Virus record (IMG/VR): IMGVR_UViG_2541047879_000001
Source of the DNA: a virus
Lineage: Duplodnaviria; Heunggongvirae; Uroviricota; Caudoviricetes
Length of the DNA: 64,000 nt
Direction: 5' to 3' (one strand)
Position numbers and translations under genes: made by a program
Part shown: one piece after another, positions 1 to 64,000 of the stretch
Layout: every line of letters begins with the position of its first letter
How positions within the stretch are numbered: the stretch's first letter is position 1
The notes under the pieces: model-generated
Database searches by the model: none
What the model was told of the DNA's origin: nothing
Seen by the model: only the letters and a program-made list of their open reading frames with translations

Positions 1-566
1 GCATTCGCCGCCCTGTTTACCGTTTCCCGTAAACCGACGTTATCGATAAAAGCCCCTTTATCCGGAATGTCTGCGCCGTTCTGCTCCCTGCGCAGGTAAC
101 GGTTATCACCTTCGCTTTTGCTGTAAACATCCAGATTATTACGGGCGGTTCCCTTATTCTCCAGGTCGGCGAGATTCTGATCCTTCGCCAGGGCATTAAC
201 GTCAGCGGGACCAAGACTGTTTTTTGTGGCAAGCGTCCCCAGACCAAGATAACCACGGGCCAGACGCTGGGCCTCCGCACCGGCATCAGCAATTTCTTTC
301 AGGTTATTTTTCCGGGAAAAGGCATTCGCAGCGATAATGGCTTTAATGGACAGCGTAAGCTGGTTTAACTGCGCCTTATCCGGCTGAATACTGGCTTCAG
401 CCAGAATATTCAGCAGTTCGGCCTGGAGAATATTCAGCCAGTCCTGACCAATCCAGCTGATACCTTTTTGTCCGTCACCTTCGGTAAACCAGGTGGTGGT
501 ATTACTCTGCGCCGGTGCCAGCGCAGGCATATTCGCCACGCCGGAATTATTATCAACATGAAACAT
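1..566 (-). CDS. Tail fibre protein, N-terminal part (Mu S-like); 3' end beyond window
   Basis: ATG at 566 (rc), translation MFHVDNNSGVANMPALAPAQSN..., open to position 1; lies immediately downstream of the baseplate genes. Not in ORF track because no stop occurs in window. Confidence 0.55.
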   Translation of the reverse strand, partial: MFHVDNNSGVANMPALAPAQSNTTTWFTEGDGQKGISWIGQDWLNILQAELLNILAEASIQPDKAQLNQLTLSIKAIIAANAFSRKNNLKEIADAGAEAQRLARGYLGLGTLATKNSLGPADVNALAKDQNLADLENKGTARNNLDVYSKSEGDNRYLRREQNGADIPDKGAFIDNVGLRETVNRAAN

Positions 567-1126
567 TAAATAGTCTCCTCTTCATGGCTGTTTGCATAAA
601 CGTAAATAAACGTCTGCCATGCAGGCTTATAACGGTTCAGAATACATTCCAGCGCACCGCCTTCATAAATACGCAGCGGCGTGAGAATATCATCCAGCAC
701 ATTCATATTCCGGTAGCCGGTTTCACTGTTAATCGTGACAATACTGACCCACTGCGAATCCGGTGAGGGCTGAATGTCAATCTGATAACCAAACTCCGCC
801 GCAAACCGGATATAAAATTCACGGTTCAGCGAGGGCTTCATCCGGTATTTATTTCCGGCATAACGCTGTCGCTCCGTGAGGGTGGCTCCGGCCATATCAC
901 ACTCGGGAAGCCCGAGATAACGCTCCCAGTCTTCCAGCAGCAGGCGCGACGTGTCAGGGAAACGCTCGGCAAGCAGCTGTTTACCCGTCCAGGATACACG
1001 CGCTGTCGAATGACTGAGGCCCAGACATAATGATGCCAGTACGGATGACGGACGCTTGTCCCATGCCAGCCCGTCAGGCAGTAACTGCAACAGGGCGCGC
1101 TGATGCGGGGTCAGGGTTACAGCCAT
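566..1126 (-). CDS. Tail/baseplate protein (Mu gp48-like)
   Basis: 186-aa ORF, 4-nt overlap with downstream tail fibre start, follows baseplate J-like gene. Confidence 0.55.
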   Translation of the reverse strand: MAVTLTPHQRALLQLLPDGLAWDKRPSSVLASLCLGLSHSTARVSWTGKQLLAERFPDTSRLLLEDWERYLGLPECDMAGATLTERQRYAGNKYRMKPSLNREFYIRFAAEFGYQIDIQPSPDSQWVSIVTINSETGYRNMNVLDDILTPLRIYEGGALECILNRYKPAWQTFIYVYANSHEEETI

Positions 1127-2199
1127 GTGATTTCTCCTACCGTCAGCAGCTCACTGTCTCCCGCCTGAACTGACGTCAGCGGACTGCGCACTTCAAAATC
1201 CTCCAGATTTTTCACCCCTGCCACCGCCCGCCAGAAAGACGACGGCAGAACCAGACCGCCGGGCCGGGATTCGTTATACAACAGGTCGGTCAGCGCCTGT
1301 TTTACGGCCGCCTGATTCTCCGGTGTTTTCGGGATGATCCTGATGCTGAAGGGCACCGGCTTATTGGTCAGTTTAAACACGGTCACCGTCGGCCCCAGAG
1401 GCTGTCCGACAGGCTGGCCGGTCGCCGGATCATCATGACTGCGGATATAATCCGCCACCCGCTGAACATCACCGTCACCGGGGAAAATATCCGGGTTATT
1501 ATCCTGAACAAACGTTACCCCCACGCTGCCCGCCTGCGGCCATTCCGGGCGGCACCATGCCCGCGTCACGCCCGGCACTTCACGCGCCCAGCGTTCAAAA
1601 TCATACTGCGTGCCGCCGGACGGTGGATTCTGCACCCGGAAAACCAGACGGGAAAGCAGCTCCGGCACGGTTTCCACATCCGCACCACCGGTGATCCCCG
1701 TTCCGGTCACCGTGGCCGTCTGGTTGATCCCCGCCTGCGGTGTGATAAATGTCAGTTTTGTCCCTGCCGGGGCATTCCCCGCACGACCGGCACTTTCGGC
1801 TTCCACACTGACATTCAGCGTACCGGCCTTACCGGTCAGGGAGGTGGTGATACGGTAAACCACGCCATCACTTCGCTGGAGAAGCACACCTTCCTTGATC
1901 CCCGCATCCGTGGTCAGCATCAGCTGAACCGGCCCGTCCCCCCGAGAGGCAGGCTTACGCATGACGCCCCAGAATGCACAGTGTTTCAGCAGTTCGGCTT
2001 CATCGGCTTCGGTCGGGATGATCTGACGCGCAATCCAGGCCAGATGCTCATGCTCCTGAGCAGATAACCCTGCCTGAGCGTAAGCAATGGCATTCAGGGT
2101 GGTTTCATTCACACCCGGCTGCGAGCCGGGCAGGCGCTGGCTGATATCCTGCTGTGTCTGCGTGATTAACTGTGCCAGCGGTAAAGGCTGATAAGGCAT
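1117..2199 (-). CDS. Baseplate J-like protein (Mu gp47-like)
   Basis: 360-aa ORF in conserved position; size and order typical of baseplate wedge protein J. Confidence 0.65.
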   Translation of the reverse strand: MPYQPLPLAQLITQTQQDISQRLPGSQPGVNETTLNAIAYAQAGLSAQEHEHLAWIARQIIPTEADEAELLKHCAFWGVMRKPASRGDGPVQLMLTTDAGIKEGVLLQRSDGVVYRITTSLTGKAGTLNVSVEAESAGRAGNAPAGTKLTFITPQAGINQTATVTGTGITGGADVETVPELLSRLVFRVQNPPSGGTQYDFERWAREVPGVTRAWCRPEWPQAGSVGVTFVQDNNPDIFPGDGDVQRVADYIRSHDDPATGQPVGQPLGPTVTVFKLTNKPVPFSIRIIPKTPENQAAVKQALTDLLYNESRPGGLVLPSSFWRAVAGVKNLEDFEVRSPLTSVQAGDSELLTVGEITWL

Positions 2200-2636
2200 T
2201 ACTCCCCCTTAAGATCAGCATAAAAAATCATGGGCCTCACTGAACCATCAGGCAGGGTTATGCGCACCGAAAGCGCCAGCCGCGCGTGTCCCACACGTTC
2301 TGCATGACAGACCACGGATGACGCCACGCCATCCTGACTGAGCCAGCCCAGCGCCTCATCCGCGTAAGCACGGGCACGGCTTATCACCGAGGCCAGCGTT
2401 TTTTCCCGGCTGAGAAGCCACAGACGGGAGCCAATGGGGCGCGGGCGAAAACTGTCTCCCCACCATCCCCGGCGGTCGCGCGTACCGTCAGGGATTTCAT
2501 CCGATGCCAGCGCCCGGCGGTCAGTAAACAGCGAAATCAGAACGGCCGTCAGCAGACTGTCATCCGTCAGCAGGTCGGCACCGTTCAGTTGCAGCGAACC
2601 GCATCCCTGATCCCACACAATTGCAATATCAGCCAT
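2199..2636 (-). CDS. Baseplate protein (GPW/gp25-like, Mu gp46-like)
   Basis: Start taken at internal ATG (MADIAIVWD...) overlapping upstream stop by 8 nt; the track ORF start at 2780 would overlap the upstream gene. Confidence 0.55.
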   Translation of the reverse strand: MADIAIVWDQGCGSLQLNGADLLTDDSLLTAVLISLFTDRRALASDEIPDGTRDRRGWWGDSFRPRPIGSRLWLLSREKTLASVISRARAYADEALGWLSQDGVASSVVCHAERVGHARLALSVRITLPDGSVRPMIFYADLKGE

Positions 2637-3243
2637 TCTCCGGCACTCCTGTCTTACTGCCTTCGCCGTTATCATGATGCACATGGCCGGAATACCGTAT
2701 CCCTGCAATAACGGCATCCGACATTGTGAACAGTCCCTGAGATTTCCCCGTACCCTCAAGCGCGAAATTACCCTTAACATGCAGGTTCTTATCCACCGTC
2801 ACATTGCCCGTAAAGGTGGCTTCCGGCGTATCCACCCGCATCCCCTCGTCGGCGTAAATCTCCAGCATTTTGCATGTCACAATAATGCGGCCATCCTTTG
2901 TTAACCGTATCCGGTGCCCCTCATGGTGATACACCCCCGTATCTCCGGCTGTGAGTCCGGTCGGGCGGCTGCGCCGGTCTTCCACCACAAGCACCACAGT
3001 CTGATCCCGCTGTCCGCCCAGACAGGCAAAAAAGGTTTCCGCACCCGGCAGGGGAACGCTGATCTGCCCGTACTGCTGGGGACGCTCCACATCATCAAAG
3101 GTTTCGCCGTCCATGCCGGTGAGCTGCACATTCTGCATTTTCAGTTCGTCATGTGTGCCGGTCAGAACGCCCCGGCCAAACAACAGGCGAATACCGCGCG
3201 TTACCGGGGCAATCAGGCGGCTGAACACTTCATCATTCATCAA
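2629..3243 (-). CDS. Baseplate spike/assembly protein V-like (Mu gp45-like)
   Basis: 204-aa ORF between tail protein P-like and gp46-like genes. Confidence 0.55.
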   Translation of the reverse strand: MMNDEVFSRLIAPVTRGIRLLFGRGVLTGTHDELKMQNVQLTGMDGETFDDVERPQQYGQISVPLPGAETFFACLGGQRDQTVVLVVEDRRSRPTGLTAGDTGVYHHEGHRIRLTKDGRIIVTCKMLEIYADEGMRVDTPEATFTGNVTVDKNLHVKGNFALEGTGKSQGLFTMSDAVIAGIRYSGHVHHDNGEGSKTGVPENG

Positions 3244-4357
3244 AGCTGATCCCCTGTTTTTTCATCTGCTGGCGAATAAAGGCATCAACATCGTCACCGG
3301 AACCACCCCGGCCCTTACTGTCCGGCTCTGCCGGAACGATAAAGCCGTCACGCGGTGCCAGTACCAGCCGGGTGACTTCCCCGTTATGCTCATCAAGTAA
3401 AAACTCCACCTGACAGACCAGCAGTTCAGTCTGTTCTATACCGAAACGCAGGGCTGAAACACCGGTCAGCAGATTGACATCCCATAACCGGCCATCATCC
3501 CGGAACCAGCCACGCACGGTGGCAGAAAACCGTTCTGAACGGGCAATCGCACGGCGCATTTCACGCAGGGCACGCTGCCGTGCACCGGTGATGCCTGTCT
3601 GTTGATCGGCGAGGATGATTTTCGGCCGGTAGCGGCCGATCTGCTCATCACTGATGACGCCCACAGGTGCTGCCAGACGGGCGGCGGATTCGCTGTCTCC
3701 CCGTTTGCCACCACCGCGCCCGTGTCCCCGGACACGGTATTCGCTGTATCGTCCTCGCCAGTCCGTGTTGTAATCGGCATCAAGCAGGTTATCTCCCAGC
3801 ACCAGTCTGTCCGTCTGCTGGCTTCCTGCCTGGGTGAACACCAGATCGCCGTCAGCATTACTGGTCACCAGCACCCCGCGATGCCGGGCAGCACGGGTCA
3901 GCGCATCCGCCACGGTTTCTGAGTTTTCCAGCGTAAAAGAGCTGAAGGGGCGTGCAGCCGTGTCGTCGTTAACCTGCCAGCGCACGGCTATCCCGAAGGG
4001 CGCACATAAATCTGCGGCAATCTGTGCCAGCGTCCGGTTGCGCCACTGGCTGCCGGGATGGATGGCGGCACAGTCCACCAGGTCGCCGGTTTTATCCCGA
4101 CCGCTGATGCTGATCTGATGACGGGTTGCACTGATCCGCTGACTGACCTGATCCAGCCAGCCACTGATGACCGTCTGCCCGTTAATTCTGAGCGTCAGGG
4201 ACTGACCGGTCCGCAGGGCTGAGGGGATGCGCTCACCGGGCAGCATCAGCCCCAGTTCAAACGACCCGGCCAGATGCTCCAGCGAGCGACGGACGCTGAC
4301 CGTCAGCCAGCCGGAAAAAATACTGCCGCCGATATACAGTTCAATCCTGCTGCTCAC
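3233..4357 (-). CDS. Tail protein P-like (Mu gp44-like, baseplate hub)
   Basis: 374-aa ORF, translationally coupled to neighbours, conserved order after the DNA circulation protein. Confidence 0.6.
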   Translation of the reverse strand: MSSRIELYIGGSIFSGWLTVSVRRSLEHLAGSFELGLMLPGERIPSALRTGQSLTLRINGQTVISGWLDQVSQRISATRHQISISGRDKTGDLVDCAAIHPGSQWRNRTLAQIAADLCAPFGIAVRWQVNDDTAARPFSSFTLENSETVADALTRAARHRGVLVTSNADGDLVFTQAGSQQTDRLVLGDNLLDADYNTDWRGRYSEYRVRGHGRGGGKRGDSESAARLAAPVGVISDEQIGRYRPKIILADQQTGITGARQRALREMRRAIARSERFSATVRGWFRDDGRLWDVNLLTGVSALRFGIEQTELLVCQVEFLLDEHNGEVTRLVLAPRDGFIVPAEPDSKGRGGSGDDVDAFIRQQMKKQGISFDE

Positions 4358-5699
4358 TGATCACCTCCACGCGGCGGCCACCCGGAACAAAAACCGGATC
4401 GGGGATATTGTTTCTGCGGACAAAATACTGCCAGCGGCGGCTGTTACCGGTGGCACGGTACAGCGTGACCAGTGCCGGTTCGGTGGTTCGCACCATGACC
4501 TGAAAAGCACCGGGAAGATGCACGCTCCGCGTGGTTAAATCTTCTGTCAGCGCAAGCCCTGCATCACGTAATGCAAGGGCGGTGCCGGTATGGCCCTGTG
4601 CGGACAGATCCAGCACCTGTTGTTCCATGGCATCGCTCAAATCCCGGTTGATACGCTGCACATCAGCAGAACTTTCCAGCCAGGCCAGTCCGCCCGCACG
4701 GTCAGTATCCTGAACGTGCGTCGTATTCTGCCGGATGACCTGATCCAGCAGTTTTCCGACCGTCTGCGCCTGCGACACCAGGGCTGCACTCTGCATGACG
4801 CTCCGCAGCAGACGGATATTGTTCTGTGCCGCAGGCGTCAGACCAATCAGGCGCTGCGGATCATCCTGTTCGCTGAGGGTGTAACGCAGGGAAGAAAGTG
4901 TGCGGTACAGCTGCGGCATGGCCTGCTCTGTCGTGCTGTCACGGTTTGTGGTCAGGCTGCCGGACGGCGTTCCGGCTTTTCCGGTCAGCGACAGGGAAGG
5001 ATCGCCGGGCAGCCCCGCCAGCACGGCAAACATTCCGGCCAGCGATTCAGCCATGCGACGGGGCGCATTAATCAGGGCGGCGGCATTCCCTTTCAGGGCA
5101 GTAAAACTGGCCGTAAAGGCACTGATATCCTGCACAATCCCCATCCCTGAAACGGCATTCTCCAGCGCATCAATTTTATCGCTGATGGTGTCGGTCATGG
5201 CCTGTACATCATGCAGACCGTCTGAAATCACCGTCCAGCCGTCTGAAAGTGTGTTAAACAGCTGATTCATTGCTGAGCCGCTTTTCTGCTCCAGCGCAGC
5301 TGCCGTATCTTCTGCCACCGAAGGGGCGGTATCGTCACTGGCGGGGATCACGTTGATCGTGAACTCAACCGTTCCCTGCTCGCTGGCGTTATAACGGCTT
5401 TCAAAGCTGTTTATCAGCACGTTTAACGTGCCGTAATCCGGGTGCATCAGTTCACCGGCACCGGGTGCACGCAGCGCATCACGCAGGCGGCTTCGCTGTG
5501 TCTGAAGATCGTCTCCGGTCACTAGAACCGTGAATGTGAACTCCGGGAGTTTTGGCCCCAGATCATCCGCACCGCCGCTTTCACGCAGTGGGTATTCACG
5601 GCGCACAATGTTACGTCCGCCCCGTTCCCGCTGCTCCTGATAAACCAGGAACGGTACGCCACGAAAGGAGCCACGCCCCGGCGTGTCAGTAGAGGCCAT
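4341..5699 (-). CDS. DNA circulation protein N-like (Mu gp43-like)
   Basis: 452-aa ORF directly downstream of tape measure gene. Confidence 0.6.
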   Translation of the reverse strand: MASTDTPGRGSFRGVPFLVYQEQRERGGRNIVRREYPLRESGGADDLGPKLPEFTFTVLVTGDDLQTQRSRLRDALRAPGAGELMHPDYGTLNVLINSFESRYNASEQGTVEFTINVIPASDDTAPSVAEDTAAALEQKSGSAMNQLFNTLSDGWTVISDGLHDVQAMTDTISDKIDALENAVSGMGIVQDISAFTASFTALKGNAAALINAPRRMAESLAGMFAVLAGLPGDPSLSLTGKAGTPSGSLTTNRDSTTEQAMPQLYRTLSSLRYTLSEQDDPQRLIGLTPAAQNNIRLLRSVMQSAALVSQAQTVGKLLDQVIRQNTTHVQDTDRAGGLAWLESSADVQRINRDLSDAMEQQVLDLSAQGHTGTALALRDAGLALTEDLTTRSVHLPGAFQVMVRTTEPALVTLYRATGNSRRWQYFVRRNNIPDPVFVPGGRRVEVISEQQD

Positions 5700-7743
5700 A
5701 GTTCCCTCCGTTCCAGACGTTCACATCCAGGCCATGCTGTGCGGTATCATCCACATCAATACTGCGCGCCCGCCAGCCTTCAGGGGCCACAAGCTCCACC
5801 CGTGCGGCGGTTTTCGCGGTGGCCTGTCCGCCGTTTTCGTCACTGCTGCCACGCAGTTTCTGCCAGGCCTGCGTCAGCCAGCCCCCCAGATAATCACCGA
5901 GATAGCTGCCCACCGTGGAACCAATGGCAACCCCGACCGGACCGGCAGCCGCCCCCAGCGCGCCACCGGCGATACTTCCGGCAAGAGAACCCACGGCACC
6001 GGCTTTATCGGCTGCACTGGCGCTGCTGTCCAGCAGTACAGGAGCCGCCATGGCACCGGCCCACAGGGCACCACCACCCAGCCGACCGGCACCACGGAAC
6101 AGCCCGGCAAAACGCCCCAGCCCCATGCGGTTTCCGGCCGCCGTTAGCAGACCACCGGCACGGCTCATCATACGACCGAAGAAGCCCTGTTTACCGGCAC
6201 TCTCCGCCAGTTGCTCACCGGCAGTCACGACGGTCGTGACACCCCGTCCACGTCCGGGGCCGCGTTTTTTACGGCCGCGCACGGTTTTGCCGTCACCGCT
6301 GACCACCACATCCCCGCCACCTGAGGCCAGGCCACCCGCAGGCCAGTTGGTGACCAGCACGGGCTGAACGGCAGCCGGATTTACCCCGGTAAGGAAATTC
6401 AGGAACCGGCCAGCGCGTCCGGGCTGCGTTCCCGGTACAGTGGTCTGCGGTTTGCGGAAGGGCGACGTCAGCACGGAGGTCATCGCCATGCCATAGCGTA
6501 AGGGGGTTGCGCCGAGACGTAATGCCCCCGTCCCCGCAAACCTGAGCACCTTCAGCGCACGGGAGGCGAGATACATATACATCAGGTACTTTGCGGCGGT
6601 CTGCGCACCCTGACCAATACGATCCAGCGCATCGCCATAACCGGCGTCGCGCAGTGCCTGAAGCGTTTCCCTGACTTTCTGAATGACCCGGTAAAAGCCG
6701 GTCGCAGCGTCTCTGGCATACTCAAATCCCTGATTCAGAGCTAAGGCCGTCTGTGTGGCCAGCTTATCCTGTAAGCCGCTTTTCTGTGCCGCATCGGCAT
6801 AATCCAGGAAGCCTTTCAGGCTCTTTTTCAGGCTATCAAACGGTCCCTTTGCCATCACCTCGCGGGCAAATCCGTCCCAGACATCGCCCATCATGGACGT
6901 CATTCCCGTCCAGGAATTCATGGCGTTTTTCTGGGCACCTTTTGCCTGTTCGGCCATCACCTGAAATAACAGGCGAATGCTGTCCGGCCCCAGTTTTCCT
7001 TTTTCGCCTTTCTCACGGATGATCTTCTGGTTTACGCCCAGCTTATCGGCCAGTAACTGGTAAACGTTAATCCCGTATCCGGTCAGAATATTGGCGTCCG
7101 CTGCCTGGATACTCTGGCGGGCAAACATCTGTTTGAGTTGCAGGGACGCACCCTGTGCATCTGACAGTGACCAGCCGTGATAGCCGCCCTGATCCTGAAG
7201 CATGGTAATAAAGCGACGGGCTTCCCTGTCACTCATGCCAAACCCGCGACTGGAGGCGTATTCCTGCATAACCCCCGCCAGCCCCCAGGTGGTGTCTTTG
7301 GCGTTCTGTACTGCCCAGGCTTTCACTGCTTCCGTTTTTGCCGTATCGCCATGATTAATGGCGTTGAGACGCAGAATATAGTTCTCCATCTCTGCGGCCG
7401 GGCGGATAAAGGCTTTATTAAAACCGTAGACCGCAGCCCCTCCCGCCAGCATCCCGTAAAGGTTGCTTATCCGCCCGATGGTGCCGGTAATGCTGCCCTG
7501 CAGGCGGTCAAAATCTGACGTTACCGTGCGGATGCTGCCACGAACACCGGCAAGCGTTCGCTGCATACGGGAGCCGACAAGTTCTGTTTCCTGACCGGCC
7601 CGGCGGGCTGCATTTCCAAGACCACCCAGGCCTGTCCTGCCGGAACGGGAGAACGCCCCCAGCTCCTGTGACCACTGGCGGGATTTGGCGGAAATATTGC
7701 CGAGTAAATCGACAATCAGGGAGGCTTTCAGGTTTTTTGCCAT
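5686..7743 (-). CDS. Tail tape measure protein
   Basis: 685-aa protein, Gly/Ala-rich with repeated GxxxG-like stretches, downstream of tail assembly chaperone. Confidence 0.7.
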   Translation of the reverse strand: MAKNLKASLIVDLLGNISAKSRQWSQELGAFSRSGRTGLGGLGNAARRAGQETELVGSRMQRTLAGVRGSIRTVTSDFDRLQGSITGTIGRISNLYGMLAGGAAVYGFNKAFIRPAAEMENYILRLNAINHGDTAKTEAVKAWAVQNAKDTTWGLAGVMQEYASSRGFGMSDREARRFITMLQDQGGYHGWSLSDAQGASLQLKQMFARQSIQAADANILTGYGINVYQLLADKLGVNQKIIREKGEKGKLGPDSIRLLFQVMAEQAKGAQKNAMNSWTGMTSMMGDVWDGFAREVMAKGPFDSLKKSLKGFLDYADAAQKSGLQDKLATQTALALNQGFEYARDAATGFYRVIQKVRETLQALRDAGYGDALDRIGQGAQTAAKYLMYMYLASRALKVLRFAGTGALRLGATPLRYGMAMTSVLTSPFRKPQTTVPGTQPGRAGRFLNFLTGVNPAAVQPVLVTNWPAGGLASGGGDVVVSGDGKTVRGRKKRGPGRGRGVTTVVTAGEQLAESAGKQGFFGRMMSRAGGLLTAAGNRMGLGRFAGLFRGAGRLGGGALWAGAMAAPVLLDSSASAADKAGAVGSLAGSIAGGALGAAAGPVGVAIGSTVGSYLGDYLGGWLTQAWQKLRGSSDENGGQATAKTAARVELVAPEGWRARSIDVDDTAQHGLDVNVWNGGNYGLY

Positions 7744-7870
7744 GGGTTACTGCTTCGTTCTGAGAATTTTTTCGGTCTGTCGGCAGTGCCGGTAAAGCTG
7801 CGATAAAGGGAGGTTAAGCGCCCACTCCGGGCCGCTTTTTGTCACCATCCCCAGCACAATTGCGGCTTCT

Positions 7871-8350
7871 TCAATCTGATCCCGGCACTGCATCTGGTCG
7901 CCCCCGTTCAGCGACCAGCTTTCCTGCCATCGCGGAATCAAGCAGGCTTACCGCCGCCATCAGACGGGAGAGATCGCGCTCGCTGAGCTGTCCGATCTGA
8001 CGCGGAGACAATGGCCCCTCAATCTGGCCAACAGCGGCAATCTGACGGCGCAGCAGTGCAATGCCGCGCAGTGCCGGCGAGGCTATCAGAACCGGGCCGC
8101 CATTTCGGGTTTCCATAAGACGCTCGGCCTCGGTTTCCGCGTCAATGCTGTCTTTCGCCGTCAGTTCGCGGAAGGTGACGCGGTATTCACGGGATTCCCC
8201 GAACGGCAGACCGTCGAGCAGATCCACATAGCCGTTCGCCAGCTGTTCAGCCAGCCCGGCGGTGCGGGGATCGCCGTCTTCAAGTACATCCCGGATAGCC
8301 TCCATCACGGCCTCGTCAGAAACCGCCGTTTTTTTCTTACGTGTGGTCAT
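7871..8350 (-). CDS. Tail assembly chaperone (Mu gp41-like); possible frameshift extension to 7747
   Basis: 159-aa ORF between tail tube and tape measure; an overlapping ORF in another frame (7747-7941) ends right at the tape measure start. Confidence 0.45.
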   Translation of the reverse strand: MTTRKKKTAVSDEAVMEAIRDVLEDGDPRTAGLAEQLANGYVDLLDGLPFGESREYRVTFRELTAKDSIDAETEAERLMETRNGGPVLIASPALRGIALLRRQIAAVGQIEGPLSPRQIGQLSERDLSRLMAAVSLLDSAMAGKLVAERGRPDAVPGSD

Positions 8351-8364
8351 TGCATTTTTCCTGA

Positions 8365-8730
8365 TTACTGGACACGGGTACTGGTGGCGCTGGCGAACTT
8401 CGCGGAGATATCACCGCCACCGTCAAGCGAGGCCGGTTCACTGCTCCAGGCCTTCGTCATCATATGGACTTCACCGGTATCGGCCACGAACTCAATCGTG
8501 ACCGCAGTCCAGGTGTTGATTTCATCGGCAGCCGGTGAACCTTCTCCGCCAGCCGGAAATTTACAGTCCAGCGTCGCCTCACGGGGTTTCTCACGATAGC
8601 CATAGACTTTCGCGCCTTTCACCACTTCACGCTCAAAGCCGGACGGGGAGAACGTGGCTCCCTCAAGGGTGGCGTACTCCTGTCCGTTCACACGGATGGT
8701 GGCCGTGCCCTGATGCTGTTTTCCGCTCAT
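8365..8730 (-). CDS. Tail tube protein (Mu M-like)
   Basis: 121-aa ORF immediately after sheath gene. Confidence 0.65.
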   Translation of the reverse strand: MSGKQHQGTATIRVNGQEYATLEGATFSPSGFEREVVKGAKVYGYREKPREATLDCKFPAGGEGSPAADEINTWTAVTIEFVADTGEVHMMTKAWSSEPASLDGGGDISAKFASATSTRVQ

Positions 8731-8738
8731 GCCTTACC

Positions 8739-10241
8739 TCACAAAATGAAACGGATCTGCGCGGCCATGAAGCGGAACTGGTTAACCAGATCCGGTGTAC
8801 ACATCACATCCAGACGGTTACGGTCTTTTGTGTTGCGCTCCACGAGCAGATTCTTTTTAAAGGTGTCCAGATTTTCGACCAGCCCGAGTTCCACCCATTC
8901 TTCCCCCAGTGCAATCAGCTGGAGCGTCATAATCTCCGGCGTCACGATATTCTGACCGGGCCGGACGGGAGTACCGTTATCGGCCAGTTTGTGGCGCGGG
9001 AAACGCTGCGTGATAAAGGTGCGCAGGGAATAACGCAGATATGACAGGGTGTAGATGGTTTCTACATCCAGATAGCTGGGATCGCTTTCGCCGTATGCAT
9101 TCTGACGGTACATCGTCACCTGACGTTCAATCTGCACCACATCAGCGGCCGCAACGGTCACCGTGGACATGCCGGTATAAAGCAGGCTGTTTCGCTCTTC
9201 CCGCGTCAGACGAGCCGGTGCTTCAGGTGCCATACGGGCAGGCAGCGCCAGTGTCTGTAATGGTCGGGCCGGATCCGTTGACAGGGAGGGCGCACAGACC
9301 GCACAAATGGAGGCCGCCCAGACATAATCCGGCTCTGGTGCTTTAGGAATAGAAGTGCAGGTAAACAGGAAGTCATTACGGGATTCACCAAAACTGGTTG
9401 CCGTACCGAAGGTGCCGGTATGCGCCATCCAGACCATACCGTCCGACATTTTTACCGGTCCCCAGCGTTTCAGCAGTTCATCCGCCAGAATTTTGAGATT
9501 TGCCGCATCCTTATAGGGCATGACGATGTAGTTGTACTGACGATTCCCCATCCCTGAGACGCTACGGGTGATATCGGGGTTTGTTGCCTTCTGTGTTGGC
9601 GCGACGAGCTCCAGCGTAAGACCGGCCGGTGTAGTTTCACCGTCATAATAGTTCACCCGTAAATCATGAGCTGAGCATTCACCGATAAAGCGGGCGTTAA
9701 CCCCCATGCTCCCTTTAAGTCCTTCAGCATTATCACCACTGACTTCAGCTGCGATAGCAGTGAATGGCGCATCAGTGTCAGCGTTAATGACCTTAGCCAG
9801 CTCTTCCACAAGCTCTTTACCTTTTTTCCCCTTACTGACGGGCAGGAGGTAACGGCGACCGCCGATGTAAACACTTAACACCCCGTCTGCCAATGCTGTT
9901 CCAATGATATTCATCACGCATGCCCTGGACTGACCTGTTCCAGCCCCCTGTGCAATGGCATATAACTCTGTGTCAGGGTTAATGGCGATAAATTCCTCTA
10001 CCATCAGTGCAATCATGGAACCTCGCCCCCAGAGTTCTCTTGCTTGTGAAGCTCGGGTAATACGTACTGGTACATCAAGCTGACCGCGCCCCTGAATGGT
10101 GGTGTCTTTCATTGCAGCCTGACCAAACAACAGTACCGCCTGACGCTGTGGTGGAGTGCCGGTCACGGCCATTGAATTATTGATTTCAATCTGTACCAGC
10201 GGAATGCGATTGTTATCGCCGATATAATCAAAGTTAATCAT
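8739..10241 (-). CDS. Contractile tail sheath protein (Mu L-like)
   Basis: 500-aa ORF; size and position typical of myovirus sheath. Confidence 0.8.
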   Translation of the reverse strand: MINFDYIGDNNRIPLVQIEINNSMAVTGTPPQRQAVLLFGQAAMKDTTIQGRGQLDVPVRITRASQARELWGRGSMIALMVEEFIAINPDTELYAIAQGAGTGQSRACVMNIIGTALADGVLSVYIGGRRYLLPVSKGKKGKELVEELAKVINADTDAPFTAIAAEVSGDNAEGLKGSMGVNARFIGECSAHDLRVNYYDGETTPAGLTLELVAPTQKATNPDITRSVSGMGNRQYNYIVMPYKDAANLKILADELLKRWGPVKMSDGMVWMAHTGTFGTATSFGESRNDFLFTCTSIPKAPEPDYVWAASICAVCAPSLSTDPARPLQTLALPARMAPEAPARLTREERNSLLYTGMSTVTVAAADVVQIERQVTMYRQNAYGESDPSYLDVETIYTLSYLRYSLRTFITQRFPRHKLADNGTPVRPGQNIVTPEIMTLQLIALGEEWVELGLVENLDTFKKNLLVERNTKDRNRLDVMCTPDLVNQFRFMAAQIRFIL

Positions 10242-10528
10242 CAGGACGTCCCCTTGTCTGATGCTGCGGGTTTTTCAGTCGCGGGTTTTTCAGTCGCAGG
10301 TTTTTCTGCTGCCGCTCCCGCGGGTTTTCCGGCGGCATCAGTCGTTGCAGACGCTGCTGCCGGTGCTGCTTCAGCCGCTTTTTCCACCACAATGACGTCC
10401 CCGTCATTAAGACGGCGGCACCAGAACGGGGTGAAGGGTTTTTCCTCTCCCTCCTGCGCCAGCGGTTTCATGGTGTCCGGATCGCGGATCAGGCATCCCG
10501 GCGCGGGTTTGATAAAAATGGTTGTCAT
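10241..10528 (-). CDS. Small Mu-like structural-region protein with EKPAT repeat tail
   Basis: 95-aa ORF; C-terminal low-complexity repeat EKPATEKPATEKPA encoded by a 15-bp tandem repeat. Confidence 0.5.
   Translation of the reverse strand: MTTIFIKPAPGCLIRDPDTMKPLAQEGEEKPFTPFWCRRLNDGDVIVVEKAAEAAPAAASATTDAAGKPAGAAAEKPATEKPATEKPAASDKGTS
10266..10310. repeat. 3 x 15-bp tandem repeat (gcgggtttttcagtc) inside CDS
   Basis: Direct reading of the sequence: two perfect and one diverged unit. Confidence 0.8.
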
Positions 10529-10531
10529 CTG

Positions 10532-11095
10532 TTATTCCTCTGACGGTCCGGCTTTTTCACCGGCGGCGGTTGCACCTGGCAGGCTGATGTGCGCCTTAAA
10601 TTCCGGTGTGCCTTCCGGTTCGGTGAAGGTTTCGTAATGGCGCAGGAAATCATCCAGCGAGCTGATATCCGTCAGCGGGTCGATCATTTCCTCGCATGAG
10701 AAATAAAGGGCGTACATCACGGCTCCGCTGTCGGCCTGCGTTTCGGTGTAACCGTTAACCGCCTTTTCAAAGTAAAGCGGTGAGGTTTTTTCGGTTCTGA
10801 AGCCGTTCAGTACGGCAATCAGGCGGGCCACAATCTGATAAAGTCCCGGACGGCTGACCTCACGGCCATTGAGCATGTCGCCGATGACGTAGAACACCCA
10901 GTGACTGACCAGACGCCCACGGGTACGCCCTTCACCGGCACCCAGCCAGGCAACATAGATAGCCGGGGCGTTAATCAGCATGGTGCGCAGCACGCTGTCG
11001 CTCCAGTCGCCGGGATGGGTGTCAACAGACACCAGTTCATTCCCGAAATACTCACGGATGCGGGCGATATATGCCTGTTCGGTTTCCGTAATCAT
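10532..11095 (-). CDS. Mu gp37-like head/tail joining protein
   Basis: 187-aa ORF in conserved position between head and sheath genes. Confidence 0.5.
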   Translation of the reverse strand: MITETEQAYIARIREYFGNELVSVDTHPGDWSDSVLRTMLINAPAIYVAWLGAGEGRTRGRLVSHWVFYVIGDMLNGREVSRPGLYQIVARLIAVLNGFRTEKTSPLYFEKAVNGYTETQADSGAVMYALYFSCEEMIDPLTDISSLDDFLRHYETFTEPEGTPEFKAHISLPGATAAGEKAGPSEE

Positions 11096-11511
11096 ATAAA
11101 GCCCTTCTGGTTGCGCCCGAACACCGCCGCATCAGACTGCACCTGCGGTAAATCCCCGGATTCAGGGGCCGCACCGTCGGTATCCACGCCGACCGGCACA
11201 TTGCCGTTCATGACGTCTTTCAGCCAGGCCAGCGCCTCACGGTAACGGTCACGCGCCTGATCGGATGCCCGCTGATCGCACAGGTAATAAAAGGCAATCG
11301 TGCAGCAGTGCTGAACAAGAACCGCCGGAACCACCGCCAGCGGCAGCGTGTAACGGGAAGACAGATAGCTGTCGATAAGGGCAGACGCGTCCGTCAGTGC
11401 CCGGTTCAGCTTGCGCGTGTCCGGTTCATCCGAACGGGGCACGGCCAGTAATGGCCTGAGCAAATCCTCGCGGTAACGTGCCCGCATATCGGTTTCGGTG
11501 GCGTAATTCAT
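11092..11511 (-). CDS. Mu gp36-like protein
   Basis: 139-aa ORF, translationally coupled. Confidence 0.5.
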   Translation of the reverse strand: MNYATETDMRARYREDLLRPLLAVPRSDEPDTRKLNRALTDASALIDSYLSSRYTLPLAVVPAVLVQHCCTIAFYYLCDQRASDQARDRYREALAWLKDVMNGNVPVGVDTDGAAPESGDLPQVQSDAAVFGRNQKGFI

Positions 11512-11867
11512 GCGCGCGCCTTTTTTGCCTGTCTGGCGTTATTGCCGGTCTTTTTCCGGGGAGCATCCTGTACGGTTTCGGCTTCGGCTAAATCTGCACC
11601 GGTCTCTGCATGAACCACACCCGCCACGGCTCCCGCATCATCACCAGGCGTCTGTAGTATTCGTACAGTGAGGCATGGCTCCGCTTCCAGTCGGGCAAGC
11701 TGCTCCGGGGTGACGTCAACCTGCTGGCGTCCCCGCATGAACAGGAACCCCGCACGACGAAAATGCGTACGACTGCAACGCACTTCTGCCAGTACCGTGA
11801 CAGGACTGTCACCACTGACCTGAAGGCCTGAATCATCTGTTGCTGCCACAGTGTGATGTTCATTCAT
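11508..11867 (-). CDS. Hypothetical head-completion region protein
   Basis: 119-aa ORF downstream of major head gene. Confidence 0.4.
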   Translation of the reverse strand: MNEHHTVAATDDSGLQVSGDSPVTVLAEVRCSRTHFRRAGFLFMRGRQQVDVTPEQLARLEAEPCLTVRILQTPGDDAGAVAGVVHAETGADLAEAETVQDAPRKKTGNNARQAKKARA

Positions 11868-11910
11868 ATTTGCCCTCCGCAGGGGCCGGGCCGTAAGCCC
11901 GGCTCACCGT

Positions 11911-12858
11911 TTACAGATAATCCGCGACAACCAGCTCCAGCTTGCCCTTCATCTCGTTAGAGACTGTGGCGTTACCGTCCGCGAACAGCTCGCGCTCCAG
12001 CAGCTGCACCGCCTGTTTTTCCAGCGAAGTGGGGACAACAATATGGGTGGGTTTGATGCCGAGTTTGCGGCCACCGTCAGCCTTAAAGTCACGCATGGCT
12101 GACCAGCCGTGCCACAGCGCATCCAGCGTCAGCGGTGACTGCATCATGTAGGCCATCTGCCAGAAGCCGTAGCCCACATTGCGACGGGCGGAAGCACCGA
12201 ACACAAACTCGTTATCAGTAAACGCACGGCCTTCATCGACTTTTGTCTGGGCAACCAGTTCGGCCTTGCGGCGATCCTGGTAAATCAGCGGTTTTACCGC
12301 GCGGGAGCAGTCGAGCAGATACCAGGCCGGGCCACTGTAATCCGCCTGTGCACCGACAGAGCCGGTTTTTGCCACAAACATATTGCTGACCATCTGTGCA
12401 TCCCCGGAGCCATCCACTTTGGGGTAAACCGGGTGTTCGGTATCAAAGAAGTTCTGGCCGTCATAGCAGGCCGCACTGATCCCGTCACGCAGTGCAGCAA
12501 AGACCAGTTCATCCGGTTGTGCCGCCGCAGCGCGCCCCATCTCCTGGAACAATGGGGAGTAGATGCCAAGATTGTCGTCTTCGAAGTCATCGCGGCTAAT
12601 GGCGACGGTGCCTTCGAAGGTTTTGTTCACGATGGCGTAGCCATAGGCTTTCATCTTCTCGATGACGCGGGAGCCGATCCACTCACGGAACTGCGGGAAC
12701 TGCCCAAGCCAGCCGTAGGTGTTGGATTTCGACGTGGACGGTACGGTCATCGCAATTTTCTGGTACTGCGACGGAGCCATGGACATCCCGGCCTGAAAAT
12801 CAGAACGGTAGCCCGTCATCAGGGCGGTGATCATCGCCGGTGTAATCGGGGTAGGCAT
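11911..12858 (-). CDS. Major head subunit (Mu T-like)
   Basis: 315-aa ORF directly after protease/scaffold gene, start overlapping its stop. Confidence 0.8.
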   Translation of the reverse strand: MPTPITPAMITALMTGYRSDFQAGMSMAPSQYQKIAMTVPSTSKSNTYGWLGQFPQFREWIGSRVIEKMKAYGYAIVNKTFEGTVAISRDDFEDDNLGIYSPLFQEMGRAAAAQPDELVFAALRDGISAACYDGQNFFDTEHPVYPKVDGSGDAQMVSNMFVAKTGSVGAQADYSGPAWYLLDCSRAVKPLIYQDRRKAELVAQTKVDEGRAFTDNEFVFGASARRNVGYGFWQMAYMMQSPLTLDALWHGWSAMRDFKADGGRKLGIKPTHIVVPTSLEKQAVQLLERELFADGNATVSNEMKGKLELVVADYL

Positions 12859-13982
12859 TATTGCATTTCCTCTTTCATTTTCAGGAACTCGGCTTCGGTT
12901 TTACCCAGCAGATGGGCGGCGGCGATATCTTCAGCCGACAGCACAGCAGTGGCGGTCTTTTTATCCGGCACGGTCACGGTGTCGGTCTGAAGAGTGGTCA
13001 GAGCCGCAACCGGCTGGCGGGCGTCAAGCTGTGCAGAAAGTGCTGTAACGCCAATCTGTTGTCCGAGTCCTTCCATGTATCCGCGTTCGCTTTTGAAAAT
13101 GCGTCCTTCGGACTCAGCCTTATCCAGCAACTGCTCCAGCGTGGTGCTGCCGTGCTGTGCCGACAGCGCGACATATTCGGTACGCAGGGCGTTATACGTC
13201 TCAACGGGCACGTATTTCGTCAGATCAATAGTGCCGCCAGTTGGTGTGCCTTTTGCGGTTTCCAGCTCTGCCGACAGGCTGGCAACCTGCGTTTTCAGGG
13301 TGTCGTGCGCATCCGCACGGGTTTTGATCCCGGTAAGGGCAGACAGCGCCGCCGTGCCCAGTTCCGGTGTAAATTCGTCACCGTCGGCCACGGTCAGACC
13401 GAGCGCCGTCAGCAACTGGCGTAATTGCTCATTCATGGAGGTGTCCTTTAAAGGAGGGTTTAAGGCGTTATAAAGGTCATCCGCCGACAGTGCGGCGACA
13501 GGATTCATGCCAGTCAGACCGGGGTCACCGGTAATAGCCAGCATCCGAAGCTCAACAGGTTCACCGGTGATTTCGTCATAACCAATCACCGGGGAAAACC
13601 AGGGAAATTCGTTATTGCGCAGGTGTTCAATGGCCGGAGGGTTCCACTTCGGACGCACTTCAAAACCCCGCTCTTCACTGAAACGGAAGTTCTCCGGCGA
13701 GGCCATGACAAAACCGGCAGCCGGTGCCGCATGCCCCTCAATCAGTGACTGGTGGTTATAGTCAATCTTCACCGGCTGATTGAGTGCCACGACCCCGGAT
13801 ACCATACGCTCAACGGCCGCATGGTTAATCAGCCAGCCTTCCTCCGGTTTTTCCGGGCGACCGTCACGGGCCTTTACCCGACCGGCTGGCATGATCTGAC
13901 ACCAGTCACCGTCCCCGTCTGCGGACAGGCTGATGGCATTCAGAATGGCATAAGCAAGTTTGGGCGTGTTTTTCGTCTTCAT
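12858..13982 (-). CDS. Head maturation protease/scaffold (Mu I-like)
   Basis: 374-aa ORF with Ala/Leu-rich coiled-coil C-terminal half typical of scaffold. Confidence 0.7.
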   Translation of the reverse strand: MKTKNTPKLAYAILNAISLSADGDGDWCQIMPAGRVKARDGRPEKPEEGWLINHAAVERMVSGVVALNQPVKIDYNHQSLIEGHAAPAAGFVMASPENFRFSEERGFEVRPKWNPPAIEHLRNNEFPWFSPVIGYDEITGEPVELRMLAITGDPGLTGMNPVAALSADDLYNALNPPLKDTSMNEQLRQLLTALGLTVADGDEFTPELGTAALSALTGIKTRADAHDTLKTQVASLSAELETAKGTPTGGTIDLTKYVPVETYNALRTEYVALSAQHGSTTLEQLLDKAESEGRIFKSERGYMEGLGQQIGVTALSAQLDARQPVAALTTLQTDTVTVPDKKTATAVLSAEDIAAAHLLGKTEAEFLKMKEEMQ

Positions 13983-14159
13983 TCCGGCAGCATAAGCCGG
14001 TGTTTTTCGGGGCAGGTTTTGCGGGACTTCAGAAAGTGCTGACAGGGGAAAAATGAGAAAGGCGCTTCACGCAGATTTTAAAGCCCGTTAAATACAGGTT
14101 AGAAAATCACGACACGCGCCTGAAGAGGGTAAGGTAATGCGTTTGTATACCTTAAACCA

Positions 14160-14633
14160 TTACGGCGTTTCTGTGGCCTTTTTAAAGCGTTTTCTGATTT
14201 CGTCCATGATCTCCTGTTCTGCCACCTGATCAAAGCCCATATACGGACGTGCGCCAATGGCCGCCGGTCCCGGTGGCATACCAGGCAGGCCCCCCCACTG
14301 ATGAATGGCTGCATAAGGTTCATTTGATCCAATCAGCGCCCAGGTATCGCCATAATCCGTGGTCAGGCGGCGGGCCAGATCGCCGTTCAGCGTCAGGATT
14401 TTGCCGGGCGTGTATCCCTTACGGGTACGCCACTCACGGTAAGGATCTGACCAGTCATGCCAGCGTTCACCATCCGGCTCTTTTTCCTGCTCAAATGCCA
14501 TTTCTGACGATGACAGAAGACTCTCCGCCACACTGCGTGCCAGGTCTTTTCCGCTTCCCACAAACTGAAGCCGGGCAAAGACCCGCTGGAGACGCGCAAC
14601 GTCCACCACGACCGCCGCATCAATGGATGACAT
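14160..14633 (-). CDS. Virion morphogenesis protein (Mu G-like)
   Basis: 157-aa ORF between F-like and I-like genes. Confidence 0.6.
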   Translation of the reverse strand: MSSIDAAVVVDVARLQRVFARLQFVGSGKDLARSVAESLLSSSEMAFEQEKEPDGERWHDWSDPYREWRTRKGYTPGKILTLNGDLARRLTTDYGDTWALIGSNEPYAAIHQWGGLPGMPPGPAAIGARPYMGFDQVAEQEIMDEIRKRFKKATETP

Positions 14634-14754
14634 ATTGCCTCCGCATAAAAGATGAATATAAAATAAACAGGCGGTCAGTGTACGCTTAACTGGTAAAGTC
14701 GGTGCCTGCCTCCGGGTGGATCATGTATGCGGGTTCGACCCCCGCCACTGACCG

Positions 14755-16086
14755 TTAATCAATTTGTCCTTCCAGCACCTCAAGCATTCCGCCCCGGATA
14801 TCCGATTTCAGCTTATCCATATTGATAACCCGGTAAGCATTCACAATCACATCCAGTTTGTCGGGCTGACGTTTCAGACTGTACGGTGCATTAACGGCAA
14901 TCTGCACACTGCCATCCTTATTTTCCACGATATACATCAGATTGTTGTGCCGTTTGTCCCACAGCACCGCTTTTGGCTTTGCCAGCATTGCCGGTAAGCG
15001 CCCGAAGTCCTCTGGCATCAGGGCGATGCCGTCATTCTGATGTTTCACACTGTCTGCATGGAGCACATTTTTACCGCTCATCGCCAGCAGGCGGGCCGGT
15101 GGCGTTCCCGTCCGGCTTTCCACTGCCTGCGCAATGCTTTCAGTCATAAAGCCCAGCGTGCGGATATCGTTACCACCTCGCCGGGTCTGCATGATGTTTT
15201 TTGCCCAGATGCGGAACGCCAGCTGCCGCTCCGGGCTGTTGTTCATCTCCTGAACCACCATTTCCCGTAACGCCGGGCTTTTCACCTCGATCAGTTTGCG
15301 GATCAGCGCCTGGTCTGTGCCGAACGCTGCCGAGCCGGGGTTATATGACCAGCCCACATCCGGTGTCATGGTTCTGGTGCCATCTGAATATGTGGTCACC
15401 GGCATTTCTCTGACTTCTCCGGTCTGTTTATCCACGCCAGCCTCAACATTGCGGGTGGAGAGATGATCCTCACCGGATGAAACGGATAACCCCATTGCAT
15501 CCAGACGGGCCTGAGACAATGGCCGCACACGGCAGCGACAGTTCCAGCCATTGGGCGGGTAGTGAGTATTCCAGAACGGATCATCATAGCGGAATACCAG
15601 CCCGTTAAGGGCGGAATGTGCCGGGCGGGTGCGGCTGTCCATCACCGCCACATACTGCCAGAACGGATGCGTGTCCGTGTTGTTCATCATCTGCGTGTAA
15701 CGCCCGGCATTGTAAGCCACACGGGTGTTCACGTTGTAAATCAGCGCCAGACGGCGGGGGCTGCCAAGCTGCACTTCTTCCGCGTTCCCTGCACTGTCCA
15801 CCACAATCTGCTTTCCCCACCATCCCAGCTTTTGCAGGCGGGGTGTCAGCGTGCGGATAAATGTTTTCTGTGAAATGCCCTCATCAACAGCACGCTGCAC
15901 TTCCGCCTGTAGTGTGGTCAGTACGTCCAGGCGTGCCACTTTTGCCGCCGTGAATGAACGGGCATGAACATCCGCGTCTGTTTCGAACCAGTTCCAGCTG
16001 ATATGCTCCCCTTTGGCGCGGAAGTATGCCACCGCCTCTTTTGAGGGAAGCGTGGCGGCATAACCTAAATCAATCCCCTGTGTCAT
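14755..16086 (-). CDS. Head morphogenesis protein (Mu F/gp30-like)
   Basis: 443-aa ORF directly downstream of portal. Confidence 0.75.
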   Translation of the reverse strand: MTQGIDLGYAATLPSKEAVAYFRAKGEHISWNWFETDADVHARSFTAAKVARLDVLTTLQAEVQRAVDEGISQKTFIRTLTPRLQKLGWWGKQIVVDSAGNAEEVQLGSPRRLALIYNVNTRVAYNAGRYTQMMNNTDTHPFWQYVAVMDSRTRPAHSALNGLVFRYDDPFWNTHYPPNGWNCRCRVRPLSQARLDAMGLSVSSGEDHLSTRNVEAGVDKQTGEVREMPVTTYSDGTRTMTPDVGWSYNPGSAAFGTDQALIRKLIEVKSPALREMVVQEMNNSPERQLAFRIWAKNIMQTRRGGNDIRTLGFMTESIAQAVESRTGTPPARLLAMSGKNVLHADSVKHQNDGIALMPEDFGRLPAMLAKPKAVLWDKRHNNLMYIVENKDGSVQIAVNAPYSLKRQPDKLDVIVNAYRVINMDKLKSDIRGGMLEVLEGQID

Positions 16087-17668
16087 CCAGCATCCCCTTC
16101 ATTTCCGCAGCGAACATGGCATCACTGAGCAGCGTCATCAGGCGGGAATCATCCATTTCACGATAAAGGGCAGGCAGGTCTGCCAGCGCATCCGCCAGCC
16201 CCCGCGTTCTGATGGCATCAATGACCGGCTCCAGTACCGGGTCGATGGCCTCCTGTAAGCGGCGGGCAGGCACCGCGTCCCCCATATCATCCAGTTCATC
16301 ACGCGGCGTGCTTTTCGCTTCCGGCAGTCTGGCTGACAGCGCCGTCTGCTCTGTTTTTTCCTGTTTTTCCGGTGGTGTTTCCCTGTCGGTCTGAGCCGGT
16401 TCATTGCCACTCTGACGGACACGGAATATGGCTTCACCGGGCGTGGGCTGCGGAATACCGGTCTGCTCCCGTATCCAGGGATCAGAAATATCCATCCCCG
16501 TACTGAGCTGCATCACCGCACTGGTGATTTTGGTGATATCACCTGGTTCTTTGGTCTGGAAGCAGATACGTGGCAGACGGCGGATATCAATAGTGTGCGT
16601 GGTGTTCAGGGCGTACAGCGGATACACCAGATCGCGGTTCAGGGTTGCAGCCAGCTGCCGTAAATCAGAATCCCTGATTTCCCGGCGCACCTCGTTATGC
16701 ACCTCACCCAGCGAGCGCGCGCCTTTGTCTCCGGCTTCCGTGGTCAGCGTGCCGCCGAGTATTGCTTTGGAGATGGAACGCTCCCCCCACGAAATCATGG
16801 TTTCAAATGGATCGGCCTGACCGTTTGCTGCCGCCTGAAATTCCAGCGACATCCCGGCCGGGATGATCCCGCCTGTACGTCGCCCGATATCCATCACCGC
16901 CCGCATCAGGGCGCTTTTCTGCTCCGGTGTTGCCCCGGACGGGTATTTCCCGACCTTCATCGGCAGTCCGTACACCTCCAGAAATTCGGCCAGATCGCGC
17001 ACGGAATAGTTTTTGAAAATGAACGGCCAGATAAGCGTCCTGACAAGCCCCGTTGCGCCACCGTAACCGGTCCGTGAACGTGACTGATGCACTATCCAGC
17101 CAAAAGGCTGAAACGCCACCCCGGCATGGCTGCCGTCACGCAGCCGCAGTTCGCTCAAATCATCCGGGTTAAGGCAGAAATGCCCGCTGTCACGCCAGCG
17201 GATGGCGCGGATGATGTGCATTTTACCGAGCATCCCGTGCTCAATTTCCATGCAGGAATAGCCCTTCAGGATGGCATCCGTGGCGTCAAACAGCATGGCA
17301 TCAAACCAGTCTGCGGAATGCAGATATTCGTCGAGCATTTCCGCGTCCTTTTTCTCATTCGCGCTGGCGTTCGGTGGCGGCTCAATACTCCATGGCACCC
17401 CCTGAATGGCAAGACGTCGCTTGCCCAGCTCCGCAAAAAGGTGGGTGTCCTTTTCTTCAATGTCAGCCGCCAGATCGGACTGGGCAATCAGGTCGCCACG
17501 TTCAGCCCCCCGAAGGCACTGCGCCGCCCGGTTCGGGGTGATACCCGAGGCGGGATGCTCAACATAACGGCTGGCAATCTGCGGAATATCCAGCGCGGTA
17601 CTCTGCATCTCCGGGTCAAAGGAGAGAGGTTTTCCGTCAAGATCAATTATGCGTCCCACTACCAGCAC
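16070..17668 (-). CDS. Portal protein (Mu gp29-like)
   Basis: 532-aa ORF overlapping terminase large subunit stop. Confidence 0.8.
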   Translation of the reverse strand: MLVVGRIIDLDGKPLSFDPEMQSTALDIPQIASRYVEHPASGITPNRAAQCLRGAERGDLIAQSDLAADIEEKDTHLFAELGKRRLAIQGVPWSIEPPPNASANEKKDAEMLDEYLHSADWFDAMLFDATDAILKGYSCMEIEHGMLGKMHIIRAIRWRDSGHFCLNPDDLSELRLRDGSHAGVAFQPFGWIVHQSRSRTGYGGATGLVRTLIWPFIFKNYSVRDLAEFLEVYGLPMKVGKYPSGATPEQKSALMRAVMDIGRRTGGIIPAGMSLEFQAAANGQADPFETMISWGERSISKAILGGTLTTEAGDKGARSLGEVHNEVRREIRDSDLRQLAATLNRDLVYPLYALNTTHTIDIRRLPRICFQTKEPGDITKITSAVMQLSTGMDISDPWIREQTGIPQPTPGEAIFRVRQSGNEPAQTDRETPPEKQEKTEQTALSARLPEAKSTPRDELDDMGDAVPARRLQEAIDPVLEPVIDAIRTRGLADALADLPALYREMDDSRLMTLLSDAMFAAEMKGMLDDTGD

Positions 17669-19323
17669 CCCCGTTCAAATTCATGATATGCCTCATCGTC
17701 ATCACGATAACCGCCCTCCATTGCCCGCGACCGCTCCGGCAGCGCCTGACAGGCTGATTCATCCAGGATGAATCCCTCCATGTATGACGCCCGGTTTGCC
17801 ATACAGAGTGCCACGGCAAAATCACCATGGCGGCGGGCGTTCGCAGCCGTTGCGTTCTGGTCCTTCGTGCGCCCCTTGTCGATTTGCGGGATACCATTCA
17901 CCACCTTCACATGGCGCAAATCATCAAGCGTGGTCTGATGGCGGGCGACGAGGATATTCTGATCTTCAAACTCGGCTTTCAGTTTTGGCATCCACTCGCC
18001 GTACCACTTCGGCGACAACATCACGCAGTCGATGATGTCCGGGCCAAAGGCCAGCAGTGCGGCTTCTGCCAGATAGCCGCCGTTACCGGTGGCGTCGAAC
18101 GCCGCACCGACCAGCGCCGGAACGCGGGTCAGGATGTACATCATCACCTGTTCCTGCTGGGCATACGGCAGGTTGCGCAGCTCCACGCGAAACACCTCGC
18201 GCTTTGCCAGGGATTCGGTGATTTCCAGCAGCACAAAGCAGGACAGGTCACCGGTGCGGGCAAAGTCTTCCCCGAAGCTGAAGCGGGAACGGGGATTTAA
18301 TTTCTCTAAAAGCGGTTTTAAATGTTCTTCACACCAGGTTAAAACTTCCGATTCACGCAGCCATGCGGCACGGCTGATGAAGTTGTCCGGGGCTTCAAAC
18401 GTCAGAATCGGGATGTCGCGGATCATCGCCATTTCAATAAGCGCGTGAGGAATATAGGCACCGCCGGATTTTTTCGGGATACAGCCGTATTCCTCGTCGG
18501 CATCCTCACGGGTCGGGGCGTTTTTGTAGAGATCATCACGCCATTTCTGCTCGCTTTCCGGTGACCATTCCTGATCGGTGACGTAACAGATACGACGGTA
18601 CAGCCCGTCCGCAATGGCATCATCCAGGGTTATGCGGTGGACGCTGTAATCCTTGCGCCCCTCGCGGGCTTCCTGAATGTACTGATTAAACAGATTATCG
18701 ACGCCGTTATGCGTGGAGATAATACGCACGCGCGCGCCCCACATAGTGAGCGCCATTGCCGCCTTGAGAAGCTCATCCAGTGACTCGTGGAACGCGGCTT
18801 CATCAATCACCACATCCCCCTGAAGGCCGCGCAGGTTTGACGGACGGGAAGACAGTGCCTGAATTTTGAATCCACTGTTCGGAAAGCGGATCATGTAGGT
18901 CAGAATTTCTTCTTTTTTATCCCGATCCCAGAAGGTCTGCTCATACACATCAGCATCCGCCAGCTGGTTAAAGGCGCGGGAGAACAGGGCGCAGGCAGAA
19001 ATATATTCCAGCGCCATCTCCTGCTTTGATCCCACATAAAACACATTGCGGCCACCACGACGCTTCGGTTTTGCAGCAGTAATGACGTTACGCCCGGCTT
19101 CCGCCCAGGTAAGACCGGTGCGGCGGGATTTTTCCGCAATGCAGACCTGACTTTCATCCTCAAACCAGCGGGCCTGATAATCCAGAAACACCGGCATATC
19201 ACCGGGCAAATCAAGTCTGTCCGGCACATCCACGCCCAGCAGGGCTTTTTCACCGGACAGATCAATTTTGCGGGGAGGCGTCATTTGTATCAGTGAAGGA
19301 GACGTTTCTTTGGCTTTGTTCAT
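17659..19323 (-). CDS. Terminase large subunit (Mu gp28-like)
   Basis: 554-aa ORF; acidic nuclease-type motifs (VVIDEAAF, DATGNGG); first gene of the head module. Confidence 0.85.
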   Translation of the reverse strand: MNKAKETSPSLIQMTPPRKIDLSGEKALLGVDVPDRLDLPGDMPVFLDYQARWFEDESQVCIAEKSRRTGLTWAEAGRNVITAAKPKRRGGRNVFYVGSKQEMALEYISACALFSRAFNQLADADVYEQTFWDRDKKEEILTYMIRFPNSGFKIQALSSRPSNLRGLQGDVVIDEAAFHESLDELLKAAMALTMWGARVRIISTHNGVDNLFNQYIQEAREGRKDYSVHRITLDDAIADGLYRRICYVTDQEWSPESEQKWRDDLYKNAPTREDADEEYGCIPKKSGGAYIPHALIEMAMIRDIPILTFEAPDNFISRAAWLRESEVLTWCEEHLKPLLEKLNPRSRFSFGEDFARTGDLSCFVLLEITESLAKREVFRVELRNLPYAQQEQVMMYILTRVPALVGAAFDATGNGGYLAEAALLAFGPDIIDCVMLSPKWYGEWMPKLKAEFEDQNILVARHQTTLDDLRHVKVVNGIPQIDKGRTKDQNATAANARRHGDFAVALCMANRASYMEGFILDESACQALPERSRAMEGGYRDDDEAYHEFERGCW

Positions 19324-19571
19324 CAGGCTTTACCTGTCAGAATGCTTTTGATTCGGAACTCAAGCTCTTCAGTCATCACGTCCACGCCACTCAACTCATC
19401 AGTGACAGCCTCTGCCAGCAGCGAATGCAGTTGTTCCAGGGATATTTCCCCGGCAATGCTGAGTTCAGTCAACTCACGACACGCTTTTATGGTTTCAGGA
19501 GGTAACTGTGTTGCAAGACTGAATGCCTTCTGATGAGCACTACTCATCAGTGAGCGGTTATCTGTTACCAC
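19323..19571 (-). CDS. Small ORF, diverged duplicate of the C-terminus of the upstream protein
   Basis: 82 aa; C-terminus AVTDELSGVDVMTEELEFRIKSILTGKA matches the 193-aa protein end AVTDELRGVDGMSEQIEFRIRQMLLGKA; DNA identity visible. Confidence 0.35.
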   Translation of the reverse strand: MVTDNRSLMSSAHQKAFSLATQLPPETIKACRELTELSIAGEISLEQLHSLLAEAVTDELSGVDVMTEELEFRIKSILTGKA

Positions 19572-19581
19572 GATTCACCTC

Positions 19582-20163
19582 CTACGCCTTACCAAGCAGC
19601 ATCTGCCTGATACGGAATTCTATCTGCTCGCTCATGCCATCCACGCCGCGCAACTCGTCGGTGACGGCGTTCGCCATCTCTTCAGCAAATGCGGCCCGGA
19701 TTTCTTTTTCACGCTTAATGCTGCGCTCGGCGGCACTTTCCGCACGCTGTGCCGACAGGAGGATGTCCTTAATAAGGCGCATATCCACATCGCTGTCGCT
19801 GTTCAGGGATTCGGTGGCAGCACGCAGACGGCGGTACATCAGGGCGCGGGACATTTCCAGAATCAGTGCCGTGGTTTCACCGGTCGGCTTGTCCCCCAGT
19901 TCGGCCATCATGGCTTTTGTCTGCTCGCGTAAATCACGCAGGTTACGGGCAATCAGCTCATTACGGGAGGCCTCCCGGCTGATGGCCGCCGGTGAAAGCT
20001 GCTGCTCTTCCGGCAGACCCGCCTCACGGATCAGGCGGTTGATTTCCTCGCGGATCTGGACCTGCGTCAGGCGTTTTTCACGCAGCATTTCCAGCAGCGG
20101 CTTACGGATGCTGTCGGGGAGCAAATCCACCTTGCGTACACGGCCACGCGTTGGCTTATCCAT
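19582..20163 (-). CDS. Putative terminase small subunit / DNA-binding packaging protein (Mu gp27-like)
   Basis: 193-aa basic, coiled-coil-rich protein immediately upstream of terminase large subunit. Confidence 0.5.
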   Translation of the reverse strand: MDKPTRGRVRKVDLLPDSIRKPLLEMLREKRLTQVQIREEINRLIREAGLPEEQQLSPAAISREASRNELIARNLRDLREQTKAMMAELGDKPTGETTALILEMSRALMYRRLRAATESLNSDSDVDMRLIKDILLSAQRAESAAERSIKREKEIRAAFAEEMANAVTDELRGVDGMSEQIEFRIRQMLLGKA

Positions 20164-20165
20164 CG

Positions 20166-20456
20166 TTACCCCCTTGCGCGTGGTTTCTTCACACCCGGAA
20201 CGGTGGCGCGGCCTTCCGCCACATCCTGACCCCGGCCGGTCAGTTCAACGATGAAATAACCGTTAACAAGCGTGCGCTTACGCACCAGTCCCTGCTCGGC
20301 AAGCCAGGCAATATGGGTATGCACGGTGTCGCGGGACACGCGGTGGCCGTAATCATCCAGGCAGTCCTGAAGCACGGATTCGCCCAGTTCGCCGTTGTAA
20401 TCCGCCAGCGACCGCAGAATGACAAGACGCTGATCTTCAGTAATGAAATCACTCAT
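20166..20456 (-). CDS. Hypothetical winged-helix-like protein
   Basis: 96-aa ORF in late leader region. Confidence 0.4.
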   Translation of the reverse strand: MSDFITEDQRLVILRSLADYNGELGESVLQDCLDDYGHRVSRDTVHTHIAWLAEQGLVRKRTLVNGYFIVELTGRGQDVAEGRATVPGVKKPRARG

Positions 20457-20760
20457 TGTGTTTTTTCCTTACAGCCTGCTCCAGCAGCAGTTCGTTCTGG
20501 TGGGAGACGGATTTCAGGGTGGCATTGGTGGCCTTAAGCTCACCGCGCAGGGTGGTGATTTCGATATTGAGTCTGTTCACCTCCTGCTGCGTGGGCAGGC
20601 CGGAAATCCGGCTCTCCACCCGCTCAACCCGGTCGGAGAGTTTTTCAAAGGCCTCGCGGGGGACAAAGGTTTTGCGCATCAGCGCCATAAAGATCCCCCC
20701 GGCCGTGGCCGTTGCCGACAGGATCGGCACGACATAATCTTTAACGATGCTGATCCACAT
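20449..20760 (-). CDS. Small membrane/coiled-coil protein (lysis-associated?)
   Basis: 103 aa, one N-terminal hydrophobic helix then coiled coil. Confidence 0.4.
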   Translation of the reverse strand: MWISIVKDYVVPILSATATAGGIFMALMRKTFVPREAFEKLSDRVERVESRISGLPTQQEVNRLNIEITTLRGELKATNATLKSVSHQNELLLEQAVRKKHNE

Positions 20761-21034
20761 GACCGGCCTCCATGATGCTCTGGCAGTTCACACAACGGAT
20801 GGCATCCGGCACGGCAACCAGACGGGCGGCCGGAATGTCACCCCCGCAGTCTGCGCATACACGCCTGCCCGGAGTATCCTCCACCCGGCACTTACGTGTC
20901 AGCCGGTCACAAAGGGCGCGTTCTGTTGCCCGCTCCATGACTGCCTGAGCACAATCTGAATCATCCATACCTTTTTCCTTACTTCGTCTTTCCTGCCGGA
21001 ACAGCAGACGTTCCGGCCATATCAGTAAATTCAT
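20741..21034 (-). CDS. TraR/DksA-family C4 zinc-finger protein
   Basis: CADCGGDIPAARL...IRCVNCQ four-Cys motif. Confidence 0.6.
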   Translation of the reverse strand: MNLLIWPERLLFRQERRSKEKGMDDSDCAQAVMERATERALCDRLTRKCRVEDTPGRRVCADCGGDIPAARLVAVPDAIRCVNCQSIMEAGHVDQHR

Positions 21035-21350
21035 GCTGTCGCCGTACCTCCAGACGGCGGATGCTGGCCTTGTCCACGTTGCAGTTCTTAATCACCGCCA
21101 GCAGTTGCAGGTTGTAAGTGACCGATGCGCCAAACGTGAACGGCTGCGGCACAGAAGGGACCAGACAGTCAGCCAGCCATTCAGCGGGGATCGGCACCGG
21201 CTTCACCGGCACGTATTTCACAGACGGCCCGCCGCACCCGGTCAGCCACATCATCAGGCACAGGAACAGCGGCCGCAGGCACCGTTGCCAGCGACCGGCG
21301 GACAATGCTCTGCTGTTCCTCGCTGTGCTGCATGTTCTGCTGTTTTTCAT
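20979..21350 (-). CDS. Candidate o-spanin (outer-membrane lipoprotein)
   Basis: Lipobox LTGC after a hydrophobic stretch, Pro-rich mature part, out-of-frame overlap with the i-spanin candidate; start uncertain. Confidence 0.35.
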   Translation of the reverse strand: MKNSRTCSTARNSRALSAGRWQRCLRPLFLCLMMWLTGCGGPSVKYVPVKPVPIPAEWLADCLVPSVPQPFTFGASVTYNLQLLAVIKNCNVDKASIRRLEVRRQHEFTDMAGTSAVPAGKTK

Positions 21351-21681
21351 TCGTGGCCGCCTTACTGATTTGTGAAATGAGTTGCAGGGTGCGTTGCTGG
21401 TTTGCCAGCACCAGACGGGCTTCGTCCCGTTCACGCACAAGCACATGATTATTGTCCTCAAGGCGCTGCGTCTTCTGGTGCATTCCCCATACCACGGCAG
21501 CCAGCACACTCATCACCCCCAGCGCCGCCATACAGCCTCCGGCAATCAGGGCTGGTAAGGGATTATTCACCGCAGCCACAGCACACCCCGCAGCACCACA
21601 ACAGCACACAGCAGCGCAATCATGAGCGGTCGCCAGAAACGGTTCAGACTTTCGGCAAGTCGTAACGACATAACCATTCAT
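21181..21681 (-). CDS. Candidate i-spanin (Rz-like)
   Basis: N-terminal TM helix (AALGVMSVLAAVVWG) then coiled coil; downstream of endolysin; start uncertain. Confidence 0.4.
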   Translation of the reverse strand: MNGYVVTTCRKSEPFLATAHDCAAVCCCGAAGCAVAAVNNPLPALIAGGCMAALGVMSVLAAVVWGMHQKTQRLEDNNHVLVRERDEARLVLANQQRTLQLISQISKAATNEKQQNMQHSEEQQSIVRRSLATVPAAAVPVPDDVADRVRRAVCEIRAGEAGADPR

Positions 21682-22144
21682 CCGCCGAACGGCGGGCCTC
21701 AAGACCGGGGAGTTTCACCCCCTTTGAATAAATCCAGCGGATATACTGCTTACAGGACGCGGGCATCTGCCCGGCATTGATAAGGCGCAGGAGCGTGGAG
21801 TTGCGAAAGTTCGTTTCACCGGCCCAGAAAATCCAGGAGGCCAACGCCACCGTCTGACCACGGGTAAGCGGCACCTGAACATGACGATCGATAGCCGCAA
21901 AGGCCCATTTCATGTCCTTTTCCAGCAGCTCCAGACACTCTTCATCAGTTTTTGTCATCCCCGGTTTCACATCCGGGCCGGTATGGCCGTAACAGATGGT
22001 GGGGGTGCCGGTGGGATCAATGTACGTGGTGTTTTCTTTCCCTTCCCAGTAGCCGGTGTAGTGCGTGGCAATGGTGAACGTCCCGGCTCCGGCCAGAACA
22101 AGGGCAATCAGCTTTTTACGCAGGGGTGCGGGGAGTTTTGGCAT
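21644..22144 (-). CDS. SAR-type endolysin (T4-lysozyme-like muramidase)
   Basis: N-terminal hydrophobic signal-anchor; catalytic E-x8-D-x5-T triad (EGKENTTYIDPTGTPT). Confidence 0.8.
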   Translation of the reverse strand: MPKLPAPLRKKLIALVLAGAGTFTIATHYTGYWEGKENTTYIDPTGTPTICYGHTGPDVKPGMTKTDEECLELLEKDMKWAFAAIDRHVQVPLTRGQTVALASWIFWAGETNFRNSTLLRLINAGQMPASCKQYIRWIYSKGVKLPGLEARRSADEWLCRYDLPKV

Positions 22145-22215
22145 TGTTACGCTGTCTCATGGTGTTCTCTGAGTCAGCGTAACCGTGGGAAAAAGTGGGC
22201 AGGATTTGCGGAATA

Positions 22216-22638
22216 TCAGAAAAGCCGGGGCTGCGTGCGTTCCTGATGCAGGCGGCGCTGGTTACGGATAACGGAGTAAATCTGCGTCTCTGACATCTGG
22301 TAGTGGCGGCGCAGGGTTTCAATTTTTTCGCCCTGGCTCCAGCGGGAAAAAATCTCATTATTGCGCAGTTCGGTGAAAAGGGATTCACCGACCGGGAGAT
22401 AATAACCACGCCCGCCCATGTACCCGGCCTGTGCGGCCGCAACTTTACGGGCAAGCATTCCCGCCTGAGCAGGTTCAATCCCCTGACGGTGCAGTTCAGC
22501 ACTGATCACATCAACCAGGTCCCGCAGCGTGCCGGGCCAGTTCTTTTTCAGCTCATCATCAGGAATATCATCCAGACGGTCAATCAGCGCGTGCAGCTGT
22601 TCGCTGTCACCAAACATGCTCATCTGTGTTTCAGCCAT
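22216..22638 (-). CDS. Mor/C-family transcriptional activator
   Basis: 140-aa protein with C-terminal HTH, between gemA-like gene and lysis genes; only one Mor/C homologue seen. Confidence 0.65.
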   Translation of the reverse strand: MAETQMSMFGDSEQLHALIDRLDDIPDDELKKNWPGTLRDLVDVISAELHRQGIEPAQAGMLARKVAAAQAGYMGGRGYYLPVGESLFTELRNNEIFSRWSQGEKIETLRRHYQMSETQIYSVIRNQRRLHQERTQPRLF

Positions 22639-22708
22639 ACCCGCCTCCGGTCATCATTACACAGGGCAAGTTTAAAATAAAAATCCCGCGCTGTGGCGGG
22701 ATTTGGAG

Positions 22709-23221
22709 TTAACGGGGGAATGATTTTTCATACAGCCTGCAAACGCGCTCATAACTTATCACTGTACGCGCTGACATCCCCAGCACATCCAGCATTTTGC
22801 GGCGGTGCCAGCGTTTGAGACGCTCCAGCACATCAGAGGCCAGTGCGGGGTGTTGCTCCAGCCACTGCCAGTTAGCCACACCTTCACCGCCGTTCTGCGC
22901 GGCCGTCTGCGATTTCACCCAGCGGTTAATGGCGTTTTCCCCGCCATCAGCGATAAAGCCCTGCCGGTGCATCACTTTCCAGATGGCGCGAATTTTGGCG
23001 GTCACCGTCCCCGGTTTTAAGGCCCGGTTAACCGGCTTCTGACGCACTTTAAAACCGCGTTTTTTGAAAACATCCAGCACGCGGGATAACTCATCCGGTG
23101 ACATATCCCGGCAACTGGGTTTGCCGGTGGCTGCCAGTAGTACGGATGTGTAGGTCTCATGGTCAAGCTGTAGATCGCGTTTTGCGACATGTATTAAGGT
23201 AATCAGGGAAGCGCGATTCAT
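22709..23221 (-). CDS. GemA-like protein (Mu gp16-like)
   Basis: 170-aa ORF in conserved position upstream of mor; family recalled from Mu-like prophages. Confidence 0.6.
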   Translation of the reverse strand: MNRASLITLIHVAKRDLQLDHETYTSVLLAATGKPSCRDMSPDELSRVLDVFKKRGFKVRQKPVNRALKPGTVTAKIRAIWKVMHRQGFIADGGENAINRWVKSQTAAQNGGEGVANWQWLEQHPALASDVLERLKRWHRRKMLDVLGMSARTVISYERVCRLYEKSFPR

Positions 23222-23285
23222 TATCGTGTCTCCGTAACAACAGGCGGCATGGCAACGCCGCCCGGATAAAACTAAAGGTATCGAT

Positions 23286-23696
23286 ATGAAAATAGATTAC
23301 GATGAAGTATTAAGTATTCTCACAACTTTTCAGGATGCTGAAACACCTTTCCTTACACTACAGGATCTGGGCATGGCTGAGGCAGAAGGAGAGGAAAAGG
23401 ATAAAAAAGTTTTTCATCTTATGCTTCTCGCTGATAATGGCTCAATTGTTAATGGTGATATGCAGTCAGAAACACCCAAATATATTGGTTTCTTTTTCCA
23501 TTCTCTGGGCGTTGGTTTCAGAAACACGCCCATTATGCTTACCCAGCAGGGGCATGATTTAGCTAACGCCCTGAGAAAAAAACCAATCCTTGAAAGAATC
23601 AAAAAGGAGTTTACAGACGCACCATTTGATCTAATTAAAGAAGTTACCAAATCAATGTTAACCAGGTTCGTCAAAGAACGTATTGGGATTGACTGA
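23286..23696 (+). CDS. Hypothetical protein, opposite-strand insert in the Mu-like early region
   Basis: 136-aa ORF with RBS (aaagg 8 nt upstream), AT-rich codon usage, only plus-strand gene inside the minus-strand early operon. Confidence 0.45.
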   Translation: MKIDYDEVLSILTTFQDAETPFLTLQDLGMAEAEGEEKDKKVFHLMLLADNGSIVNGDMQSETPKYIGFFFHSLGVGFRNTPIMLTQQGHDLANALRKKPILERIKKEFTDAPFDLIKEVTKSMLTRFVKERIGID

Positions 23697-23966
23697 ACAA
23701 CTTAATTCAGCCAGTAATCGCAGGGCGGCGACAGCCGCCTGCTTGTCACTTCTTTTAGCTATTTCCGCAAGAGTATGCACAATCCATAACGGACTTAACG
23801 CCACGGCTGAATCCAGAATCATGTCATCCATAATAATTTCTGGCATATCCCGCTTGTCACATTCTTTATCCATAAAAGAAACGAATTTCTCTGCATCTTC
23901 CGGTTTCATGCCTCCGGCGATAAGGATTTTGCGATATTCATAAGACGATCTTAATTCAATACTCAT
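23658..23966 (-). CDS. Hypothetical protein
   Basis: 102-aa ORF, 3' end overlaps the convergent plus-strand ORF by 39 nt. Confidence 0.4.
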   Translation of the reverse strand: MSIELRSSYEYRKILIAGGMKPEDAEKFVSFMDKECDKRDMPEIIMDDMILDSAVALSPLWIVHTLAEIAKRSDKQAAVAALRLLAELSCSVNPNTFFDEPG

Positions 23967-23981
23967 TATTCACCTGCCTGC

Positions 23982-24374
23982 TTAATCTGTTTCCAGTGCT
24001 TTGCTACGGGCTATAGCCTCACATTCAAAAAATACCGACTCCGGCACGCGCTCTTTTAATTCACGAACAAGGAAATCATTAACGCGTTCATGACGTCTTA
24101 TATTTCTTTCCTTTTCCTCCTGGCGCAATACAGCAAGGCGGTATTCAACAGCCCGGCGTTGTTTCTGAAAGACAGCCAGTGCTTTTCTGGCAGCATTACG
24201 CCATGCATCATCGCCACATGGTGCGTATTCAAGCTGAAATTTAATCTCTTCAATAGTTTCTTTGATTTTTGCCAGCAAGCTAAGACAGTCGCTTATTGTC
24301 TCCAGCTTTTCATTATCAATATAACTTCTCACGCATTCACCTCCCGTAATTCCGGTAAAGCCGAAATATGACAC
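23982..24374 (-). CDS. Hypothetical coiled-coil protein (start uncertain)
   Basis: 130-aa track ORF; real start probably downstream of 24374 to avoid overlap with the upstream gene. Confidence 0.35.
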   Translation of the reverse strand: MSYFGFTGITGGECVRSYIDNEKLETISDCLSLLAKIKETIEEIKFQLEYAPCGDDAWRNAARKALAVFQKQRRAVEYRLAVLRQEEKERNIRRHERVNDFLVRELKERVPESVFFECEAIARSKALETD

Positions 24375-24658
24375 CAGTGCGTCACCTGTCCGTCTTCATC
24401 TTCAAGGCAGGCTCCGGTTTCTTCATCAACAAAAAAGCCTTCATACCCCATATGGCCGATGCGCAGCTCCTGACGGTGACCATACTGAACAATCAGCACG
24501 ACAGCCTCCATATCAGGTGGGAAAGCATCATTCAGTGAATGCCAGGGATAACCGCGTAAATCCCCGAAATAAACACCGGTCAGCGTTCCGCCACAGAGCG
24601 GCATTCCGGCGGCACACACAAGAGGTTCATCTGATTCAACAAATAAGGTCGTTATCAT
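24329..24658 (-). CDS. Hypothetical protein
   Basis: 109-aa ORF, translationally coupled to upstream gene. Confidence 0.4.
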   Translation of the reverse strand: MITTLFVESDEPLVCAAGMPLCGGTLTGVYFGDLRGYPWHSLNDAFPPDMEAVVLIVQYGHRQELRIGHMGYEGFFVDEETGACLEDEDGQVTHWCHISALPELREVNA

Positions 24659-25206
24659 GGCGTTAACTCCCGTAATACAGCGTCCTCGGCAGTCCGGCGA
24701 CGGTAATAAACTGCGTGAGCAGAATGTTCAGATATTCCAAACTTTTCGCCAATTTCCCGGAATGACAGACGGCGTGGGTAATCGGAATCACGCAGCGCAC
24801 GTATAAGACGTACATCATCATCAGATATGCGCGTGCCGGGGCGTAACTCTCCGCACTTTGTTAATCCAGCACCAATCATTCCTGCCCGACATCTGACAGA
24901 ATCTTTATTACGTCCGAGATATTCTCCCATTTGCTGGCAGGTCATTGTTCTGGCATTTTTTCGAATAAACTTATCTTCATCAGGTGTAAATCTTGGGTGT
25001 TTATATTTCAGTAACTCCGGGTATGAACTGCGCAATACACCAGTCCGGTTATATACAGCCCAGACAGTTCTTTTTATTCTGGCAGCAATATCCTTAACCG
25101 GGGTGGATGAATAAAGCGCAATCAGTAGCGCATCTTCTTCAGGTGTCCACGCGCGGACATGAGCGGGTGTACGACCTTTTCGCCCCATGTGTTGTAAAAT
25201 CATCAT
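24655..25206 (-). CDS. Hypothetical protein with three HTH-like repeats
   Basis: Three repeats of a W/F-TP-(E/D)ED...(I/V)...G motif. Confidence 0.45.
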   Translation of the reverse strand: MMILQHMGRKGRTPAHVRAWTPEEDALLIALYSSTPVKDIAARIKRTVWAVYNRTGVLRSSYPELLKYKHPRFTPDEDKFIRKNARTMTCQQMGEYLGRNKDSVRCRAGMIGAGLTKCGELRPGTRISDDDVRLIRALRDSDYPRRLSFREIGEKFGISEHSAHAVYYRRRTAEDAVLRELTP

Positions 25207-25209
25207 ACA

Positions 25210-25725
25210 TCACCCCCTGACTCGCTTTTCGGCAGCATAAAACTCATCAGACAGAATTTCGGTCATTTTCCGTTTTGCGGAATCATCTTCGCACTGAAGA
25301 TAAATCACATTGTCAACGCAGAACCAGTTCACGGGACCATACAATATTGCTGAGAAGTCAATACCCAGCCAGAACAACAGGGCATCGGTTCTGGCATACG
25401 TGACGGGCGAATATTCACGCCACAGACTGTTCAGTTCATCAGAGGCAACACGCAGGGCTTTAGGGATACGTGATGTGCGCGGTGTGCAGCTCCAGCCATT
25501 CGACGCAGTCGGTTTTCGCCATAAGTCGCGATGAAAAGGATATTTGTCCTCCGTAAAACGCAGTCCCTTAAAACAAAAACCACTGATACTGAATTCAAAT
25601 ACCGACCGGCACGCAACATTCAGCACGGCCTCAAGGCGTTTCGCCTCATCTTTTACCGTCTGGCAGTCCTGCTGGTATTTTTGCCACGCAGCCAGCGCGG
25701 AAGGGTTTGATGTTTTAAAGAACAT
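25210..25725 (-). CDS. Hypothetical Mu-like early protein
   Basis: 171-aa ORF in semi-essential early region. Confidence 0.45.
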   Translation of the reverse strand: MFFKTSNPSALAAWQKYQQDCQTVKDEAKRLEAVLNVACRSVFEFSISGFCFKGLRFTEDKYPFHRDLWRKPTASNGWSCTPRTSRIPKALRVASDELNSLWREYSPVTYARTDALLFWLGIDFSAILYGPVNWFCVDNVIYLQCEDDSAKRKMTEILSDEFYAAEKRVRG

Positions 25726-26258
25726 TACGCCACCTCCGCAGATATCCCGGCAGGCGCTGCTGTCCGGTCAACAATCAGGTAGCGCAGAACACGCGCGGTG
25801 ATATTCCAGCCGCTTAAACCGCAGATGATGACACCCAGGCGAATGTCGATATACGCCATCACAAACTGGGGCACGCCTTCTTTCATGGCCTGCTCATCAA
25901 CTTCAGCCACCACATAAACGGTTTCACAGGTCAGAACGCCCTGAGCAAATTCCCACGCCATCGACGGAATATCATGCCCCTCAATCCATGGCAGGGATTT
26001 TCTGAAGCTGCACCACTGAACATCATCAGCCGCAGATTCCTGTCTGCATTTGCGACGAATCGGCTGCACCGGGCGGGGACGCGGAATATCATAAAAACCG
26101 TTACATTCCGTCAGCACCCCGGCATCAACCGCATCACGCAGAAAATAAACCATGGAGGATGGCGGCATATTCATTTTTTCAGCCAGTACGCCGCAGGTCA
26201 GACGCCCGTAAATACTCAGCCAGTTTTTAACCCCTTCAAGCACTTTTGCATCAATCAT
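25725..26258 (-). CDS. Hypothetical Mu-like early protein
   Basis: 177-aa ORF, start overlaps upstream stop. Confidence 0.45.
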   Translation of the reverse strand: MIDAKVLEGVKNWLSIYGRLTCGVLAEKMNMPPSSMVYFLRDAVDAGVLTECNGFYDIPRPRPVQPIRRKCRQESAADDVQWCSFRKSLPWIEGHDIPSMAWEFAQGVLTCETVYVVAEVDEQAMKEGVPQFVMAYIDIRLGVIICGLSGWNITARVLRYLIVDRTAAPAGISAEVA

Positions 26259-26261
26259 GAA

Positions 26262-26804
26262 TTATTCCTCCGTCAGCGCCACATATTCAGAATGTTTAAT
26301 TTCCTGGCATTCTTCAGGAATACATCCGTTTATTTCCCTGCCATAAGCGCCCACTTTAAACACCACGCACAGGGCATCACGGGAGAACGAAGGGGTCCAC
26401 CAGGAGTCCGTGTTAAACATGGAGGGGATTCTCATTACCCCCAGCTTTTCACAGAGCCAGACAAGGAAATCAGGACGCTTTCTTAACTCGCGTTCAGCGG
26501 CTTCAATCATTGCGGCAATCGCCGGTCCTTCAGGGCATGACTCATCAGGTCTGGCTATAAAGCACTGTCCGCCACCGATAAAAGCCACATCATCGCGCTT
26601 ACGCCAGCCCGCAGGCAGAGCACCGGCAAAATAAAACTCACTGATTCTGTCCATGGCGAACGGCTTTAAGCGCAATCCGGCAGCGCCTGTATTTTTCAGT
26701 AATGTCCGAAGAATACTGTTGCGTAGCGGTAAAACAGCCTGTTGATATTTGGTGAAATATTTATTTGTCTGCACACGGTCTAATTTGAAATAAAAATATG
26801 CCAT
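26262..26804 (-). CDS. Hypothetical Mu-like early protein
   Basis: 180-aa ORF downstream of gam. Confidence 0.45.
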   Translation of the reverse strand: MAYFYFKLDRVQTNKYFTKYQQAVLPLRNSILRTLLKNTGAAGLRLKPFAMDRISEFYFAGALPAGWRKRDDVAFIGGGQCFIARPDESCPEGPAIAAMIEAAERELRKRPDFLVWLCEKLGVMRIPSMFNTDSWWTPSFSRDALCVVFKVGAYGREINGCIPEECQEIKHSEYVALTEE

Positions 26805-26901
26805 ATTTCCGATTCCTTATTTTCAGCTTTCAGGCGCAAGCAGTCCCCTGACGCGAGCGCCATAATTAAAATGAAGTGATATTTAAATAATTAATGCGGT
26901 G

Positions 26902-27432
26902 TTATTTATTCAGTCCGGCATCCTGTTCAAAAGGCTCGACATAAAAACTTTCAGCGCCTTTATTCACCTTTATACCGGCAATGCCTTTCACCGCATCCGG
27001 CTCCGCCAGGACGGCTTCCTTGTTCACTTCCTCTTTCGTGCGGATGAATCGCTCAAGCCCCATACGGCGCAGCGTGTCAATCACACCTTCCACATCACGG
27101 CTGACGCTGCATGATGGCGTTCCCAGCCGCCATGACACCGTTCCGGTGGTCAGATTGGCAGTTTTGGTTTTGCCGCCGTTCGTCAGCTCATCACGGTTGG
27201 TTTTACACCAGTCCTGAATCCCTTTAAAAAGCACTTTGATTTGCTTTTTAAGATTTTCAATCTGCGGCGTATAACGGGCGGTGATTTCTGCCACTTCATC
27301 ATTCATCGCCGTTTCCAGGCGCAGCGCCTCTCGCTGAATATCGCCCAGGGTGCGGATATCGCGGCTGACTTCTTCGCGGGTCTGCGGTGCGGCCTCGGCT
27401 ACAGCCTTTAATTTTGTAACGCGTTTTGCCAT
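26902..27432 (-). CDS. gam: Host-nuclease inhibitor Gam (Mu Gam/Ku-like DNA end-binding protein)
   Basis: 176-aa protein with the Mu Gam sequence signature (MAKRVTKLK...), correct position in early operon. Confidence 0.85.
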   Translation of the reverse strand: MAKRVTKLKAVAEAAPQTREEVSRDIRTLGDIQREALRLETAMNDEVAEITARYTPQIENLKKQIKVLFKGIQDWCKTNRDELTNGGKTKTANLTTGTVSWRLGTPSCSVSRDVEGVIDTLRRMGLERFIRTKEEVNKEAVLAEPDAVKGIAGIKVNKGAESFYVEPFEQDAGLNK

Positions 27433-27443
27433 TTTGTTTTTCC

Positions 27444-27764
27444 TTATTGCAATGTATCTGGTGCGTTCTGCAAGGAGCGGCGCTCAATGCTGCTTTTCAC
27501 CCCCAGAGCCTGCATGGAACCCTGAAGTTCATCTGTCAGAAACTGAATAATTGTGGGGCTGTGATATTTAAGAATTTGCGCATAAACATCACATGGGCCT
27601 GTCGGTCTGTTCTCCGTATCACGTTCGATTTTTACAGTGGCAGTAACCCCCTCCGTGATTTCCTGACTATCATTACCGGCTGGCTTTACTTCATGCATTA
27701 CGTGGTTAAATTCAAAAATAACGCGTACTTTGCTCATGGAATTACCCCTGCTGATTAAATTCAT
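27444..27764 (-). CDS. Hypothetical protein, paralogue A
   Basis: N-terminus MSKVRVIFEFNHVMHEV parallels neighbour MSKVVHIIFEYKEHVIHK. Confidence 0.45.
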   Translation of the reverse strand: MNLISRGNSMSKVRVIFEFNHVMHEVKPAGNDSQEITEGVTATVKIERDTENRPTGPCDVYAQILKYHSPTIIQFLTDELQGSMQALGVKSSIERRSLQNAPDTLQ

Positions 27765-28014
27765 TACCGTTAATAACCCCGGAAGCCATGCCCCTGTCTT
27801 TCATGAATGCACTGGCTTTCATTGCCACAAGCTCTGCGAAGTTTCTGCTTTCCGCGAGCATAACCCCCCCAAAAATCATGGCGGGTCCATCACCTTTCTG
27901 CTTTATCCCGGTTGAACGTATGTCCAGACTTACCCCCATGCGCACTGTTCCATCAGCGTTTTTATGGATAACGTGCTCCTTATATTCGAAAATAATGTGT
28001 ACGACTTTACTCAT
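27742..28014 (-). CDS. Hypothetical protein, paralogue B
   Basis: 90-aa ORF, tandem paralogue of 27444-27764. Confidence 0.45.
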   Translation of the reverse strand: MSKVVHIIFEYKEHVIHKNADGTVRMGVSLDIRSTGIKQKGDGPAMIFGGVMLAESRNFAELVAMKASAFMKDRGMASGVINGNEFNQQG

Positions 28015-28292
28015 CCTCTGGTCCTCGTTCTGTTTGGATAACTGACCCGGCGTCTGACCTCACGGCAGAACCGAATCATGGCATTAAAGGCTTCTTCCTC
28101 CGTCACCGCTTCCGGTATCCCCGGAACCAGTAACTGCTCCTGTTCATCACGTCCATGACGCGCCATAACCTCAATCACATGCCGTACCGTGGCAGGCTTT
28201 CCGGCAACTATCGGCAATGCACCTTCCGGCAGGACGTAACCAAACTCAATAAGACCACTCGACCACGCCCATGCAATGAGATTTTTTTTCAC
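28011..28292 (-). CDS. Hypothetical protein
   Basis: 93-aa ORF, translationally coupled. Confidence 0.4.
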   Translation of the reverse strand: MKKNLIAWAWSSGLIEFGYVLPEGALPIVAGKPATVRHVIEVMARHGRDEQEQLLVPGIPEAVTEEEAFNAMIRFCREVRRRVSYPNRTRTRG

Positions 28293-28293
28293 C

Positions 28294-28560
28294 TCACACC
28301 TCCCAGTAAACCGTGCAGCCGCTGATGCGGGTGGCCTTCACACGGCGGCGCAGGCCGTTGGTCTGTATGGTGATTTCAATTTCACCGGTTCCCTGCACGT
28401 TGCCTACCGGCGGCGTGGTTTTCAGTGCAAAACGTTGCGGATAGCGCTTACTGCGTTCCAGTACCGCACCGGCAAGTTCGGTCAGACGGCGCGCGCTGTT
28501 CAGGGAGTCGAATAAATTCATTTTGTTACCGCAGGATTGCATATTCATATAACACCTCAT
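28294..28560 (-). CDS. Hypothetical protein
   Basis: 88-aa ORF. Confidence 0.35.
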   Translation of the reverse strand: MRCYMNMQSCGNKMNLFDSLNSARRLTELAGAVLERSKRYPQRFALKTTPPVGNVQGTGEIEITIQTNGLRRRVKATRISGCTVYWEV

Positions 28561-28788
28561 TTAGCTGACTTGTTTCGCACCAACAGAACGGCATATTCCG
28601 CTGTAAACTTCTGTCGCACCTTCGCGATCAAGTCCGGCAGATATCACCATTCGTGTGCGGTCATTAAATTCAAAAAGTAAATCGCCACATTCTTTATTTT
28701 CGGCCAGTGAAATCACCTTCACGTTATCGAAATTAACCAGGTAAAAGCGTCCGTAAATATCAGGAATATTAAATACCGCCATAATCAC
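28561..28788 (-). CDS. Hypothetical small protein in the kil position downstream of B
   Basis: 75-aa ORF immediately after the B-like gene; positional analogy only. Confidence 0.35.
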   Translation of the reverse strand: MIMAVFNIPDIYGRFYLVNFDNVKVISLAENKECGDLLFEFNDRTRMVISAGLDREGATEVYSGICRSVGAKQVS

Positions 28789-29726
28789 ACCTGTGAGAGT
28801 AATTCAGGGTTGGTATAAACCTCTTTAAAGGCCGCATTAATATGTTTTTCTGTCAGCGCCGCGCCTTCACCGCTGGCGGTGAGCCACGCCTGGTTAAGCG
28901 TATGTGTCAGAACGCGTAACGCTCCCGGCTTTTCAGCGATAGCCTGCATGACGGCCAGCTCGGCCTCACCACTGATCCCCCACGCCATGGCAATGGCCAG
29001 CACATCCGCCTTTTTGGCCTTGCGAAGTTGTTTTGTACGGGCAAGACGGCTGAACAGGCGCGATAAATCATCAAAGGCGCGGCGTCCACCTTTAAACAAT
29101 CCGCGCGGGTTACCAATAAGCACCATCCCGATCCCCGTGGCGTCCTGAATTGCCCGGAGTTGCTCCAGACCGTCAATACCAAGATGATCCGCCTCATCCA
29201 CAATCACCAGTCCACGCGTTCCCATCAGGCGACGGCGGATGGCGCGGGATAATGCCCCTTTGTTCGCGCGGGTGTAATCAATCCCCAGCGCATCGGCCAG
29301 CTCCAGCAGACACTCCGTGACGCTGGAGTGCGCGGGTGACAGGGTGATCATCCAGGTGTTTGGTTGCTCCTGGCAGTAATTACGGGCAGTGGCCGTTTTA
29401 CCCACACCCGGTACGCCCACAATAACGTTAATACAGCCCATCAGGCGAACCGCCTGAAACAGTGCGCGCAGCTCCTGGACTGTCTGAGTTTCCACAAACT
29501 GCGGCGGTTCCGGCAGTGCGCTTTGTTTATTCCAGTTCTCATACCAGGAGCGCAGGGAAGCAGCCACAGCAGCGTTATCGCCTTTATATTTTCCCTTACG
29601 GAAAGCCGATAATGTGCCGTCGGAAATTCCCGCCTCTCTGGCGATGGCATACTGCGTCAGTACGCCGCCATCAATAAGTTCATCAATGGTCTTGATTACA
29701 TCGTTAATATCGGTCATATTATTCAC
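28785..29726 (-). CDS. B: DNA transposition protein B (MuB-like AAA+ ATPase)
   Basis: Walker A GVPGVGKT, Walker B LVIVDEADHL, N-terminal HTH; directly downstream of transposase. Confidence 0.85.
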   Translation of the reverse strand: MNNMTDINDVIKTIDELIDGGVLTQYAIAREAGISDGTLSAFRKGKYKGDNAAVAASLRSWYENWNKQSALPEPPQFVETQTVQELRALFQAVRLMGCINVIVGVPGVGKTATARNYCQEQPNTWMITLSPAHSSVTECLLELADALGIDYTRANKGALSRAIRRRLMGTRGLVIVDEADHLGIDGLEQLRAIQDATGIGMVLIGNPRGLFKGGRRAFDDLSRLFSRLARTKQLRKAKKADVLAIAMAWGISGEAELAVMQAIAEKPGALRVLTHTLNQAWLTASGEGAALTEKHINAAFKEVYTNPELLSQV

Positions 29727-29799
29727 CTCGCTTGAGACAGCATTCTCCGAGACTGAAACCTCAAATAACCTGAGTCACCCCTCGGGTTATTTTTTTATT

Positions 29800-31890
29800 T
29801 CAGGCCAGCGGATCACTTTCTTTTAATTTCGCTTCGAGCAACTGCAATCCCCGCTGGAAATTACGCTCGTATTCTTCATCAGGTTCATCGTCAGCGACCG
29901 GTTGCTGAACGGTCACCGTATTACCCACAGGGCGGTATATGTTTTCCAGCCAGGGCTCCTGCGGCTTGTGCTCCAGCACGTTGACAACCTCATCCTCGGC
30001 ATCACGGATTTTTTCCTCTGCGCGTTTACGCATGCCTTTAAGGCGCTGCTGCTGTTTGTAGTATTCCGCGCTGACAGGGAAGGCTTCGCGTTTATTGCCG
30101 TCCCATACCGCCTCGCAAATCACGCTGCCATCCGGGCGGCGCACGGTAATTCGTTCGGCATCATGAATGTCATAGCTGATAAGTACCTTACGGCCATGCT
30201 CGTCACGCAGCTCGGGCGCGTAGTAAATATTATTCAGCCAGCGTATTTCACAGCGTCTTACAGGGCGCTCCACCATCGGCCGGAACATATCCCGCAGTTC
30301 AACATCGGACAGCCATTCAATTTCCGTGTCCTCTTCCGCCAGGCGTTTTTTTCTGAACTCCGCCGGGCTGTAATGTTTACCGTTCGGCTTCATGGGTAAT
30401 TCATCGTGCGGCCGGTTGTTGTACCACTCAACACCGTCACGAATGGCATCAATCAGTTCAGACCAGGACGGTAAATCACGCATCGCTGACTGCTGCCGGG
30501 CGTTCAGCCGTTTGCCCTGTTGCAGGGCACTGAATGCCGAGCGTAAATCGCGGTTGGTTTTACGTAACGTCTCGCGATCTGCTCCTTTCCCGAAATAGGT
30601 GCGGTATTTACGGGCTATGCGCATCGGTAATGTGCGGTTAAGCCGTTCGATAATGCCCCGTCCCTGCGGATTACCGGCAATCCCTGTCGGGTGATTAATC
30701 CCCAGTCGTGGCAGTATCCCCACAATCTCCTTATCCAGGACGTCGGCGGTTTCCCCGGAGCCATTATCCGAGTAATACAGAAACGGTTTGCCATGATGGC
30801 GAATACCGTGCTGTATGGCACCGGCTACGGCGAAAACATTTTCAGCCAGGTCAAGGCTCCAGCCCACCACAAAGCGCGTGCCACCGTCGATAACAAAGGT
30901 CACTTCCGGTGCGAATGGCCGCCCGTGAACCGGGTGCGCGCATTTCAGCTTCATGCCGTGACCGTCACCAATCCAGACATAATTCACCGGCATTCTGGAC
31001 CAGTCGCGGCGCGTGAATCCCTCAAGCTGACGGTATTCACTGCCAGTTACCCGGCCTTTTTGTTTCACCACTTCCGGCAGTTTCTTCATTGCGCGGCGAA
31101 TGGTGTCATAAGAGGGCATGATATCGAGCATATAAGGCTCATCAGCGTGCCGGTGCTGCCATTCAGCAACAAAATCCTCGTAAGCCTCGGTCATTGGTCG
31201 GCCGTTTGACTGGCGATACTGCGCCAGAAATTCGGGCAGCCAGTTAATATCTTCGGCTTTTATTTCCTGGCGTTTACCCGGTGCCAGTAAAAGCAGGCGT
31301 TCAGCGGCGTTCTGTGCCTTGTTAAAGGCCGCAATCCAGCGTTTCAGCGTGATTTCACTCAACGCGCGGCTGTTTCCCTTTTTGGCGTTCGCCGTCTCAA
31401 CCATTGCCACAATGCGCTCGTCCAGTTGTGATCGTGCCAGGCTGTTAACGAGGAACCGGATAGCCTTAGCGCAACTAAAGCCGGGTTGTTGCGCGATTTT
31501 CAGCACCTCGCTGACGATCGCTATTCGTGCCTCTGCCACTTTACGTTGGTTTTCAGTCAGGGCATTGAGGCGTTCGACCATCAGTTGGGGTGATCCGCGA
31601 TATGCCTCCACCGCATCAACCACGGCAGGTGAGCGTCTGGCCTTTGTCACCACCGGAGCCGGTGATTCATCGGCTTTTTGCGTCATCAGTTGCAGGGCGT
31701 AGCGTTCACGTAATGCCTGCTGCGTCACTTCAGGTAAACAGTCGATGCTGTATTCAGTTGCTTTAGAGCCTGAGCGACGACGGGAACAACAGCTTTTCCC
31801 TTGTACGTAACGTTGTAATGCCTGGCGAATACCTTTTGTTGTAGCAGGCATTCCGGGCGCGCCAATCAGTTCTTTTGCAATGACATACAT
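29800..31890 (-). CDS. A: DDE transposase A (MuA-like)
   Basis: 696-aa protein with clear similarity to MuA, downstream of ner. Confidence 0.9.
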   Translation of the reverse strand: MYVIAKELIGAPGMPATTKGIRQALQRYVQGKSCCSRRRSGSKATEYSIDCLPEVTQQALRERYALQLMTQKADESPAPVVTKARRSPAVVDAVEAYRGSPQLMVERLNALTENQRKVAEARIAIVSEVLKIAQQPGFSCAKAIRFLVNSLARSQLDERIVAMVETANAKKGNSRALSEITLKRWIAAFNKAQNAAERLLLLAPGKRQEIKAEDINWLPEFLAQYRQSNGRPMTEAYEDFVAEWQHRHADEPYMLDIMPSYDTIRRAMKKLPEVVKQKGRVTGSEYRQLEGFTRRDWSRMPVNYVWIGDGHGMKLKCAHPVHGRPFAPEVTFVIDGGTRFVVGWSLDLAENVFAVAGAIQHGIRHHGKPFLYYSDNGSGETADVLDKEIVGILPRLGINHPTGIAGNPQGRGIIERLNRTLPMRIARKYRTYFGKGADRETLRKTNRDLRSAFSALQQGKRLNARQQSAMRDLPSWSELIDAIRDGVEWYNNRPHDELPMKPNGKHYSPAEFRKKRLAEEDTEIEWLSDVELRDMFRPMVERPVRRCEIRWLNNIYYAPELRDEHGRKVLISYDIHDAERITVRRPDGSVICEAVWDGNKREAFPVSAEYYKQQQRLKGMRKRAEEKIRDAEDEVVNVLEHKPQEPWLENIYRPVGNTVTVQQPVADDEPDEEYERNFQRGLQLLEAKLKESDPLA

Positions 31891-31891
31891 A

Positions 31892-32140
31892 TCATGACGC
31901 CTTTCTCATATAGCTCTTAACCTGGTATCGACTGGGCCAGATTTCTTCAGGTGATACCCCAAGAGCATCAGCAATTATTTGCTGATACGGTCGGCAAGGA
32001 GTACGTAATACGCTTTTCAGCGAATCCCTGCTGTAACCAGCCTTTAAAGATAAAGAGCGCAGTGATAAGCCAGCCATGTGTAAGCGCGCCTTGATGATTT
32101 CAGGCGGCCAATCGTGATCTGAAACTTCTCTTCTACTCAT
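31892..32140 (-). CDS. ner: Ner-like DNA-binding regulator (Ner/Nlp family)
   Basis: 82-aa HTH protein (LSLRSLSLKAGYSRDSLKSVL) first in the early operon. Confidence 0.8.
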   Translation of the reverse strand: MSRREVSDHDWPPEIIKARLHMAGLSLRSLSLKAGYSRDSLKSVLRTPCRPYQQIIADALGVSPEEIWPSRYQVKSYMRKAS

Positions 32141-32331
32141 ACTTCCTCTATTCTAAAAAGTTACCCGCGCGGATATTCGTGCGGATATCTGTACGGGTAA
32201 ATAATGCATCACCAAAAATACCAAATCAAGGTATTTTTGGTATTTTTGGCTAATTTTTGCTTTTATCCTTATTTTTCAATTGGATAAATAGAAAGAAACC
32301 TTTCCTTAGAAAAGCACCAAGAGGTATCTTT
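32141..32331. promoter_or_regulatory. Divergent early/repressor promoter-operator region
   Basis: Intergenic between divergent ner and repressor genes; inverted repeat ccaaaaatacc / ggtatttttgg and tandem ggtatttttgg copies around 32212-32250. Confidence 0.5.
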
Positions 32332-32862
32332 ATGTCGCAGGGAAAAGAACCTGTTATTGAACGTATTGGAATGCTTACAAAGCGCTACCCTTCAAGAAGT
32401 GCAGCTGCCAGAGCGTGGGGAATCAATATCAACACATTAAACAGCTATTTCAAGGGAGGACAAACACAACCAGCCCCCAGAGAAAGTATCCTTATACGAA
32501 TTTCTGAAAGTGAAGGCGTTAGTCTTGAGTGGCTTAAAGAGGGCAAGGGTGAATTACCAAACGATATTGGTATTTATGGTAATTTTGGTTGTTCTGGTGA
32601 TAAGGGAGATCAGCTTACACAGATGCTTTCATTCCTTACGAAAGACGAACGAGAACAGTTAACCAATCTCCTTGCTCGCAAAGGTGTAGAGACGGTTCTG
32701 ACACTGCTGAATAAAGAAAACCAGGATTTATTACAACTAGAAGGCAGGAAGCGCCTGGCTGCGTTGATGATTGTAGATATGCCAGACGATTGCGTCAGAG
32801 AGATTTTGGAAAAAACCGAGACAAGTAGGCAATCAAATCCGGTAGAATCTAAAGCGGGTTAG
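32332..32862 (+). CDS. Putative prophage repressor (Mu c-type position)
   Basis: HTH SRSAAARAWGININTLNSYF; divergent from ner-A-B at the prophage end; start at internal ATG with RBS aagagg. Confidence 0.6.
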   Translation: MSQGKEPVIERIGMLTKRYPSRSAAARAWGININTLNSYFKGGQTQPAPRESILIRISESEGVSLEWLKEGKGELPNDIGIYGNFGCSGDKGDQLTQMLSFLTKDEREQLTNLLARKGVETVLTLLNKENQDLLQLEGRKRLAALMIVDMPDDCVREILEKTETSRQSNPVESKAG

Positions 32863-32869
32863 TTTGGCG

Positions 32870-33112
32870 AGGCTGGCCCGTATGTTAGTTGCCATATAGA
32901 TTTAATGAAGTTTTAAACGCTTTAAAAAGTTGAGATCGCAGTATCAAAAGTTTTGCCGATTTTAGAATAAACGATTAATTATTGCACAATCGATATCAAA
33001 TAGACTTTAAGCGCTCATCCAGACATCACCTGTTTTATTTCAGTATCTTACAGGTGATTTCACCTCCTTTCACTAAAACCCTCGTTGGTATCAAATGATT
33101 CACCTGGTTACA
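32870..33112. repeat. Mu-like left-end terminal region with putative transposase-binding repeats
   Basis: Repeated CACCTG/TCACCT motifs (33026, 33052, 33099) and terminus ...ggttaca at 33106-33112. Confidence 0.5.
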
Positions 33113-33620
33113 CGGTAGCGCCCGTGTACTGGTTGCTACTGATGTTGCTGCGCGTGGTCTGGATATTAAATCGCTTGAGCTGGTGGTGAACTTTGAGCTG
33201 GCGTGGGACCCTGAAGTTCATGTACATCGCATCGGTCGTACAGCTCGTGCAGGAAATAGCGGTCTGGCGATCAGTTTCTGTGCTCCGGAAGAAGCACAGC
33301 GGGCCAATATCATTTCTGACATGTTGCAGATAAAACTTAACTGGCAAACGCCGCCAGCTAATAGTTCCATTGTGCCGCTGGAAGCAGAAATGGCAACGTT
33401 GTGTATCGATGGCGGGAAAAAAGCCAAAATGCGCCCGGGTGATGTATTAGGTGCACTGACAGGAGATATCGGGCTTGATGGCGCAGATATTGGCAAAATC
33501 GCCGTGCATCCGGCGCATGTCTATGTCGCGGTCCGTCAGGCTGTTGCTCATAAAGCATGGAAACAGTTACAGGGCGGGAAGATTAAAGGAAAAACGTGCC
33601 GGGTGCGGTTATTAAAATAA
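33113..33620 (+). pseudogene. dbpA: 3' fragment of ATP-dependent RNA helicase gene dbpA, disrupted by the Mu-like insertion
   Basis: In-frame translation (G)[18 protein letters not shown]...[10 protein letters not shown]... through the C-terminal RNA-binding domain to stop at 33618-33620; no start codon or N-terminal helicase motifs. Confidence 0.8.
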
Positions 33621-33659
33621 TGAAATGTTGAATTGCCGGGTGCAAGAGTAAACATCTTA

Positions 33660-33742
33660 TTCGGGATTGCCGGATGCGACGCTGGCCGCGTCTTATCCGG
33701 CCTCCATAAGAGTAGCCCGATACGCTTGCGCATCGGGCGCTA
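33660..33742. repeat. REP (repetitive extragenic palindromic) elements
   Basis: gccggatgcgacgctggccgcgtcttatccggcctcc and gcccgatacgcttgcgcatcgggcgc palindromes between convergent dbpA and ttcA. Confidence 0.6.
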
Positions 33743-33748
33743 TCCTGG

Positions 33749-34684
33749 TTATTTCACTTCAACCACATTCAGTCGTAACTCATCCAACTGATTTTCATCT
33801 TCTTCTGGCTGCCAGCCCGCCGGTTGTAGTGGGATCTCTTCGCGATCAAACGCCAGATCACCCCCGTTAACCACTTCAGAACCGTGGGTAATGCCTTTAA
33901 AATCGAACAGGTTGGTATCGCACAGATGCGACGGCACCACATTCTGCATCGCGCTGAACATCGTCTCGATACGCCCTGGATAACGTTTATCCCAGTCACG
34001 CAACATGTCAGCAATCACCTGACGTTGCAGGTTAGGCTGTGAACCGCACAGGTTGCACGGAATAATCGGGAACGCTTTTGCATCGGCAAATCGCTGAATA
34101 TCTTTCTCGCGGCAGTAGGCCAGCGGACGAATAACGATATGTTTGCCATCATCGCTCATCAGTTTCGGAGGCATACCTTTCATCTTGCCGCCGTAGAACA
34201 TATTTAAGAACAACGTTTGCAGGATATCGTCACGATGGTGACCCAACGCGATCTTCGTCGCCCCCAGTTCCGTTGCGGTACGATAAAGGATACCGCGACG
34301 AAGGCGAGAACACAGTGAGCAAGTGGTTTTGCCCTCTGGAATCTTCTCTTTCACGATACCGTAAGTATTCTCTTCAACAATCTTGTACTCAACGCCCAGC
34401 TTTTCAAGATACTCGGGCAGAACGTGTTCCGGGAAGCCCGGTTGCTTTTGATCGAGGTTAACAGCCACCAGCGAAAAATTGATTGGCGCGCTTTGCTGCA
34501 AATTGCGCAGAATCTCCAGCATGGTATAGCTGTCTTTACCCCCGGAGAGGCAAACCATGATGCGATCGCCTTCTTCAATCATATTGAAGTCAGCAATGGC
34601 TTCGCCCACGTTACGACGCAGACGTTTTTGTAATTTGTTCAGGTTGTATTGTTCTTTCTTTGTAATTTGTTGATTTTCTTGCAT
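33749..34684 (-). CDS. ttcA: tRNA 2-thiocytidine biosynthesis protein TtcA
   Basis: 311-aa protein with PP-loop SGGKDS and Cys clusters. Confidence 0.9.
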
Positions 34685-34735
34685 TATTTCAGTTCTCTGG
34701 TACTAAATGGGGCAAATTGGGGGCAAACTTTGCAA

Positions 34736-35971
34736 CTACGATAACCGCGCATTCAACATGGCTATCTGTTCGTCGTTCATGTCATCAATCCACATACCGT
34801 AAATTTCATACACCATCTGCGCAGTTTCATGCCCCATTTGGCTGGCTATAAATGCCGGGTTCGCTCCTGCCGTCAACAGCCAGCAGGCAAAAGTATGCCG
34901 CGTATGGTACGGATTACGGCGGCGAATACCAGCACGTTTTACTGCTGCATTCCACCTTGCCCCCAAACTGCTTACCGAGTAATAAGGTTTTTGTTTTCCG
35001 TTACACACCCTGGGCATGAAAACAAAATGCAGTTTTTGCTTTTCGGTTCTGCCGTACTCCCGATGATAAAAGGTGATTTCGCTTTTGCGATGATGCCCGG
35101 TCAGTTTGTATTGCTCCTTCAGTGCTTCAAGAGCAGGCTGCAGTAGTGTTACTGTTCGGATCCCGGCATTTGTTTTTGGGGGACCGAACATATCAAGTAT
35201 CGTCAGGTTTCTTCTGACATTCACTATTCCCTTTTCGAGATCCACATCCTCCCACGCCAGAGCTGCCAGTTCCCCGTGACGAAGTCCTGAGTAAACGGCA
35301 AATTTCCACAAGTTCTGGCTCTGTCCTTTTTCACTTTCCATTAATGCATTGAATTCTGTTTTAGATAACGGATCAGGCTTTATTCTGTTTCGCTGTAATT
35401 TTTTTACTCCTTCAAATGGTTTGGTTGATATAAATCCCGACTGATACGCAAAACGCAACAGCGAACAGAGCAGGGCGATATAGTTATCAACTGTGCGCAC
35501 GGTTCTTCCTTTTTTGTTGGATCTTGGATTATCCAGGTAAAGCGTTTCTCCATGCAGCAGTTCATTCCGGTAGTTTAAGATATCGCTATAACGAATATGT
35601 GATATCGGGGTACTTTCACAAATTATTATTCTGAGTGTTTTTAATTGTGATTTCGTTTTCTTCATTGTGTTTGTTGTTAACTCTGTCTCTTTAATTTTTG
35701 TCCAGATATCACAAAGCTCTCCGAACGTTTTTATGACTCTCGTTGTCACCATTTTTGCCCCAGTGCTGGACTGGGGAAAACGTCTTAAATACTCAAATTC
35801 ACCGGAGTTTATTTCATGAACTATCAGCGCTCTTAAATTTCCGGCCTTTTTAATATTACTGTTTGTAATCTCCCAGCCTTTTAATGTTTCCCGACATCGT
35901 TTTCCTCGAAACATGAACCAGATGCGAATGTATCTACCTCTAATCTCGACACCTGTTGGTAATTTAGACAT
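34736..35971 (-). CDS. intR: Tyrosine integrase (IntR-like)
   Basis: 411-aa protein with R...HxxR...Y catalytic region (HTRHTFACWLL...YGMW), adjacent to ttcA. Confidence 0.9.
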   Translation of the reverse strand: MSKLPTGVEIRGRYIRIWFMFRGKRCRETLKGWEITNSNIKKAGNLRALIVHEINSGEFEYLRRFPQSSTGAKMVTTRVIKTFGELCDIWTKIKETELTTNTMKKTKSQLKTLRIIICESTPISHIRYSDILNYRNELLHGETLYLDNPRSNKKGRTVRTVDNYIALLCSLLRFAYQSGFISTKPFEGVKKLQRNRIKPDPLSKTEFNALMESEKGQSQNLWKFAVYSGLRHGELAALAWEDVDLEKGIVNVRRNLTILDMFGPPKTNAGIRTVTLLQPALEALKEQYKLTGHHRKSEITFYHREYGRTEKQKLHFVFMPRVCNGKQKPYYSVSSLGARWNAAVKRAGIRRRNPYHTRHTFACWLLTAGANPAFIASQMGHETAQMVYEIYGMWIDDMNDEQIAMLNARLS

Positions 35972-35972
35972 A

Positions 35973-36212
35973 TCATGAGTCTTTGATAAACTGATTTATC
36001 TTTGGATAGTTGTACCAGATAATCCCTCGTTTGCTGTCTGGCTTACCTAAAGGAGATACTCGTTTGAAGTGGAAGCCCTCCACCCAACAGTTCTGGCGGT
36101 ATGCTTCAATTTGTCTGGCCCCCAGACCAGTGCGAAGCATCAGGCCGTATTCAACCATCCACTCTTCATTAAAGATTACTTGTGCCATCGCATCACCTCT
36201 GGCAGGCGCCAA
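35973..36212 (-). CDS. Excisionase-like protein
   Basis: 79-aa basic ORF directly upstream of integrase. Confidence 0.55.
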
Positions 36213-36266
36213 TGTTAGACTGAAATTGACGCCCGATGTTGATTATTAATAATCAGCTATGAAGTT

Positions 36267-36488
36267 TTAATTTGAATACAATGCAATTCTCGAGGACTGA
36301 AGTTTCTCGCAATTAAAATTTATCAGTTTTACTTTCTGCTCTCTGGAAACGCCTGCTTCTTTTTTACCTGAGAGCATTTTTTCGTATTCTGATTTCGTTA
36401 GTTTAGATTTTGAATATCTTGTCCAGTTAGTAGGAGTGCCACCTTCCTTTTCAATAGTGGCGGTAATTTTATACATGAACACCTCCAT
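36267..36488 (-). CDS. ydaC: YdaC/RcbA-like small protein
   Basis: Small ORF in Rac order between xis and ralR; start chosen at internal Met. Confidence 0.45.
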   Translation of the reverse strand: MEVFMYKITATIEKEGGTPTNWTRYSKSKLTKSEYEKMLSGKKEAGVSREQKVKLINFNCEKLQSSRIALYSN

Positions 36489-36702
36489 TATTATTTCCAG
36501 TGGTTCGTTTATTCCATCTTTCGAGTGCTTCTTTTTCACTTCCACCATAACCGGTTCGGGATTCGCATCCGTTACACTTCGCTCGGTAATATCCTGAAAT
36601 GGCTTTCACCGTTACTGATGGACAACCACAAAATGGACATGGTTTAACATTGTCATATCTCATAATTTTTCTCATAAAAAATATTTCAAGTTGGCGGTGC
36701 AT
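36469..36702 (-). CDS. ralR: Restriction alleviation protein Lar/RalR
   Basis: 77-aa protein with CPFCG...CNGC zinc ribbon, immediately upstream of recT. Confidence 0.7.
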   Translation of the reverse strand: MHRQLEIFFMRKIMRYDNVKPCPFCGCPSVTVKAISGYYRAKCNGCESRTGYGGSEKEALERWNKRTTGNNNGGVHV

Positions 36703-36719
36703 TACACCGCCAGGCTGAA

Positions 36720-37529
36720 TTATTCCTCTGAATTATCGATTACACTGTATTCCCCGGTTAATACAGAGGAATCTGCAGGATCGATTGTCAGTGGTTCCTT
36801 TTCATCCATTGATACTGCACGCTGGATCTCAATTGATACGGGCAGATATTTGAACAGGCGACGAATAGCCGTTTTCTTTGCCATTTCTTCCCAGTGAGTT
36901 ACCCACGGCCCGTTATTACCAGCTTTACTCAGGCTGCGCACCAGCTCAATCTGTTTGCGCGTCATAACTTCAAACTGAGTACCTCCGTCTTTCAGTCTTG
37001 CGACAGCATAGACGTGGGTAACCGGGGCATCTTCGTTTTCTCCCGGGCGGTGTATTAACTTTTCATCAAGGCCAAATTCGAAGCTAAACTCGTCACCTTC
37101 ACGGACAACACGGGCTGACAGGCTGGCGATTTGACCAGAACGGCGAGCCAGATCAATCATGCCGCGATAGCCAATGATTAGCTGAACGTTCTTTTTACCG
37201 CTCTTTTCGTTTTTATTACCAAAAGGCAGTAAATATGCATGACCGAGGGCGCTACCTGGCTCAAGTCCGAGCTGTGAACACTGTACGATCGCACTGACAA
37301 AACTCATAGTGTCACAGTTTCCTAACGCCGGAACTTTACGAATTTCTGTGGTGGCGATACGGATCATACGTTCAGCCGTCATATGGCGTGGAAGAGCTGC
37401 TGCCAGTTGCTCTTTCATTGATGGCTGGTTAATAAAACTAATCACGTCGCTATTTTTAACTGCTGCTGGTGCACGGTTTCCCTGAGTTTTTTGCAGATCG
37501 GCTTTTGCGATTGGTGGTTGCTTAGTCAT
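36720..37529 (-). CDS. recT: Recombinase RecT (single-strand annealing protein)
   Basis: 269-aa product from internal start MTKQPPIAK... matching Rac RecT. Confidence 0.9.
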
Positions 37530-40122
37530 TTGCATATTCCTTAGCCCAGCGGGGCAGTGATAATGTCTTAATAGCTGGCCATTCATCGGTATTCAGGCAG
37601 TCAGACAGGGTTCGCAGATTGCGGTGATATTCCTGTTGACCTGCCAGTTTTGCTTCTTCGCCCATCATGAAAATTTCAACCGGATAACGTCCGCATTCAA
37701 TAGTTGTGCTGGCAACCAGAAAAACGAAAGTTGGCTGCACTCCAAACTGTGCTTCATAACCGTCACTGTAGAATGCATCCTGAACGTGATAGCGGTAGTC
37801 GTAATAAGCGGTTTTGAATCGTTGAATATCCGCCGTAGTTTTCACGTCCATGATCCAGTGAAATTCAGGGATAATTTTGTCCGGACGGCACCGACACAAA
37901 ATTCCTGTTTCAGGATCTTCCCAGTAAATTGATGATTCAGCGTGTCCGGCGCTTTCAACAAGCCATTGCCCCAGCGGCAAAGCCATAACGCTTTGATACA
38001 TGAGTTCAATTTTCCGGCCTTCTTCCGCAGTGATAACCGTTTTTCCTGTGCTTGCGCATTCCATCAGAAACGCTTTCTCTTCTTCTTTTCCGGCGTTTGT
38101 ACGGCGGTTAAATTCAGGTGCTACGATAAAGCGGTTACTGAATTCTTCCGGTTCAAGTACCCGGCAGTGGAAAGCAGTTCCTAAATCGAGCGTTTTTGTC
38201 TTTGTGGTGTCCACGGGGGCATTTTTACGCCACAAATATAGTGCCGGAGTATCAGCAATGTCATCGAGCTGAGACTTACTGATACCGGGACCCGCGTGGT
38301 AATTCTCATTCGAAATTCCGTAATAAATACCTGGCTCTATGTCTTCTACGATTACGGGATCTGCGACTTCGCCAGTTTCATCACTGCAATCGCGATGCGG
38401 ATCGCTGCCAGCATTCTCATTGTGCGGATGTTCAGCGCCTTCCATTTCCTCCGGATCATTTTCCTTAGCTTCAACCTGACTCTCTTCAGCGAATGTTTCC
38501 TGGTATGTTGCGTCGCCCATCACCGCACCACAGTCAGGGCAGTTATCCCCGCCAGTCTGGCCGCAGGCATTGCAGGCTATTTCCGGTTCCTGTTGCACTA
38601 CTGGCTCAGGTTGATTCATATCTGGGCTGGTTTTTTCCGTTTCTGGCTGGTTCTGGTACACACAATCGCGAGTCTGGATCCCCTTTACCCATTTCGGATC
38701 GTTCGGGTCGCTAATTCCGTCAACAAATTCACCACGTGATGCAGCAAGCAATTTATCGGCATCGACAGGATTTTTTGATGGAATGTTTTTCCGGGCTTCA
38801 TGGAGTTCTGCCCGCAGTTCCTGATATTTCGCATCAACAGAATTTACCTGTGACTGAGCATCCAGCGGCTGCGTGTCCTGATGATGTTCAGTTGCGTCCG
38901 GTTCCATTGTTTCAGCCTCTCCCTGTTCAACTGCCGTTGTTCCAGATGGTTGCGGTTTTTCTTCATCATCCTGTTTTCCTTCTTCTGTTACTCGCTGCGG
39001 CATCGGGGCAGAGGAGCGACCGCAGGCAATATCCACGATTTCCGGATCAGGGTTGGCATGATCGGTTTCAGTCAGTACTTTGTTCAGATATTCAGTGACG
39101 TGCGCGGGGATGACCTCGATCCCAATTGGTGCTTCTTTTACGGACGCAACCACGATGGCGCGGGAATAATCCAGCCCGCCAGGCATGGTGATGAATTTGT
39201 CGCGGAAAACAGAAAAGGGCGGTTTATTTTCAGCGATAATTTCCTCAATGCGTTTAGCGTGTGCCGGATGAAGGTTATAGATGTCCAGATCCATTGAACG
39301 GGCCAGTACGCCAGTGGCTACGTCGCGCGCCAGTGACGTCAGATCGTGTACGAAACTTTCGCCGCGATCGGTGAGGTTTCCGCCGCCAGCATTAGCACCG
39401 GAAGCCGTGCGAGTGATGTGTGAAACACGATTACCCTTCATCCACTCTTTTGTCAGCAGTCCTCGATCGGTGTAGTCAGCGTTCAGGTATGCTTCGAAAA
39501 AAGCAGTTATCAGTCCCAGGTTTGAATTACCAGGATTAGGGAAAACTTTGTCAGTGTCACGAACCAGTTTGTGGAGTTCGCGAATTTCCAGCGGGTCGAG
39601 CAGGCTGGTTTTGTGGGAAACAGCCAGGGCAGTAACAGCCGGTAGTTCTTCAGCCCGAGCAATGTGTAATGCCTGGAGTCCGTCGCGTGAAACGTGCGTT
39701 ACCGGTTTTTCGCTGCCGTGTTGAGCAAGCCAACGAATGGGCAGTTCCTGGCCAGAAATTGGGAGTAGCATATTCTCCTCAATCTCAGTCATGTCTTCGC
39801 CGTTGACGTTGGTATTGCCTTGATAGTGAGCGTTGTCTGGTGCTGCTCCCGGTTTTAGTTCCCATGTCATGGAGTCTTTGCTGAGTTGATAGCGTTCACT
39901 CCAGGTAAAATCGATCTCACCTTCAGCGGGCAGGTCATTAACGACAGGAAAATTCGTGGCAACAGCTTTAAAATAGCTGCTCAGTTTTTTACCTGACTTA
40001 ACGATCAGGTAGTCCAGAGTGGCACAGGTCGATTCAAAATCGTTGCTTGCCCACAGGACGACGTCAGGTTCACCGGATGATTTTTTCGCTTTCCGTAACA
40101 GGAAGAGTGGTTTTGTGCTCAT
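37522..40122 (-). CDS. recE: Exonuclease VIII RecE
   Basis: 866-aa ORF overlapping recT start. Confidence 0.9.
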
Positions 40123-40223
40123 TGTTTTTTAACCTCAACTCAGATTAAAATTCGTTTTGTTCAGTGAATGATCTTGCCGGATACACACTGTTCATAGCCT
40201 GCGCCATACGCAGGCTATTTCTT

Positions 40224-40499
40224 TCAGATTTCACCTTTTAATTTCATTGCAATTAGAGTTGCCAGAAATTCGGCTTTTTTTTCTGCGGGCAGATTCTTTC
40301 CGATATGCACCAGGCACATTTTTTTGACACCTTCATCAAGTGTTTTTACGTTGCCTGATGGACCATCGATATCAACCACAGTGAATGGGGTTTCTTTATT
40401 TTCTGTTTTAATTACGTAGCCAATGCGCTTTCCTTCCAGATTCACCTCGTGAACAATGTCATCGGTAGTTACAACAGTGGCTTCATAATTGGTAATCAT
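40224..40499 (-). CDS. racC: RacC-like protein
   Basis: 91-aa product from internal start MITNYEATVV..., upstream of recE. Confidence 0.6.
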   Translation of the reverse strand: MITNYEATVVTTDDIVHEVNLEGKRIGYVIKTENKETPFTVVDIDGPSGNVKTLDEGVKKMCLVHIGKNLPAEKKAEFLATLIAMKLKGEI

Positions 40500-40573
40500 G
40501 TTTTTCTCCTTAATTAAGGTTGAGCGAATACCTGCCATTTCTGGCATAAATTCAGTTTCGAATAGTCAATTAA

Positions 40574-40744
40574 TTAAAGTTCATGTGCCATCTGGTCTTT
40601 TTCGGCACAAGCTTCACTGCAATATTTTCTCGGTTCGTCTTTTGATAAAATCCCGTGCATGAAGTGAAGCATTCTTTCAATAGCTTTGCTTTCTTCAACG
40701 TCTTTTTTGCAAAGGTGGTAAGCACATTTTATTTTCTTAGTCAT
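40574..40744 (-). CDS. ydaE: YdaE-like small zinc-binding protein
   Basis: 56-aa [17 protein letters not shown]...CSEAC, ATGA overlap with kilR; below track cutoff, found by reading. Confidence 0.6.
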   Translation of the reverse strand: MTKKIKCAYHLCKKDVEESKAIERMLHFMHGILSKDEPRKYCSEACAEKDQMAHEL

Positions 40745-40965
40745 CACCATGACTCCGCCTTTACAGGTAAACCATCACGACCGAGGAAGACTTTAATCAT
40801 GCGGTCAGTAATGCATGTTTTTGTGGTCAGGTTACGAATATATAGTTTTCGCTTTTTAATATTGTTTGCCGAGGCAATATATGTCCGGCCTTCATGAAGA
40901 ACATAATCGCCAGGAGTCACACACTGACGTGGTATTTCATCAGTTCCGAAGTGATGTGCAATCAT
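40744..40965 (-). CDS. kilR: Killing protein KilR (FtsZ inhibitor)
   Basis: 73-aa product from [10 protein letters not shown]..., Rac order. Confidence 0.65.
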
Positions 40966-41406
40966 AATTATCTCCATTTTTACAAATGAACTTTGTTGAT
41001 GCGGTGCCTGGTGCCTCCAGGTGACTGCAACCAGTTAACAATTACAGTCGGCTTTCCCACCCAAACCAATAAGGACTAACATGACTTTTAACTGTGCCAC
41101 GTGCGCTTAGCCGCATTCACCGCATCACAAAATTCACTTTAAAAAGGGCGGACATCAGCCGAACTTCAAGAAAAAAACTGATGCCGCCAGGACTACACAC
41201 AGCAATGTCGTTATTTACAACCGGAGGCGCACTCCCACCATTTAAATTTAACAGACAAGACCGACTCTTTATGGATATCGGAAATGCGCCTTCGTGTTGT
41301 GCCCGGTTTTATTTCACCACCTCCGGGCTTCGGTGGTCTCGGCTATACCCCTACAGCGAGAGCTTGTGTTAACATTTCAATACCCTTACAGTTGAGAGTT
41401 ATTGAT

Positions 41407-41895
41407 ATGTTGGATGTATTTACTCCATTGTTGAAACTTTTTGCTAACGAGCCACTCGAAAGACTTATGTATACGATTATCATTTTTGGTCTCACTCTCT
41501 GGCTGATACCGAAAGAGTTTACTGTCGCATTCAATGCTTATACTGAAATACCTTGGCTCTTTCAGATTATCGTTTTTGCCTTTTCTTTCGTGGTCGCCAT
41601 TTCCTTCTCAAGATTGCGAGCACATATTCAAAAGCATTATTCATTACTACCAGAGCAACGAGTATTGCTTCGTTTATCTGAGAAAGAAATCGCTGTATTT
41701 AAAGATTTCCTTAAAACAGGAAATCTTATTATCACTTCTCCTTGCCGTAACCCGGTTATGAAAAAATTAGAACGGAAGGGCATCATTCAACATCAGAGTG
41801 ATAGCGCAAACTGTTCTTATTATCTCGTCACCGAAAAATACTCCCATTTTATGAAGTTATTCTGGAACAGCAGGAGTAGACGTTTTAATCGTTAG
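41407..41895 (+). CDS. sieB: Superinfection exclusion protein SieB
   Basis: 162-aa membrane protein from internal start MLDVFTPLLK..., convergent with ydaF. Confidence 0.8.
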   Translation: MLDVFTPLLKLFANEPLERLMYTIIIFGLTLWLIPKEFTVAFNAYTEIPWLFQIIVFAFSFVVAISFSRLRAHIQKHYSLLPEQRVLLRLSEKEIAVFKDFLKTGNLIITSPCRNPVMKKLERKGIIQHQSDSANCSYYLVTEKYSHFMKLFWNSRSRRFNR

Positions 41896-42047
41896 CTTAC
41901 TGTGTGCTTCTCCAACCATCGGCGCGCACCAGTTTCGGTTTTAAATGTTTTGCTTTTGGTATACGTCATGGCAGTGAACGTTCCATCCTGGTTGGGGAAC
42001 ACGCCGCACACCAGGGATTCGTTGTTGACGAGGTCGATTTTTTGCAT
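41892..42047 (-). CDS. ydaF: YdaF-like small protein
   Basis: 51-aa ORF MQKIDLVNNES... found by reading (below track cutoff). Confidence 0.5.
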   Translation of the reverse strand: MQKIDLVNNESLVCGVFPNQDGTFTAMTYTKSKTFKTETGARRWLEKHTVS

Positions 42048-42057
42048 TTTGCGAATC

Positions 42058-42192
42058 TCACATCTTGTAGCTACGTATAGCGACTTCTGCCTGCCAGAGA
42101 TCCCAGTCGTTGCTGCGTAAAGCCTGCACAGCCTGGTTGTAAGTGATACCGCAACAATCCATCAAATACTGAACTACTTCGTAATGCACCAT
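42058..42192 (-). CDS. ydaG: YdaG-like small protein
   Basis: 44-aa ORF MVHYEVVQYLMDCCG... found by reading. Confidence 0.5.
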   Translation of the reverse strand: MVHYEVVQYLMDCCGITYNQAVQALRSNDWDLWQAEVAIRSYKM

Positions 42193-42479
42193 CTTATCTA
42201 TCCCCTTAACGCCGGGTGGCGGAACTAACTGCTGCACTGCAAAATTTGAATCCCGCCGTCATGTTCATACGCCTCGGGCTGGCTACTTAACCCCTGACCA
42301 CTGCCTGGTAACTCGAAGTATTGCCCGGCGTTCTGTGGGGCGGGGTGGGTTGGTAGGTATATAATGTACTTTGTGTTCATCATTGTAAAGTACTTTAAGT
42401 ACCTTTTATGTATAAAAAAATGAGACGGGATAAAGTGAAGCACAAACCCGGAGGGGGACGCTACCGGATTTATGCTGGT

Positions 42480-42899
42480 TTAAGAGGCTTTTTGTTTTTT
42501 CTTTCGTGCTAACTCTTCGTAAATTGCATTGTACTTCTGTTTTTTCTCCTCAAGAGTTTTTAAAAGTTCATCTGTCTCACTGTCAGGGAGCTCGTCCAGA
42601 AGGTCAATGATGATTTTTTGTCTTGGATTTAACTCCTGATAGAAACGTATCTGTCCACTTTCTTCTGTATCCTCTCCCAAAAGATAGGTTGGTGTTGTTC
42701 CAATGAGTGTTGCTAATTCCCTTAATTTCTCTCGGCGAGGAATTGTTTCACCATTAAACCATTTGCTAACCGCTTTTGGTGTTAATTTCATTCGACGGGC
42801 AATTTCTGCCTGCCTTCCATGTTGTTCATAACCAGCGTTTTCACAGGCTAGCGCAAGCCTACTGGCGAACTCTTTACGCGCTTTATCTTCATGAACCAT
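42480..42899 (-). CDS. racR: Prophage repressor (RacR/cI-like HTH protein)
   Basis: 139-aa HTH protein divergent from cro-like gene. Confidence 0.7.
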   Translation of the reverse strand: MVHEDKARKEFASRLALACENAGYEQHGRQAEIARRMKLTPKAVSKWFNGETIPRREKLRELATLIGTTPTYLLGEDTEESGQIRFYQELNPRQKIIIDLLDELPDSETDELLKTLEEKKQKYNAIYEELARKKKQKAS

Positions 42900-42978
42900 A
42901 AGTTCAATGATATTCGCTCTTGAATGTACTGTCAGTTCTGTTATAGCATGTACTCAAAGTTCACATTGTGAGGATGAT
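42900..42978. promoter_or_regulatory. Divergent repressor/cro promoter-operator region
   Basis: Short intergenic region between divergent racR-like and cro-like genes; positional inference. Confidence 0.4.
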
Positions 42979-43233
42979 ATGAACCAGAAAACACTTGAAG
43001 ATGTAATCAAAACTGTTCGCGTTTCTGTTGTGGCCGACGTTTGTGGTGTCAGCCAAAGAGCAATCTACAAATGGATGGATAACGGAAAATTGCCTCGCAC
43101 AGAATATACCGGCGAAACAAATTACGCTGAAAAAATCGCTCATGCATCAAACGGATTATTTTCTGCCGATGCAATTTTAACTATTGGCAGAAATAAAACT
43201 ACTACGAAAAAGCTGATGGGAGTTGATTCATGA
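42979..43233 (+). CDS. Cro/YdaS-like HTH protein
   Basis: HTH DVCGVSQRAIYKWM; first gene of rightward early operon; start uncertain. Confidence 0.55.
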   Translation: MNQKTLEDVIKTVRVSVVADVCGVSQRAIYKWMDNGKLPRTEYTGETNYAEKIAHASNGLFSADAILTIGRNKTTTKKLMGVDS

Positions 43234-43652
43234 AAATCAAGCATGAGCACATCGAATCAGTGTTGTTAGCCCTGGCAGCCGAAAAAGGGCAGGCGTGGGT
43301 CGCTAACGCAATTACTGAAGAATATCTGCGCCAGGGGGGCGGCGAATTGCCCCTGGTACCAGGCAAGGACTGGAACAATCAGCAGAATATCTATCATCGT
43401 TGGTTGAAAGGTGAAACGAATGCGCAAAGGGAAAAAATTCAGAAACTGATCCCTGCGGTTCTGGCAATTCTTCCTCGCGAGCTGCGTCACCGACTCTGCA
43501 TCTTCGATACCCTGGAACGCCGTGCATTACTGGCGGCACAGGATGCACTGAGTACGGCAATTGATGCGCATGATGATGCAGTCCAGGCCGTTTACCGTAA
43601 AGCACATTTCAGCGGCGGCGGTTCTCCTAGCGATTCTGTCGTAGTGCATTGA
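43230..43652 (+). CDS. ydaT: YdaT-like protein
   Basis: 140-aa ORF translationally coupled to cro-like gene, Rac order. Confidence 0.6.
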   Translation: MKIKHEHIESVLLALAAEKGQAWVANAITEEYLRQGGGELPLVPGKDWNNQQNIYHRWLKGETNAQREKIQKLIPAVLAILPRELRHRLCIFDTLERRALLAAQDALSTAIDAHDDAVQAVYRKAHFSGGGSPSDSVVVH

Positions 43653-43729
43653 TTGAAATTAATCGTACCGAACTGTTTTGTTCGGTATCAGTTAAATGTA
43701 ACGCTGCGAGCGTTACAAGGTGAAAACAA

Positions 43730-44518
43730 ATGGCTTCAAACTGGATAAAGCTCGAAGTTATTACGCCGGATAAGCCGGAAATATTCAGGCTTGCTGAGAT
43801 TCTGAATATTGATCCAGATGCCGCATTAGGGAAAGTCATTCGCTTCTGGGCATGGGCGGATCAACAAATGATAGACGGTAACGCAGAGTGTAACGCTCGA
43901 GGCGTTACAAAAAGTGCAATAGACCGTATCACTTTTATGGCTGGTTTTGCTGATGCGTTAATTCAGGTTGGATGGCTGGTCGAAAGTGATGGAGTGCTTT
44001 CACTACCAAACTTTGAGCGTCATAACGGAAAAAGCTCGAAAAAACGGGCGGTTACAAACGAGAGAGTTACAAAAATACGCGAACTGAAGCGAAAAGGTAA
44101 CGCTGCCAGCGTTACACAAACGGATCAAAAAGCGTTACCAGAGGAAGAGGAAGAGGAAGATATAAATACTGATCTCCCCCTAAATCCCCCTCGGCAAAAA
44201 CGAGCGTCTAAACAATTCGAGCCGGAGGCCATTGCTCTGCCCGACTGGTTGCCAGAAACACTCTGGAATGAGTGGGTCCAGTTCAGGCAGGCATTGCGAA
44301 AACCGATTCGAACGGAGCAGGGCGCTAACGGGGCGATACGGGAACTGGAAAAATTCCGCCAGCAGGGTTTTACCCCTGAGCAGGTGATTCGACACAGCAT
44401 CGCCAATGAATACCAGGGCTTGTTCGCGCCGAAAAGTGTTCGGCCTGAGACGTTGCTCCGACAGGTTAACACTGTCTCGTTTCCGGACAGTGCGATCCCG
44501 CCAGGCTTCAGGGGGTAA
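43730..44518 (+). CDS. ydaU: Replication initiation protein (YdaU / O-like)
   Basis: 262-aa ORF directly upstream of DnaC-like gene. Confidence 0.6.
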   Translation: MASNWIKLEVITPDKPEIFRLAEILNIDPDAALGKVIRFWAWADQQMIDGNAECNARGVTKSAIDRITFMAGFADALIQVGWLVESDGVLSLPNFERHNGKSSKKRAVTNERVTKIRELKRKGNAASVTQTDQKALPEEEEEEDINTDLPLNPPRQKRASKQFEPEAIALPDWLPETLWNEWVQFRQALRKPIRTEQGANGAIRELEKFRQQGFTPEQVIRHSIANEYQGLFAPKSVRPETLLRQVNTVSFPDSAIPPGFRG

Positions 44519-44524
44519 CTGACC

Positions 44525-45271
44525 ATGAAAAATATTGCGACAGGCGGCGTTCTGGAACGTATCCGCAGACTGGCCCCGCCACATGTAACCGCGCCATTCA
44601 GGACGGTGGCGGAGTGGCGCGAGTGGCAACTTGCAGAAGGCCAGAAACGTTGCGAGGAGATCAATCGCCAGAATCGTCAGTTGCGGGTGGAAAAAATTCT
44701 GAATCGCTCCGGCATCCAGCCGTTGCACCGCAAATGCTCGTTTTCGAATTACCAGGTGCAGAACGACGGCCAGCGATACGCGTTGAGCCAGGCGAAATCC
44801 ATCGCCGATGAACTGATGGTCGGGTGTACAAATTTTGCGTTTAGCGGAAAACCTGGTACCGGAAAAAACCATCTGGCGGCGGCTATCGGGAATCGCCTGC
44901 TGAAAAACGGTCAGACAGTGATTGTGGTTACCGTGGCTGATGTTATGAGTGCTCTACACGCCAGCTATGACGACGGGCAATCAGGCGAAAAATTTTTGCG
45001 GGAACTGTGCGAAGTGGATCTGCTGGTTCTTGATGAAATTGGCATTCAGCGCGAGACAAAAAACGAGCAGGTGGTACTGCACCAGATTGTTGATCGCCGG
45101 ACAGCGTCGATCCGCAGCGTGGGGATGCTGACAAACCTGAACTATGAGGCCATGAAAACATTGCTCGGCGAGAGGATTATGGATCGGATGACCATGAACG
45201 GCGGGCGATGGGTGAATTTTAACTGGGAGAGCTGGCGCCCGAATGTTGGTCAGCCAGGAATTGAGAAGTAA
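44525..45271 (+). CDS. ydaV: DnaC-like helicase loader (IstB-like AAA+ ATPase)
   Basis: Walker A GKPGTGKNHLAAAI, Walker B LLVLDEIG. Confidence 0.8.
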   Translation: MKNIATGGVLERIRRLAPPHVTAPFRTVAEWREWQLAEGQKRCEEINRQNRQLRVEKILNRSGIQPLHRKCSFSNYQVQNDGQRYALSQAKSIADELMVGCTNFAFSGKPGTGKNHLAAAIGNRLLKNGQTVIVVTVADVMSALHASYDDGQSGEKFLRELCEVDLLVLDEIGIQRETKNEQVVLHQIVDRRTASIRSVGMLTNLNYEAMKTLLGERIMDRMTMNGGRWVNFNWESWRPNVGQPGIEK

Positions 45272-45293
45272 TTTTTACCGGGAGGAAATTTTA

Positions 45294-46019
45294 ATGGAGA
45301 CCGTTTTTGACGCACTGAAAGCAATGGGAAAAGCCTCTTCCCAGGAAGTGGCAGCACGTCTGGGAATGACCCGGGATGAGGCGATTAACGAGCTGTGGAA
45401 ACTGAAGCGTCGTGGGGAAGCTGATAACAAGGGCCCGATGTGGTGGTTGACTCAAACCGACGAAAACGCATCTGTAGCACAGGCTTCTAAAGTGACAGCG
45501 CAAATGCTGATCGAGGCGATTGAACAGCATGGCCCTAAAGCGGCTGATGAACTTGCACTGATATTCAGAATTACTTCCCGCAGGGTGAACTCATCGCTGG
45601 CTATGGCCATCAGCAAAGGTCGTCTGATTCGCGTAAATCAGAACGGTAAATTTCGTTACTGCCTGCCGGACGGTAATTTACCAGCAGAGCCGAAAGTTGT
45701 ATCGGTAGTGAAAACACCTGGTAAAGGCTTTCCTCAGCCAGCCGGTGTTGCGTTACCAGTACAGGAAGCGGCAACACAGGAAGAAATTAAAACAGATACT
45801 GTGGGGGACATTGTGCAGTCACTACCATCGTTCACTGAAACGCGAGCCAATGACCTGATTATACCATCGCTGCAAATGGCAAACCGCGAACTGCGCCGGG
45901 CGAAAAGTTATGTCCAGAAGTGGGAGCGAGTCTGCGCCGCGCTGCGTGAGCTGAACAAGCACCAGGATATTGTCCGTCAGATTGTCGATTCCTCCAGTCG
46001 TATTGTGTCGGAAAAGTGA
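45294..46019 (+). CDS. Hypothetical double winged-helix protein
   Basis: 241-aa product from METVFDALKA...; start at internal ATG. Confidence 0.45.
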   Translation: METVFDALKAMGKASSQEVAARLGMTRDEAINELWKLKRRGEADNKGPMWWLTQTDENASVAQASKVTAQMLIEAIEQHGPKAADELALIFRITSRRVNSSLAMAISKGRLIRVNQNGKFRYCLPDGNLPAEPKVVSVVKTPGKGFPQPAGVALPVQEAATQEEIKTDTVGDIVQSLPSFTETRANDLIIPSLQMANRELRRAKSYVQKWERVCAALRELNKHQDIVRQIVDSSSRIVSEK

Positions 46020-46036
46020 TTCCTGGGGAGGGCTTA

Positions 46037-46458
46037 TGGCAAAAGTATTTACACAGGAAGAGCGAGAAAAAATTAAAGGGCAGATTGTTGATCTTGTACG
46101 CCAGAGCGGGCGAGAGACGTTACGACAACTGGAAGCTAAAACGGGGGCGACAAGATATCTGATAAGCGCTCTTGCTAGGGAGTTGGTTGCGAATGGTGAT
46201 GTATACAACTCTGGCTATGGGTTATTTCCGTCTGAGCAGGCACGTCAAGACTGGCAAAACGCCCGCAAAAAACTATCGAGGGCAAAGGTGAAGAAACCAG
46301 TTGTGGTTGATCTGGACCTTATTTGGTCATTACCAGACGGAGAAATACGTCGCTACGACAGGCGTCTGAACATAATTTGCCGTGAGTGCCGGAAGAGTGA
46401 AGTTATGCAGCGTGTATTAGCATTCTATCAGGGAAATGTTCGGTATTTATTGAAGTGA
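46037..46458 (+). CDS. Hypothetical protein
   Basis: 140-aa product from MAKVFTQEER... Confidence 0.45.
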
Positions 46459-46667
46459 CGAGATTAAAGACCATTAATTCATATGTGAATTGACAGTTTC
46501 ATGGCACAGGATACGGCTAGCGTGGTTGTCTGTTTTGTGCCAGGGGCGGGCCTAACTAAGTTCACACAACATTGATTATTGAAGATTAGGTCAGAAATAA
46601 ATAGGTTATTTTGATAATTTAGTTACGTTAGAATGCCGCAGTGTACAAAGTAAAAATGAGGAATAAT

Positions 46668-48029
46668 ATGACTCGGAGTGAAATAAACGTCTGGGATAAG
46701 AGACGAGGCACCAATAGTCATCGTGTGGAGGAGATTCGATCTGAAGCTCAGCACGACCTTTCTCGACTGATTCACTCGTCTGCTTTCAGACGATTGCAAT
46801 CCAAAACACAGGTTCTTGGTCTGGGTGAAAGTGATTTCTACCGCACACGACTGACTCATTCTATGGAAGTCGCACAAATCGGTTCAGGTCTTCTTGCTAA
46901 GCTGAAAATAAAATATAAAGGTAAAGAGCAAGAGCAATTTTTACCAGATAACGATCTTATGCAGGCAGTATGTCTCGCACATGATATTGGACATCCTCCA
47001 TTTGGTCACGGCGGTGAGGTAGCTCTTAACTACTGTATGCAGGATTACGGTGGTTTTGAAGGAAACGGTCAGACACTTCGCATTCTCTCGAAACTAGATA
47101 AGTATACCGTTGAACACGGACTCGATCCTACACGCAGACTTCTGCTAGGCATACTGAAATATCCGGTTAAATACTCGGATCTAGTGGTTACAAAAGACAG
47201 AATCCCGGCCACTATCGGATCGCCGAACTGGCTCTTTAAGTCATCTGATTTTAAACCTCCAAAATGCTATCTAGATTCAGAATGCGATGTTGTAGAATTT
47301 GCTCTTTCACCATTTACTGAACAGGATCGGAGGCTTTTTACTTCCGTTGAAGATGGTCAAACTAAATCCGATCATAAAAAAGCTTCTTATAAAGCTCTCG
47401 ATACAACCATCATGGATCTTGCCGATGAAATTTCGTATTCGCTGCACGATTTGGAGGATGCTATTTCTCTCGGAATGGTGACACGAGAAATGTGGATGGA
47501 GCATTTCAGTGAATATGAAACCCTATTTACTAACTGCCATGGAGAAACATTTTCCGCAACATGTGAATCTGTCGCGGATAGCCTTTTTGGTGAAAGTTAC
47601 AAGAGAAAAGAGTGCATCGGGATGCTGGTTCACCTGATGATTACAAGCGTTGAGCTTATTACAAAGAATCCAGCATTCGAATGTGGCATGCTCAAATATA
47701 ATGCGGTCCTTCCGGAAGCGGTCGAAGCACTACGGTTGAAAATTTTCAAACTGGTCAAAAATAAAGTAATTAAGCATGAAAATGTACAGCAGCTTGAATT
47801 CAAGGGACAAAAGTTGATTGTTGAGCTTTTCGGTGTGCTGGCTAACGATCCGTGTCGGTTTCTACCGGCATCAACGAGGGAAATTTACGAGCGGCAGACT
47901 AGCTTGGACGAGAAGGCTGGTATGCGAGTCATTTGCGACTATGTTTCAGGGATGACTGATGACTATGCAACAAAGCTTTATGAGAAGATCCTTATTCCAC
48001 GCAAAGGGTCTATTTTTGACCATCTCTAA
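46668..48029 (+). CDS. Dgt-family dGTPase (HD-domain dNTP triphosphohydrolase); candidate anti-phage nucleotide-depletion enzyme
   Basis: Motifs shared with E. coli Dgt: FRRLQSKTQV, RTRLTHSMEVAQIG, HDIGHPPFGHGGE, EGNGQTLRIL, DLADEISYSLHDLEDA, YVSGMTDDYA; RBS gagga before ATG 46668; AT-rich island. Confidence 0.85.
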   Translation: MTRSEINVWDKRRGTNSHRVEEIRSEAQHDLSRLIHSSAFRRLQSKTQVLGLGESDFYRTRLTHSMEVAQIGSGLLAKLKIKYKGKEQEQFLPDNDLMQAVCLAHDIGHPPFGHGGEVALNYCMQDYGGFEGNGQTLRILSKLDKYTVEHGLDPTRRLLLGILKYPVKYSDLVVTKDRIPATIGSPNWLFKSSDFKPPKCYLDSECDVVEFALSPFTEQDRRLFTSVEDGQTKSDHKKASYKALDTTIMDLADEISYSLHDLEDAISLGMVTREMWMEHFSEYETLFTNCHGETFSATCESVADSLFGESYKRKECIGMLVHLMITSVELITKNPAFECGMLKYNAVLPEAVEALRLKIFKLVKNKVIKHENVQQLEFKGQKLIVELFGVLANDPCRFLPASTREIYERQTSLDEKAGMRVICDYVSGMTDDYATKLYEKILIPRKGSIFDHL

Positions 48030-48090
48030 TGCGGCAAGAATGATGCTCTGAGTTCAATTGACCTATAAACATTAACCAAGGCATCTACCA

Positions 48091-48110
48091 GGGGGATATC
48101 AAATCCCCCC
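48091..48110 (+). terminator. Hairpin downstream of dGTPase gene
   Basis: gggggat-atcaaa-atccccc stem-loop followed by a T-containing tract. Confidence 0.4.
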
Positions 48111-48439
48111 ATTCTGAATTTGTTCGTGCAGAATCGGTGAACGTTCTCATCTGAGCGTTAAACGCCAATAATCGTTGATCTACATTGATCATTAATACAC
48201 CTTAATACCATTAGCGTCTTACTCCGTTATGAGAACAAACGCGAACTGACCTGCCCCCAGTATTAGTGACCTTCAGCTACGGTAACTTGTCCGCTTCGTG
48301 CCAGAAGCGGACATCCATAGAGAAATAAGCGATCAGTTCTTAAATTTGTTGTGATTTTTTGATTTTTTTGTATTCGCAAAGGGATTTGTGTTGGTTGTAT
48401 AATTACCTAATATTCATACAGTTGAATGGGAGATGTGGG

Positions 48440-49333
48440 ATGAAGTTCTCGTACAGACATGGTTTTGATCCTGAGTATAATAAAAAGCCGATACGGGAAG
48501 ATGCTCCAGAGTGGCTTCGCTCTTTATTTTTTGTAACTGTCCTCGATAATTTTTTGTACATTGATGGTGATAGCCGCATTACGAATGATGAGAACAAGCC
48601 GTTGGGTATTAAGGCTTTGATCGAGCGACTTTGCGCAGAGAATGGTCAAGAAACAGATCATGAGGATTTCGATTCATGGTACTGCTATGATGCTTTGAAA
48701 GCGCGTTTGCAACATATGCGTTGGTTTCAATTTTATGATGCTGTTGAGATTATCGGAGATCTATTAAGAAAAAGAGATGTAGAAAGAGGCCATACTTGGG
48801 GTAAGAAGGCATTAGAAGACATTACTTTTACATCATATCGTCAGAAATTGAACGAGTTATTCGCATCTCGAAATATTGACTGGAAAATGAATTCTGCTGG
48901 TAGGTTAGAAACACCACTACCAAATGAATTAGAACAAAAAATCGATGAAACTAACAACTTATTGCAAGACCAGTTTGAACCTGCAAGGAGGCACTATGTG
49001 AAAGCCCGGGCTTTTGCATTAGGTGCGCATAAGGATCCAGAAAATTCCATAAAAGAATCAATAAGTGCAATAGAAAGCATGTGTCGGACTTATTATCCTT
49101 CAGCCTCAACCTTGGGCGATGTATTAAAACTGATGAGAAAAGAAAACACTATCTCACCTATGCTTTTAACGGTGATAGAGAAATTTTACGCTTATACAAA
49201 TGCAGAGCCAGCAGTAAGACATGGTAGCAACAAGGTTTCTTCTGTCTTGGAATACGATGCTGAATTCGTGTTGCATATATCAGCAGCATTTATTAGAACA
49301 ATAATACAAAGAAAAGCTGTTTTGGATAACTAA
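48440..49333 (+). CDS. Uncharacterised protein (297 aa), no family recognised
   Basis: ATG with RBS gggag; -10-like tataat about 40 nt upstream; AT-rich; convergent with MBL-fold gene. Confidence 0.5.
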   Translation: MKFSYRHGFDPEYNKKPIREDAPEWLRSLFFVTVLDNFLYIDGDSRITNDENKPLGIKALIERLCAENGQETDHEDFDSWYCYDALKARLQHMRWFQFYDAVEIIGDLLRKRDVERGHTWGKKALEDITFTSYRQKLNELFASRNIDWKMNSAGRLETPLPNELEQKIDETNNLLQDQFEPARRHYVKARAFALGAHKDPENSIKESISAIESMCRTYYPSASTLGDVLKLMRKENTISPMLLTVIEKFYAYTNAEPAVRHGSNKVSSVLEYDAEFVLHISAAFIRTIIQRKAVLDN

Positions 49334-49419
49334 GTCAGACTTACAGCCAACTGACTGTCTCTTATTATTCAAAACATAATAATGTTAGGTCCGCTTATCG
49401 CACATCAGGGACAACCATA

Positions 49420-49450
49420 CTCAAATCTCCCACATTGCAGGAGATTTGAG
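49420..49450. terminator. Perfect 11-bp inverted repeat between convergent genes
   Basis: ctcaaatctcc-cacattgca-ggagatttgag between stop of 48440-49333 and stop of 49574-50800. Confidence 0.4.
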
Positions 49451-49573
49451 TGTGAACACGTCACCGTGGAACAAAGACTGTATCATCGGTCAAAAAAGAC
49501 CTGGTTATCTAGCAAAAACTTTTAACATACCAACAAACTTAATTTATTTAAATGCTATTAATACAACTAATGT

Positions 49574-50800
49574 TTAAAATATATATTTTATATCAACCCA
49601 ATTTTTAGCATTATTGTCAACTAAAGTAACGCTATGTCCATGACTTGAATTTATAGCATCGATTACTGATTGTGATGGGTGTCCATGTGAATGACCATCC
49701 GACTGAGCTATAAACAAAACATTATCAAAATCCGCAATTATTTTTTGATTGAAATTTAATTCCGAACCATGATGAGGTAATGTCATCACCCTTACCGTTT
49801 TAATCACTTTTGAATAGAATTCAGCCCATTTATTATAATACAATGATGTATTAAGCTTTGAGTCACCTGTTAATAAAACAGATCTAATTCCTTTATCTCT
49901 ATCAAAGAGAAAATGTCGCTCAACCCGACTATTTCTAAAACTAAACCACTCACGAGAAGGCTCATTAACAATTTTCATCTCAGCTTCTTGATTATTAATA
50001 ATCAAGAGATTGATTGATATTACATTATGATCGCCAGCAAGTTTTAAATAACACTCGCGTAATTTCTTTCTTTCCCCCGTGCTAGTTAATATTTTAAGCA
50101 TTTTTTTCTTACTTAACTCAGTAAAACCATTTTCTATTAACTGCTGACTGAAAATTTCAATTTTCTTACGTGAACGGGGCGGTATCCAAGAAATAAATGA
50201 CATTAGTGTATCAGTTTTGTTTTCCCCAATCCTTTTAACCAACCAACGGTTACATTCAACATCTCCTTTGGAGTCAGATATTTTCATTGGTAAGCTTACA
50301 GCGCTATCCTTAATGTTTTCACTATTAAATATAGGAGGGTCAAAATTATCATCAATATCACAGGGGTAAAGCAAAGATATATCTGCCTCAGGCAACCTTG
50401 ATTTTATCCATTTGACAGGATCAATGAGAAATTCCATAAAAAGACCTGACGTAGAATTAGAGCATAGCTCCGATGCAATTAAGTAATAGCTATCATGGAT
50501 ATCTAGGTATGGTAATACAACCTTGCGTATTTTGTTATCTACAAGCTGACATAAATGGTCAAATCCATTTATATGGTCTGAATCCAAATGAGAGATGTAT
50601 ACCACATCAATATATTTCTCATCAATATTAAAGAGAGATTTAGCCACATCCATCTCCCTACGCAACGCATTTAATTGGTCACTTCCGCAGTCATACACAT
50701 AACTGTAAAGCAAACTACCATCCCTTCCCCTCAGTCCGCCTAAACTAAATCCACCCTGGCCAACGGGAAACAATCTTTTATGAAATACTTCTCCGCTCAT
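49574..50800 (-). CDS. Metallo-beta-lactamase-fold hydrolase, ComEC-type MBL signature (putative nuclease)
   Basis: HxHxDH-like motif YISHLDSDHINGFDH, later LPHHGS and DGHSHGHPS metal-ligand motifs; RBS aaggat before ATG; AT-rich. Confidence 0.7.
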   Translation of the reverse strand: MSGEVFHKRLFPVGQGGFSLGGLRGRDGSLLYSYVYDCGSDQLNALRREMDVAKSLFNIDEKYIDVVYISHLDSDHINGFDHLCQLVDNKIRKVVLPYLDIHDSYYLIASELCSNSTSGLFMEFLIDPVKWIKSRLPEADISLLYPCDIDDNFDPPIFNSENIKDSAVSLPMKISDSKGDVECNRWLVKRIGENKTDTLMSFISWIPPRSRKKIEIFSQQLIENGFTELSKKKMLKILTSTGERKKLRECYLKLAGDHNVISINLLIINNQEAEMKIVNEPSREWFSFRNSRVERHFLFDRDKGIRSVLLTGDSKLNTSLYYNKWAEFYSKVIKTVRVMTLPHHGSELNFNQKIIADFDNVLFIAQSDGHSHGHPSQSVIDAINSSHGHSVTLVDNNAKNWVDIKYIF

Positions 50801-51514
50801 ATATCCTTCTTACACCCTAACGTGATCATAAAATTGTCTTAAAGTTAAGTTTAAAGCTAAAAAGTCACAGCTCATTCCAACTCGTGAGCAATAGGAATGT
50901 ATATTCAATCAGTTAGAGGATCAACCCGATTTTCTCTAATGAGATTTCGCAACGCAGTACGAACAGCAGCTACTTCTGCCATCTCATTAACAACCACACT
51001 GGACTACAATCCCCTAAGTTCTACAGACTGTAACCATATCCTCTTCACAGAAATAATCTGATTAATGCTGAAGGTCATCTTTCTCGACGCGAATGTATGA
51101 CATAACAACCTCAGTTAATTATCTTTCGATAGAAAAATACCTTCACAAAAGGTTTAAGCAACCCATCACAAGACAACACGCTAAGCTTGCCTTGTAAGCG
51201 TCCTGCTTAACCGAACAGTTCGCTTTCAGAGGATCTCCGGAGAACAGCTCCGATGCCTTATAAGGCCAATGCTCGCTCCTCGCTCACTGCGGACCTAAGG
51301 TTTGGTCAGCTTGTTCGCACTCTGCCAAAAGCGGGAGTTACTCCCATTCGGTGTTAATCAATGTAGAGCAGATCAATCAACGACAAAGAAAATGAGAGGC
51401 ATATCACTACTCATATGAAAATTATTGTAGTAAAGTGAGCCGTAAGTTCATCATTTATAAATCATATAGCATATATGTTATATCAATTTTAATTTAAATG
51501 GCAGAATAATTACC

Positions 51515-52219
51515 ATGGAAAAAATTAAAACTCCTTGTCCATATTGTAAAGGTGAAAAAAATTGCCACATAATAGGCCATAAAAAAAGAGAATGGAGTGA
51601 GGATGATGGGGGCAACTATTTTTGGGCTGAAAGTGAATACAAATTATTAGAGTGTATGGGGTGCGACGGAATATTTACATATATTAAATCCCGTCACAGT
51701 GAAGATTACGACATTGAAAGAGATGAGTCAGGCTATGATTGTATGGTATATAACTATCATATATCAACATATCCCACTCAAGAGCAAGAAGAGATTAGAC
51801 CAACTTGGTTTGGTGAGACATTAAACAAAGATCGTCAGCTGTATGTAATAATGAACGAAATGTACATCGCATTTCAAAATAAATCATTCATTTTAGCGGC
51901 GATTGGACTTAGAACTATTTTTGACAGAACAGTTGAGGTTCTAAATATTCATCCAGGATATACATTAGGCCAGAAGGTTGACATTCTTAAAGAGGAAGGT
52001 TTTATTGGGGAAACAGAAAGGAGCCAACTTAAAATTGTAACCGAAGCTGGCAACTCAGCTGCACACAGGACATGGGCACCGAACGAAACTGAATTTAAAT
52101 CGCTTTTGGTAATTATAGAAAATTTTGTAATGCGAACAATACTAAAAAATGAGGATATATTTAAGATTACAGAAAAATTACCTGCGAAATATCCAAGACC
52201 TCCCAAAAAGCAAGAATAA
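51515..52219 (+). CDS. Zinc-ribbon plus DUF4145-like (HEPN-like?) protein; candidate abortive-infection effector
   Basis: N-terminal CPYC...(36 aa)...CMGC four-Cys ribbon; C-terminal AAIGLRTIFDRTVEVL...AGNSAAHRTW region recalled as DUF4145-like; weak RBS. Confidence 0.5.
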   Translation: MEKIKTPCPYCKGEKNCHIIGHKKREWSEDDGGNYFWAESEYKLLECMGCDGIFTYIKSRHSEDYDIERDESGYDCMVYNYHISTYPTQEQEEIRPTWFGETLNKDRQLYVIMNEMYIAFQNKSFILAAIGLRTIFDRTVEVLNIHPGYTLGQKVDILKEEGFIGETERSQLKIVTEAGNSAAHRTWAPNETEFKSLLVIIENFVMRTILKNEDIFKITEKLPAKYPRPPKKQE

Positions 52220-52657
52220 TGTACGTAAGTGTAAATAGAGCTAAGAGATTATATATTGACTCTGGTTATCTCTATTAGCACATGCTTTTTGTAATGCCTT
52301 AACTGATTATTTAAACTCCTGTCAGCTTTTCGCTCAAAGCGGACTAAAGTGTTGGCTTGTGACTGACTTAGCGCATTTAAGGAAGTGGTGGTGGTGACGG
52401 GGTGTTGTGTCCCATTTCCACAGAATAAATCAGAGAAACTATAGCGGCTGTAATGGCAATCTATGGTCTTGCTATTGCTCTTATGGATCACCTTTCTGAT
52501 TGATTTCATATTGGCGAGGTAACGGGAGTTAAGTAGAATAGCTGCGGGTGCTTGAGGCTGTCTGCCTCGGGCATGAACACCAAAGGCAGATAGAGAAAAG
52601 CCCCAGTTAACATTACGCGTCCGGCAAGACGCTTAACATTAATCTGAGGCCACATCT

Positions 52658-52906
52658 ATGCTTTGCATACGTAGATTAGCCTCTTACCGACCAAAAGGTC
52701 AAGGAGAAGCAGGCTATGAAGCAGCAAAAGGCGATGTTAATCACCCTGATCGTCATCTGTTTAACCGTTATAGTGACGGTACTGGTAACGAGGAAAGACC
52801 TCTGCGAGGTACGAATCCGAACCGACCAGACGGAGGTCGCTGTCTTCACAGCTTACGAACTTGGGGAGTAAGAGGACCAGCGGGGAGAAATCCCCGCAAC
52901 CTCTGA
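52658..52906 (+). CDS. Possible mok-like overlapping reading frame of the hok locus
   Basis: ORF starting 58 nt upstream of hok and overlapping it in another frame, as in hok/sok/mok loci; positional inference. Confidence 0.3.
   Translation: MLCIRRLASYRPKGQGEAGYEAAKGDVNHPDRHLFNRYSDGTGNEERPLRGTNPNRPDGGRCLHSLRTWGVRGPAGRNPRNL
52716..52871 (+). CDS. hok: Hok-family membrane toxin (HokD/RelF-like), type I toxin
   Basis: 51-aa ORF MKQQKAMLITLIVICLTVIVTVLVTRKDLCEVRIRTDQTEVAVFTAYELGE found by reading (below track cutoff). Confidence 0.8.
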   Translation: MKQQKAMLITLIVICLTVIVTVLVTRKDLCEVRIRTDQTEVAVFTAYELGE

Positions 52907-53334
52907 TGTATTATGCATCCTCAACGCAGCCACAGTTAACCTGATTGGCGGGTTTACTTCATCTGTAAATATTTTTATAAAAATAATGCCCACGCACAGC
53001 ATAAAACAAAAAGTATTACAGATAAAAAAGGAACGTAATGTACAGATTTGTTGTTTTCCATATTTACTCACCTTAATATGATTAACCCTGATAGGGCTGT
53101 TATTTCAGCGGTTTTCAAATGAGATATTATGGTGATCTGACAAATTTGCATAACATTAAAATTTAATTTGTTTAACCGCTTTTAATAATAAGCGTTGTTT
53201 GTATCCCAGCAATCTGTTGTTTGGTTTTTATTCCATTAAGGTGGGGGCTTTACACTGGAACCAGTTTATTTATACTTTATACGTCAGCCTGAACAACTGG
53301 CATCTGCTGCACTGCGCCATCGAGAGATTGAGAA

Positions 53335-53934
53335 ATGGCGCATATACAACTGGTCAAACAAACTTCTTCTGGTTTACTTCTCCCGGCGACGCCGGAGAGT
53401 TGCGATTTTCTGCATCAAATCAAAATAGGTGAGTGGATACACGCAGACTTTAAGCGTGTGCGTAACTACGCATTCCACAAGCGTTTTTTCAAACTCCTGC
53501 AACTGGGATTCGATTACTGGACTCCGGTCGGTGGGGCGATCACGCCTCGCGAACGAGAACTGCTGTCTGGTTTCGTTGATTACCTGTGCGAATCAGTTGG
53601 TCGGGAACACACGCCAGCCCTGAGTGATGCCGCAGAGCAATACCTTAACACCGTTGCGACTCGTAGAACCCGGGATACGGCGTTGCTAAAGTCGTTTGAG
53701 GCTTTCCGCGAGTGGGTAACCATTCAGGCCGGATTTTACACCGAGCATATTTATCCGGACGGTAGCCGTGGGCGTCGGGCAAAATCCATCGCTTTTGCGA
53801 ATATGGACGAAGTCGAGTTTCAGCAGGTTTATAAATCTGTACTGAATGTGCTGTGGAACTGGATTCTGTTCCGTAAATTCTCCTCTCAGGAGGAAGTTGA
53901 AAATGTGGCCGCACAACTACTGGAGTTTGCGTAA
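53335..53934 (+). CDS. Lambdoid nin-region protein (DUF1367-like)
   Basis: 199-aa ORF translationally coupled to the next two genes upstream of Q; family recalled. Confidence 0.5.
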   Translation: MAHIQLVKQTSSGLLLPATPESCDFLHQIKIGEWIHADFKRVRNYAFHKRFFKLLQLGFDYWTPVGGAITPRERELLSGFVDYLCESVGREHTPALSDAAEQYLNTVATRRTRDTALLKSFEAFREWVTIQAGFYTEHIYPDGSRGRRAKSIAFANMDEVEFQQVYKSVLNVLWNWILFRKFSSQEEVENVAAQLLEFA

Positions 53935-54224
53935 TGGTGAATTTACGTAAAGCGGCTAAAGGCCAGATGTGCCAGATCAGAATCCCTGGCTACTGCAATC
54001 ACAATCCCGAAACCTCTGTGCTGGCGCATTACAGGCTGGCGGGGACGTGCGGAACAGCGACAAAACCACACGATATGCAGGCGGCGATAGCCTGTAGCTC
54101 ATGCCACGATCTAATCGACGGGCGGGTAAAAACCAGCGATTACACCAAAGAAGAATTGCGCCTGATGCATGCTGAAGGGGTTTTTCGCACACAAGAAATC
54201 TGGAGAAAGAAAGGTCATTTATGA
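53934..54224 (+). CDS. Small Cys-rich nin-region protein (YbcO-like)
   Basis: 96 aa with CQIRIPGYCNH ... CSSCH cysteines; position just upstream of Q. Confidence 0.5.
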   Translation: MVNLRKAAKGQMCQIRIPGYCNHNPETSVLAHYRLAGTCGTATKPHDMQAAIACSSCHDLIDGRVKTSDYTKEELRLMHAEGVFRTQEIWRKKGHL

Positions 54225-54763
54225 TTTACCCAACGAATACAGGAAAAAGCGGAGAACACCTTCGCCTCACCACGCTGGAAAGTGTCTGGATTCAGGGAAA
54301 ACTACGTATGTGGGGGCGCTGGTCGTATATTGGCGGTGGCAGGTCAGGGAATATGTTCAATCAGTTGTTGGCATCCAAAAAACTGACGAAAACAGCCATT
54401 AATGAAGCCCTGCGCAGAATGAAAAAAGCGGGAATAGAGAAAGCTGAGCTGGAAGCGTTTTTGCGAGAGATGATCAACGGCAAGCAAAAGAGCTGGCTGG
54501 CGCATTGTACTGATGCAGAGGCGTTATGTATTGATCGAGTCATAAGTGAGGTGCTGGCAGAGCATCCAGGATTGATTTGCATTCTCCGGCAACGCTATGA
54601 AGGGCGGGGGATGACTAAGCGCAAAATGGCTGAATTGCTAAATGATGCACACCCAGAGTGGTGTTTTAGCACATGCGAAAAACGGATTGCTAATTGGTTA
54701 GCTGTTGCTGAGTATGCCCTATATATTCCCATGCGTGAATCATTTGCTGAGAAAATGGCTTGA
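54221..54763 (+). CDS. Late-gene antiterminator Q (phage 21/82 type)
   Basis: 180-aa protein immediately upstream of terminator hairpin and lysis cassette; C-terminal sigma-region-4-like HTH (LRQRYEGRGMTKRKMAELL). Confidence 0.6.
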   Translation: MIYPTNTGKSGEHLRLTTLESVWIQGKLRMWGRWSYIGGGRSGNMFNQLLASKKLTKTAINEALRRMKKAGIEKAELEAFLREMINGKQKSWLAHCTDAEALCIDRVISEVLAEHPGLICILRQRYEGRGMTKRKMAELLNDAHPEWCFSTCEKRIANWLAVAEYALYIPMRESFAEKMA

Positions 54764-54845
54764 TTTCTTACGTATAAACTGCTTCAATTTTGCTATGCTT
54801 CGCAAAGCTGTATCGCGAGGCGGATTGCAGACATGGACATCGTAA

Positions 54846-54870
54846 AAAAACCGCTTAATGCGGTTTTTTT
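54846..54870 (+). terminator. Intrinsic terminator hairpin (tR'-like), potentially bidirectional
   Basis: aaaaaccgc-ttaat-gcggttttttt; A-run on one side and T-run on the other. Confidence 0.55.
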
Positions 54871-55807
54871 ACGTCAGGAAAGCAGGGGAGAATGCTGCTA
54901 GTTGGGCAACTGGTCTTTCTGCTCCAAATTATAACAGAGACCAGTTATAGTTTCGGTGCTGTGTTTTTTTTACAATATTGTGATAACACATTGCTGGCGG
55001 GAGTTTTGATATTTCTTGGCAGGGGCTGATGATGCGTTATCCTGATGTCGTCAACTCATATAAAATGAGATGAGAGATCATTGCAGGGTGGTTTGTAATT
55101 CGCTGTTTAGCGGGACAATATGTTGTCTGATACAAGACACCCGACGCCTCAGATTACTATAATAAAGACGAAGCATCCTTTGTATTGACCAACCGCCTGT
55201 TTAGGCGGTTCTTTTTGGGCTGGTTTATTGTATGCCAAATGATTATTAAAAAGGTTGTGTTAATAACAAAACCCGAAATAATATGCCTGCATATTTTTAT
55301 CTTGCTTATATTCTGCATATTGTGCATAGCAGGCTCATCCCTGCAATCAAAACTGTATGATGAGTATTTTTTGTTTTCCTTTTTTCCAGTCATCTGATGA
55401 TGACCTGCTTCTTTTTAATCCGGATCGACATCAGTTTTTTAAGATAATTCCTGCGAGTTATATGCATAAATACCACAAACTCCGCATTTTATGTGGTTGG
55501 GAGTTGCCGGGCGCGCAGTGAGTTTGCTAAGAAAACTCCTGCATGGTGAATCCCCCTGTGCGGTGGGGTGATACCATTAACCTTTTCTGTCGCCGACAGG
55601 TATCACGAACATTTTGTTCACCGGGAGGCACCCGGCACCATGCACTTCAATAGATTCTCTCCACATTATGGATATTCTTTCAGAATATCCCACGCAGACT
55701 TTGTGTAAATGTTAACAAATGTGCGTTTTATTTGATCTGATTCGCTGTTTGAGCGTCCAAAACAACGGTATATATAATCCTTTACTATATGACATATGTG
55801 AGGAAAA

Positions 55808-56236
55808 ATGGGTTTTCGTAGCGCATCAATTCTTACGTTGATTATTAGTGGGATTATTATCGGGTGCACTGATGCTGTATCGACAAATTATCATGACCGT
55901 ACATCATATTACTCCGATAAAGCAATAGAGACACAGTATGTGAGTTCATCTGAACGTACTTCTGATGTTAGTGAGGATATCCGTCTGTATGCCCATCAAA
56001 TCAAGAGCGCCATCGAAAAACAGTTCGGGGATGCGAGTAAGTATTCAGGAAAAGAGTGTACACTGAGAATGCATATGGCCCCGAATGGCCTTCTACTGGA
56101 GGTTAAAAGAGAAAGTGGAGACCTCGATTTATGTCGTGAAGCGATGAATGCGATAAAGAATGCTGATATACCTGCCCCCCCTTCGCCGGAAGTATATAAA
56201 GTATTTCAAAATGGGGTGCTGGATTTTAAACCCTGA
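55808..56236 (+). CDS. Lipoprotein with TolA C-terminal (domain III)-like fold
   Basis: Lipobox IIGC; C-terminal YAHQIKSAIEKQFGDASKYSGKECTLRMHMAPNGLLLEVKRESGDLDLCREAMNAIKNADIPAPPSPEVYKVFQNGVLDFKP aligns with E. coli TolA domain III. Confidence 0.7.
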   Translation: MGFRSASILTLIISGIIIGCTDAVSTNYHDRTSYYSDKAIETQYVSSSERTSDVSEDIRLYAHQIKSAIEKQFGDASKYSGKECTLRMHMAPNGLLLEVKRESGDLDLCREAMNAIKNADIPAPPSPEVYKVFQNGVLDFKP

Positions 56237-56386
56237 TATTTATTGTTTTGTAATAAACGGTTTCGGCTTAGGTTTGTTCTGACACAGCTACGGCACTGAG
56301 CTAAATTTAGCGGATAGTCAGCTCTGAGCCAGTGGCGGACGTAACAACTACTATTGCTGAGATTTTAATGGATTGAGGAGCAAGAA

Positions 56387-56782
56387 GTGGGATTAAAGAA
56401 AATCGTTATGTTGACTTTTTGGGTCGGTTTTGTTGCGGGATGCACACCTTTACACCCTTCAGATTGCCACAAAACTACTGCTACAGGTAGTTGCAGTTCA
56501 GGACGCTGGGATGATCAGGATGAATGGGGGGCGCAAGCGCGGGGAATCAGAGCTGCAATTAATGCCAAACTTGATGAGCCGCATAACTGGAAAGGGAAAA
56601 AATGCAGGTTGCATATGGAATTCTCTCAGGATGGCACGGCGTTAAAAATATCTACCAGTAACGGTGATAAAGCCTATTGCGAAGCGATAAAGTCCGCAGC
56701 TCATAAAGCCAAATTTCCGGCCTTCAACAATCCGGAAGTCTACAGAGATTTTCAGAAATCTGGCTTTGACATGCGAGGTTAG
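56387..56782 (+). CDS. Second TolA-domain-III-like lipoprotein (diverged paralogue)
   Basis: Lipobox VAGC; same GK.C.L.M....G..L......GD...C.A...A..KA.FP....PEVY..FQ pattern. Confidence 0.6.
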   Translation: MGLKKIVMLTFWVGFVAGCTPLHPSDCHKTTATGSCSSGRWDDQDEWGAQARGIRAAINAKLDEPHNWKGKKCRLHMEFSQDGTALKISTSNGDKAYCEAIKSAAHKAKFPAFNNPEVYRDFQKSGFDMRG

Positions 56783-57033
56783 CTCTTCAATTACTATATC
56801 TCATTCATAGCAAACTGACAGATTTGATGATGTTCTATATACGAAACCTGTGATGTCAAGTCTGAGCTAATACAAATAAACATAATATCAGAGAAATACA
56901 TTTTATTAGCTCGCTACGGCGAGCTTTTTATATTGCATCGTCTCCAGCATATATATCAATTAAGGCTCTGATTGATGTGTCTGAAAGCCTACACATAATA
57001 ACTATGCCATCCGTTCCGTGCGGAGGTGAGGCT

Positions 57034-57249
57034 ATGAAATCCATGGACAAAATTTCAACAGGCATTGCCTACGGCACCTCCGCAGGCAGTGCTGGCTACT
57101 GGTTTTTACAGTTGCTCGATAGAGTAACTCCGTCACAGTGGGCTGCAATCGGTGTGCTGGGTAGTCTGGTATTTGGCCTGCTGACGTACCTGACAAACCT
57201 TTATTTCAAGATTAAAGAAGATAAGCGCAAGGCTGCGAGAGGTGAATAA
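57034..57249 (+). CDS. Holin, phage-21 S-type pinholin with dual-start motif
   Basis: [26 protein letters not shown]... 71 aa; two in-frame starts (57034 and 57043); RBS ggaggtgag. Confidence 0.8.
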
Positions 57250-57746
57250 TGCCTCCATCATTACGAAAAGTCGTTGCTGCTGCTATTGGTGGCGGAGCAA
57301 TTGCTATAGCATCAGTGTTAATCACTGGCCCAAGTGGTAACGATGGTCTGGAAGGTGTCAGCTACATACCATACAAAGATATTGTTGGTGTATGGACTGT
57401 ATGTCACGGGCATACAGGAAAAGACATCATGCTCGGTAAAACGTATACCAAAGCAGAATGCAAAACACTCTTGAATAAAGACCTTGCCACGGTCGCCAGA
57501 CAAATTAACCCGTACATCAAAGTCGATATACCGGAAACAACGCGCGGCGCTCTTTACTCATTCGTTTACAACGTGGGTGCTGGCAATTTCAGAACATCGA
57601 CGCTTCTTCGCAAAATAAACCAGGGCGATATCAAAGGCGCATGTGATCAGCTACGTCGCTGGACATATGCTGGCGGTAAGCAATGGAAAGGTCTCATGAC
57701 TCGTCGTGAGATTGAGCGTGAAATCTGTTTGTGGGGTCAGCAATGA
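57249..57746 (+). CDS. SAR endolysin (phage-21 R-type lysozyme)
   Basis: N-terminal signal-anchor [17 protein letters not shown] then lysozyme domain; TAATG overlap with holin stop. Confidence 0.85.
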
Positions 57747-58207
57747 ACAGAGTAACCGCGATTATCTCCGCTCTGGTTATCTGCATCGTCGTCTGCCTGT
57801 CATGGGGTGTTAATCATTACCGTGATAACGCCATCGCCTACAAAGAACAGCGCGACAAAAATGCCAGAGAACTGAAGCTGGCGAACGCGGCAATTACTGA
57901 CATGCAGATGCGTCAGCGTGATGTTGCTGCGCTCGATGCAAAATACACGAAGGAGTTAGCTGATGCGAAAGCTGAAAATGATGTTCTGCGTGATGATGTT
58001 GCCGCTGGTCGTCGTCGGTTGCACATCAAAGCAGTCTGTCAGTCAGTGCGTGAAGCCACCACCGCCTCCGGCGTGGATAATGCAGCCTCCCCCCGACTGG
58101 CAGACACCGCTGAACGGGATTATTTCACCCTCCGGGAACGACTGGTAATGATGCAGGCCCAACTTGAAGGTGCTCAGCAATACATAACCGAGCAGTGTTT
58201 AAAGTAA
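57743..58207 (+). CDS. i-spanin Rz
   Basis: N-terminal TM helix then coiled coil; ATGA overlap with endolysin. Confidence 0.8.
57963..58148 (+). CDS. o-spanin Rz1 (embedded in Rz, +1 frame)
   Basis: 61-aa lipoprotein, lipobox VVGC, proline-rich mature part, fully nested within Rz. Confidence 0.8.
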
Positions 58208-58344
58208 AATCTTAACTACAATATGATTCATTTTGATGATTGTTTCATAAGGAACAGTGAAGTAAGATCTAAGAGGAGTTAAATTTTATACAGTATAATC
58301 ATAATATTGCAGCAAGGTGGTTATAATTGAAAGAATATTTAGAT

Positions 58345-59802
58345 ATGAATACATCTCATGTAAGAGTTGTTACTCATATGTGTGGGTTCCTGGTTTGGCT
58401 CTATAGTCTTTCAATGTTGCCACCAATGGTTGTAGCATTGTTTTATAAAGAAAAAAGCCTGTTCGTTTTCTTTATAACTTTCGTTATATTTTTTTGCATT
58501 GGTGGCGGAGCGTGGTATACAACTAAGAAATCTGGCATTCAATTACGTACCCGTGATGGGTTTATTATAATTGTAATGTTTTGGATTTTGTTTTCTGTTA
58601 TTAGTGCATTCCCTTTATGGATTGACTCAGAACTTAATTTAACGTTCATTGATGCTCTGTTTGAAGGGGTTTCTGGAATAACAACAACAGGAGCAACTGT
58701 AATTGATGATGTTAGTTCATTACCTCGGGCATATTTGTACTATCGGTCACAGTTAAATTTTATAGGTGGTTTAGGAGTTATTGTTCTGGCGGTTGCTGTA
58801 TTGCCATTATTGGGTATTGGTGGTGCAAAGCTTTATCAGTCAGAAATGCCGGGGCCATTTAAGGATGACAAACTCACTCCCCGCCTGGCCGATACGTCAC
58901 GGACACTGTGGATAACTTATTCTTTATTAGGTATTGCTTGTATTGTCTGTTATAGACTTGCAGGAATGCCTTTGTTTGATGCTATTTGTCACGGGATTTC
59001 CACAGTTTCGCTTGGTGGTTTCTCAACTCATAGCGAGAGTATCGGATATTTTAATAACTATTTGGTTGAGCTGGTGGCTGGTTCTTTTTCCCTGCTATCG
59101 GCTTTCAACTTCACTCTTTGGTATATTGTTATTAGCAGGAAAACGATAAAACCTTTAATCAGAGATATTGAACTTCGTTTCTTTCTGTTAATAGCCTTAG
59201 GGGTGATCATTGTTACCTCTTTCCAGGTCTGGCATATAGGTATGTATGACTTGCATGGAAGTTTTATTCATTCGTTTTTTCTTGCCAGCTCCATGCTCAC
59301 TGATAATGGTTTAGCTACGCAGGATTATGCAAGTTGGCCCACGCACACGATAGTGTTTTTGCTGTTGTCAAGTTTCTTTGGGGGATGTATAGGTTCAACT
59401 TGTGGTGGAATTAAGTCACTTCGATTTCTTATACTTTTCAAACAAAGCAAACACGAGATAAATCAGCTTTCTCATCCCAGAGCGTTGTTGAGTGTAAATG
59501 TAGGAGGGAAGATAGTTACAGATCGTGTAATGAGGTCTGTATGGAGTTTCTTTTTTCTTTATACTCTCTTCACGGTGTTTTTTATACTGGTGTTAAATGG
59601 TATGGGATATGATTTTCTTACATCATTTGCAACAGTGGCTGCATGTATTAATAATATGGGATTAGGTTTTGGGGCTACTGCATCGTCATTCGGAGTGCTT
59701 AATGACATTGCAAAATGTTTAATGTGCATAGCTATGATTCTTGGTCGCCTTGAAATTTATCCTGTTATTATATTGTTTTCAGGTTTTTTTTGGCGCTCCT
59801 AA
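58345..59802 (+). CDS. trkG: Potassium uptake protein TrkG (TrkH family)
   Basis: Polytopic membrane protein with repeated GGxGG-type selectivity-filter-like segments; AT-rich; Rac location. Confidence 0.85.
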   Translation: MNTSHVRVVTHMCGFLVWLYSLSMLPPMVVALFYKEKSLFVFFITFVIFFCIGGGAWYTTKKSGIQLRTRDGFIIIVMFWILFSVISAFPLWIDSELNLTFIDALFEGVSGITTTGATVIDDVSSLPRAYLYYRSQLNFIGGLGVIVLAVAVLPLLGIGGAKLYQSEMPGPFKDDKLTPRLADTSRTLWITYSLLGIACIVCYRLAGMPLFDAICHGISTVSLGGFSTHSESIGYFNNYLVELVAGSFSLLSAFNFTLWYIVISRKTIKPLIRDIELRFFLLIALGVIIVTSFQVWHIGMYDLHGSFIHSFFLASSMLTDNGLATQDYASWPTHTIVFLLLSSFFGGCIGSTCGGIKSLRFLILFKQSKHEINQLSHPRALLSVNVGGKIVTDRVMRSVWSFFFLYTLFTVFFILVLNGMGYDFLTSFATVAACINNMGLGFGATASSFGVLNDIAKCLMCIAMILGRLEIYPVIILFSGFFWRS

Positions 59803-59939
59803 TATATGGCTGATTTATAATTGTGAGTTTAATATTATGTTGACTCACTCATTGATCCAATACCTAACTTTACCAGCAACCCCTCCGTCCCCAGTAGCAC
59901 TGGCTGCTGGGGTGCGTTTTATTCATAAAGCAAGGCTGT

Positions 59940-60731
59940 ATGAGCGAGAAATTAAAGATAGTCTATCGCCCATTACAAGAATTGTCACCGTATGCGCACA
60001 ACGCCAGGACGCACAGCCCTGAGCAGGTGGCACAACTGGTAGAAAGTATTAAGCAATTCGGCTGGACTAATCCGGTGCTGATTGACGAAAAGGGCGAAAT
60101 TATTGCGGGTCACGGTCGTGTTATGGCGGCTGAAATGCTCAAAATGGATTCTGTTCCGGTCATTGTTCTGTCTGGCCTGACGGATGAGCAGAAAAAGGCG
60201 TACCGCCTGGCAGATAATCGCCTGCCGATGAATGCTGGCTGGGATGAAGATCTGTTGCGGATGGAGCTGTCGGACCTAATCAATGCTGATTTTGATGTCT
60301 CCCTGACAGGCTTCATCCCGACAGAAATTGATGAACTGTTGACGGATGTTTTGCCCGGTACAGGAAATGAGGAGGAGCCGTATACGACGAAAATTGATAC
60401 GCCTGTTTATGAGCCGTCGGGCGGTAAACCGGATATCAGTGAACTGTACGACGATACGAAAACTCAGGAGCTGATCAGCCGGATACGTTCGGCGTCCCTT
60501 GAGCCTGATATTGAGAAATTCCTCCTGTGTGCGGCAGAACGTCACACGGTGTTTAATTTCAGCAGAATTGCGGACTATTACGCTCACGCCCCCTCTGAAA
60601 TTCAGTGTTTTTTCGAGGAGTCGGCGCTGGTGATCATTGATTATCAGCAGGCTATTGAAAATGGATTTGTCCGGATGACGCAGCGCATGGTGGAGATCAT
60701 GCATGGTGGTGAGGAGGAGGAATATGCGTGA
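59940..60731 (+). CDS. ynaK: ParB-like nuclease domain protein (YnaK-like)
   Basis: N-terminal ParB/Srx-type motif (LIDEKGEIIAGHGRVMAA), acidic C-terminus. Confidence 0.6.
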   Translation: MSEKLKIVYRPLQELSPYAHNARTHSPEQVAQLVESIKQFGWTNPVLIDEKGEIIAGHGRVMAAEMLKMDSVPVIVLSGLTDEQKKAYRLADNRLPMNAGWDEDLLRMELSDLINADFDVSLTGFIPTEIDELLTDVLPGTGNEEEPYTTKIDTPVYEPSGGKPDISELYDDTKTQELISRIRSASLEPDIEKFLLCAAERHTVFNFSRIADYYAHAPSEIQCFFEESALVIIDYQQAIENGFVRMTQRMVEIMHGGEEEEYA

Positions 60732-61656
60732 TGATTTTTGCGCCTTTATTCTGACTCACGGGCGACCGGACAAAGTTCTGACTTACCGGACGTTGCGTCG
60801 TGCTGGCTATACCGGGAAAATTTTTATCGTTGTTGATGATGAAGATAAGACACGGAATCAGTACATGGCTGAATTTGGTGAACAGGTGCTGGTGTTTTCC
60901 AAAGCCGATATCGCCAGTCGTTTTGACGAAGCCGATAATTTCTGTGACCGCCGCTCAATTTTTTACGCCCGTAATGCCTGTTTCGACCTGGCAAAACTGG
61001 TCGGGTGTAAATACTTCATTCAGCTCGATGATGATTATCACGAGTTCCAGTTTCGGGTGGATCGCAACTATGACCAGGCCTATTTTCCGATAAGGAAACT
61101 GGATGCGATCCTTTCTGAAATGCTGGCGTACTACGAATCAATACCTGCTCTTTCCATCGCTATGTCGCAGGGCGGGGATTTTCTTGGTGACAATGGCGGC
61201 CATGCTTCGTGGGTGAAACGCAAGGCAATGAACAGCTTTATCTGTTCGGTTGATCGACCGTTCTCATTCATGGGGCGCATTAACGAGGATGTGAATACGT
61301 ACACGAATCTCGGTCGCTGTGGTGAATTGTTTATGACGATCGGTGCTGTCCAGTTAGGGCAGAAACAGACGCAGAAAAACAGCGGCGGAATGACCGAGCT
61401 GTATCTGGATTCCGGAACCTACGTTAAAAGTTTTTACTCCGTCATGTATGCGCCGTCGTGCGTAAAAATCTCACTGATGGGTGCCAGCCATAAACGCATT
61501 CACCATCAGGTCACCTGGAACAACGCTGCAGTAAAAATCCTTCACGAAAAATACAGGAAGAAGACACCCTGCATATCAATGGGGGTGACAAATGATTCCG
61601 TATTCGAAAGTCGAGTCTCTGGCAGCGTGCCGGATGACTGCACAACAAATCGCTGA
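60724..61656 (+). CDS. Hypothetical protein (YdaY-like region), overlaps ynaK-like gene by 8 nt
   Basis: 310-aa product from MRDDFCAFILTHG...; function not recognised. Confidence 0.45.
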   Translation: MRDDFCAFILTHGRPDKVLTYRTLRRAGYTGKIFIVVDDEDKTRNQYMAEFGEQVLVFSKADIASRFDEADNFCDRRSIFYARNACFDLAKLVGCKYFIQLDDDYHEFQFRVDRNYDQAYFPIRKLDAILSEMLAYYESIPALSIAMSQGGDFLGDNGGHASWVKRKAMNSFICSVDRPFSFMGRINEDVNTYTNLGRCGELFMTIGAVQLGQKQTQKNSGGMTELYLDSGTYVKSFYSVMYAPSCVKISLMGASHKRIHHQVTWNNAAVKILHEKYRKKTPCISMGVTNDSVFESRVSGSVPDDCTTNR

Positions 61657-61843
61657 CGTTCTGGATGTTGATCTGAACCGACTGAAAGAAAATCGGGAAG
61701 CAATGACAGATTTTTATGCGGCCATCCGTAAGGGCAGAGCGAAAGGTGAAGCCGAGTTACGAGCGGCATTGTTTAAGCTTGCCAGAAAAGGGGATGCCTT
61801 TGCTCTGCGCGAACTACTCAGGGTGGATAAAAATCAGGACTAA
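61634..61843 (+). CDS. Small HTH protein upstream of terminase genes
   Basis: MTAQQIADVLDVDLNRL helix-turn-helix; start uncertain. Confidence 0.35.
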   Translation: MTAQQIADVLDVDLNRLKENREAMTDFYAAIRKGRAKGEAELRAALFKLARKGDAFALRELLRVDKNQD

Positions 61844-61846
61844 CTG

Positions 61847-62941
61847 ATGAGCAGACCGGACTGGGGGGCGTTGCAGCAGGAGTATATTGCTGAATACACC
61901 CGCTCCGGTATATCTCCGGTGGCATGGTGTGAAGCAAGGGGACTGAATTACGCAACAGCCCGTCGTTACATCAAAAAAACTCCGAAAAATGCGCAGACAG
62001 AAATGTGCAAAACTGCGCAAAAAAGTGCGCAGAAAAAATCTGCGCAGACTGCACAAAAGCGGAACGAAAAATCTCAGGAAAAAAAGCCAGTATTCGATGC
62101 GGGCCTGAATGAGGGCGACGCGGAGGAATTTTCGTTCTGTCCCGATGAATTCGGCATTTCTGACCAGCAGGCTAAGTTTGCGATGCTTGTTGCTCAGGGT
62201 AAAAAGCCGACAGAGGCGTACCGACTAGCCGGTTATGAGGGGCAAGGTGCGACAGCTAACAGCAACGCCAGTCGTATGCTTAGAAATGCCAGGGTTTTTC
62301 GCGCTATCAGCTACTTCCGCAATCAGTACCAGAAACGCTATACCGCAGACCTGGATTTACTAGTGAGTCAGTTGATGGCTATTGTCCTGGCCGACCCCAA
62401 TCAGCTTGCACAATTTCGCCGTGTTAACTGCCGTTATTGCTGGGGCGAGAATCATCTCTACCAGTGGCGCGATATAGCAGAATTCGACAAGGCAGCGGCG
62501 CAGGCTTCCAGAGATGGCAAACCCGAACCGGAATATGGAGGCCTCGGCTTTGTTGATAACGCCATACCCAATCCGGACTGCCCGAAGTGCTGCGGTGAGG
62601 GAACGGGACAGCTTTATATGGCTGATACCACTCTGCTTGATGGGGATGCGCGGCAATTATATGCAGGGGCAAAATTCGGAAAATTCGGCGTTGAGATCCT
62701 GCTGGAGGATAAGGCTGCCGCCCGGCGTGAATTGTTGCGTTTGTTTTCTGCTGGCGGGGCTTTATGTGCAGATAAACGGCTACAGGAACTGGAAATTGAA
62801 CGGCGCAGAATGGAAAACCAGAAGCTGCGCAAAGAGATCGAAACGGTGGAAGATAATGAACATCCCCAGCCTGTGGCGATCAATATTAATGTGGTTGATG
62901 CCAGAGTAAGGAGTGATGAAGATGATCTCTCCGACGCTTAA
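61847..62941 (+). CDS. Putative terminase small subunit
   Basis: 364-aa ORF with N-terminal HTH (GLNYATARRYIKK), directly upstream of and overlapping terminase large subunit. Confidence 0.5.
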   Translation: MSRPDWGALQQEYIAEYTRSGISPVAWCEARGLNYATARRYIKKTPKNAQTEMCKTAQKSAQKKSAQTAQKRNEKSQEKKPVFDAGLNEGDAEEFSFCPDEFGISDQQAKFAMLVAQGKKPTEAYRLAGYEGQGATANSNASRMLRNARVFRAISYFRNQYQKRYTADLDLLVSQLMAIVLADPNQLAQFRRVNCRYCWGENHLYQWRDIAEFDKAAAQASRDGKPEPEYGGLGFVDNAIPNPDCPKCCGEGTGQLYMADTTLLDGDARQLYAGAKFGKFGVEILLEDKAAARRELLRLFSAGGALCADKRLQELEIERRRMENQKLRKEIETVEDNEHPQPVAININVVDARVRSDEDDLSDA

Positions 62942-64000
62942 TGTGCCTCAGGCGCGATTTCTTTCAATGCCCCATAAATTTAAAGCCTATATTGCTGGTT
63001 TTGGCTCGGGCAAAACATGGGTTGGGTGTGGCGGCATATGCAAGGGGATTTGGGAGCATCCAGGTATAAATCAGGGATATTTTGCGCCAACGTATCCCCA
63101 AATTCGCGATATTTTTTACCCTACAGTGGAAGAAGTTGCTGCTGACTGGGGATTGAACGTAAAAATTAATGAGGGAAATAAAGAGGTTCACTTTTATTAC
63201 GGACGCCAGTATCGGGGAACCACTATCTGCAGATCGATGGAGAAGCCACAAACGATCGTCGGTTTCAAAATTGGTAATGCGTTGGTGGATGAACTGGACA
63301 TTTTGCCGAAGGAAAAAGCCAGAACGGCGTGGCGCAAGATAATTGCACGTATGCGTTATAAGATTGATGGACTTCGCAACGGTATTGACGTTACAACCAC
63401 GCCGGAAGGATTCAAATTTGTCTACGAGCAGTTTGTTAAAGCCGTGCGTGAAAAAACAGAGCTGGCCTCACTGTATGGTCTGGTGCAGGCATCTACTTTC
63501 GATAATGAAAAGAACCTGCCAGCAGATTACATTCCTTCGCTTCTTGAATCATACCCTCCAGAGCTGATTAAAGCCTATCTTCGAGGACAGTTTACTAACC
63601 TGACAAGTGGTACTGTTTACCATCAGTTTGACCGGAAACTGAATAATTGCGAAGAAGTGGAGCAGCCAGGGGAGCCGATTTATATTGGGATGGATTTTAA
63701 CGTTGGAAAGATGGCGGGAATCGTCCATGTGCTGCGTTTGGGGCTTCCATGTGCGGTAACTGAAATCATCAATGCCTACGATACGCCGGATATGATCCGC
63801 ATCATTAAAGAACGCTTCTGGCTGTATGATGGGAATGATTACCGGAAAGTGAGGGAAATTTATATTTATCCAGATGCTTCCGGGGATTCCAGAAAATCAA
63901 GTAACGCAAGTACGACGGATATAGCCCAGCTTAAGCAGGCTGGTTTTAACGTTGTGGTGAACAGCTCGAACCCGCCAGTAAAAGATCGCGTTAACTCAAT
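62922..64000 (+). CDS. Terminase large subunit, N-terminal part (3' end beyond window)
   Basis: Walker A AGFGSGKT, later IYIGMDFN and DASGDS acidic motifs; RBS taaggag; open to window end. Confidence 0.8.
   Translation, partial: MISPTLNVPQARFLSMPHKFKAYIAGFGSGKTWVGCGGICKGIWEHPGINQGYFAPTYPQIRDIFYPTVEEVAADWGLNVKINEGNKEVHFYYGRQYRGTTICRSMEKPQTIVGFKIGNALVDELDILPKEKARTAWRKIIARMRYKIDGLRNGIDVTTTPEGFKFVYEQFVKAVREKTELASLYGLVQASTFDNEKNLPADYIPSLLESYPPELIKAYLRGQFTNLTSGTVYHQFDRKLNNCEEVEQPGEPIYIGMDFNVGKMAGIVHVLRLGLPCAVTEIINAYDTPDMIRIIKERFWLYDGNDYRKVREIYIYPDASGDSRKSSNASTTDIAQLKQAGFNVVVNSSNPPVKDRVNS

Follow-up and report, generated by a model that had tools for sequence, protein, structure and literature searches.

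Several known defence systems with a metallo-beta-lactamase (MBL) protein take their names from its partner, namely a STAND NTPase in Avs, the SMC-like LmuB or a reverse transcriptase. A tested stand-alone MBL defence was not found in our literature searches. The full ComEC protein combines an OB-fold, a polytopic competence domain and an MBL domain. Members of the AbiJ family, such as Lactococcus AbiJ and S. aureus SadR, carry AbiJ-NTD and a C-terminal HEPN domain on one polypeptide, a combination modelled as sensor and toxin (Anantharaman et al. 2013, PMC3710099). SadR, an Abi_C HEPN protein with the motif RNEYGDAH, is an RNase and defends against phage (PMC13590631). The PDC systems of PADLOC are explicit candidates (bioRxiv 10.1101/2024.01.29.577857), and PDC-S32 was mentioned in no paper in our literature search.

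Two genes of a Rac-like E. coli prophage were compared with these systems. The whole stretch of DNA analysed (64,000 nucleotides, hereafter the window) contains a cargo island that extends from a DUF977 gene to hok/sok and includes both gene A and gene B (Table 1). The two genes are convergent and AT-rich, as the first-pass annotation had described, and their spacer is 240 bp; G+C is 0.33-0.40 over 48.2-52.4 kb versus ~0.50 in the flanking replication genes. The dGTPase and hok toxin that it had placed in the island were recovered as well. That annotation also considered the genes to be one candidate defence module. We regard it as probable that the slot instead holds independent stacked cassettes, with gene A an AbiJ/HEPN protein and gene B a ComEC-type phosphodiesterase, and that the two are not a functional pair.

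Table 1 Features of the prophage cargo island (nucleotide positions are those of the window)
Feature	Position	Strand	Details
Anti-phage dGTPase, first cargo gene of the island	46641..48029	+	NCBIfam NF041026 antiphage_dGTPase 560 bits (cutoff 400); PADLOC dGTPase E 8.7e-145
Gene A cassette	48321..49389	+	Gene + 119 bp upstream + 56 bp downstream
Gene A CDS	48440..49333	+	297 aa; ATG at 48440, stop at 49333; same ORF a hypothetical protein in RefSeq
Gene A domains			AbiJ-NTD4 at ~residues 1-170; C-terminal HEPN domain
Relic of small (200-aa) tyrosine recombinase gene	49385..49501	+	117 bp: ~65 bp of 5' UTR + ~17 codons; start ATG changed to GTG
Inverted repeat/hairpin	49416..49454	.	Perfect 11-bp core 49420-49430 / 49440-49450
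MBL cassette	49501..51296	-	Gene + 73 bp downstream + ~500 bp upstream
Gene B CDS	49574-50800	-	408 aa; annotated 'MBL fold metallo-hydrolase'
Gene B architecture			Predicted soluble ComEC-type MBL-fold hydrolase; inserted alpha/beta region of ~140 residues
Pseudogene relic of 65-aa island ORF, upstream of the MBL gene	50905..51103	-	tblastn against intact copies in L080/L081
Zinc-ribbon + DUF4145 (HEPN-clan) protein, another stand-alone cargo gene	51515..52219	+	Pfam DUF4145 E 3.2e-11; PHROG 1305 E 4.9e-29
sok RNA + hokD toxin, conserved right-hand border of the slot	52546..52871	+	Rfam sok 105 bits; hokD annotated

When profile HMMs were applied, the gene A protein, which had at first been assigned to no nameable family, was found to have one. 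Pfam AbiJ_NTD4 matched its N-terminal part with 34.4 bits (gathering score 34) and was matched by 39 of 39 homologues (best E-value 5e-18). The C-terminus has the four-helix HEPN fold expected of an AbiJ-type Abi protein. In addition, the single-gene PADLOC model PDC-S32 (PDLC04997) aligned over the full length (E-value 1.6e-33; residues 1-291 on profile positions 7-280 of 285). No conserved partner gene was found in the homologue loci, and gene A stands alone on mobile elements as the AbiJ family and PDC-S32 do. Searches of isolated phage genomes returned remote partial matches only. The gene is under purifying selection (dN/dS 0.13). By these matches, gene A is a catalogued HEPN-type abortive-infection candidate (PADLOC PDC-S32).

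Gene A differs from the AbiJ family in matching neither Pfam Abi_C nor, at E <= 1, the PADLOC AbiJ model; Abi_C was seen in four of the 39 relatives below threshold (21.9 bits versus 24 in the relative that was re-scanned). The canonical HEPN motif (R-polar-x3-5-H) is also absent. The arginine directly precedes the histidine (R260-H261) in a motif E-P-x-x-R-H-G, whereas SadR has R-N-x5-H, and the usual position of the HEPN arginine (-8/-7 from the histidine) is occupied by T253/N254. R260-H261, E201, N202, K205 and E206 are invariant among the homologues, and the catalytic motif is predicted to be a variant HEPN site. RNase activity is not assured because the canonical motif, the Abi_C match and the PADLOC AbiJ match are all missing. 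A role as a sensor-coupled suicidal RNase is likely. The N-terminal domain would sense a phage product and restrain the HEPN domain, and on infection the HEPN dimer would cleave RNA, so that the infection is aborted.

The MBL metal-binding signature noticed earlier on the minus strand is present in gene B as SHLDSDH (residues 70-76), LPHHGS (341-346) and HSHGHP (370-375). H71, D75, H76, D313, H343, H344 and H374 are invariant in 54 homologues, and dN/dS values of 0.18-0.34 indicate purifying selection. The suggested ComEC/Rec2 type held up too, since ComEC was the nearest relative by sequence and by fold, and gene B shares with the ComEC/Rec2 nuclease domain the HxDxDH variant of motif 2, HHGS and GHP. 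Phosphorylcholine esterases, then RNase Z and RNase J, were the next structural relatives. Unlike ComEC/Rec2, gene B encodes a soluble protein of 408 aa with neither OB-fold nor membrane competence domain, and the full ComEC architecture is thus not found. The ComEC models matched in the MBL part only (TIGR00361, 15.8 bits with a cutoff of 190; PRK11539, 9.6 with 969). The ComEC domain aligns to ~245 of the 408 residues, and the remainder includes the extra inserted region. Gene B is located on prophages and islands, whereas ComEC is encoded at competence loci.

Gene B also shares its ComEC-like C-terminal motifs with the MBL proteins of known defence systems, namely Avs1a (AVAST type 1), LmuA variants (Lamassu), the reverse transcriptase-associated MBL (DRT), PDC-M48B and 6A-MBL, and has a similar defence-island or mobile-element setting. 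PADLOC matches to these proteins had E-values of 1e-6 to 1e-14 over residues ~306-400. However, they were partial and far under the family cutoffs (Avs1a, 31 bits versus 420; 6A-MBL, 23.7 versus 220). We concluded that gene B is not a member of Avs1a, LmuA, RTasMBL, 6A-MBL or PDC-M48, as all matches were partial (24-51 bits; NCBIfam cutoffs 220-420) and no cognate partner adjoins it; no STAND NTPase, SMC-like or reverse transcriptase gene was found in the island of the window. The HMM searches named a family for gene A and gave only partial defence-MBL matches for gene B, which we classify as a putative, uncharacterised stand-alone ComEC-like metallo-nuclease.

The gene B family consists of at least 2,258 clusters at 50 % identity (E <= 1e-30), nearly all of ~400 aa. 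It is taxonomically broad and recurs in prophage cargo slots and beside PD-(D/E)xK-type defence proteins. In a survey made without a matched control, the neighbours of distant members included PDC-S11, PD-Lambda-3_A-like proteins, Ppl/LmuB-like ATPases, pAgo with SIR2, type I restriction-modification genes and integrases. No conserved partner gene was found across the family, and the gene was absent from the isolated phage genomes searched. Gene B would be a cytoplasmic ComEC-type binuclear-metal phosphodiesterase that cleaves nucleic acid and, like the ComEC domain, most probably acts on DNA. It would work alone as a phage-restricting or toxic nuclease, and the inserted region may provide recognition of a substrate or trigger.

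BLAST divided the region into three abutting mosaic blocks with sharp boundaries, which are the gene A cassette, the recombinase relic and the MBL cassette of Table 1. Exactly the gene A cassette was 84 % identical (blastn) to a conjugative-element locus of Dickeya (L069), and the region 48289-49401 was 97 % identical to loci L101/L181. The 97 %-identical gene A lies in another prophage that lacks both an MBL gene and a dGTPase; two further ORFs come after it, and the intact recombinase lies behind these. Likewise, exactly the MBL cassette was found with 84-90 % identity at an Enterobacter prophage end, in a lambdoid prophage of Proteus, in a CP4-57-like island and on an IMG/VR contig. The MBL genes of the Enterobacter prophage end, the Proteus prophage (flanked by Q and the lysis genes) and the CP4-57-like island are 83-90 % identical and are not accompanied by gene A. 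In Serratia, a homologue of 39 % identity adjoins ogr where a P2-like prophage ends. Neither a mobile block shared by the two genes nor a common transcription unit was found, and because they are transcribed convergently they are not an operon.

The perfect 11-bp inverted repeat reported at 49420-49450 is present. It is extendable to 15-nt arms with 93 % complementarity and is above chance, since none of 200 shuffles folded as well (-27 kcal/mol; z = -4.8). Its reading as a separator of the two genes was not sustained. The repeat is part of the 5' UTR of the truncated recombinase gene, whose GGAG ribosome-binding site lies within the right arm of the hairpin. About 790 complete E. coli genomes contain 'site-specific integrase' genes whose 5' end matches the relic with 91-93 % identity. 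WP_023147793.1 is an example of the intact 200-aa recombinase; in the relic, tblastn recovered just residues 1-30. The hairpin is invariant in four unrelated contexts. An intrinsic (bidirectional) terminator was ruled out. The hairpin is stable but sits in the recombinase 5' UTR, is followed by no T-run on either strand and is not reported by a terminator scan.

Upstream of the MBL gene, a leader of ~500 bp (50801-51296) is conserved in every close MBL cassette. It was rejected as a structured RNA or regulatory element, because it has no Rfam match, an RNAalifold covariation term of just -0.12 kcal/mol and a divergence (JC 0.14-0.29) near the synonymous divergence of the MBL gene (0.24-0.46). 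It corresponds to the relic of the 65-aa ORF, which carries a TAA stop at codon 14 in each of the four cassettes and, in the window copy, an additional TAG and frameshift. Intact copies mark a cargo slot of CP4-57-type and tRNA-Sec islands. As unrelated genes (GIY-YIG, FRG and a 441-aa protein) follow them in either orientation, the ORF is island backbone and not a partner of the MBL gene. DUF4145 was also rejected as a partner, being adjacent in only one other locus (L030, a Rhizobium plasmid) and in a different orientation.

The DUF977..hok/sok slot resembles other temperate-phage cargo slots with defence genes, here of Rac/Qin-like prophages, and is ordinary for its kind; the embedded 200-aa recombinase is its one feature without an assignment. 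The present prophage holds dGTPase, PDC-S32, MBL and DUF4145 in this slot. Another strain has PD-T7-1 (PADLOC E-value 7e-157) and the intact small recombinase, and in a third (L003) an IS3 lies 240 bp past the dGTPase stop and gene A is truncated. The zinc-ribbon + DUF4145 gene occurs in 12 complete E. coli genomes, and the flank from ~52439 onward is common to 1,520 genomes. In the reading we prefer, recombination would have stacked several independent single-gene cassettes between DUF977 and hok/sok, and the gene A and MBL cassettes would have been joined via the 117-bp recombinase relic, the source of the inverted repeat.

The co-occurrence analysis covered, for the MBL gene, 59 genome loci and 6 loci of close homologues, to which 80 metagenome and 7 viral-contig loci were then added. 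No gene A relative was found in the 59 genome and 6 close-homologue loci by tblastn or profile HMM. In the full tally, 99 loci had gene A relatives and 75 had MBL relatives, and both were found in six only. In those six, the profile scores of both genes equal those of this E. coli arrangement, and wherever identity to the window proteins was scored it was 100 %. Among 5,426 complete E. coli genomes, 10 carry the pair, each with 99.8-99.9 % identity. Recurrence as neighbours in independent lineages was therefore not observed (0 of ~69 other MBL loci; 0 of ~93 other gene A loci).

These counts weigh against the reading of both genes as a single undescribed module for defence or toxin/immunity, with the MBL as effector and the 297-aa protein as a partner that senses or confers immunity. 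The genes are adjacent, each is defence-like, and some metagenome and IMG/VR contigs keep the arrangement along with the 10 genomes. Even so, the closest relatives of each gene live apart from the other, a recombinase relic with sharp block boundaries lies in between, transcription is convergent, and gene A has an effector domain (HEPN) of its own. We consider such a module very improbable. The defence relation first proposed looks right for each gene singly and not for the two jointly, although adjacency in the 10 genomes leaves room for functional cooperation that they may have in this particular prophage. Selfish cargo of the addiction or toxin type, or hitch-hikers in decay that have no anti-phage role here, would fit the hok/sok in the same island, the pseudogene upstream of the MBL gene and the insertion sequences by which certain strains have lost an intact gene A or pair (IS3 in L003; IS1 in H5). 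This explanation for one or both genes is quite unlikely, as purifying selection acts on both ORFs, which are intact, their catalytic residues are invariant, and both families are broad and occur in defence contexts.

It is also unlikely that the MBL protein is a small-molecule or signal phosphodiesterase and no defence nuclease, either an Apyc1-like prophage counter-defence against cyclic-nucleotide signals or a phosphocholine-type esterase. Prophages carry the MBL gene, and some gene B relatives match Pfam Anti-Pycsar_Apyc1 weakly. However, these matches (14-21 bits versus a cutoff of 50) cover the generic N-terminal MBL motif only, and an Apyc1-like enzyme was rejected as they are sub-threshold. 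In sequence, fold and motifs alike, ComEC clearly matches best, and the PADLOC proteins matched at the shared C-terminal motif (LmuA, Avs1a, RTasMBL, PDC-M48B) belong to defence systems. Action on the cell wall is unlikely because gene B has no signal peptide, as read directly from the sequence.

The proposed two-gene system is therefore dropped, and two single-gene candidates remain which are separately testable. Apparent pairs of this kind arise when sharp-edged cargo cassettes are shuffled into one prophage slot, here beside a recombinase relic. We tentatively suggest, as a possibility that is rather doubtful at present, that the ~400-aa ComEC-like MBL proteins are an undescribed single-gene anti-phage nuclease family, with metal-dependent nucleic-acid cleavage by a competence-type DNA-degrading core, and separately that PDC-S32 is an Abi RNase whose catalytic dyad, an adjacent R-H, is non-canonical. 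If PDC-S32 is active, a rearranged catalytic motif would be compatible with function in an AbiJ-type HEPN domain. Should the family of ComEC-like MBL proteins be a defence nuclease, a widespread single-gene system would be added, and a competence-type nuclease fold would be linked to immunity.

When 59 loci of the MBL gene B (one genome per species, relatives at about 22-46 % identity), six further loci with close relatives (82-90 % identity), the loci of gene A relatives (54-86 % identity), 80 metagenome loci and the viral-contig matches of both genes were all searched with profile HMMs for the two families, a gene A relative was found in 99 loci, an MBL relative in 75, and both together only in six that repeat the same E. 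coli arrangement (some duplicate contexts are contained in these counts). Profile scores for A and B in these six were the same as in the window. The first-pass annotation had read the convergent genes, which are separated by a 240-bp spacer, as a candidate undescribed defence module. The tail-to-tail genes, motifs, inverted repeat and neighbours it described were all found in the sequence; the module was not, and the closest relatives of A and of B were each found without the other. A gene A of 97 % identity belongs to another prophage, where a 578-aa ORF and then a 323-aa ORF come after it and neither the MBL gene nor the dGTPase is nearby. Solo MBL genes of 83-90 % identity occupy an Enterobacter prophage end, the Q-to-lysis interval of a Proteus prophage and a site in a CP4-57-like island; in Serratia, a P2-like prophage has a 39 %-identical homologue beside ogr at its end. 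The whole pair was present in 10 of 5,426 complete E. coli genomes, always at 99.8-99.9 % identity, which points to a single recent origin. We conclude that A and B are separate genes and not a pair. The proposed new two-gene module is not real, and a genuine module is highly improbable.

By blastn, the A/B region consists of three blocks that abut one another, namely the gene A cassette, a recombinase-gene relic and the MBL cassette. The relic retains some 65 bp from upstream of the recombinase gene and about 17 of its codons, and the start codon is changed from ATG to GTG. The inverted repeat between A and B, whose perfect 11-bp core stood as reported, lies within the relic immediately 5' of this start codon; its right arm holds the GGAG ribosome-binding site of the recombinase gene, its hairpin reaches -27 kcal/mol (z = -4.8) and it is unchanged across four unrelated contexts. 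A terminator was rejected, as the T-run is absent and the terminator scan gave no call. Thus, the repeat was inherited with the truncated recombinase gene and did not evolve as a device between A and B.

Features of the A/B region and of collected comparison loci (L-numbers); positions without prefix refer to the window
Feature	Position	Strand	Remarks
Gene A	48440-49333	+	297 aa
Gene B (MBL)	49574-50800	-	408 aa
Gene A cassette	48321-49389		matches a Dickeya locus at 84 % across precisely this stretch (blastn)
Recombinase-gene relic	49385-49501		91-93 % to the 5' end of a small 'site-specific integrase' gene (blastn)
Inverted repeat, core	49420-49430 / 49440-49450
MBL cassette	49501-51296		matches four other contexts at 84-90 % across precisely this stretch (blastn)
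Relic of 65-aa ORF	50905-51103	-	pseudogene
DUF4145 (HEPN-clan) gene	51515-52219	+	longer ORF with N-terminal CxxC...CxxC zinc ribbon
Accessory island	between DUF977 gene and hok/sok
Intact recombinase	L078:5066-5668, L079:5071-5673, L181:9500-9775
Intact 65-aa ORF	L080:5097-5294, L081:5010-5207, L087-L099
371-aa MBL neighbour	L005, L006, L007, L008, L012, L056		PADLOC PDC-S11, E 3e-151
159-aa MBL neighbour	L019, L020, L022, L023, L039		PD-Lambda-3_A-like, E 3.5e-29
562-aa MBL neighbour	L004, L083, L055		abuts MBL gene in Gilliamella

The intact 'site-specific integrase' is a 200-aa tyrosine-type recombinase comprising just the catalytic domain and close to FimB/FimE in size. Prophage and island cargo slots contain it in about 790 of the 5,426 E. 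coli genomes. The cargo to its left and right changes from case to case (PD-T7-1, a restriction endonuclease, a kinase plus an FRG protein, or gene A), and it may shuffle or invert cargo. On a related viral contig, 3.5 kb of other cargo separates gene A from an intact copy. In an alphaproteobacterium, a 57 %-identical homologue (L029:6546-7130) and an MBL-family gene are 0.9 kb apart.

The 297-aa protein, for which no family could be named at first, matches Pfam AbiJ_NTD4 over residues 1-170 (34.4 bits, just at the gathering score), as do all 39 gene A homologues (best E 5e-18), and gives a full-length match to the PADLOC candidate model PDC-S32 (E 1.6e-33). It is a member of an already catalogued candidate family. 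The PDC models represent 145 candidate systems derived by 'guilt by embedding' (bioRxiv 10.1101/2024.01.29.577857); our literature search found no paper on PDC-S32 by name. Gene A has the AbiJ-NTD + HEPN architecture described by Anantharaman et al. 2013 (PMC3710099), in whose proposal the N-terminal part acts as sensor for a phage component and keeps a suicidal HEPN RNase in check. SadR, a related Abi_C HEPN protein, is an RNase that acts in anti-phage defence via its RNEYGDAH motif (PMC13590631). Gene A differs from these proteins in having neither an Abi_C nor a PADLOC AbiJ match. Its catalytic-looking invariant residues are the adjacent R260-H261, with T/N at the usual arginine position; in the region of residues 253-262, where HEPN RNases normally carry R-polar-x3-5-H, the entire PDC-S32 family shows this adjacent R-H, within E-P-x-x-R-H-G, as an invariant pair. 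A second invariant cluster of the family is D199-x-E201-N202-x-I204-K205-E206. Its architecture and relatives make a sensor-coupled HEPN RNase that would abort infection the most likely role of gene A, with the variant motif as a caveat.

In the case of gene B, the ComEC-type MBL assignment held. The metal-binding motifs SHLDSDH, LPHHGS and HSHGHP are present, and the ligand positions H71, D75, H76, D313, H343, H344 and H374 show no variation among 54 homologues. ComEC MBL domains came first when the family profile was compared with solved structures (E 1.6e-8), and were the best match of the structure model (pLDDT 84.8) by both methods (Foldseek E 7.8e-10). The HxDxDH variant of motif 2, HHGS and GHP are common to gene B and ComEC. 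Gene B encodes, however, a soluble protein of 408 aa that contains an inserted region and reaches 15.8 bits against TIGR00361 (cutoff 190); it is not a ComEC. LmuA, RTasMBL, PDC-M48B, Avs1a and 6A-MBL were rejected, as the PADLOC/NCBIfam matches were partial and sub-threshold, and none of their partner genes was found in the island.

Judged by its ComEC-type core and genomic context, gene B is most likely a metal-dependent nuclease that works alone; a phosphodiesterase with a non-nuclease role is unlikely. Gene A has a dN/dS of 0.13, indicating purifying selection, and gene B of 0.18-0.34; that one or both genes are selfish or decaying cargo is improbable.

Roughly 500 bp 5' of the putative nuclease gene travel with it. 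This leader is the relic of a 65-aa ORF, with TAA at codon 14 in all four close MBL cassettes and an additional TAG and a frameshift in the window copy. An RNA element was rejected, since Rfam and covariation analysis gave no signal and divergence is near neutral. The ORF was also rejected as a partner gene because intact copies precede unrelated genes (GIY-YIG/T5orf172 nuclease, FRG-domain protein, 441-aa unknown, opposite-strand ORFs). Intact copies, from an Enterobacterales-only family of 34 clusters, mark a variable slot of CP4-57/YfjJ-type islands and of tRNA-Sec islands. An island of this sort is the probable source of the MBL cassette, with the relic carried along.

The gene B family is large and uniform (2,258 clusters at 50 % identity and E <= 1e-30, almost all of them close to 400 aa in length) and has no name. 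Its stand-alone ComEC-like form passed the threshold of no model in PADLOC 2.0 or NCBIfam 20.0, and it was absent from the papers found in our literature search. The family as a whole lacks a conserved neighbour. Among the ORFs nearest to 34 distant members were PDC-S11, a PD-Lambda-3_A-like PD-(D/E)xK protein, Ppl/LmuB-like ATPases, pAgo with SIR2, a type I restriction subunit and integrases; as this survey had no matched control, the association with defence and mobile-element genes is suggestive only. Distant clades each lie beside a different PD-(D/E)xK-type protein, and the PD-Lambda-3_A-like clade often has a Ppl-like PHP-ABC ATPase (about 900 aa) on the MBL gene's other side. PD-(D/E)xK and MBL genes may form genuine two-gene systems in those clades, the enterobacterial clade being solitary.

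The host element is a Rac-like lambdoid prophage of E. coli with recET, ralR, kilR, sieB, ydaT/ydaV and trkG. Its accessory island has a G+C of 0.33-0.40 (flanks about 0.50), and both the low G+C and the neighbours noticed earlier were confirmed, namely the dGTPase, which is of the anti-phage type (NCBIfam, 560 bits), and hokD, which lies here with sok. A further neighbour is the zinc-ribbon DUF4145 gene (RefSeq start 51742, leaving out the ribbon), present in 12 complete E. coli genomes. Its product matches PHROG 1305 (E 5e-29) and gave no match in PADLOC; the gene is probably one more piece of stand-alone defence-type cargo. Insertion sequences were also seen. IS3 cuts gene A after codon 44, with lysis genes directly next (L003:8273-9501, strain 1919D3), and IS1 lies within the pair in strain PRO_A-1462-6M-A_ESBL (hit H5). 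In strain UK_Dog_Liverpool, PD-T7-1 (L078:3399-4748, minus strand; PADLOC E 7e-157) replaces the window's genes between DUF977 and hokD, which confirms this slot as a defence-cargo hotspot. The region is most likely a stack of independent single-gene cargo cassettes within a variable slot of the prophage.

Follow-up and report, generated by a model that had tools for sequence, protein, structure and literature searches.

In the pdif (XerC/XerD) modules of Acinetobacter plasmids, accessory genes lie between sites of ~28 bp that are built as arm-6 bp-arm, alternate in inverted orientation and occur in many replicon backgrounds. Integrons hold arrays of promoter-poor single-gene cassettes separated by structured recombination sites, with defence-rich cargo and with a tyrosine recombinase gene adjoining the site where cassettes begin. 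In phage P2 and in enterobacterial genomes, according to a review (PMC8987985) that cites Nilsson, Karlsson & Haggard-Ljungquist (2004, Mol Biol Evol 21:1), fun lies between inverted repeats, and these make site-specific recombination possible. The locus described here has something in common with each of them: discrete modules bounded by inverted arm-6-arm sites in many replicon backgrounds, as in pdif; the cassette arrangement, linked recombinase gene and cargo just listed for integrons; and, with the fun(Z) cassettes as that review presents them, an apparent exchange of cargo by site-specific recombination at inverted repeats, P2 itself carrying a left and a right site of the family described below.

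The locus lies in a stretch of 64,000 nucleotides of Caudoviricetes DNA (IMG/VR record IMGVR_UViG_2541047879_000001), the whole of which we call the window. It belongs to a Rac/Qin-like lambdoid E. coli prophage in which a cassette array fills the hotspot between a replication module (DUF977) and hok/sok. The spacer at 50801-51514 separates the gene of an MBL-fold metallo-hydrolase (49574-50800, minus strand, 408 aa, Pfam PF00753), the cargo of a left cassette, from the gene of a DUF4145 protein (51515-52219, plus strand, 234 aa, Pfam PF13643), the cargo of a right cassette. In our judgement this spacer is rather likely to be the seam between two mobile gene cassettes of the prophage array. 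The first-pass annotation had reported no ORF of 60 aa or more within it, and the longest is indeed 54 aa. Eight E. coli genomes contain the whole stretch at 99.7-100% identity, and PGAP annotates nothing in it. No tRNA or tmRNA was found in the spacer, and a promoter/terminator scan of it returned two promoter-like sites, against 2.4 expected, and no terminators. The spacer is a mosaic of a dead small gene, a leftover IS end, a back-to-back pair of 24-bp sites and the 5' region of a cassette; taken alone, it is debris without a new RNA or gene.

The mosaic begins with the leader and RBS of the MBL gene (50801-50904, minus strand), which is the least conserved segment of the spacer, being 65% identical to the homologous locus L055 with conservation restricted to ~40 nt adjoining the MBL start. 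The MBL gene itself is 86.6% identical to its L055 counterpart, with substitutions mostly at third codon positions, and its product gives weak PADLOC/NCBIfam matches to C-terminal parts of LmuA, Avs1a and 6A-MBL. The leader is followed by a pseudogene of a 65-aa protein (50905-51103, minus strand; family P0001-P0034), in which the uninterrupted frame expected of an intact gene is broken by a TAA at codon 14 and by a +1 frameshift due to a 1-nt insertion. The minus-strand peptide MAEVAAVRTALRNLIREN... had previously been read as a hint of a degraded gene, and it proves to be the C-terminal part of this recognisable pseudogene. Since the codon-14 stop is common to the window and L055 (84% identical overall), the pseudogene is old, and since its identity to L055 (76.9%) is close to that of MBL third codon positions (~77%), it evolves roughly neutrally. 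The upstream region that travels with the small gene (promoter/5'UTR; 51104-51192, minus strand) is 79-83% identical to the sequence upstream of intact copies at other loci. Apparent modular breakpoints at 51143 and 51234, seen as partial BLAST matches, were rejected as IS1 and IS3 insertions, and a remnant of a Klebsiella GFA gene in the window was ruled out by tblastn. A scan of genome contigs with ATAAGGCCAATGYYCGCT gave 38 matches, all in unrelated taxa and none aligning to the spacer by BLAST, which were taken as chance.

The next part of the spacer had been described as a GC-richer patch at 51180-51360, and composition agrees: GC, counted in windows of 100 nt, is 0.49-0.55 across 51150-51349, against 0.33-0.41 leftward and 0.21-0.35 rightward (surroundings ~35%). 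The patch is made up of one junction (51271-51336), both of whose sites are decayed, and of a solo IS3-family end (51193-51270), which adjoins the right-hand (R) site of the left cassette on its inner side. An IS-end relic with two recombination sites was an option absent from the first-pass annotation. Within the relic, 51193-51235 is identical at 35 of 43 positions to the left inverted repeat (IRL) of a complete 1207-bp element in L098 (8400-9606), whose orfA/orfB match NF033516 (226 bits) and which has a 4-bp direct repeat. This segment thus carries the IS3-family terminal inverted repeat (TG...CA) shared with transposase-bearing copies, and it ends at a TG terminus at 51193 that faces the small gene. 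In 10+ contexts conservation breaks off precisely at the TG/CA terminus, and a solo IS end adjoins the R site in several unrelated cassettes. The remaining part, 51236-51270, holds an imperfect inverted copy of the inner part of 51193-51235; this internal inverted repeat is weak (p 0.007 to 0.9 among variants), and support for a MITE with two TIRs and a target duplication was weak and inconsistent, so that reading was set aside. Unlike a functional IS3-family element, 51193-51270 lacks a transposase ORF, a recognisable IRR and a target duplication. What remains is a relic or, at most, MITE-like.

The junction belongs to a family of 24-bp sites with the consensus GTCCGCTNT-G[T/A]GC[C/G]A-RRAGCGGAC (that is, GTCCGCTNT-GWGCSA-RRAGCGGAC). 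Each site has two 9-bp arms around a 6-bp core, and cores fall into two classes, L (GTGCCA) at left ends and R (GAGCGA) at right ends. Site and profile scans found six copies in the window against 0.06 expected, a number that none of 100 shuffles reached. The copies bracket defence genes between DUF977 and hok, and two expected ends are missing: no R site follows the dGTPase gene, and the MBL cassette lacks its L site. Cassettes lie between two inverted copies of the site, and neighbours meet as R-18 bp-L.

The array opens, after the conserved backbone flank on the DUF977 side, with a degenerate L-type site (46528-46551, plus strand), and homology in ~1,490 E. coli genomes ends within it, at 46532-46549. 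A perfect L-type site (48289-48312, plus strand) stands between the dGTPase gene and an AbiJ-like (PDC-S32) gene, and an R-type site with its core mutated to GTGCGA (49389-49412, minus strand) closes the AbiJ-like cassette. The MBL cassette retains its R site (51271-51294, minus strand; GTCCGCAGT-GAGCGA-GGAGCGAGC, three mismatches to the search pattern), and alignments with L054, L055 and L079 run no further than 51294-51296. There follow a junction spacer of 18 bp (51295-51312), a length shared by 11 of 19 non-redundant back-to-back R/L junctions, and the degenerate L-type site that forms the left end of the DUF4145 cassette (51313-51336, plus strand; GTTCGCACT-CTGCCA-AAAGCGGGA). Homology to EC11 and to the P2-like prophage of an O121 strain starts inside this site, at 51317-51323. 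The AT-rich 5' region of the cassette, presumably its promoter (51337-51514, plus strand), is 89-91% identical to EC11, where the prophage context is unrelated. The short palindrome GGGAGT-T-ACTCCC pointed out earlier is present at 51334-51346; the homologous cassette of EC11 reads GGAAGCTACTCCCC at that position, so the palindrome is not kept and is a chance feature. An R-type site in inverted orientation (52321-52344, minus strand) closes both the DUF4145 cassette, whose cargo therefore lies between inverted copies of one repeat, and the whole array. The conserved backbone flank on the hok side comes next, with backbone-only matches beginning at 52325 or 52346.

Prophages with three unrelated backbones (Rac-like, e14-like and P2-like) share the DUF4145 cassette at 82-91% identity, and the homology stops in or at the sites; the same cargo thus occurs in different replicons, with the repeats marking where its homology ends. 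The annotations of EC11 and of the O121 strain include the same 705-nt CDS, and the cassette also occupies the P2 fun(Z) locus. The exact site pattern occurs in at least 120 viral contigs, and an L-type 30-mer in 3716 of 5426 E. coli genomes, at one to six places in each. Across unrelated flanks the palindromic site is nearly invariant at ~20 of its 24 positions, the variable arm positions being 8, 16 and 17. A pair census counted 66 L(+)...R(-) pairs with a separation above 400 nt (the shortest being 541 nt), as well as 19 back-to-back junctions, with core hybrids at ~1%. A single cargo gene lies between L and R in phages Tritos and mEp460, as does flxA in Qin of K-12, where the orientation of the cassette relative to the backbone is flipped. 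In P2 (AF063097), the profile of the window family matches an L site at 15334-15361 (plus strand, E=1.5e-5) and an R site at 17429-17450 (minus strand, E=1.8e-5); these flank fun(Z), and the repeat is thus the one around that gene. Furthermore, P2-like phage flanks are two of the commonest outer-flank families in the site set. Literature searches by sequence string and keyword returned no description of the sites, and only a secondary summary of Nilsson et al. (2004) emerged.

Inverted L and R copies around cargo, one cassette in three backbones and an orientation that can flip, as with flxA, are also what one would expect if the sites were terminal inverted repeats of non-autonomous, cargo-carrying, MITE-like transposons served by a transposase in trans, the patch being two abutting ends. 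However, the outer half of each site is kept by the backbone rather than carried along by the cassette, every end is itself a palindrome, and no target-site duplications were seen at the junctions inspected. No transposase is linked to the sites either, whereas a tyrosine recombinase is, and we hold the transposon explanation to be quite improbable.

Structured RNA had been proposed for the patch, next to a decayed gene and a regulatory region shared by the two flanking genes. Of these options only the decayed gene stood, and for 50905-51103 only. That the patch encodes a structured ncRNA, or that the hairpins work at RNA level on the neighbouring defence genes, as terminators, stabilisers or processing sites, would agree with the higher GC, with the 7-bp stem and 10-nt loop that a site can form, with the location of 208 of 223 site copies outside ORFs of at least 90 aa (15 lie inside) and with the usual position of L-type copies downstream of a same-strand gene (72 vs 14). 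R-type copies, however, have no strand bias relative to genes (56 vs 44), no T-run follows the hairpin, and the spacer differs from L055 about as much as synonymous sites do. Rfam gave no match at E<10 within 51100-51350; the best matches elsewhere in the spacer were chance snoRNA or caiA, far below threshold, and none attained the gathering score. Single-sequence folds were unremarkable (z-scores -0.9 and -1.6; both strands no better than shuffles). The covariation expected of an RNA structure did not appear: RNAalifold on 11 variants gave -4.7 kcal/mol with 0 compensatory pairs, the one conserved hairpin showed no compensatory change across 215 copies, and the counts at stem pair 4-21 (C-G 110, T-G 60, C-A 25, T-A 9) indicate no compensation. 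We consider an RNA role very improbable.

Conserved dyad symmetry and a location between divergent genes in the window would also suit operators at which a dimeric transcription factor would co-regulate or insulate the cassettes, the spacer being a shared regulatory region. Against this, the sites are present both 5' and 3' of genes and may point either way. Homology breakpoints fall on them, the crossover maps within them, no regulator gene accompanies them, and both copies in the spacer are decayed. Since the two genes sit in separately mobile cassettes and the patch is their seam, a regulatory region is at best incidental, and we find the operator explanation highly implausible.

The recombination reading draws on the variation within the sites. 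Among 205 non-redundant copies, variants to the left of the core track the outer flank and variants to the right track the cassette, which places the exchange inside the 6-bp core. When the outer flank is given, conditional entropy at positions 4, 8, 9, 11 and 14 is low (0.05-0.38 bit); when the inner flank is given, it is higher. Positions 16, 17, 21 and 24 present the reverse pattern. The linkage statistic of 3.13 (shuffle mean 0.07, maximum 1.27, with none of 200 shuffles reaching 3.13; mirrored control -2.62) relies on our own clustering of flanks and on copies retrieved with a profile built on one degenerate pattern. The mapping of the crossover to the core argues indirectly for catalysed site-specific recombination at the repeats. 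The layout, with 9-bp arms around a 6-bp core, is compatible with a tyrosine recombinase; however, positions 8, 16 and 17 of the arms vary, and a nick by an HUH enzyme in a hairpin loop would produce an identical linkage pattern.

The sites might also have no dedicated enzyme: as short conserved sequences they could anchor homologous recombination (by RecA or phage Red/RecET) when phages share a host, and the cassette pattern would be a consequence. The prophage in the window encodes RecE (exodeoxyribonuclease VIII), 24-28 bp is near the minimum for RecA or Red/RecET exchange, and the small integrase considered below is absent from most site-bearing genomes. Homologous anchoring would nevertheless leave unexplained the palindromy and near-invariance of the site, the two discrete core classes with their rare hybrids, the fixed 18-bp spacing of junctions, and the constancy with which the integrase is followed by a site in distant genera. 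The switch in linkage is, moreover, sharp at the core and not graded over the site. On balance we regard anchoring of this kind as unlikely, and we return to recombination by a dedicated enzyme.

The candidate for this enzyme is encoded, in truncated form, at the neighbouring junction. A remnant at 49413-49501 (plus strand) comprises the upstream region and ~17 first codons of a 200-aa tyrosine recombinase gene, with a GTG start at 49452. Positions 49398-49501 of the window are 93-95% identical by blastn to the 5' end of 'site-specific integrase' genes, tblastn matches residues 1-30 of the recombinase at the remnant, and an alignment with CFT073 agrees in placement. The rest of the gene has been deleted, as has the L end of the MBL cassette. 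The R site just before the remnant (49389-49412) has the integrase-proximal variant of the outer arm, GTCCCTG; in KBN10P04869 and CFT073, an R site with the same position and outer arm precedes the intact integrase gene. At the same hotspot, KBN10P04869 has an intact array of the form L-c1-R.L-c2-R-int-L-c3-R. In other strains, intact integrase copies stand between an R and an L site. They are always followed by an L-type site, 25-30 nt past the stop codon, an arrangement present in E. coli, Providencia, Idiomarina and marine MAGs. The 200-aa protein consists of a catalytic domain only and matches Pfam PF00589 only, its nearest solved structures being XerD (E=0.0016) and XerA (E ~1e-3). From this linkage we infer that the 200-aa recombinase is the enzyme acting on the sites. 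Note that the integrase gene occurs in 904 of the 5426 E. coli genomes and the sites in 3716, so that one has to suppose that the enzyme acts in trans, that another one is involved or that the activity lies in the past.

On the basis of comparative sequence, we propose that the 24-bp sequences may be the core sites of a site-specific, tyrosine-type recombinase, and that the enzyme would be the 200-aa protein whose truncated gene (49452-49501) survives at the neighbouring junction. Because the cores differ at two positions, L would recombine with L and R with R, and replicons could then trade a cassette in the manner of recombinase-mediated cassette exchange. Alternatively, a cassette could be added to an array via a circular R-18-L intermediate. 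As both of its sites are decayed and the resident integrase gene is truncated, the junction in this window is probably inactive.

Such a system would differ in several respects from those already described. The sites of the window occupy a lambdoid (Rac/Qin-like) hotspot and a multi-cassette array with R-18 bp-L junctions, in contrast to P2 fun(Z), and the family has two core classes and a linked 200-aa tyrosine recombinase gene, features that set it apart from fun(Z) as summarised in the review. Unlike the integron enzyme of the IntI type (~320 aa, with an IntI-specific insertion), the linked recombinase has 200 aa and a catalytic domain only. The site consensus lacks the attC R''/R' boxes (RYYYAAC / GTTRRRY) and does not show the R''/L''/L'/R' layout, each cassette has two inverted ends instead of one attC, and genes stand in either orientation. 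A reading of GCTTAAC...GTTAATC as attC was ruled out by the absence of a GTTRRRY box. Compared by eye with dif, cer and psi, the window sites share the arm-6-arm architecture of dif/pdif, but their arms are unlike XerC or XerD arms (e.g. TTATGTTAAAT). Neighbouring cassettes of the window also keep their own ends (R-18-L), whereas pdif modules share one site. Resemblances to DNA-invertase sites (hix/cix/pix) and to XerCD dif were unconvincing.

The value of the spacer is that it provides an entry point to a cassette system. Tentatively, and with slightly more doubt than confidence, we suggest an integron-like platform in enterobacterial prophages (lambdoid, e14-like and P2-like), phage-plasmids and genomic islands, in which a 200-aa recombinase and 24-bp sites with heterospecific L/R cores would allow single defence genes to be swapped, and to be stacked via R-18 bp-L junctions, the spacer of the window being a fossil junction. 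The 24-bp sites delimit the cargo of well-known phage defence hotspots, among them P2 Z/fun, the DUF977-hok region (Rac/Qin-like), the e14 end and flxA in E. coli K-12, and they supply cassette boundaries at base-pair resolution. If the 200-aa recombinase is the enzyme, the system would offer a mechanistic account of how defence genes hop between unrelated phages, an L...R signature with which new defence genes could be mined, and a compact natural system of cassette exchange.

The spacer at 50801-51514 is an ordinary object, composed of a pseudogene, an insertion sequence (IS) scar and two decayed putative recombination sites. Gathering-level Rfam matches to RalA (36292-36470), sok (52546-52721) and STnc100 (55511-55697) place the window in a Rac/Qin-like lambdoid prophage of E. 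coli. Eight complete E. coli genomes carry the spacer at 99.7-100% identity, with no PGAP annotation inside it in any of the eight. The gene order of RM9513 runs from recE past cI/cro-like genes to ydaV, DUF1627, DUF977, an anti-phage dGTPase, a hypothetical gene and the MBL-fold hydrolase (minus strand), followed by the spacer, DUF4145, hokD, DUF1367, DUF1364, DUF1133 and, further on, lysis genes. PADLOC and Pfam confirmed the dGTPase (E=9e-145) and revealed the 'hypothetical' to be an AbiJ-like PDC-S32 protein. The first-pass annotation had described a spacer lacking ORFs of 60 aa or more and holding a GC-richer patch, and both descriptions stand: the longest ORF has 54 aa, and GC content reaches 0.49-0.55 across 51150-51349 in AT-rich surroundings. 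The small palindrome (51334-51346) and the minus-strand peptide that it singled out are also present in the sequence. The adjoining DUF4145 gene (51515-52219) is annotated by PGAP at its full length of 705 nt in EC11 and an O121 strain but as 477 nt in RM9513; the longer ORF is the conserved one. What at first impression were modular breakpoints at ~51143 and ~51234 are actually insertions inside the spacer of other strains, of IS1 in ET490 and relatives and of IS3 in strains E1 and PRO_A-1462, respectively.

The proposal that the patch is a structured ncRNA was not borne out. An Rfam scan of the patch gave no match even at E<10, ARAGORN found nothing in it, and folds were unremarkable, with minimum free energy z-scores of -0.9 (plus strand) and -1.6 (minus strand). 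An alignment of 11 distinct conserved-patch variants folded to only -4.7 kcal/mol, with a positive covariation term (i.e., a penalty) and 0 compensatory pairs. Across its many copies, the 24-bp site at one end of the patch exhibited no compensatory change in its stem (C-G 110, T-G 60, C-A 25, T-A 9); conservation of this site acts on sequence, not structure. The patch is not an RNA gene.

The suspected degraded small gene proved real. Positions 50905-51103 (minus strand) align with a 65-aa ORF (WP_021560858.1) of which other E. coli prophages have intact copies; the window copy is interrupted by TAA at codon 14 and has gained 1 nt by insertion, and the peptide MAEVAAVRTALRNLIREN... is the C-terminus of this pseudogene. 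The family comprises 34 clusters, all in Enterobacterales, has no match in Pfam, NCBIfam or PADLOC, and adjoins varied conflict genes (GIY-YIG/T5orf172, FRG and MBL), occurring also after CTD6/MC2/608-aa trios; further copies lie in comparison loci L005 (4807-5004), L058, L061, L062 and L066. Rates were gauged against L055, a divergent homologue of the entire MBL locus. Identity to L055 was 86.6% for the MBL coding sequence (third codon positions, where identity is ~77%, hold 94 of the 164 differences), 76.9% for the pseudogene, 79% for the region upstream of it and 65% for 50801-50904. The spacer therefore drifts at a roughly neutral rate. Since TAA at codon 14 is common to the window and L055, the loss of this gene is old.

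Scanning metagenomes and viral contigs with a degenerate pattern traced the 45 nt at the right of the conserved patch to the left terminal repeat (IRL) of an IS3-family insertion sequence. The arrangement ...orfA start - 78 nt - ...GGTTCGGTTAAGCGGGATACTTACA and then unrelated DNA recurs in dozens of loci. A complete copy (L098, 8400-9606) of 1207 bp encodes orfA/orfB (NF033516, 226 bits) and has matching ends and a 4-bp direct repeat, and 123 Enterobacterales plasmid records hold copies spanning at least 80% of its length. This reference IS interrupts a gene (8038-8403 and beyond 9606) that, from its N-terminal sequence alone, we take to be Rpn/transposase_31-like (PD-(D/E)XK). Window 51193-51235 shares 35 of 43 positions with the IRL, and conservation breaks off exactly at the TG terminus in all contexts compared. 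In the window this end is accompanied by neither a transposase nor a target duplication, and a clear second end is missing; its internal inverted repeat is weak, and we call it a relic. A second, TGTAAGTAT IS-like end occurs in locus L070 (around 3980-4100), 8 nt outside an R site and beside an element bearing the IS relic.

At its other end, the conserved patch holds a hairpin-like 24-mer that a profile search revealed to be one of many copies, with consensus GTCCGCTNT-G[T/A]GC[C/G]A-RRAGCGGAC. Six window copies were found at three mismatches or fewer when 0.06 were expected (0 of 100 shuffles reached six), together with a degenerate seventh at 51313-51336. A match at 56315-56342 (+), with 2 mismatches and a hybrid GAGCCA core, is probably due to chance because it is weak and falls within the gene for the phage lysozyme. 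The array opens at 46528-46551 (+), next to the dGTPase, and continues with sites at 48289-48312 (+), between the dGTPase and the AbiJ-like gene, and 49389-49412 (-), after the latter. An integrase remnant follows, and then MBL, the dead small gene and the IS relic, the site at 51271-51294 (-), the site at 51313-51336 (+) 18 bp away, DUF4145, and the site at 52321-52344 (-), with hok/sok next. By this layout, the GC-rich patch combines the IS relic with an R/L junction. The palindrome extends across the inner boundary of the L site at 51313-51336 and is not kept in the EC11 cassette.

Core positions 11 and 14 split the sites into L (T, C) and R (A, G) classes, which mark left and right cassette ends, with almost no hybrids. 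The exact pattern appeared in at least 120 viral contigs among the matches listed, and an L-type 30-mer in 3716 of 5426 E. coli genomes (1-6 places each, 96% chromosomal); only 15 of 223 non-redundant copies fall within ORFs of at least 90 aa. Adjacent copies are overwhelmingly of two kinds, L(+)...R(-) pairs, which are cassettes (66 pairs separated by over 400 nt, the smallest distance being 541 nt), and back-to-back junctions (19, of which 11 have exactly 18 bp between sites, as in the window). A ~30-nt sequence resembling ATTGCTAACAGCGTTCTGTGTGAATCAA lies just inside many L- and R-type sites (e.g., L212, L197, L168 and L240) and is joined to 10 different outer-flank families. In Klebsiella SSU5-like phage-plasmids (L008, 2768-5305) and in L118-L120, sites follow GFA, DUF6404 and a hypothetical gene, and rearrangement breakpoints (an NYN gene insertion, ISKpn34 and an IS110-family IS) fall at or in sites.

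The DUF4145 cassette (51323-52344) is 89% identical to EC11 5001-6021, located after pinE in an e14-like prophage, and homology stops where its L and R sites end on the outer side. It is also 82% identical to a copy in a P2-like prophage, between the tail-fibre assembly and tail-sheath genes, which is the Z/fun locus. Backbone-only matches extend on the DUF977 side as far as 46532-46549, within the first L site (~1,490 genomes), and start on the hok side at 52325 or 52346. Phages Tritos and mEp460 hold one cargo gene between L and R sites in the same hotspot. The flxA gene of E. coli K-12 Qin is a cassette with an L site on one side and an R site on the other (L242, 4999-5023 and 5990-6018), flipped relative to the backbone; the L site falls inside the doubtful ORF ydfV, whose annotation looks spurious, and relBE lies between hokD and this L site. 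Phage P2 carries fun(Z) between an L site (15334-15361) and an R site (17429-17450).

Linkage was examined by clustering 40 nt outside and 40 nt inside of 205 non-redundant site copies. Nineteen outer-flank families pair with two or more inner families (maximum 15), and 12 inner families with two or more outer families (maximum 10). Positions 4, 8, 9, 11 and 14 track the outer flank (residual entropy 0.05-0.38 bit versus 0.29-1.0 given the inner flank), and positions 16, 17, 21 and 24 track the cassette (0.29-0.49 given the inner versus 0.57-1.13 given the outer flank). Combining all positions gave a statistic of 3.13, a value reached by 0 of 200 shuffles (mean 0.07, maximum 1.27), and the mirrored control gave -2.62. 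For example, the P2-type flank ...caaatctgaca always accompanies GTCTGCTTT-GAGCGA, and the right arm beside it varies by cargo (AAAGCGGAC, GGAGCGGAA, TAAGCAGAC and so on). This linkage of left and right variants therefore places the crossover in or at the 6-bp core. The sites have an arm-core-arm layout with a core identical within each class, which is typical of tyrosine-recombinase core sites, and we infer that an enzyme of this class acts on them.

A candidate is a 200-aa 'site-specific integrase', a tyrosine recombinase consisting of the catalytic domain only (PF00589), with XerD and XerA as nearest solved relatives (E about 1e-3) and 76-96% identity across Gammaproteobacteria. Window 49398-49501 matches its upstream region and first codons at 93-95%, the remnant (49452-49501) ending after ~17 codons; the deletion that truncated it would also explain why the MBL cassette lacks an L end. 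The intact gene of CFT073 (L245, 4054-4656) sits between R(-) and L(+) sites, in the usual position of the 18-bp junction spacer; a further copy lies at L257 6063-6665. KBN10P04869 has the order L-c1-R.L-c2-R-int-L-c3-R in the same DUF977-hok hotspot. In all contexts inspected (E. coli, Providencia, Idiomarina and marine MAGs), a hairpin (CAGGGCTG-N4-6-CAGCCCTG) overlapping an L-type site ...CCTGTGCCARRAGCGGAC comes 25-30 nt after the integrase stop codon. The gene occurs in 904 of 5426 E. coli genomes. Judged by these sequence contexts, the association of the candidate recombinase with the sites is strong.

A review (PMC8987985) credits Nilsson et al. 2004 with the statement that fun is bordered by inverted repeats through which site-specific recombination can occur. 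Literature searches by sequence string and keyword returned no description of the sites, arrays or linked enzyme, and a study of P2/P4 hotspots does not mention repeats (PMC9122126). We treat this type of cassette exchange as already known and the present locus as a further instance; what may be new is the array and the enzyme. The spacer rises above the routine through its sites, which are part of a widespread, little-described cassette system, and our analysis adds to that system a crossover map and a candidate recombinase. The system supplies phage defence hotspots with exact boundaries.

What the first reader, a model, noticed from the sequence alone, without database searches (positions are those of the whole stretch)
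51515..52219. Stand-alone zinc-ribbon / DUF4145-like protein
A 234-aa protein pairs an N-terminal four-cysteine ribbon (CPYC ... CMGC) with a C-terminal region that resembles what I recall of DUF4145, a domain found in abortive-infection and restriction-associated proteins and suspected to be HEPN-like. It has its own upstream non-coding region and is divergent from the MBL gene.
Basis: partly seen in the sequence, partly recalled or inferred. Interest (0 to 1): 0.6.

Follow-up and report, generated by a model that had tools for sequence, protein, structure and literature searches.

The report
Prophage zinc-finger HEPN RNase defence gene
This is a real, self-contained prophage cargo gene whose protein joins a four-cysteine zinc-binding sensor-like domain to a HEPN (DUF4145) RNase domain, the same layout as the recently solved anti-phage protein RAZR, but it belongs to a separate, widespread and untested family with a different sensor fold and an altered catalytic motif.

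The parts
51322..52341 (+). Mobile one-gene cassette: about 192 bp of conserved upstream DNA, the ORF, and about 120 bp downstream
   Evidence: Homology with the EC11 (pin-adjacent) and O121 (P2 Z/fun locus) copies begins and ends at about these points, while the flanks are unrelated. GC is 35-38% against 50-54% in the prophage core. No flanking repeats were found. The boundaries are approximate.
51515..52219 (+). Coding sequence, 234 aa plus stop
   Evidence: dN/dS 0.12-0.19. RefSeq annotation WP_029798703.1 'DUF4145 domain-containing protein'.
51515..51769 (+). N-terminal beta-rich four-cysteine domain (aa 1-85): presumed zinc-binding sensor. Cys codons at 51536-51538, 51545-51547, 51653-51655, 51662-51664.
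51555..51561 (+). A7 homopolymer in codons 14-16: the site of the recurrent frameshift allele
   Evidence: A7 in intact alleles, A6 in ET490 and PRO_A. Four of 12 Rac-borne copies are 704 nt long. The truncated 158-aa product P0008 occurs on 122 contigs.
51770..51832 (+). Conserved linker (aa 86-106) with near-invariant P87, P96, W98 and D106
   Evidence: Column counts P118/119, P114, W113, D90.
51833..52144 (+). HEPN (DUF4145) helical domain (aa 107-210). Candidate catalytic residues R133 (51911-51913), H184 (52064-52066), R185 (52067-52069).
52145..52216 (+). Disordered proline/basic C-terminal tail (aa 211-234) with near-invariant P223
   Evidence: pLDDT below 50. P223 is conserved in at least 90% of sequences. 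Its role is unknown.

Best explanation
A single-protein anti-phage (probably abortive-infection) system carried as prophage cargo. The N-terminal four-cysteine beta-domain acts as the infection sensor. It is coupled through a conserved Pro/Trp-rich linker to a C-terminal DUF4145-type HEPN RNase that is kept inactive until a phage-derived trigger, most likely a phage protein, binds the sensor and rearranges HEPN dimers or oligomers. RNA cleavage then shuts down translation and stops the competing phage. Shown here: the domain architecture, the HEPN fold, invariance of the four Cys, R133 and H184, solitary and mobile cargo status, location in defence or cargo slots, and purifying selection. Inferred by analogy with RAZR and general HEPN biology: zinc binding, RNase activity, the sensor role of the N-terminal domain, trigger-dependent activation, oligomerisation and the abortive outcome. 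The active site is probably non-canonical: H184 with the adjacent R185 and/or helix-2 R133 takes the place of the usual motif Arg.
For: Architecture and fold.
The Pfam model's His and Asn map to H184 and N180.
The same cassette sits in three prophage backbones: Rac between the replication and nin genes, next to pinE, and at the P2 Z/fun locus. Z/fun is a recognised defence locus (PMC13586616).
In 13-16 of 84 dereplicated loci the gene lies between P2 gpR/gpS and gpV/gpW.
It occurs on 63 IMG/VR contigs and matches phrog_1305.
No partner gene is conserved, median gaps are 96 and 72 bp, and only about 14% of loci have a tightly linked same-strand neighbour.
Window neighbours are an anti-phage dGTPase and PDC-S32. 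Elsewhere neighbours include Gabija and type I R-M.
The N-terminal domain is more variable than the HEPN domain (27 vs 42%), as reported for RAZR's specificity-determining zinc-finger domain (PMC13017515).
RAZR, with the same two-domain logic, is experimentally an abortive-infection RNase.
Five of 12 Rac-borne copies in complete E. coli genomes are inactivated. This fits a costly toxin-like gene but also fits plain decay.
Against: There is no experimental data for this family.
The motif Arg that is essential in RAZR (R146) corresponds to T/V/I176 here, with no R in 119 sequences, so RNase activity is not guaranteed.
No hit in PADLOC.
No consensus promoter was detected in the conserved upstream region, so expression in lysogens is unproven.
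None of the cultured phages in INPHARED carries a close relative.
Many bacterial-genome neighbours are housekeeping genes, so defence-island association is partial.
Oligomerisation and trigger identity are entirely by analogy.
Confidence: 0.6

Rival explanations
1. It is simply an orthologue or member of the RAZR (PD-T7-4) family and works exactly like it, as a 24-mer ring assembled around phage portal or Erf-like rings.
For: Same order of domains and similar size (234 vs about 219 aa). The spacing between cysteine pairs is similar (8/11...47/50 vs a ribbon at about 12-59). Both match DUF4145. Both have a conserved linker and a variable N-terminal domain.
Confidence: 0.1
2. It is the already validated DefensePredictor system DS-38 ('HEPN plus zinc finger, zinc-finger domain distinct from PD-T7-4') or a close homolog. 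In that case anti-phage activity is already shown and only the mechanism is open.
For: The DS-38 description fits: an E. coli single protein in which only the HEPN domain superposes on PD-T7-4.
Against: No accession or sequence for DS-38 is available in the held text. The gene is rare: 14 of 5,426 complete E. coli genomes, while the screen used 69 strains. None of the listed cluster accessions looked like an ECOR or UMB record, though this was not checked systematically.
Confidence: 0.2
3. It is the toxin of a toxin-antitoxin or addiction module that stabilises the prophage, with an unannotated antitoxin (a small RNA or peptide in the conserved 192-bp leader), and is not primarily an anti-phage sensor.
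For: HEPN proteins are frequent TA toxins (PMC3710099). The cassette carries a conserved upstream region with an AT-rich palindrome at 51450-51492. A hok/sok module lies next door. Frameshift and IS-disrupted alleles are frequent.
Against: No second ORF is conserved within the cassette. No MNT-type or other partner is conserved in 84 loci. No Rfam hit. The invariant, variable-surface zinc domain is better explained as a sensor.
Confidence: 0.08
4. It is a phage regulatory or nucleic-acid-binding protein (the PHROG label is 'DNA binding protein') with a catalytically dead HEPN scaffold.
For: phrog_1305 annotation. The canonical motif Arg is missing. Zinc ribbons often bind nucleic acids.
Against: H184 and R133 are invariant, and R185, N/S180, D137 and E202 are near-invariant, across phyla, which argues for a maintained active site. 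The gene occupies dispensable cargo slots in unrelated prophages rather than a fixed regulatory position. The PHROG label is unreferenced.
Confidence: 0.05
5. It forms a two-gene system with the divergently transcribed MBL-fold gene.
For: Adjacency and divergent orientation in the window. The MBL protein shows weak similarity to defence-associated MBL proteins such as LmuA and Avs1a.
Against: The cassette occurs without the MBL gene in EC11, O121 and ET490. No MBL neighbour appears among the recurrent neighbours in 84 loci. Cassette homology starts at about 51322, some 520 bp away from the MBL gene.
Confidence: 0.02

Closest known systems
RAZR / PD-T7-4 (ring-activated zinc-finger RNase; E. 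coli UMB1727 RRL46918.1; PDB 9Y6U, 9Y9C; Zhang et al. Nature 2026; Vassallo et al. 2022)
   Same: A single protein of about 220-230 aa. N-terminal Cys4 zinc domain, then a conserved linker, then a C-terminal DUF4145-type HEPN domain. The N-terminal domain is the most variable part. Carried on mobile elements of Enterobacteria.
   Different: No sequence-profile match to the RAZR chains. The N-terminal domain here is about 30 residues longer (extra strands, aa 53-85) and has no zinc-ribbon or RAZR structural hit. RAZR's essential motif Arg (R146) corresponds to T/V/I176, and a clade-specific R185 follows the His. There is a Pro/basic disordered tail. Trigger, oligomeric state and activity are unknown.
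DS-38 (DefensePredictor preprint, 10.1101/2025.01.08.631726)
   Same: Described as an E. coli HEPN plus zinc-finger defence protein whose zinc-finger domain differs from that of PD-T7-4. This matches what is seen here.
   Different: No mechanism has been published.
Generic DUF4145 HEPN family (PF13643; Anantharaman et al. 2013)
   Same: Matches the model above threshold. Shares the helix-2 Arg (R133), the motif Asn (N180) and the His (H184). Zinc-ribbon fusions were listed in 2013.
   Different: Lacks the model's motif Arg (T176R raises the score by 4.9 bits). About 20% of DUF4145 members were already noted to have an incomplete motif.
L106:2504-3262(-) protein (IMG/VR contig IMGVR_UViG_2600254917_000001), an uncharacterised distant homolog
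   Same: Homologous over both domains (hhalign 99.2%, E 7e-20, 210 columns). Shares the CxxC...CxGC pairs and the 'SED' and 'YP' motifs.
   Different: Keeps the canonical R-x3-N-x3-H motif and lacks R185, so the window clade's active-site arrangement differs from that of at least one full-length relative.
Other DUF4145/HEPN defence proteins: PD-T7-3, BxaP, Ishtar1
   Same: A DUF4145-type HEPN effector in single-protein defence or abortive-infection systems.
   Different: Different partner domains (none, a HEAT-like domain, or a C-terminal beta/alpha domain). The HEPN domain is N-terminal in BxaP and Ishtar.

Membership tests
DUF4145 (PF13643) / HEPN superfamily | Significant match to the Pfam DUF4145 model | tested here: met
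   E 3.2e-11, 43.6 bits against a cutoff of 23.1, residues 115-201 covering model positions 2-87 of 88.
DUF4145 (PF13643) / HEPN superfamily | Four-helix HEPN fold | tested here: met
DUF4145 (PF13643) / HEPN superfamily | Conserved catalytic His at the end of helix 3 | tested here: met
   H184 in 119/119 sequences. H184A lowers the Pfam score by 9.5 bits. The position is at the helix end.
DUF4145 (PF13643) / HEPN superfamily | Motif Arg upstream of the His (R-x3-N-x3-H in DUF4145; Rx4-6H in HEPN generally) | tested here: not met
   Position 176 is T46/V35/I30/A7 of 119, never R. T176R raises the Pfam score by 4.9 bits. The distant homolog's R aligns to T176. This is not disqualifying for the family, since 20% of members lack the full motif.
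DUF4145 (PF13643) / HEPN superfamily | Metal-independent RNase activity | not testable with these tools
   Needs biochemistry.
RAZR / PD-T7-4 | Sequence homology to RAZR (RRL46918.1 / chains of 9Y6U) | tested here: not met
   Profiles A1 and A2 give no hit at E<=10 in a PDB copy shown to contain 9Y6U/9Y9C. A direct pairwise alignment was not possible because the sequence could not be retrieved.
RAZR / PD-T7-4 | N-terminal Cys4 zinc ribbon followed by a C-terminal DUF4145 HEPN domain in one protein | tested here: met
   Compare the HHpred layout of PD-T7-4.
RAZR / PD-T7-4 | Classical compact zinc-ribbon zinc-finger domain (RPB9-like) | tested here: inconclusive
RAZR / PD-T7-4 | Essential catalytic pair R146/H154 (Arg 8 residues before His) | tested here: not met
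   The His is present, but the Arg position is T/V/I.
RAZR / PD-T7-4 | Recognised by a defence-system HMM (PADLOC) | tested here: not met
   No family for the window protein at E<=1, and only three isolated weak hits to unrelated models among 119 members. Whether PADLOC v2.0.0 contains a PD-T7-4 model was not verified.
RAZR / PD-T7-4 | Activation by assembly around phage ring proteins; abortive infection | not testable with these tools
   Needs phage assays and cryo-EM.
Prophage defence cargo ('moron') | Variable, dispensable gene at recognised cargo slots of otherwise syntenic prophages, with atypical GC | tested here: met
HEPN-MNT type toxin-antitoxin | Adjacent MNT or other conserved antitoxin gene | tested here: not met
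   No conserved neighbour in 84 dereplicated loci, and there is a single ORF in the cassette.

The most novel reading that the evidence does not exclude
The window protein represents a second, independent lineage of zinc-domain/HEPN immune sensors. Its enlarged beta-sheet zinc domain has no solved structural relative and would recognise a different class of phage triggers than RAZR's ring proteins. Its RNase would use a rearranged active site, with the His followed by R185 and supported by helix-2 R133, in place of the canonical motif Arg. If so, the sensor domain would be a new pattern-recognition module spread through prophage cargo slots of several bacterial phyla.
Probability: 0.3. Interest if true: 0.6.

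Novelty: new variant of a known kind. Interest (0 to 1): 0.45.

Why it matters
RAZR showed that a tiny zinc-finger/HEPN protein can sense the geometry of phage assemblies. This family is widespread (279 representatives at 50% clustering, from Proteobacteria to Cyanobacteria and Chloroflexota, and often in P2-like and lambdoid prophages). It keeps the same two-part logic with a different sensor fold and a shifted catalytic arginine. Testing it would show whether 'zinc-domain sensor plus HEPN' is a general modular design with interchangeable sensors. It would also show which phage features the new sensor reads, and whether HEPN RNases tolerate relocation of the catalytic Arg. In practical terms, it is an unannotated defence candidate that current tools (PADLOC, NCBIfam) miss, and the PHROG label 'DNA binding protein' is probably misleading.

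Tried and rejected
- I could not obtain the RAZR or DS-38 sequences. Neither paper has supplements held as text. Vassallo Table S2 gives only the accession RRL46918.1.
- A DUF4145-like probe written from memory pulled only designed repeat proteins and a few classical HEPNs from the PDB.
- A real canonical DUF4145 protein (L106) also failed to reach RAZR. My first attempt with it used wrong minus-strand coordinates.
- Foldseek against the PDB gave only weak HEPN hits and spurious polycystin matches.
- Rfam found only sok near the gene and nothing in the upstream gap.
- The promoter and terminator scan was no better than shuffled sequence.
- No flanking repeats explain how the cassette moves.
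- tblastn against INPHARED phages found nothing, either with the window protein or with a Pseudomonas P2-lineage member.
- The N-terminal extensions of the 360-507-aa family members have no Pfam domain and may be gene-call artefacts or extra zinc ribbons.
- A literature search for the RefSeq accessions found nothing.
- The MBL-partner hypothesis was rejected on comparative grounds.
- Per-domain dN/dS showed no sign of positive selection in the N-terminal domain among the three E. coli alleles. The 'sensor' argument therefore rests only on its higher divergence.

Full report
**Observation.** Pfam confirms DUF4145 (PF13643) over residues 115-201 at E = 3.2e-11, 43.6 bits against a gathering score of 23.1. 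NCBIfam and PADLOC give nothing for it. It is a real gene. Three E. coli alleles that differ at 53-109 nucleotide positions have dN/dS of 0.12-0.19. Full-length homologs exist across phyla. AlphaFold2 gives a confident model (mean pLDDT 83).

**Genomic setting.** The window is a Rac-type lambdoid prophage of E. coli integrated next to ttcA. The gene lies between the replication module (ydaV, DUF1627, DUF977) and the hok/sok plus nin/Q-like module (DUF1367, DUF1364, DUF1133; sok confirmed by Rfam). Three other low-GC cargo genes sit in the same stretch:
- an anti-phage dGTPase at 46641-48029 (NCBIfam 3.9e-168);
- a PDC-S32 / AbiJ_NTD4 protein at 48440-49333;
- a solitary MBL-fold gene at 49574-50800 on the minus strand.

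GC is 30-40% over this block and 50-54% in the prophage core.

**The gene is autonomous.** Megablast against 5,426 complete E. coli genomes found two diverged copies (92.5% and 85.6% nucleotide identity over the ORF) in completely different prophages. One is immediately after the pinE invertase at the end of a tail module (strain EC11). The other is between the tail-fibre assembly gene and the tail sheath gene of a P2-like prophage (O121). From my knowledge of the P2 gene order, that position is the Z/fun locus. The locus is cited as a defence-cargo site in PMC13586616.

Alignments show that homology starts about 192 bp upstream of the ATG (~51322) and ends about 120 bp after the stop (~52341), with unrelated flanks. 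So a ~1-kb single-ORF cassette moves between prophage cargo slots, and it does so without the MBL gene. In strain ET490 the MBL gene is also absent. The idea of a divergent MBL/DUF4145 pair can be dismissed.

**Family.**
- The word-indexed search found only 16 close relatives in Enterobacterales.
- An exhaustive profile search of 1.84 billion representatives found 279 proteins at E <= 1e-30, nearly all matching end to end at 210-260 aa, and 2,722 at E <= 1e-3.
- Related loci come from Gamma-, Beta- and Alphaproteobacteria, Acidobacteriota, Bacteroidota, Cyanobacteria and Chloroflexota, and from 63 IMG/VR viral contigs.
- The protein matches phrog_1305 over its full length (4.9e-29; label 'DNA binding protein').
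- No cultured phage in INPHARED has a close relative.
- The exact window protein occurs on 381 contigs and is named only 'DUF4145 domain-containing protein'.

**Neighbourhoods.** I called ORFs in 146 loci, dereplicated them to 84 by family-protein identity, and clustered the four genes on each side. No partner gene is conserved. The only recurrent neighbours (13-16 loci) are P2-type structural genes. Rz-like, gpR and gpS lie upstream, and gpV, gpW, gpJ and gpI lie downstream; Pfam confirmed GpR, GpS, GpW, the V-type baseplate protein and Baseplate_J. This is a third prophage cargo slot. From memory it corresponds to the orf30 position of P2, which I did not verify. Median intergenic gaps are 96 bp upstream and 72 bp downstream. 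Only about 14% of loci have a same-strand neighbour within 30 bp. In bacterial chromosomes the other neighbours are mixed: Gabija GajA, type I R-M, integrases, IS66 and housekeeping genes.

**Anatomy.** In 119 diverse members the invariant columns are C8, C11, C47, C50, R133 and H184. Near-invariant columns are P87, P96 and W98 in the linker, T134, D137, K154, A178, G179, R185 (113/119), W187, P189, E202 and P223.

The AF2 model has four parts:
- a beta-rich N-terminal domain (strands 3-7, 14-30, 35-47, 53-61, 66-69, 75-78, 80-85), in which each cysteine pair sits in a turn between strands, as in zinc knuckles;
- a linker;
- helices 107-121, 125-142, 151-160, 166-183 and 191-210;
- a disordered Pro/basic tail.

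**The catalytic motif is non-canonical.** I scored point mutants of the protein against the Pfam DUF4145 HMM to read out what the model expects:

| Variant | Bits | Change vs WT |
|---|---|---|
| Wild type | 43.6 | - |
| H184A | 34.1 | -9.5 |
| R133A | 37.1 | -6.5 |
| N180A | 37.9 | -5.7 |
| T176R | 48.5 | +4.9 |
| R185A | 43.3 | -0.3 |

So the generic DUF4145 signature is R(helix 2) ... R-x3-N-x3-H. This family keeps the helix-2 Arg, the Asn (or Ser) and the His, but it has T/V/I in place of the motif Arg, with no R in 119 sequences. It has instead acquired a clade-specific Arg directly after the His.

A distant full-length homolog found by chance on a viral contig, L106:2504-3262(-), matches the family by hhalign at 99.2% probability, E 7e-20, over both domains. 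It retains HRFMGNEAVH, and its Arg aligns to T176. The wider superfamily therefore includes members with the canonical Arg. HEPN families that keep the His but lack the Arg, with other conserved basic residues proposed to compensate, are documented. Invariance of H184 and R133 argues that the site is functional, but activity is inferred.

**Comparison with what is known.** DUF4145 was assigned to the HEPN superfamily in 2013, and zinc-ribbon fusions were listed then. [quoted passage not shown] It has since been characterised as RAZR (Zhang et al., Nature 2026):
- it has an N-terminal Cys4 zinc-finger domain that binds phage ring proteins (the Erf-like Gp77 or the portal);
- it has a conserved linker;
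- its C-terminal DUF4145 HEPN domain needs R146 and H154 for function;
- 24 copies assemble around the phage ring and cleave RNA non-specifically, which causes abortive infection;
- the zinc-finger domain is the most variable region and sets specificity.

The window protein has the same design. Its N-terminal domain is likewise more variable than its HEPN domain: 27 vs 42% mean pairwise identity across the family, and 50 vs 66% among close relatives.

It is not a detectable RAZR family member, for five reasons:
- The 14- and 119-sequence profiles do not hit the RAZR chains at E <= 10. I verified that 9Y6U and 9Y9C are in the searched PDB copy by finding their Gp77 chain at 1.4e-142.
- No member hits any PADLOC model convincingly. 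I did not verify that PADLOC v2 contains a PD-T7-4 model.
- HHpred coordinates for PD-T7-4 (ribbon ~12-59, DUF4145 87-175), compared with ours (Cys 8-50, DUF4145 115-201), show about 30 extra residues in our N-terminal region.
- The equivalent of R146 is missing.
- The N-terminal fold has no zinc-ribbon or RAZR match.

A DefensePredictor preprint reports a validated E. coli system, DS-38, described as 'HEPN and zinc-finger domain' in which only the HEPN domain superposes on PD-T7-4. That description fits this protein, but no accession is available to me. The gene is also rare (14 of 5,426 complete genomes), while the screen used 69 strains. I put the probability of identity or close homology at about 0.2.

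Other DUF4145 defence proteins (PD-T7-3, BxaP, Ishtar1) have different architectures.

**Mechanism proposed.** The most likely reading is a single-protein, trigger-activated HEPN RNase defence expressed from a prophage to exclude competing phages. The zinc domain would be the sensor, and the conserved Pro/Trp linker would couple it to HEPN dimers or oligomers.
- Shown: architecture, fold, conservation pattern, autonomy, mobility and cargo-slot location.
- Inferred: metal binding, RNase activity, the nature of the trigger, oligomerisation and the abortive outcome.

Confidence is 0.6 for the general statement. It is considerably lower, about 0.3, for a RAZR-like ring-scaffold activation specifically.

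**Verdict.** It is best classed as a new variant of a known kind: a RAZR-like zinc-domain/HEPN defence from a distinct family, with a novel sensor fold and a shifted catalytic Arg. Interest is moderate (0.45). Nothing here would astonish a defence-systems specialist. It is nevertheless a widespread family that annotation tools miss, with clear and cheap experiments available.

Noticed in passing
window 51555-51561 (A7 tract); L148 and L149; H28-H32: Four of the 12 Rac-borne copies in complete E. coli genomes carry an A7->A6 slip in codons 14-16 that frameshifts the zinc domain. RefSeq then annotates a 158-aa remnant (WP_157924236.1 = P0008), which occurs on 122 contigs. A fifth copy (ET979) is split by IS1. 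The A7 tract is conserved in all intact alleles, and a second A7 lies at 51581-51587. This could be plain decay, relief of a costly toxin, or phase variation.
   Followed up: partly
window 46641-50800: The adjacent cargo block holds an anti-phage dGTPase (46641-48029, NCBIfam 3.9e-168), a PDC-S32 / AbiJ_NTD4-like protein (48440-49333, PADLOC 1.6e-33) and a solitary 408-aa MBL-fold protein (49574-50800, minus strand). The MBL protein has only weak, mostly C-terminal similarity to LmuA, Avs1a and RT-associated MBL proteins, and no partner gene was identified for it.
   Followed up: partly
window 50801-51321: About 520 bp of non-coding DNA lies between the MBL gene and the left end of the cassette, with a GC-richer block at ~51160-51340. 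There is no Rfam hit at E<=1 and no convincing ORF. It is not shared with the EC11 or O121 copies, so it belongs to the Rac/MBL side. Its function is unknown.
   Followed up: partly
window 52546-52871: A hok/sok type I toxin-antitoxin module (Rfam sok, 105 bits; Hok/Gef ORF 52716-52871) lies immediately downstream. This segment, not the DUF4145 gene, accounts for the ~2,600 partial E. coli matches.
   Followed up: yes
L106:2504-3262 (-), IMGVR_UViG_2600254917_000001: A 253-aa distant homolog with the same zinc-domain/HEPN layout retains the canonical DUF4145 R-x3-N-x3-H motif (HRFMGNEAVH). This marks a sister clade with the usual active site. It is also missed by PADLOC.
   Followed up: partly
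L010, L012, L014, L102, L103, L105, L110 and others: In Pseudomonas/Burkholderia-type P2-like prophages the family gene sits in a fixed slot between the tail-completion genes gpR/gpS and the baseplate genes gpV/gpW. This is a cargo site inside the late structural operon and is distinct from both the cos-proximal and the Z/fun hotspots.
   Followed up: partly
L031 and 13 near-identical Sphingomonadales loci (L020-L029 etc.): One family variant is spread almost unchanged through many Sphingomonadales genera. It lies about 1 kb downstream of a Gabija GajA gene (PADLOC 1.9e-274) and a second large gene, which suggests a shared mobile defence island.
   Followed up: no
window 52145-52216; family alignment A2: The disordered C-terminal tail is proline/basic (LPAKYPRPPKKQE) and has a near-invariant proline (P223) across phyla. 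A short linear motif of unknown role is conserved in a region that AF2 predicts to be unstructured.
   Followed up: no
P0081, P0082, P0113, P0123, P0145: Some family representatives are 360-507 aa long, with 130-290 extra N-terminal residues that carry additional CxxC pairs but no Pfam domain. These are either tandem zinc modules or gene-call artefacts.
   Followed up: partly
phrog_1305: PHROGs labels this family 'DNA binding protein' in the category DNA, RNA and nucleotide metabolism. Given the HEPN fold and the cargo location, that label is probably misleading for annotation pipelines.
   Followed up: no
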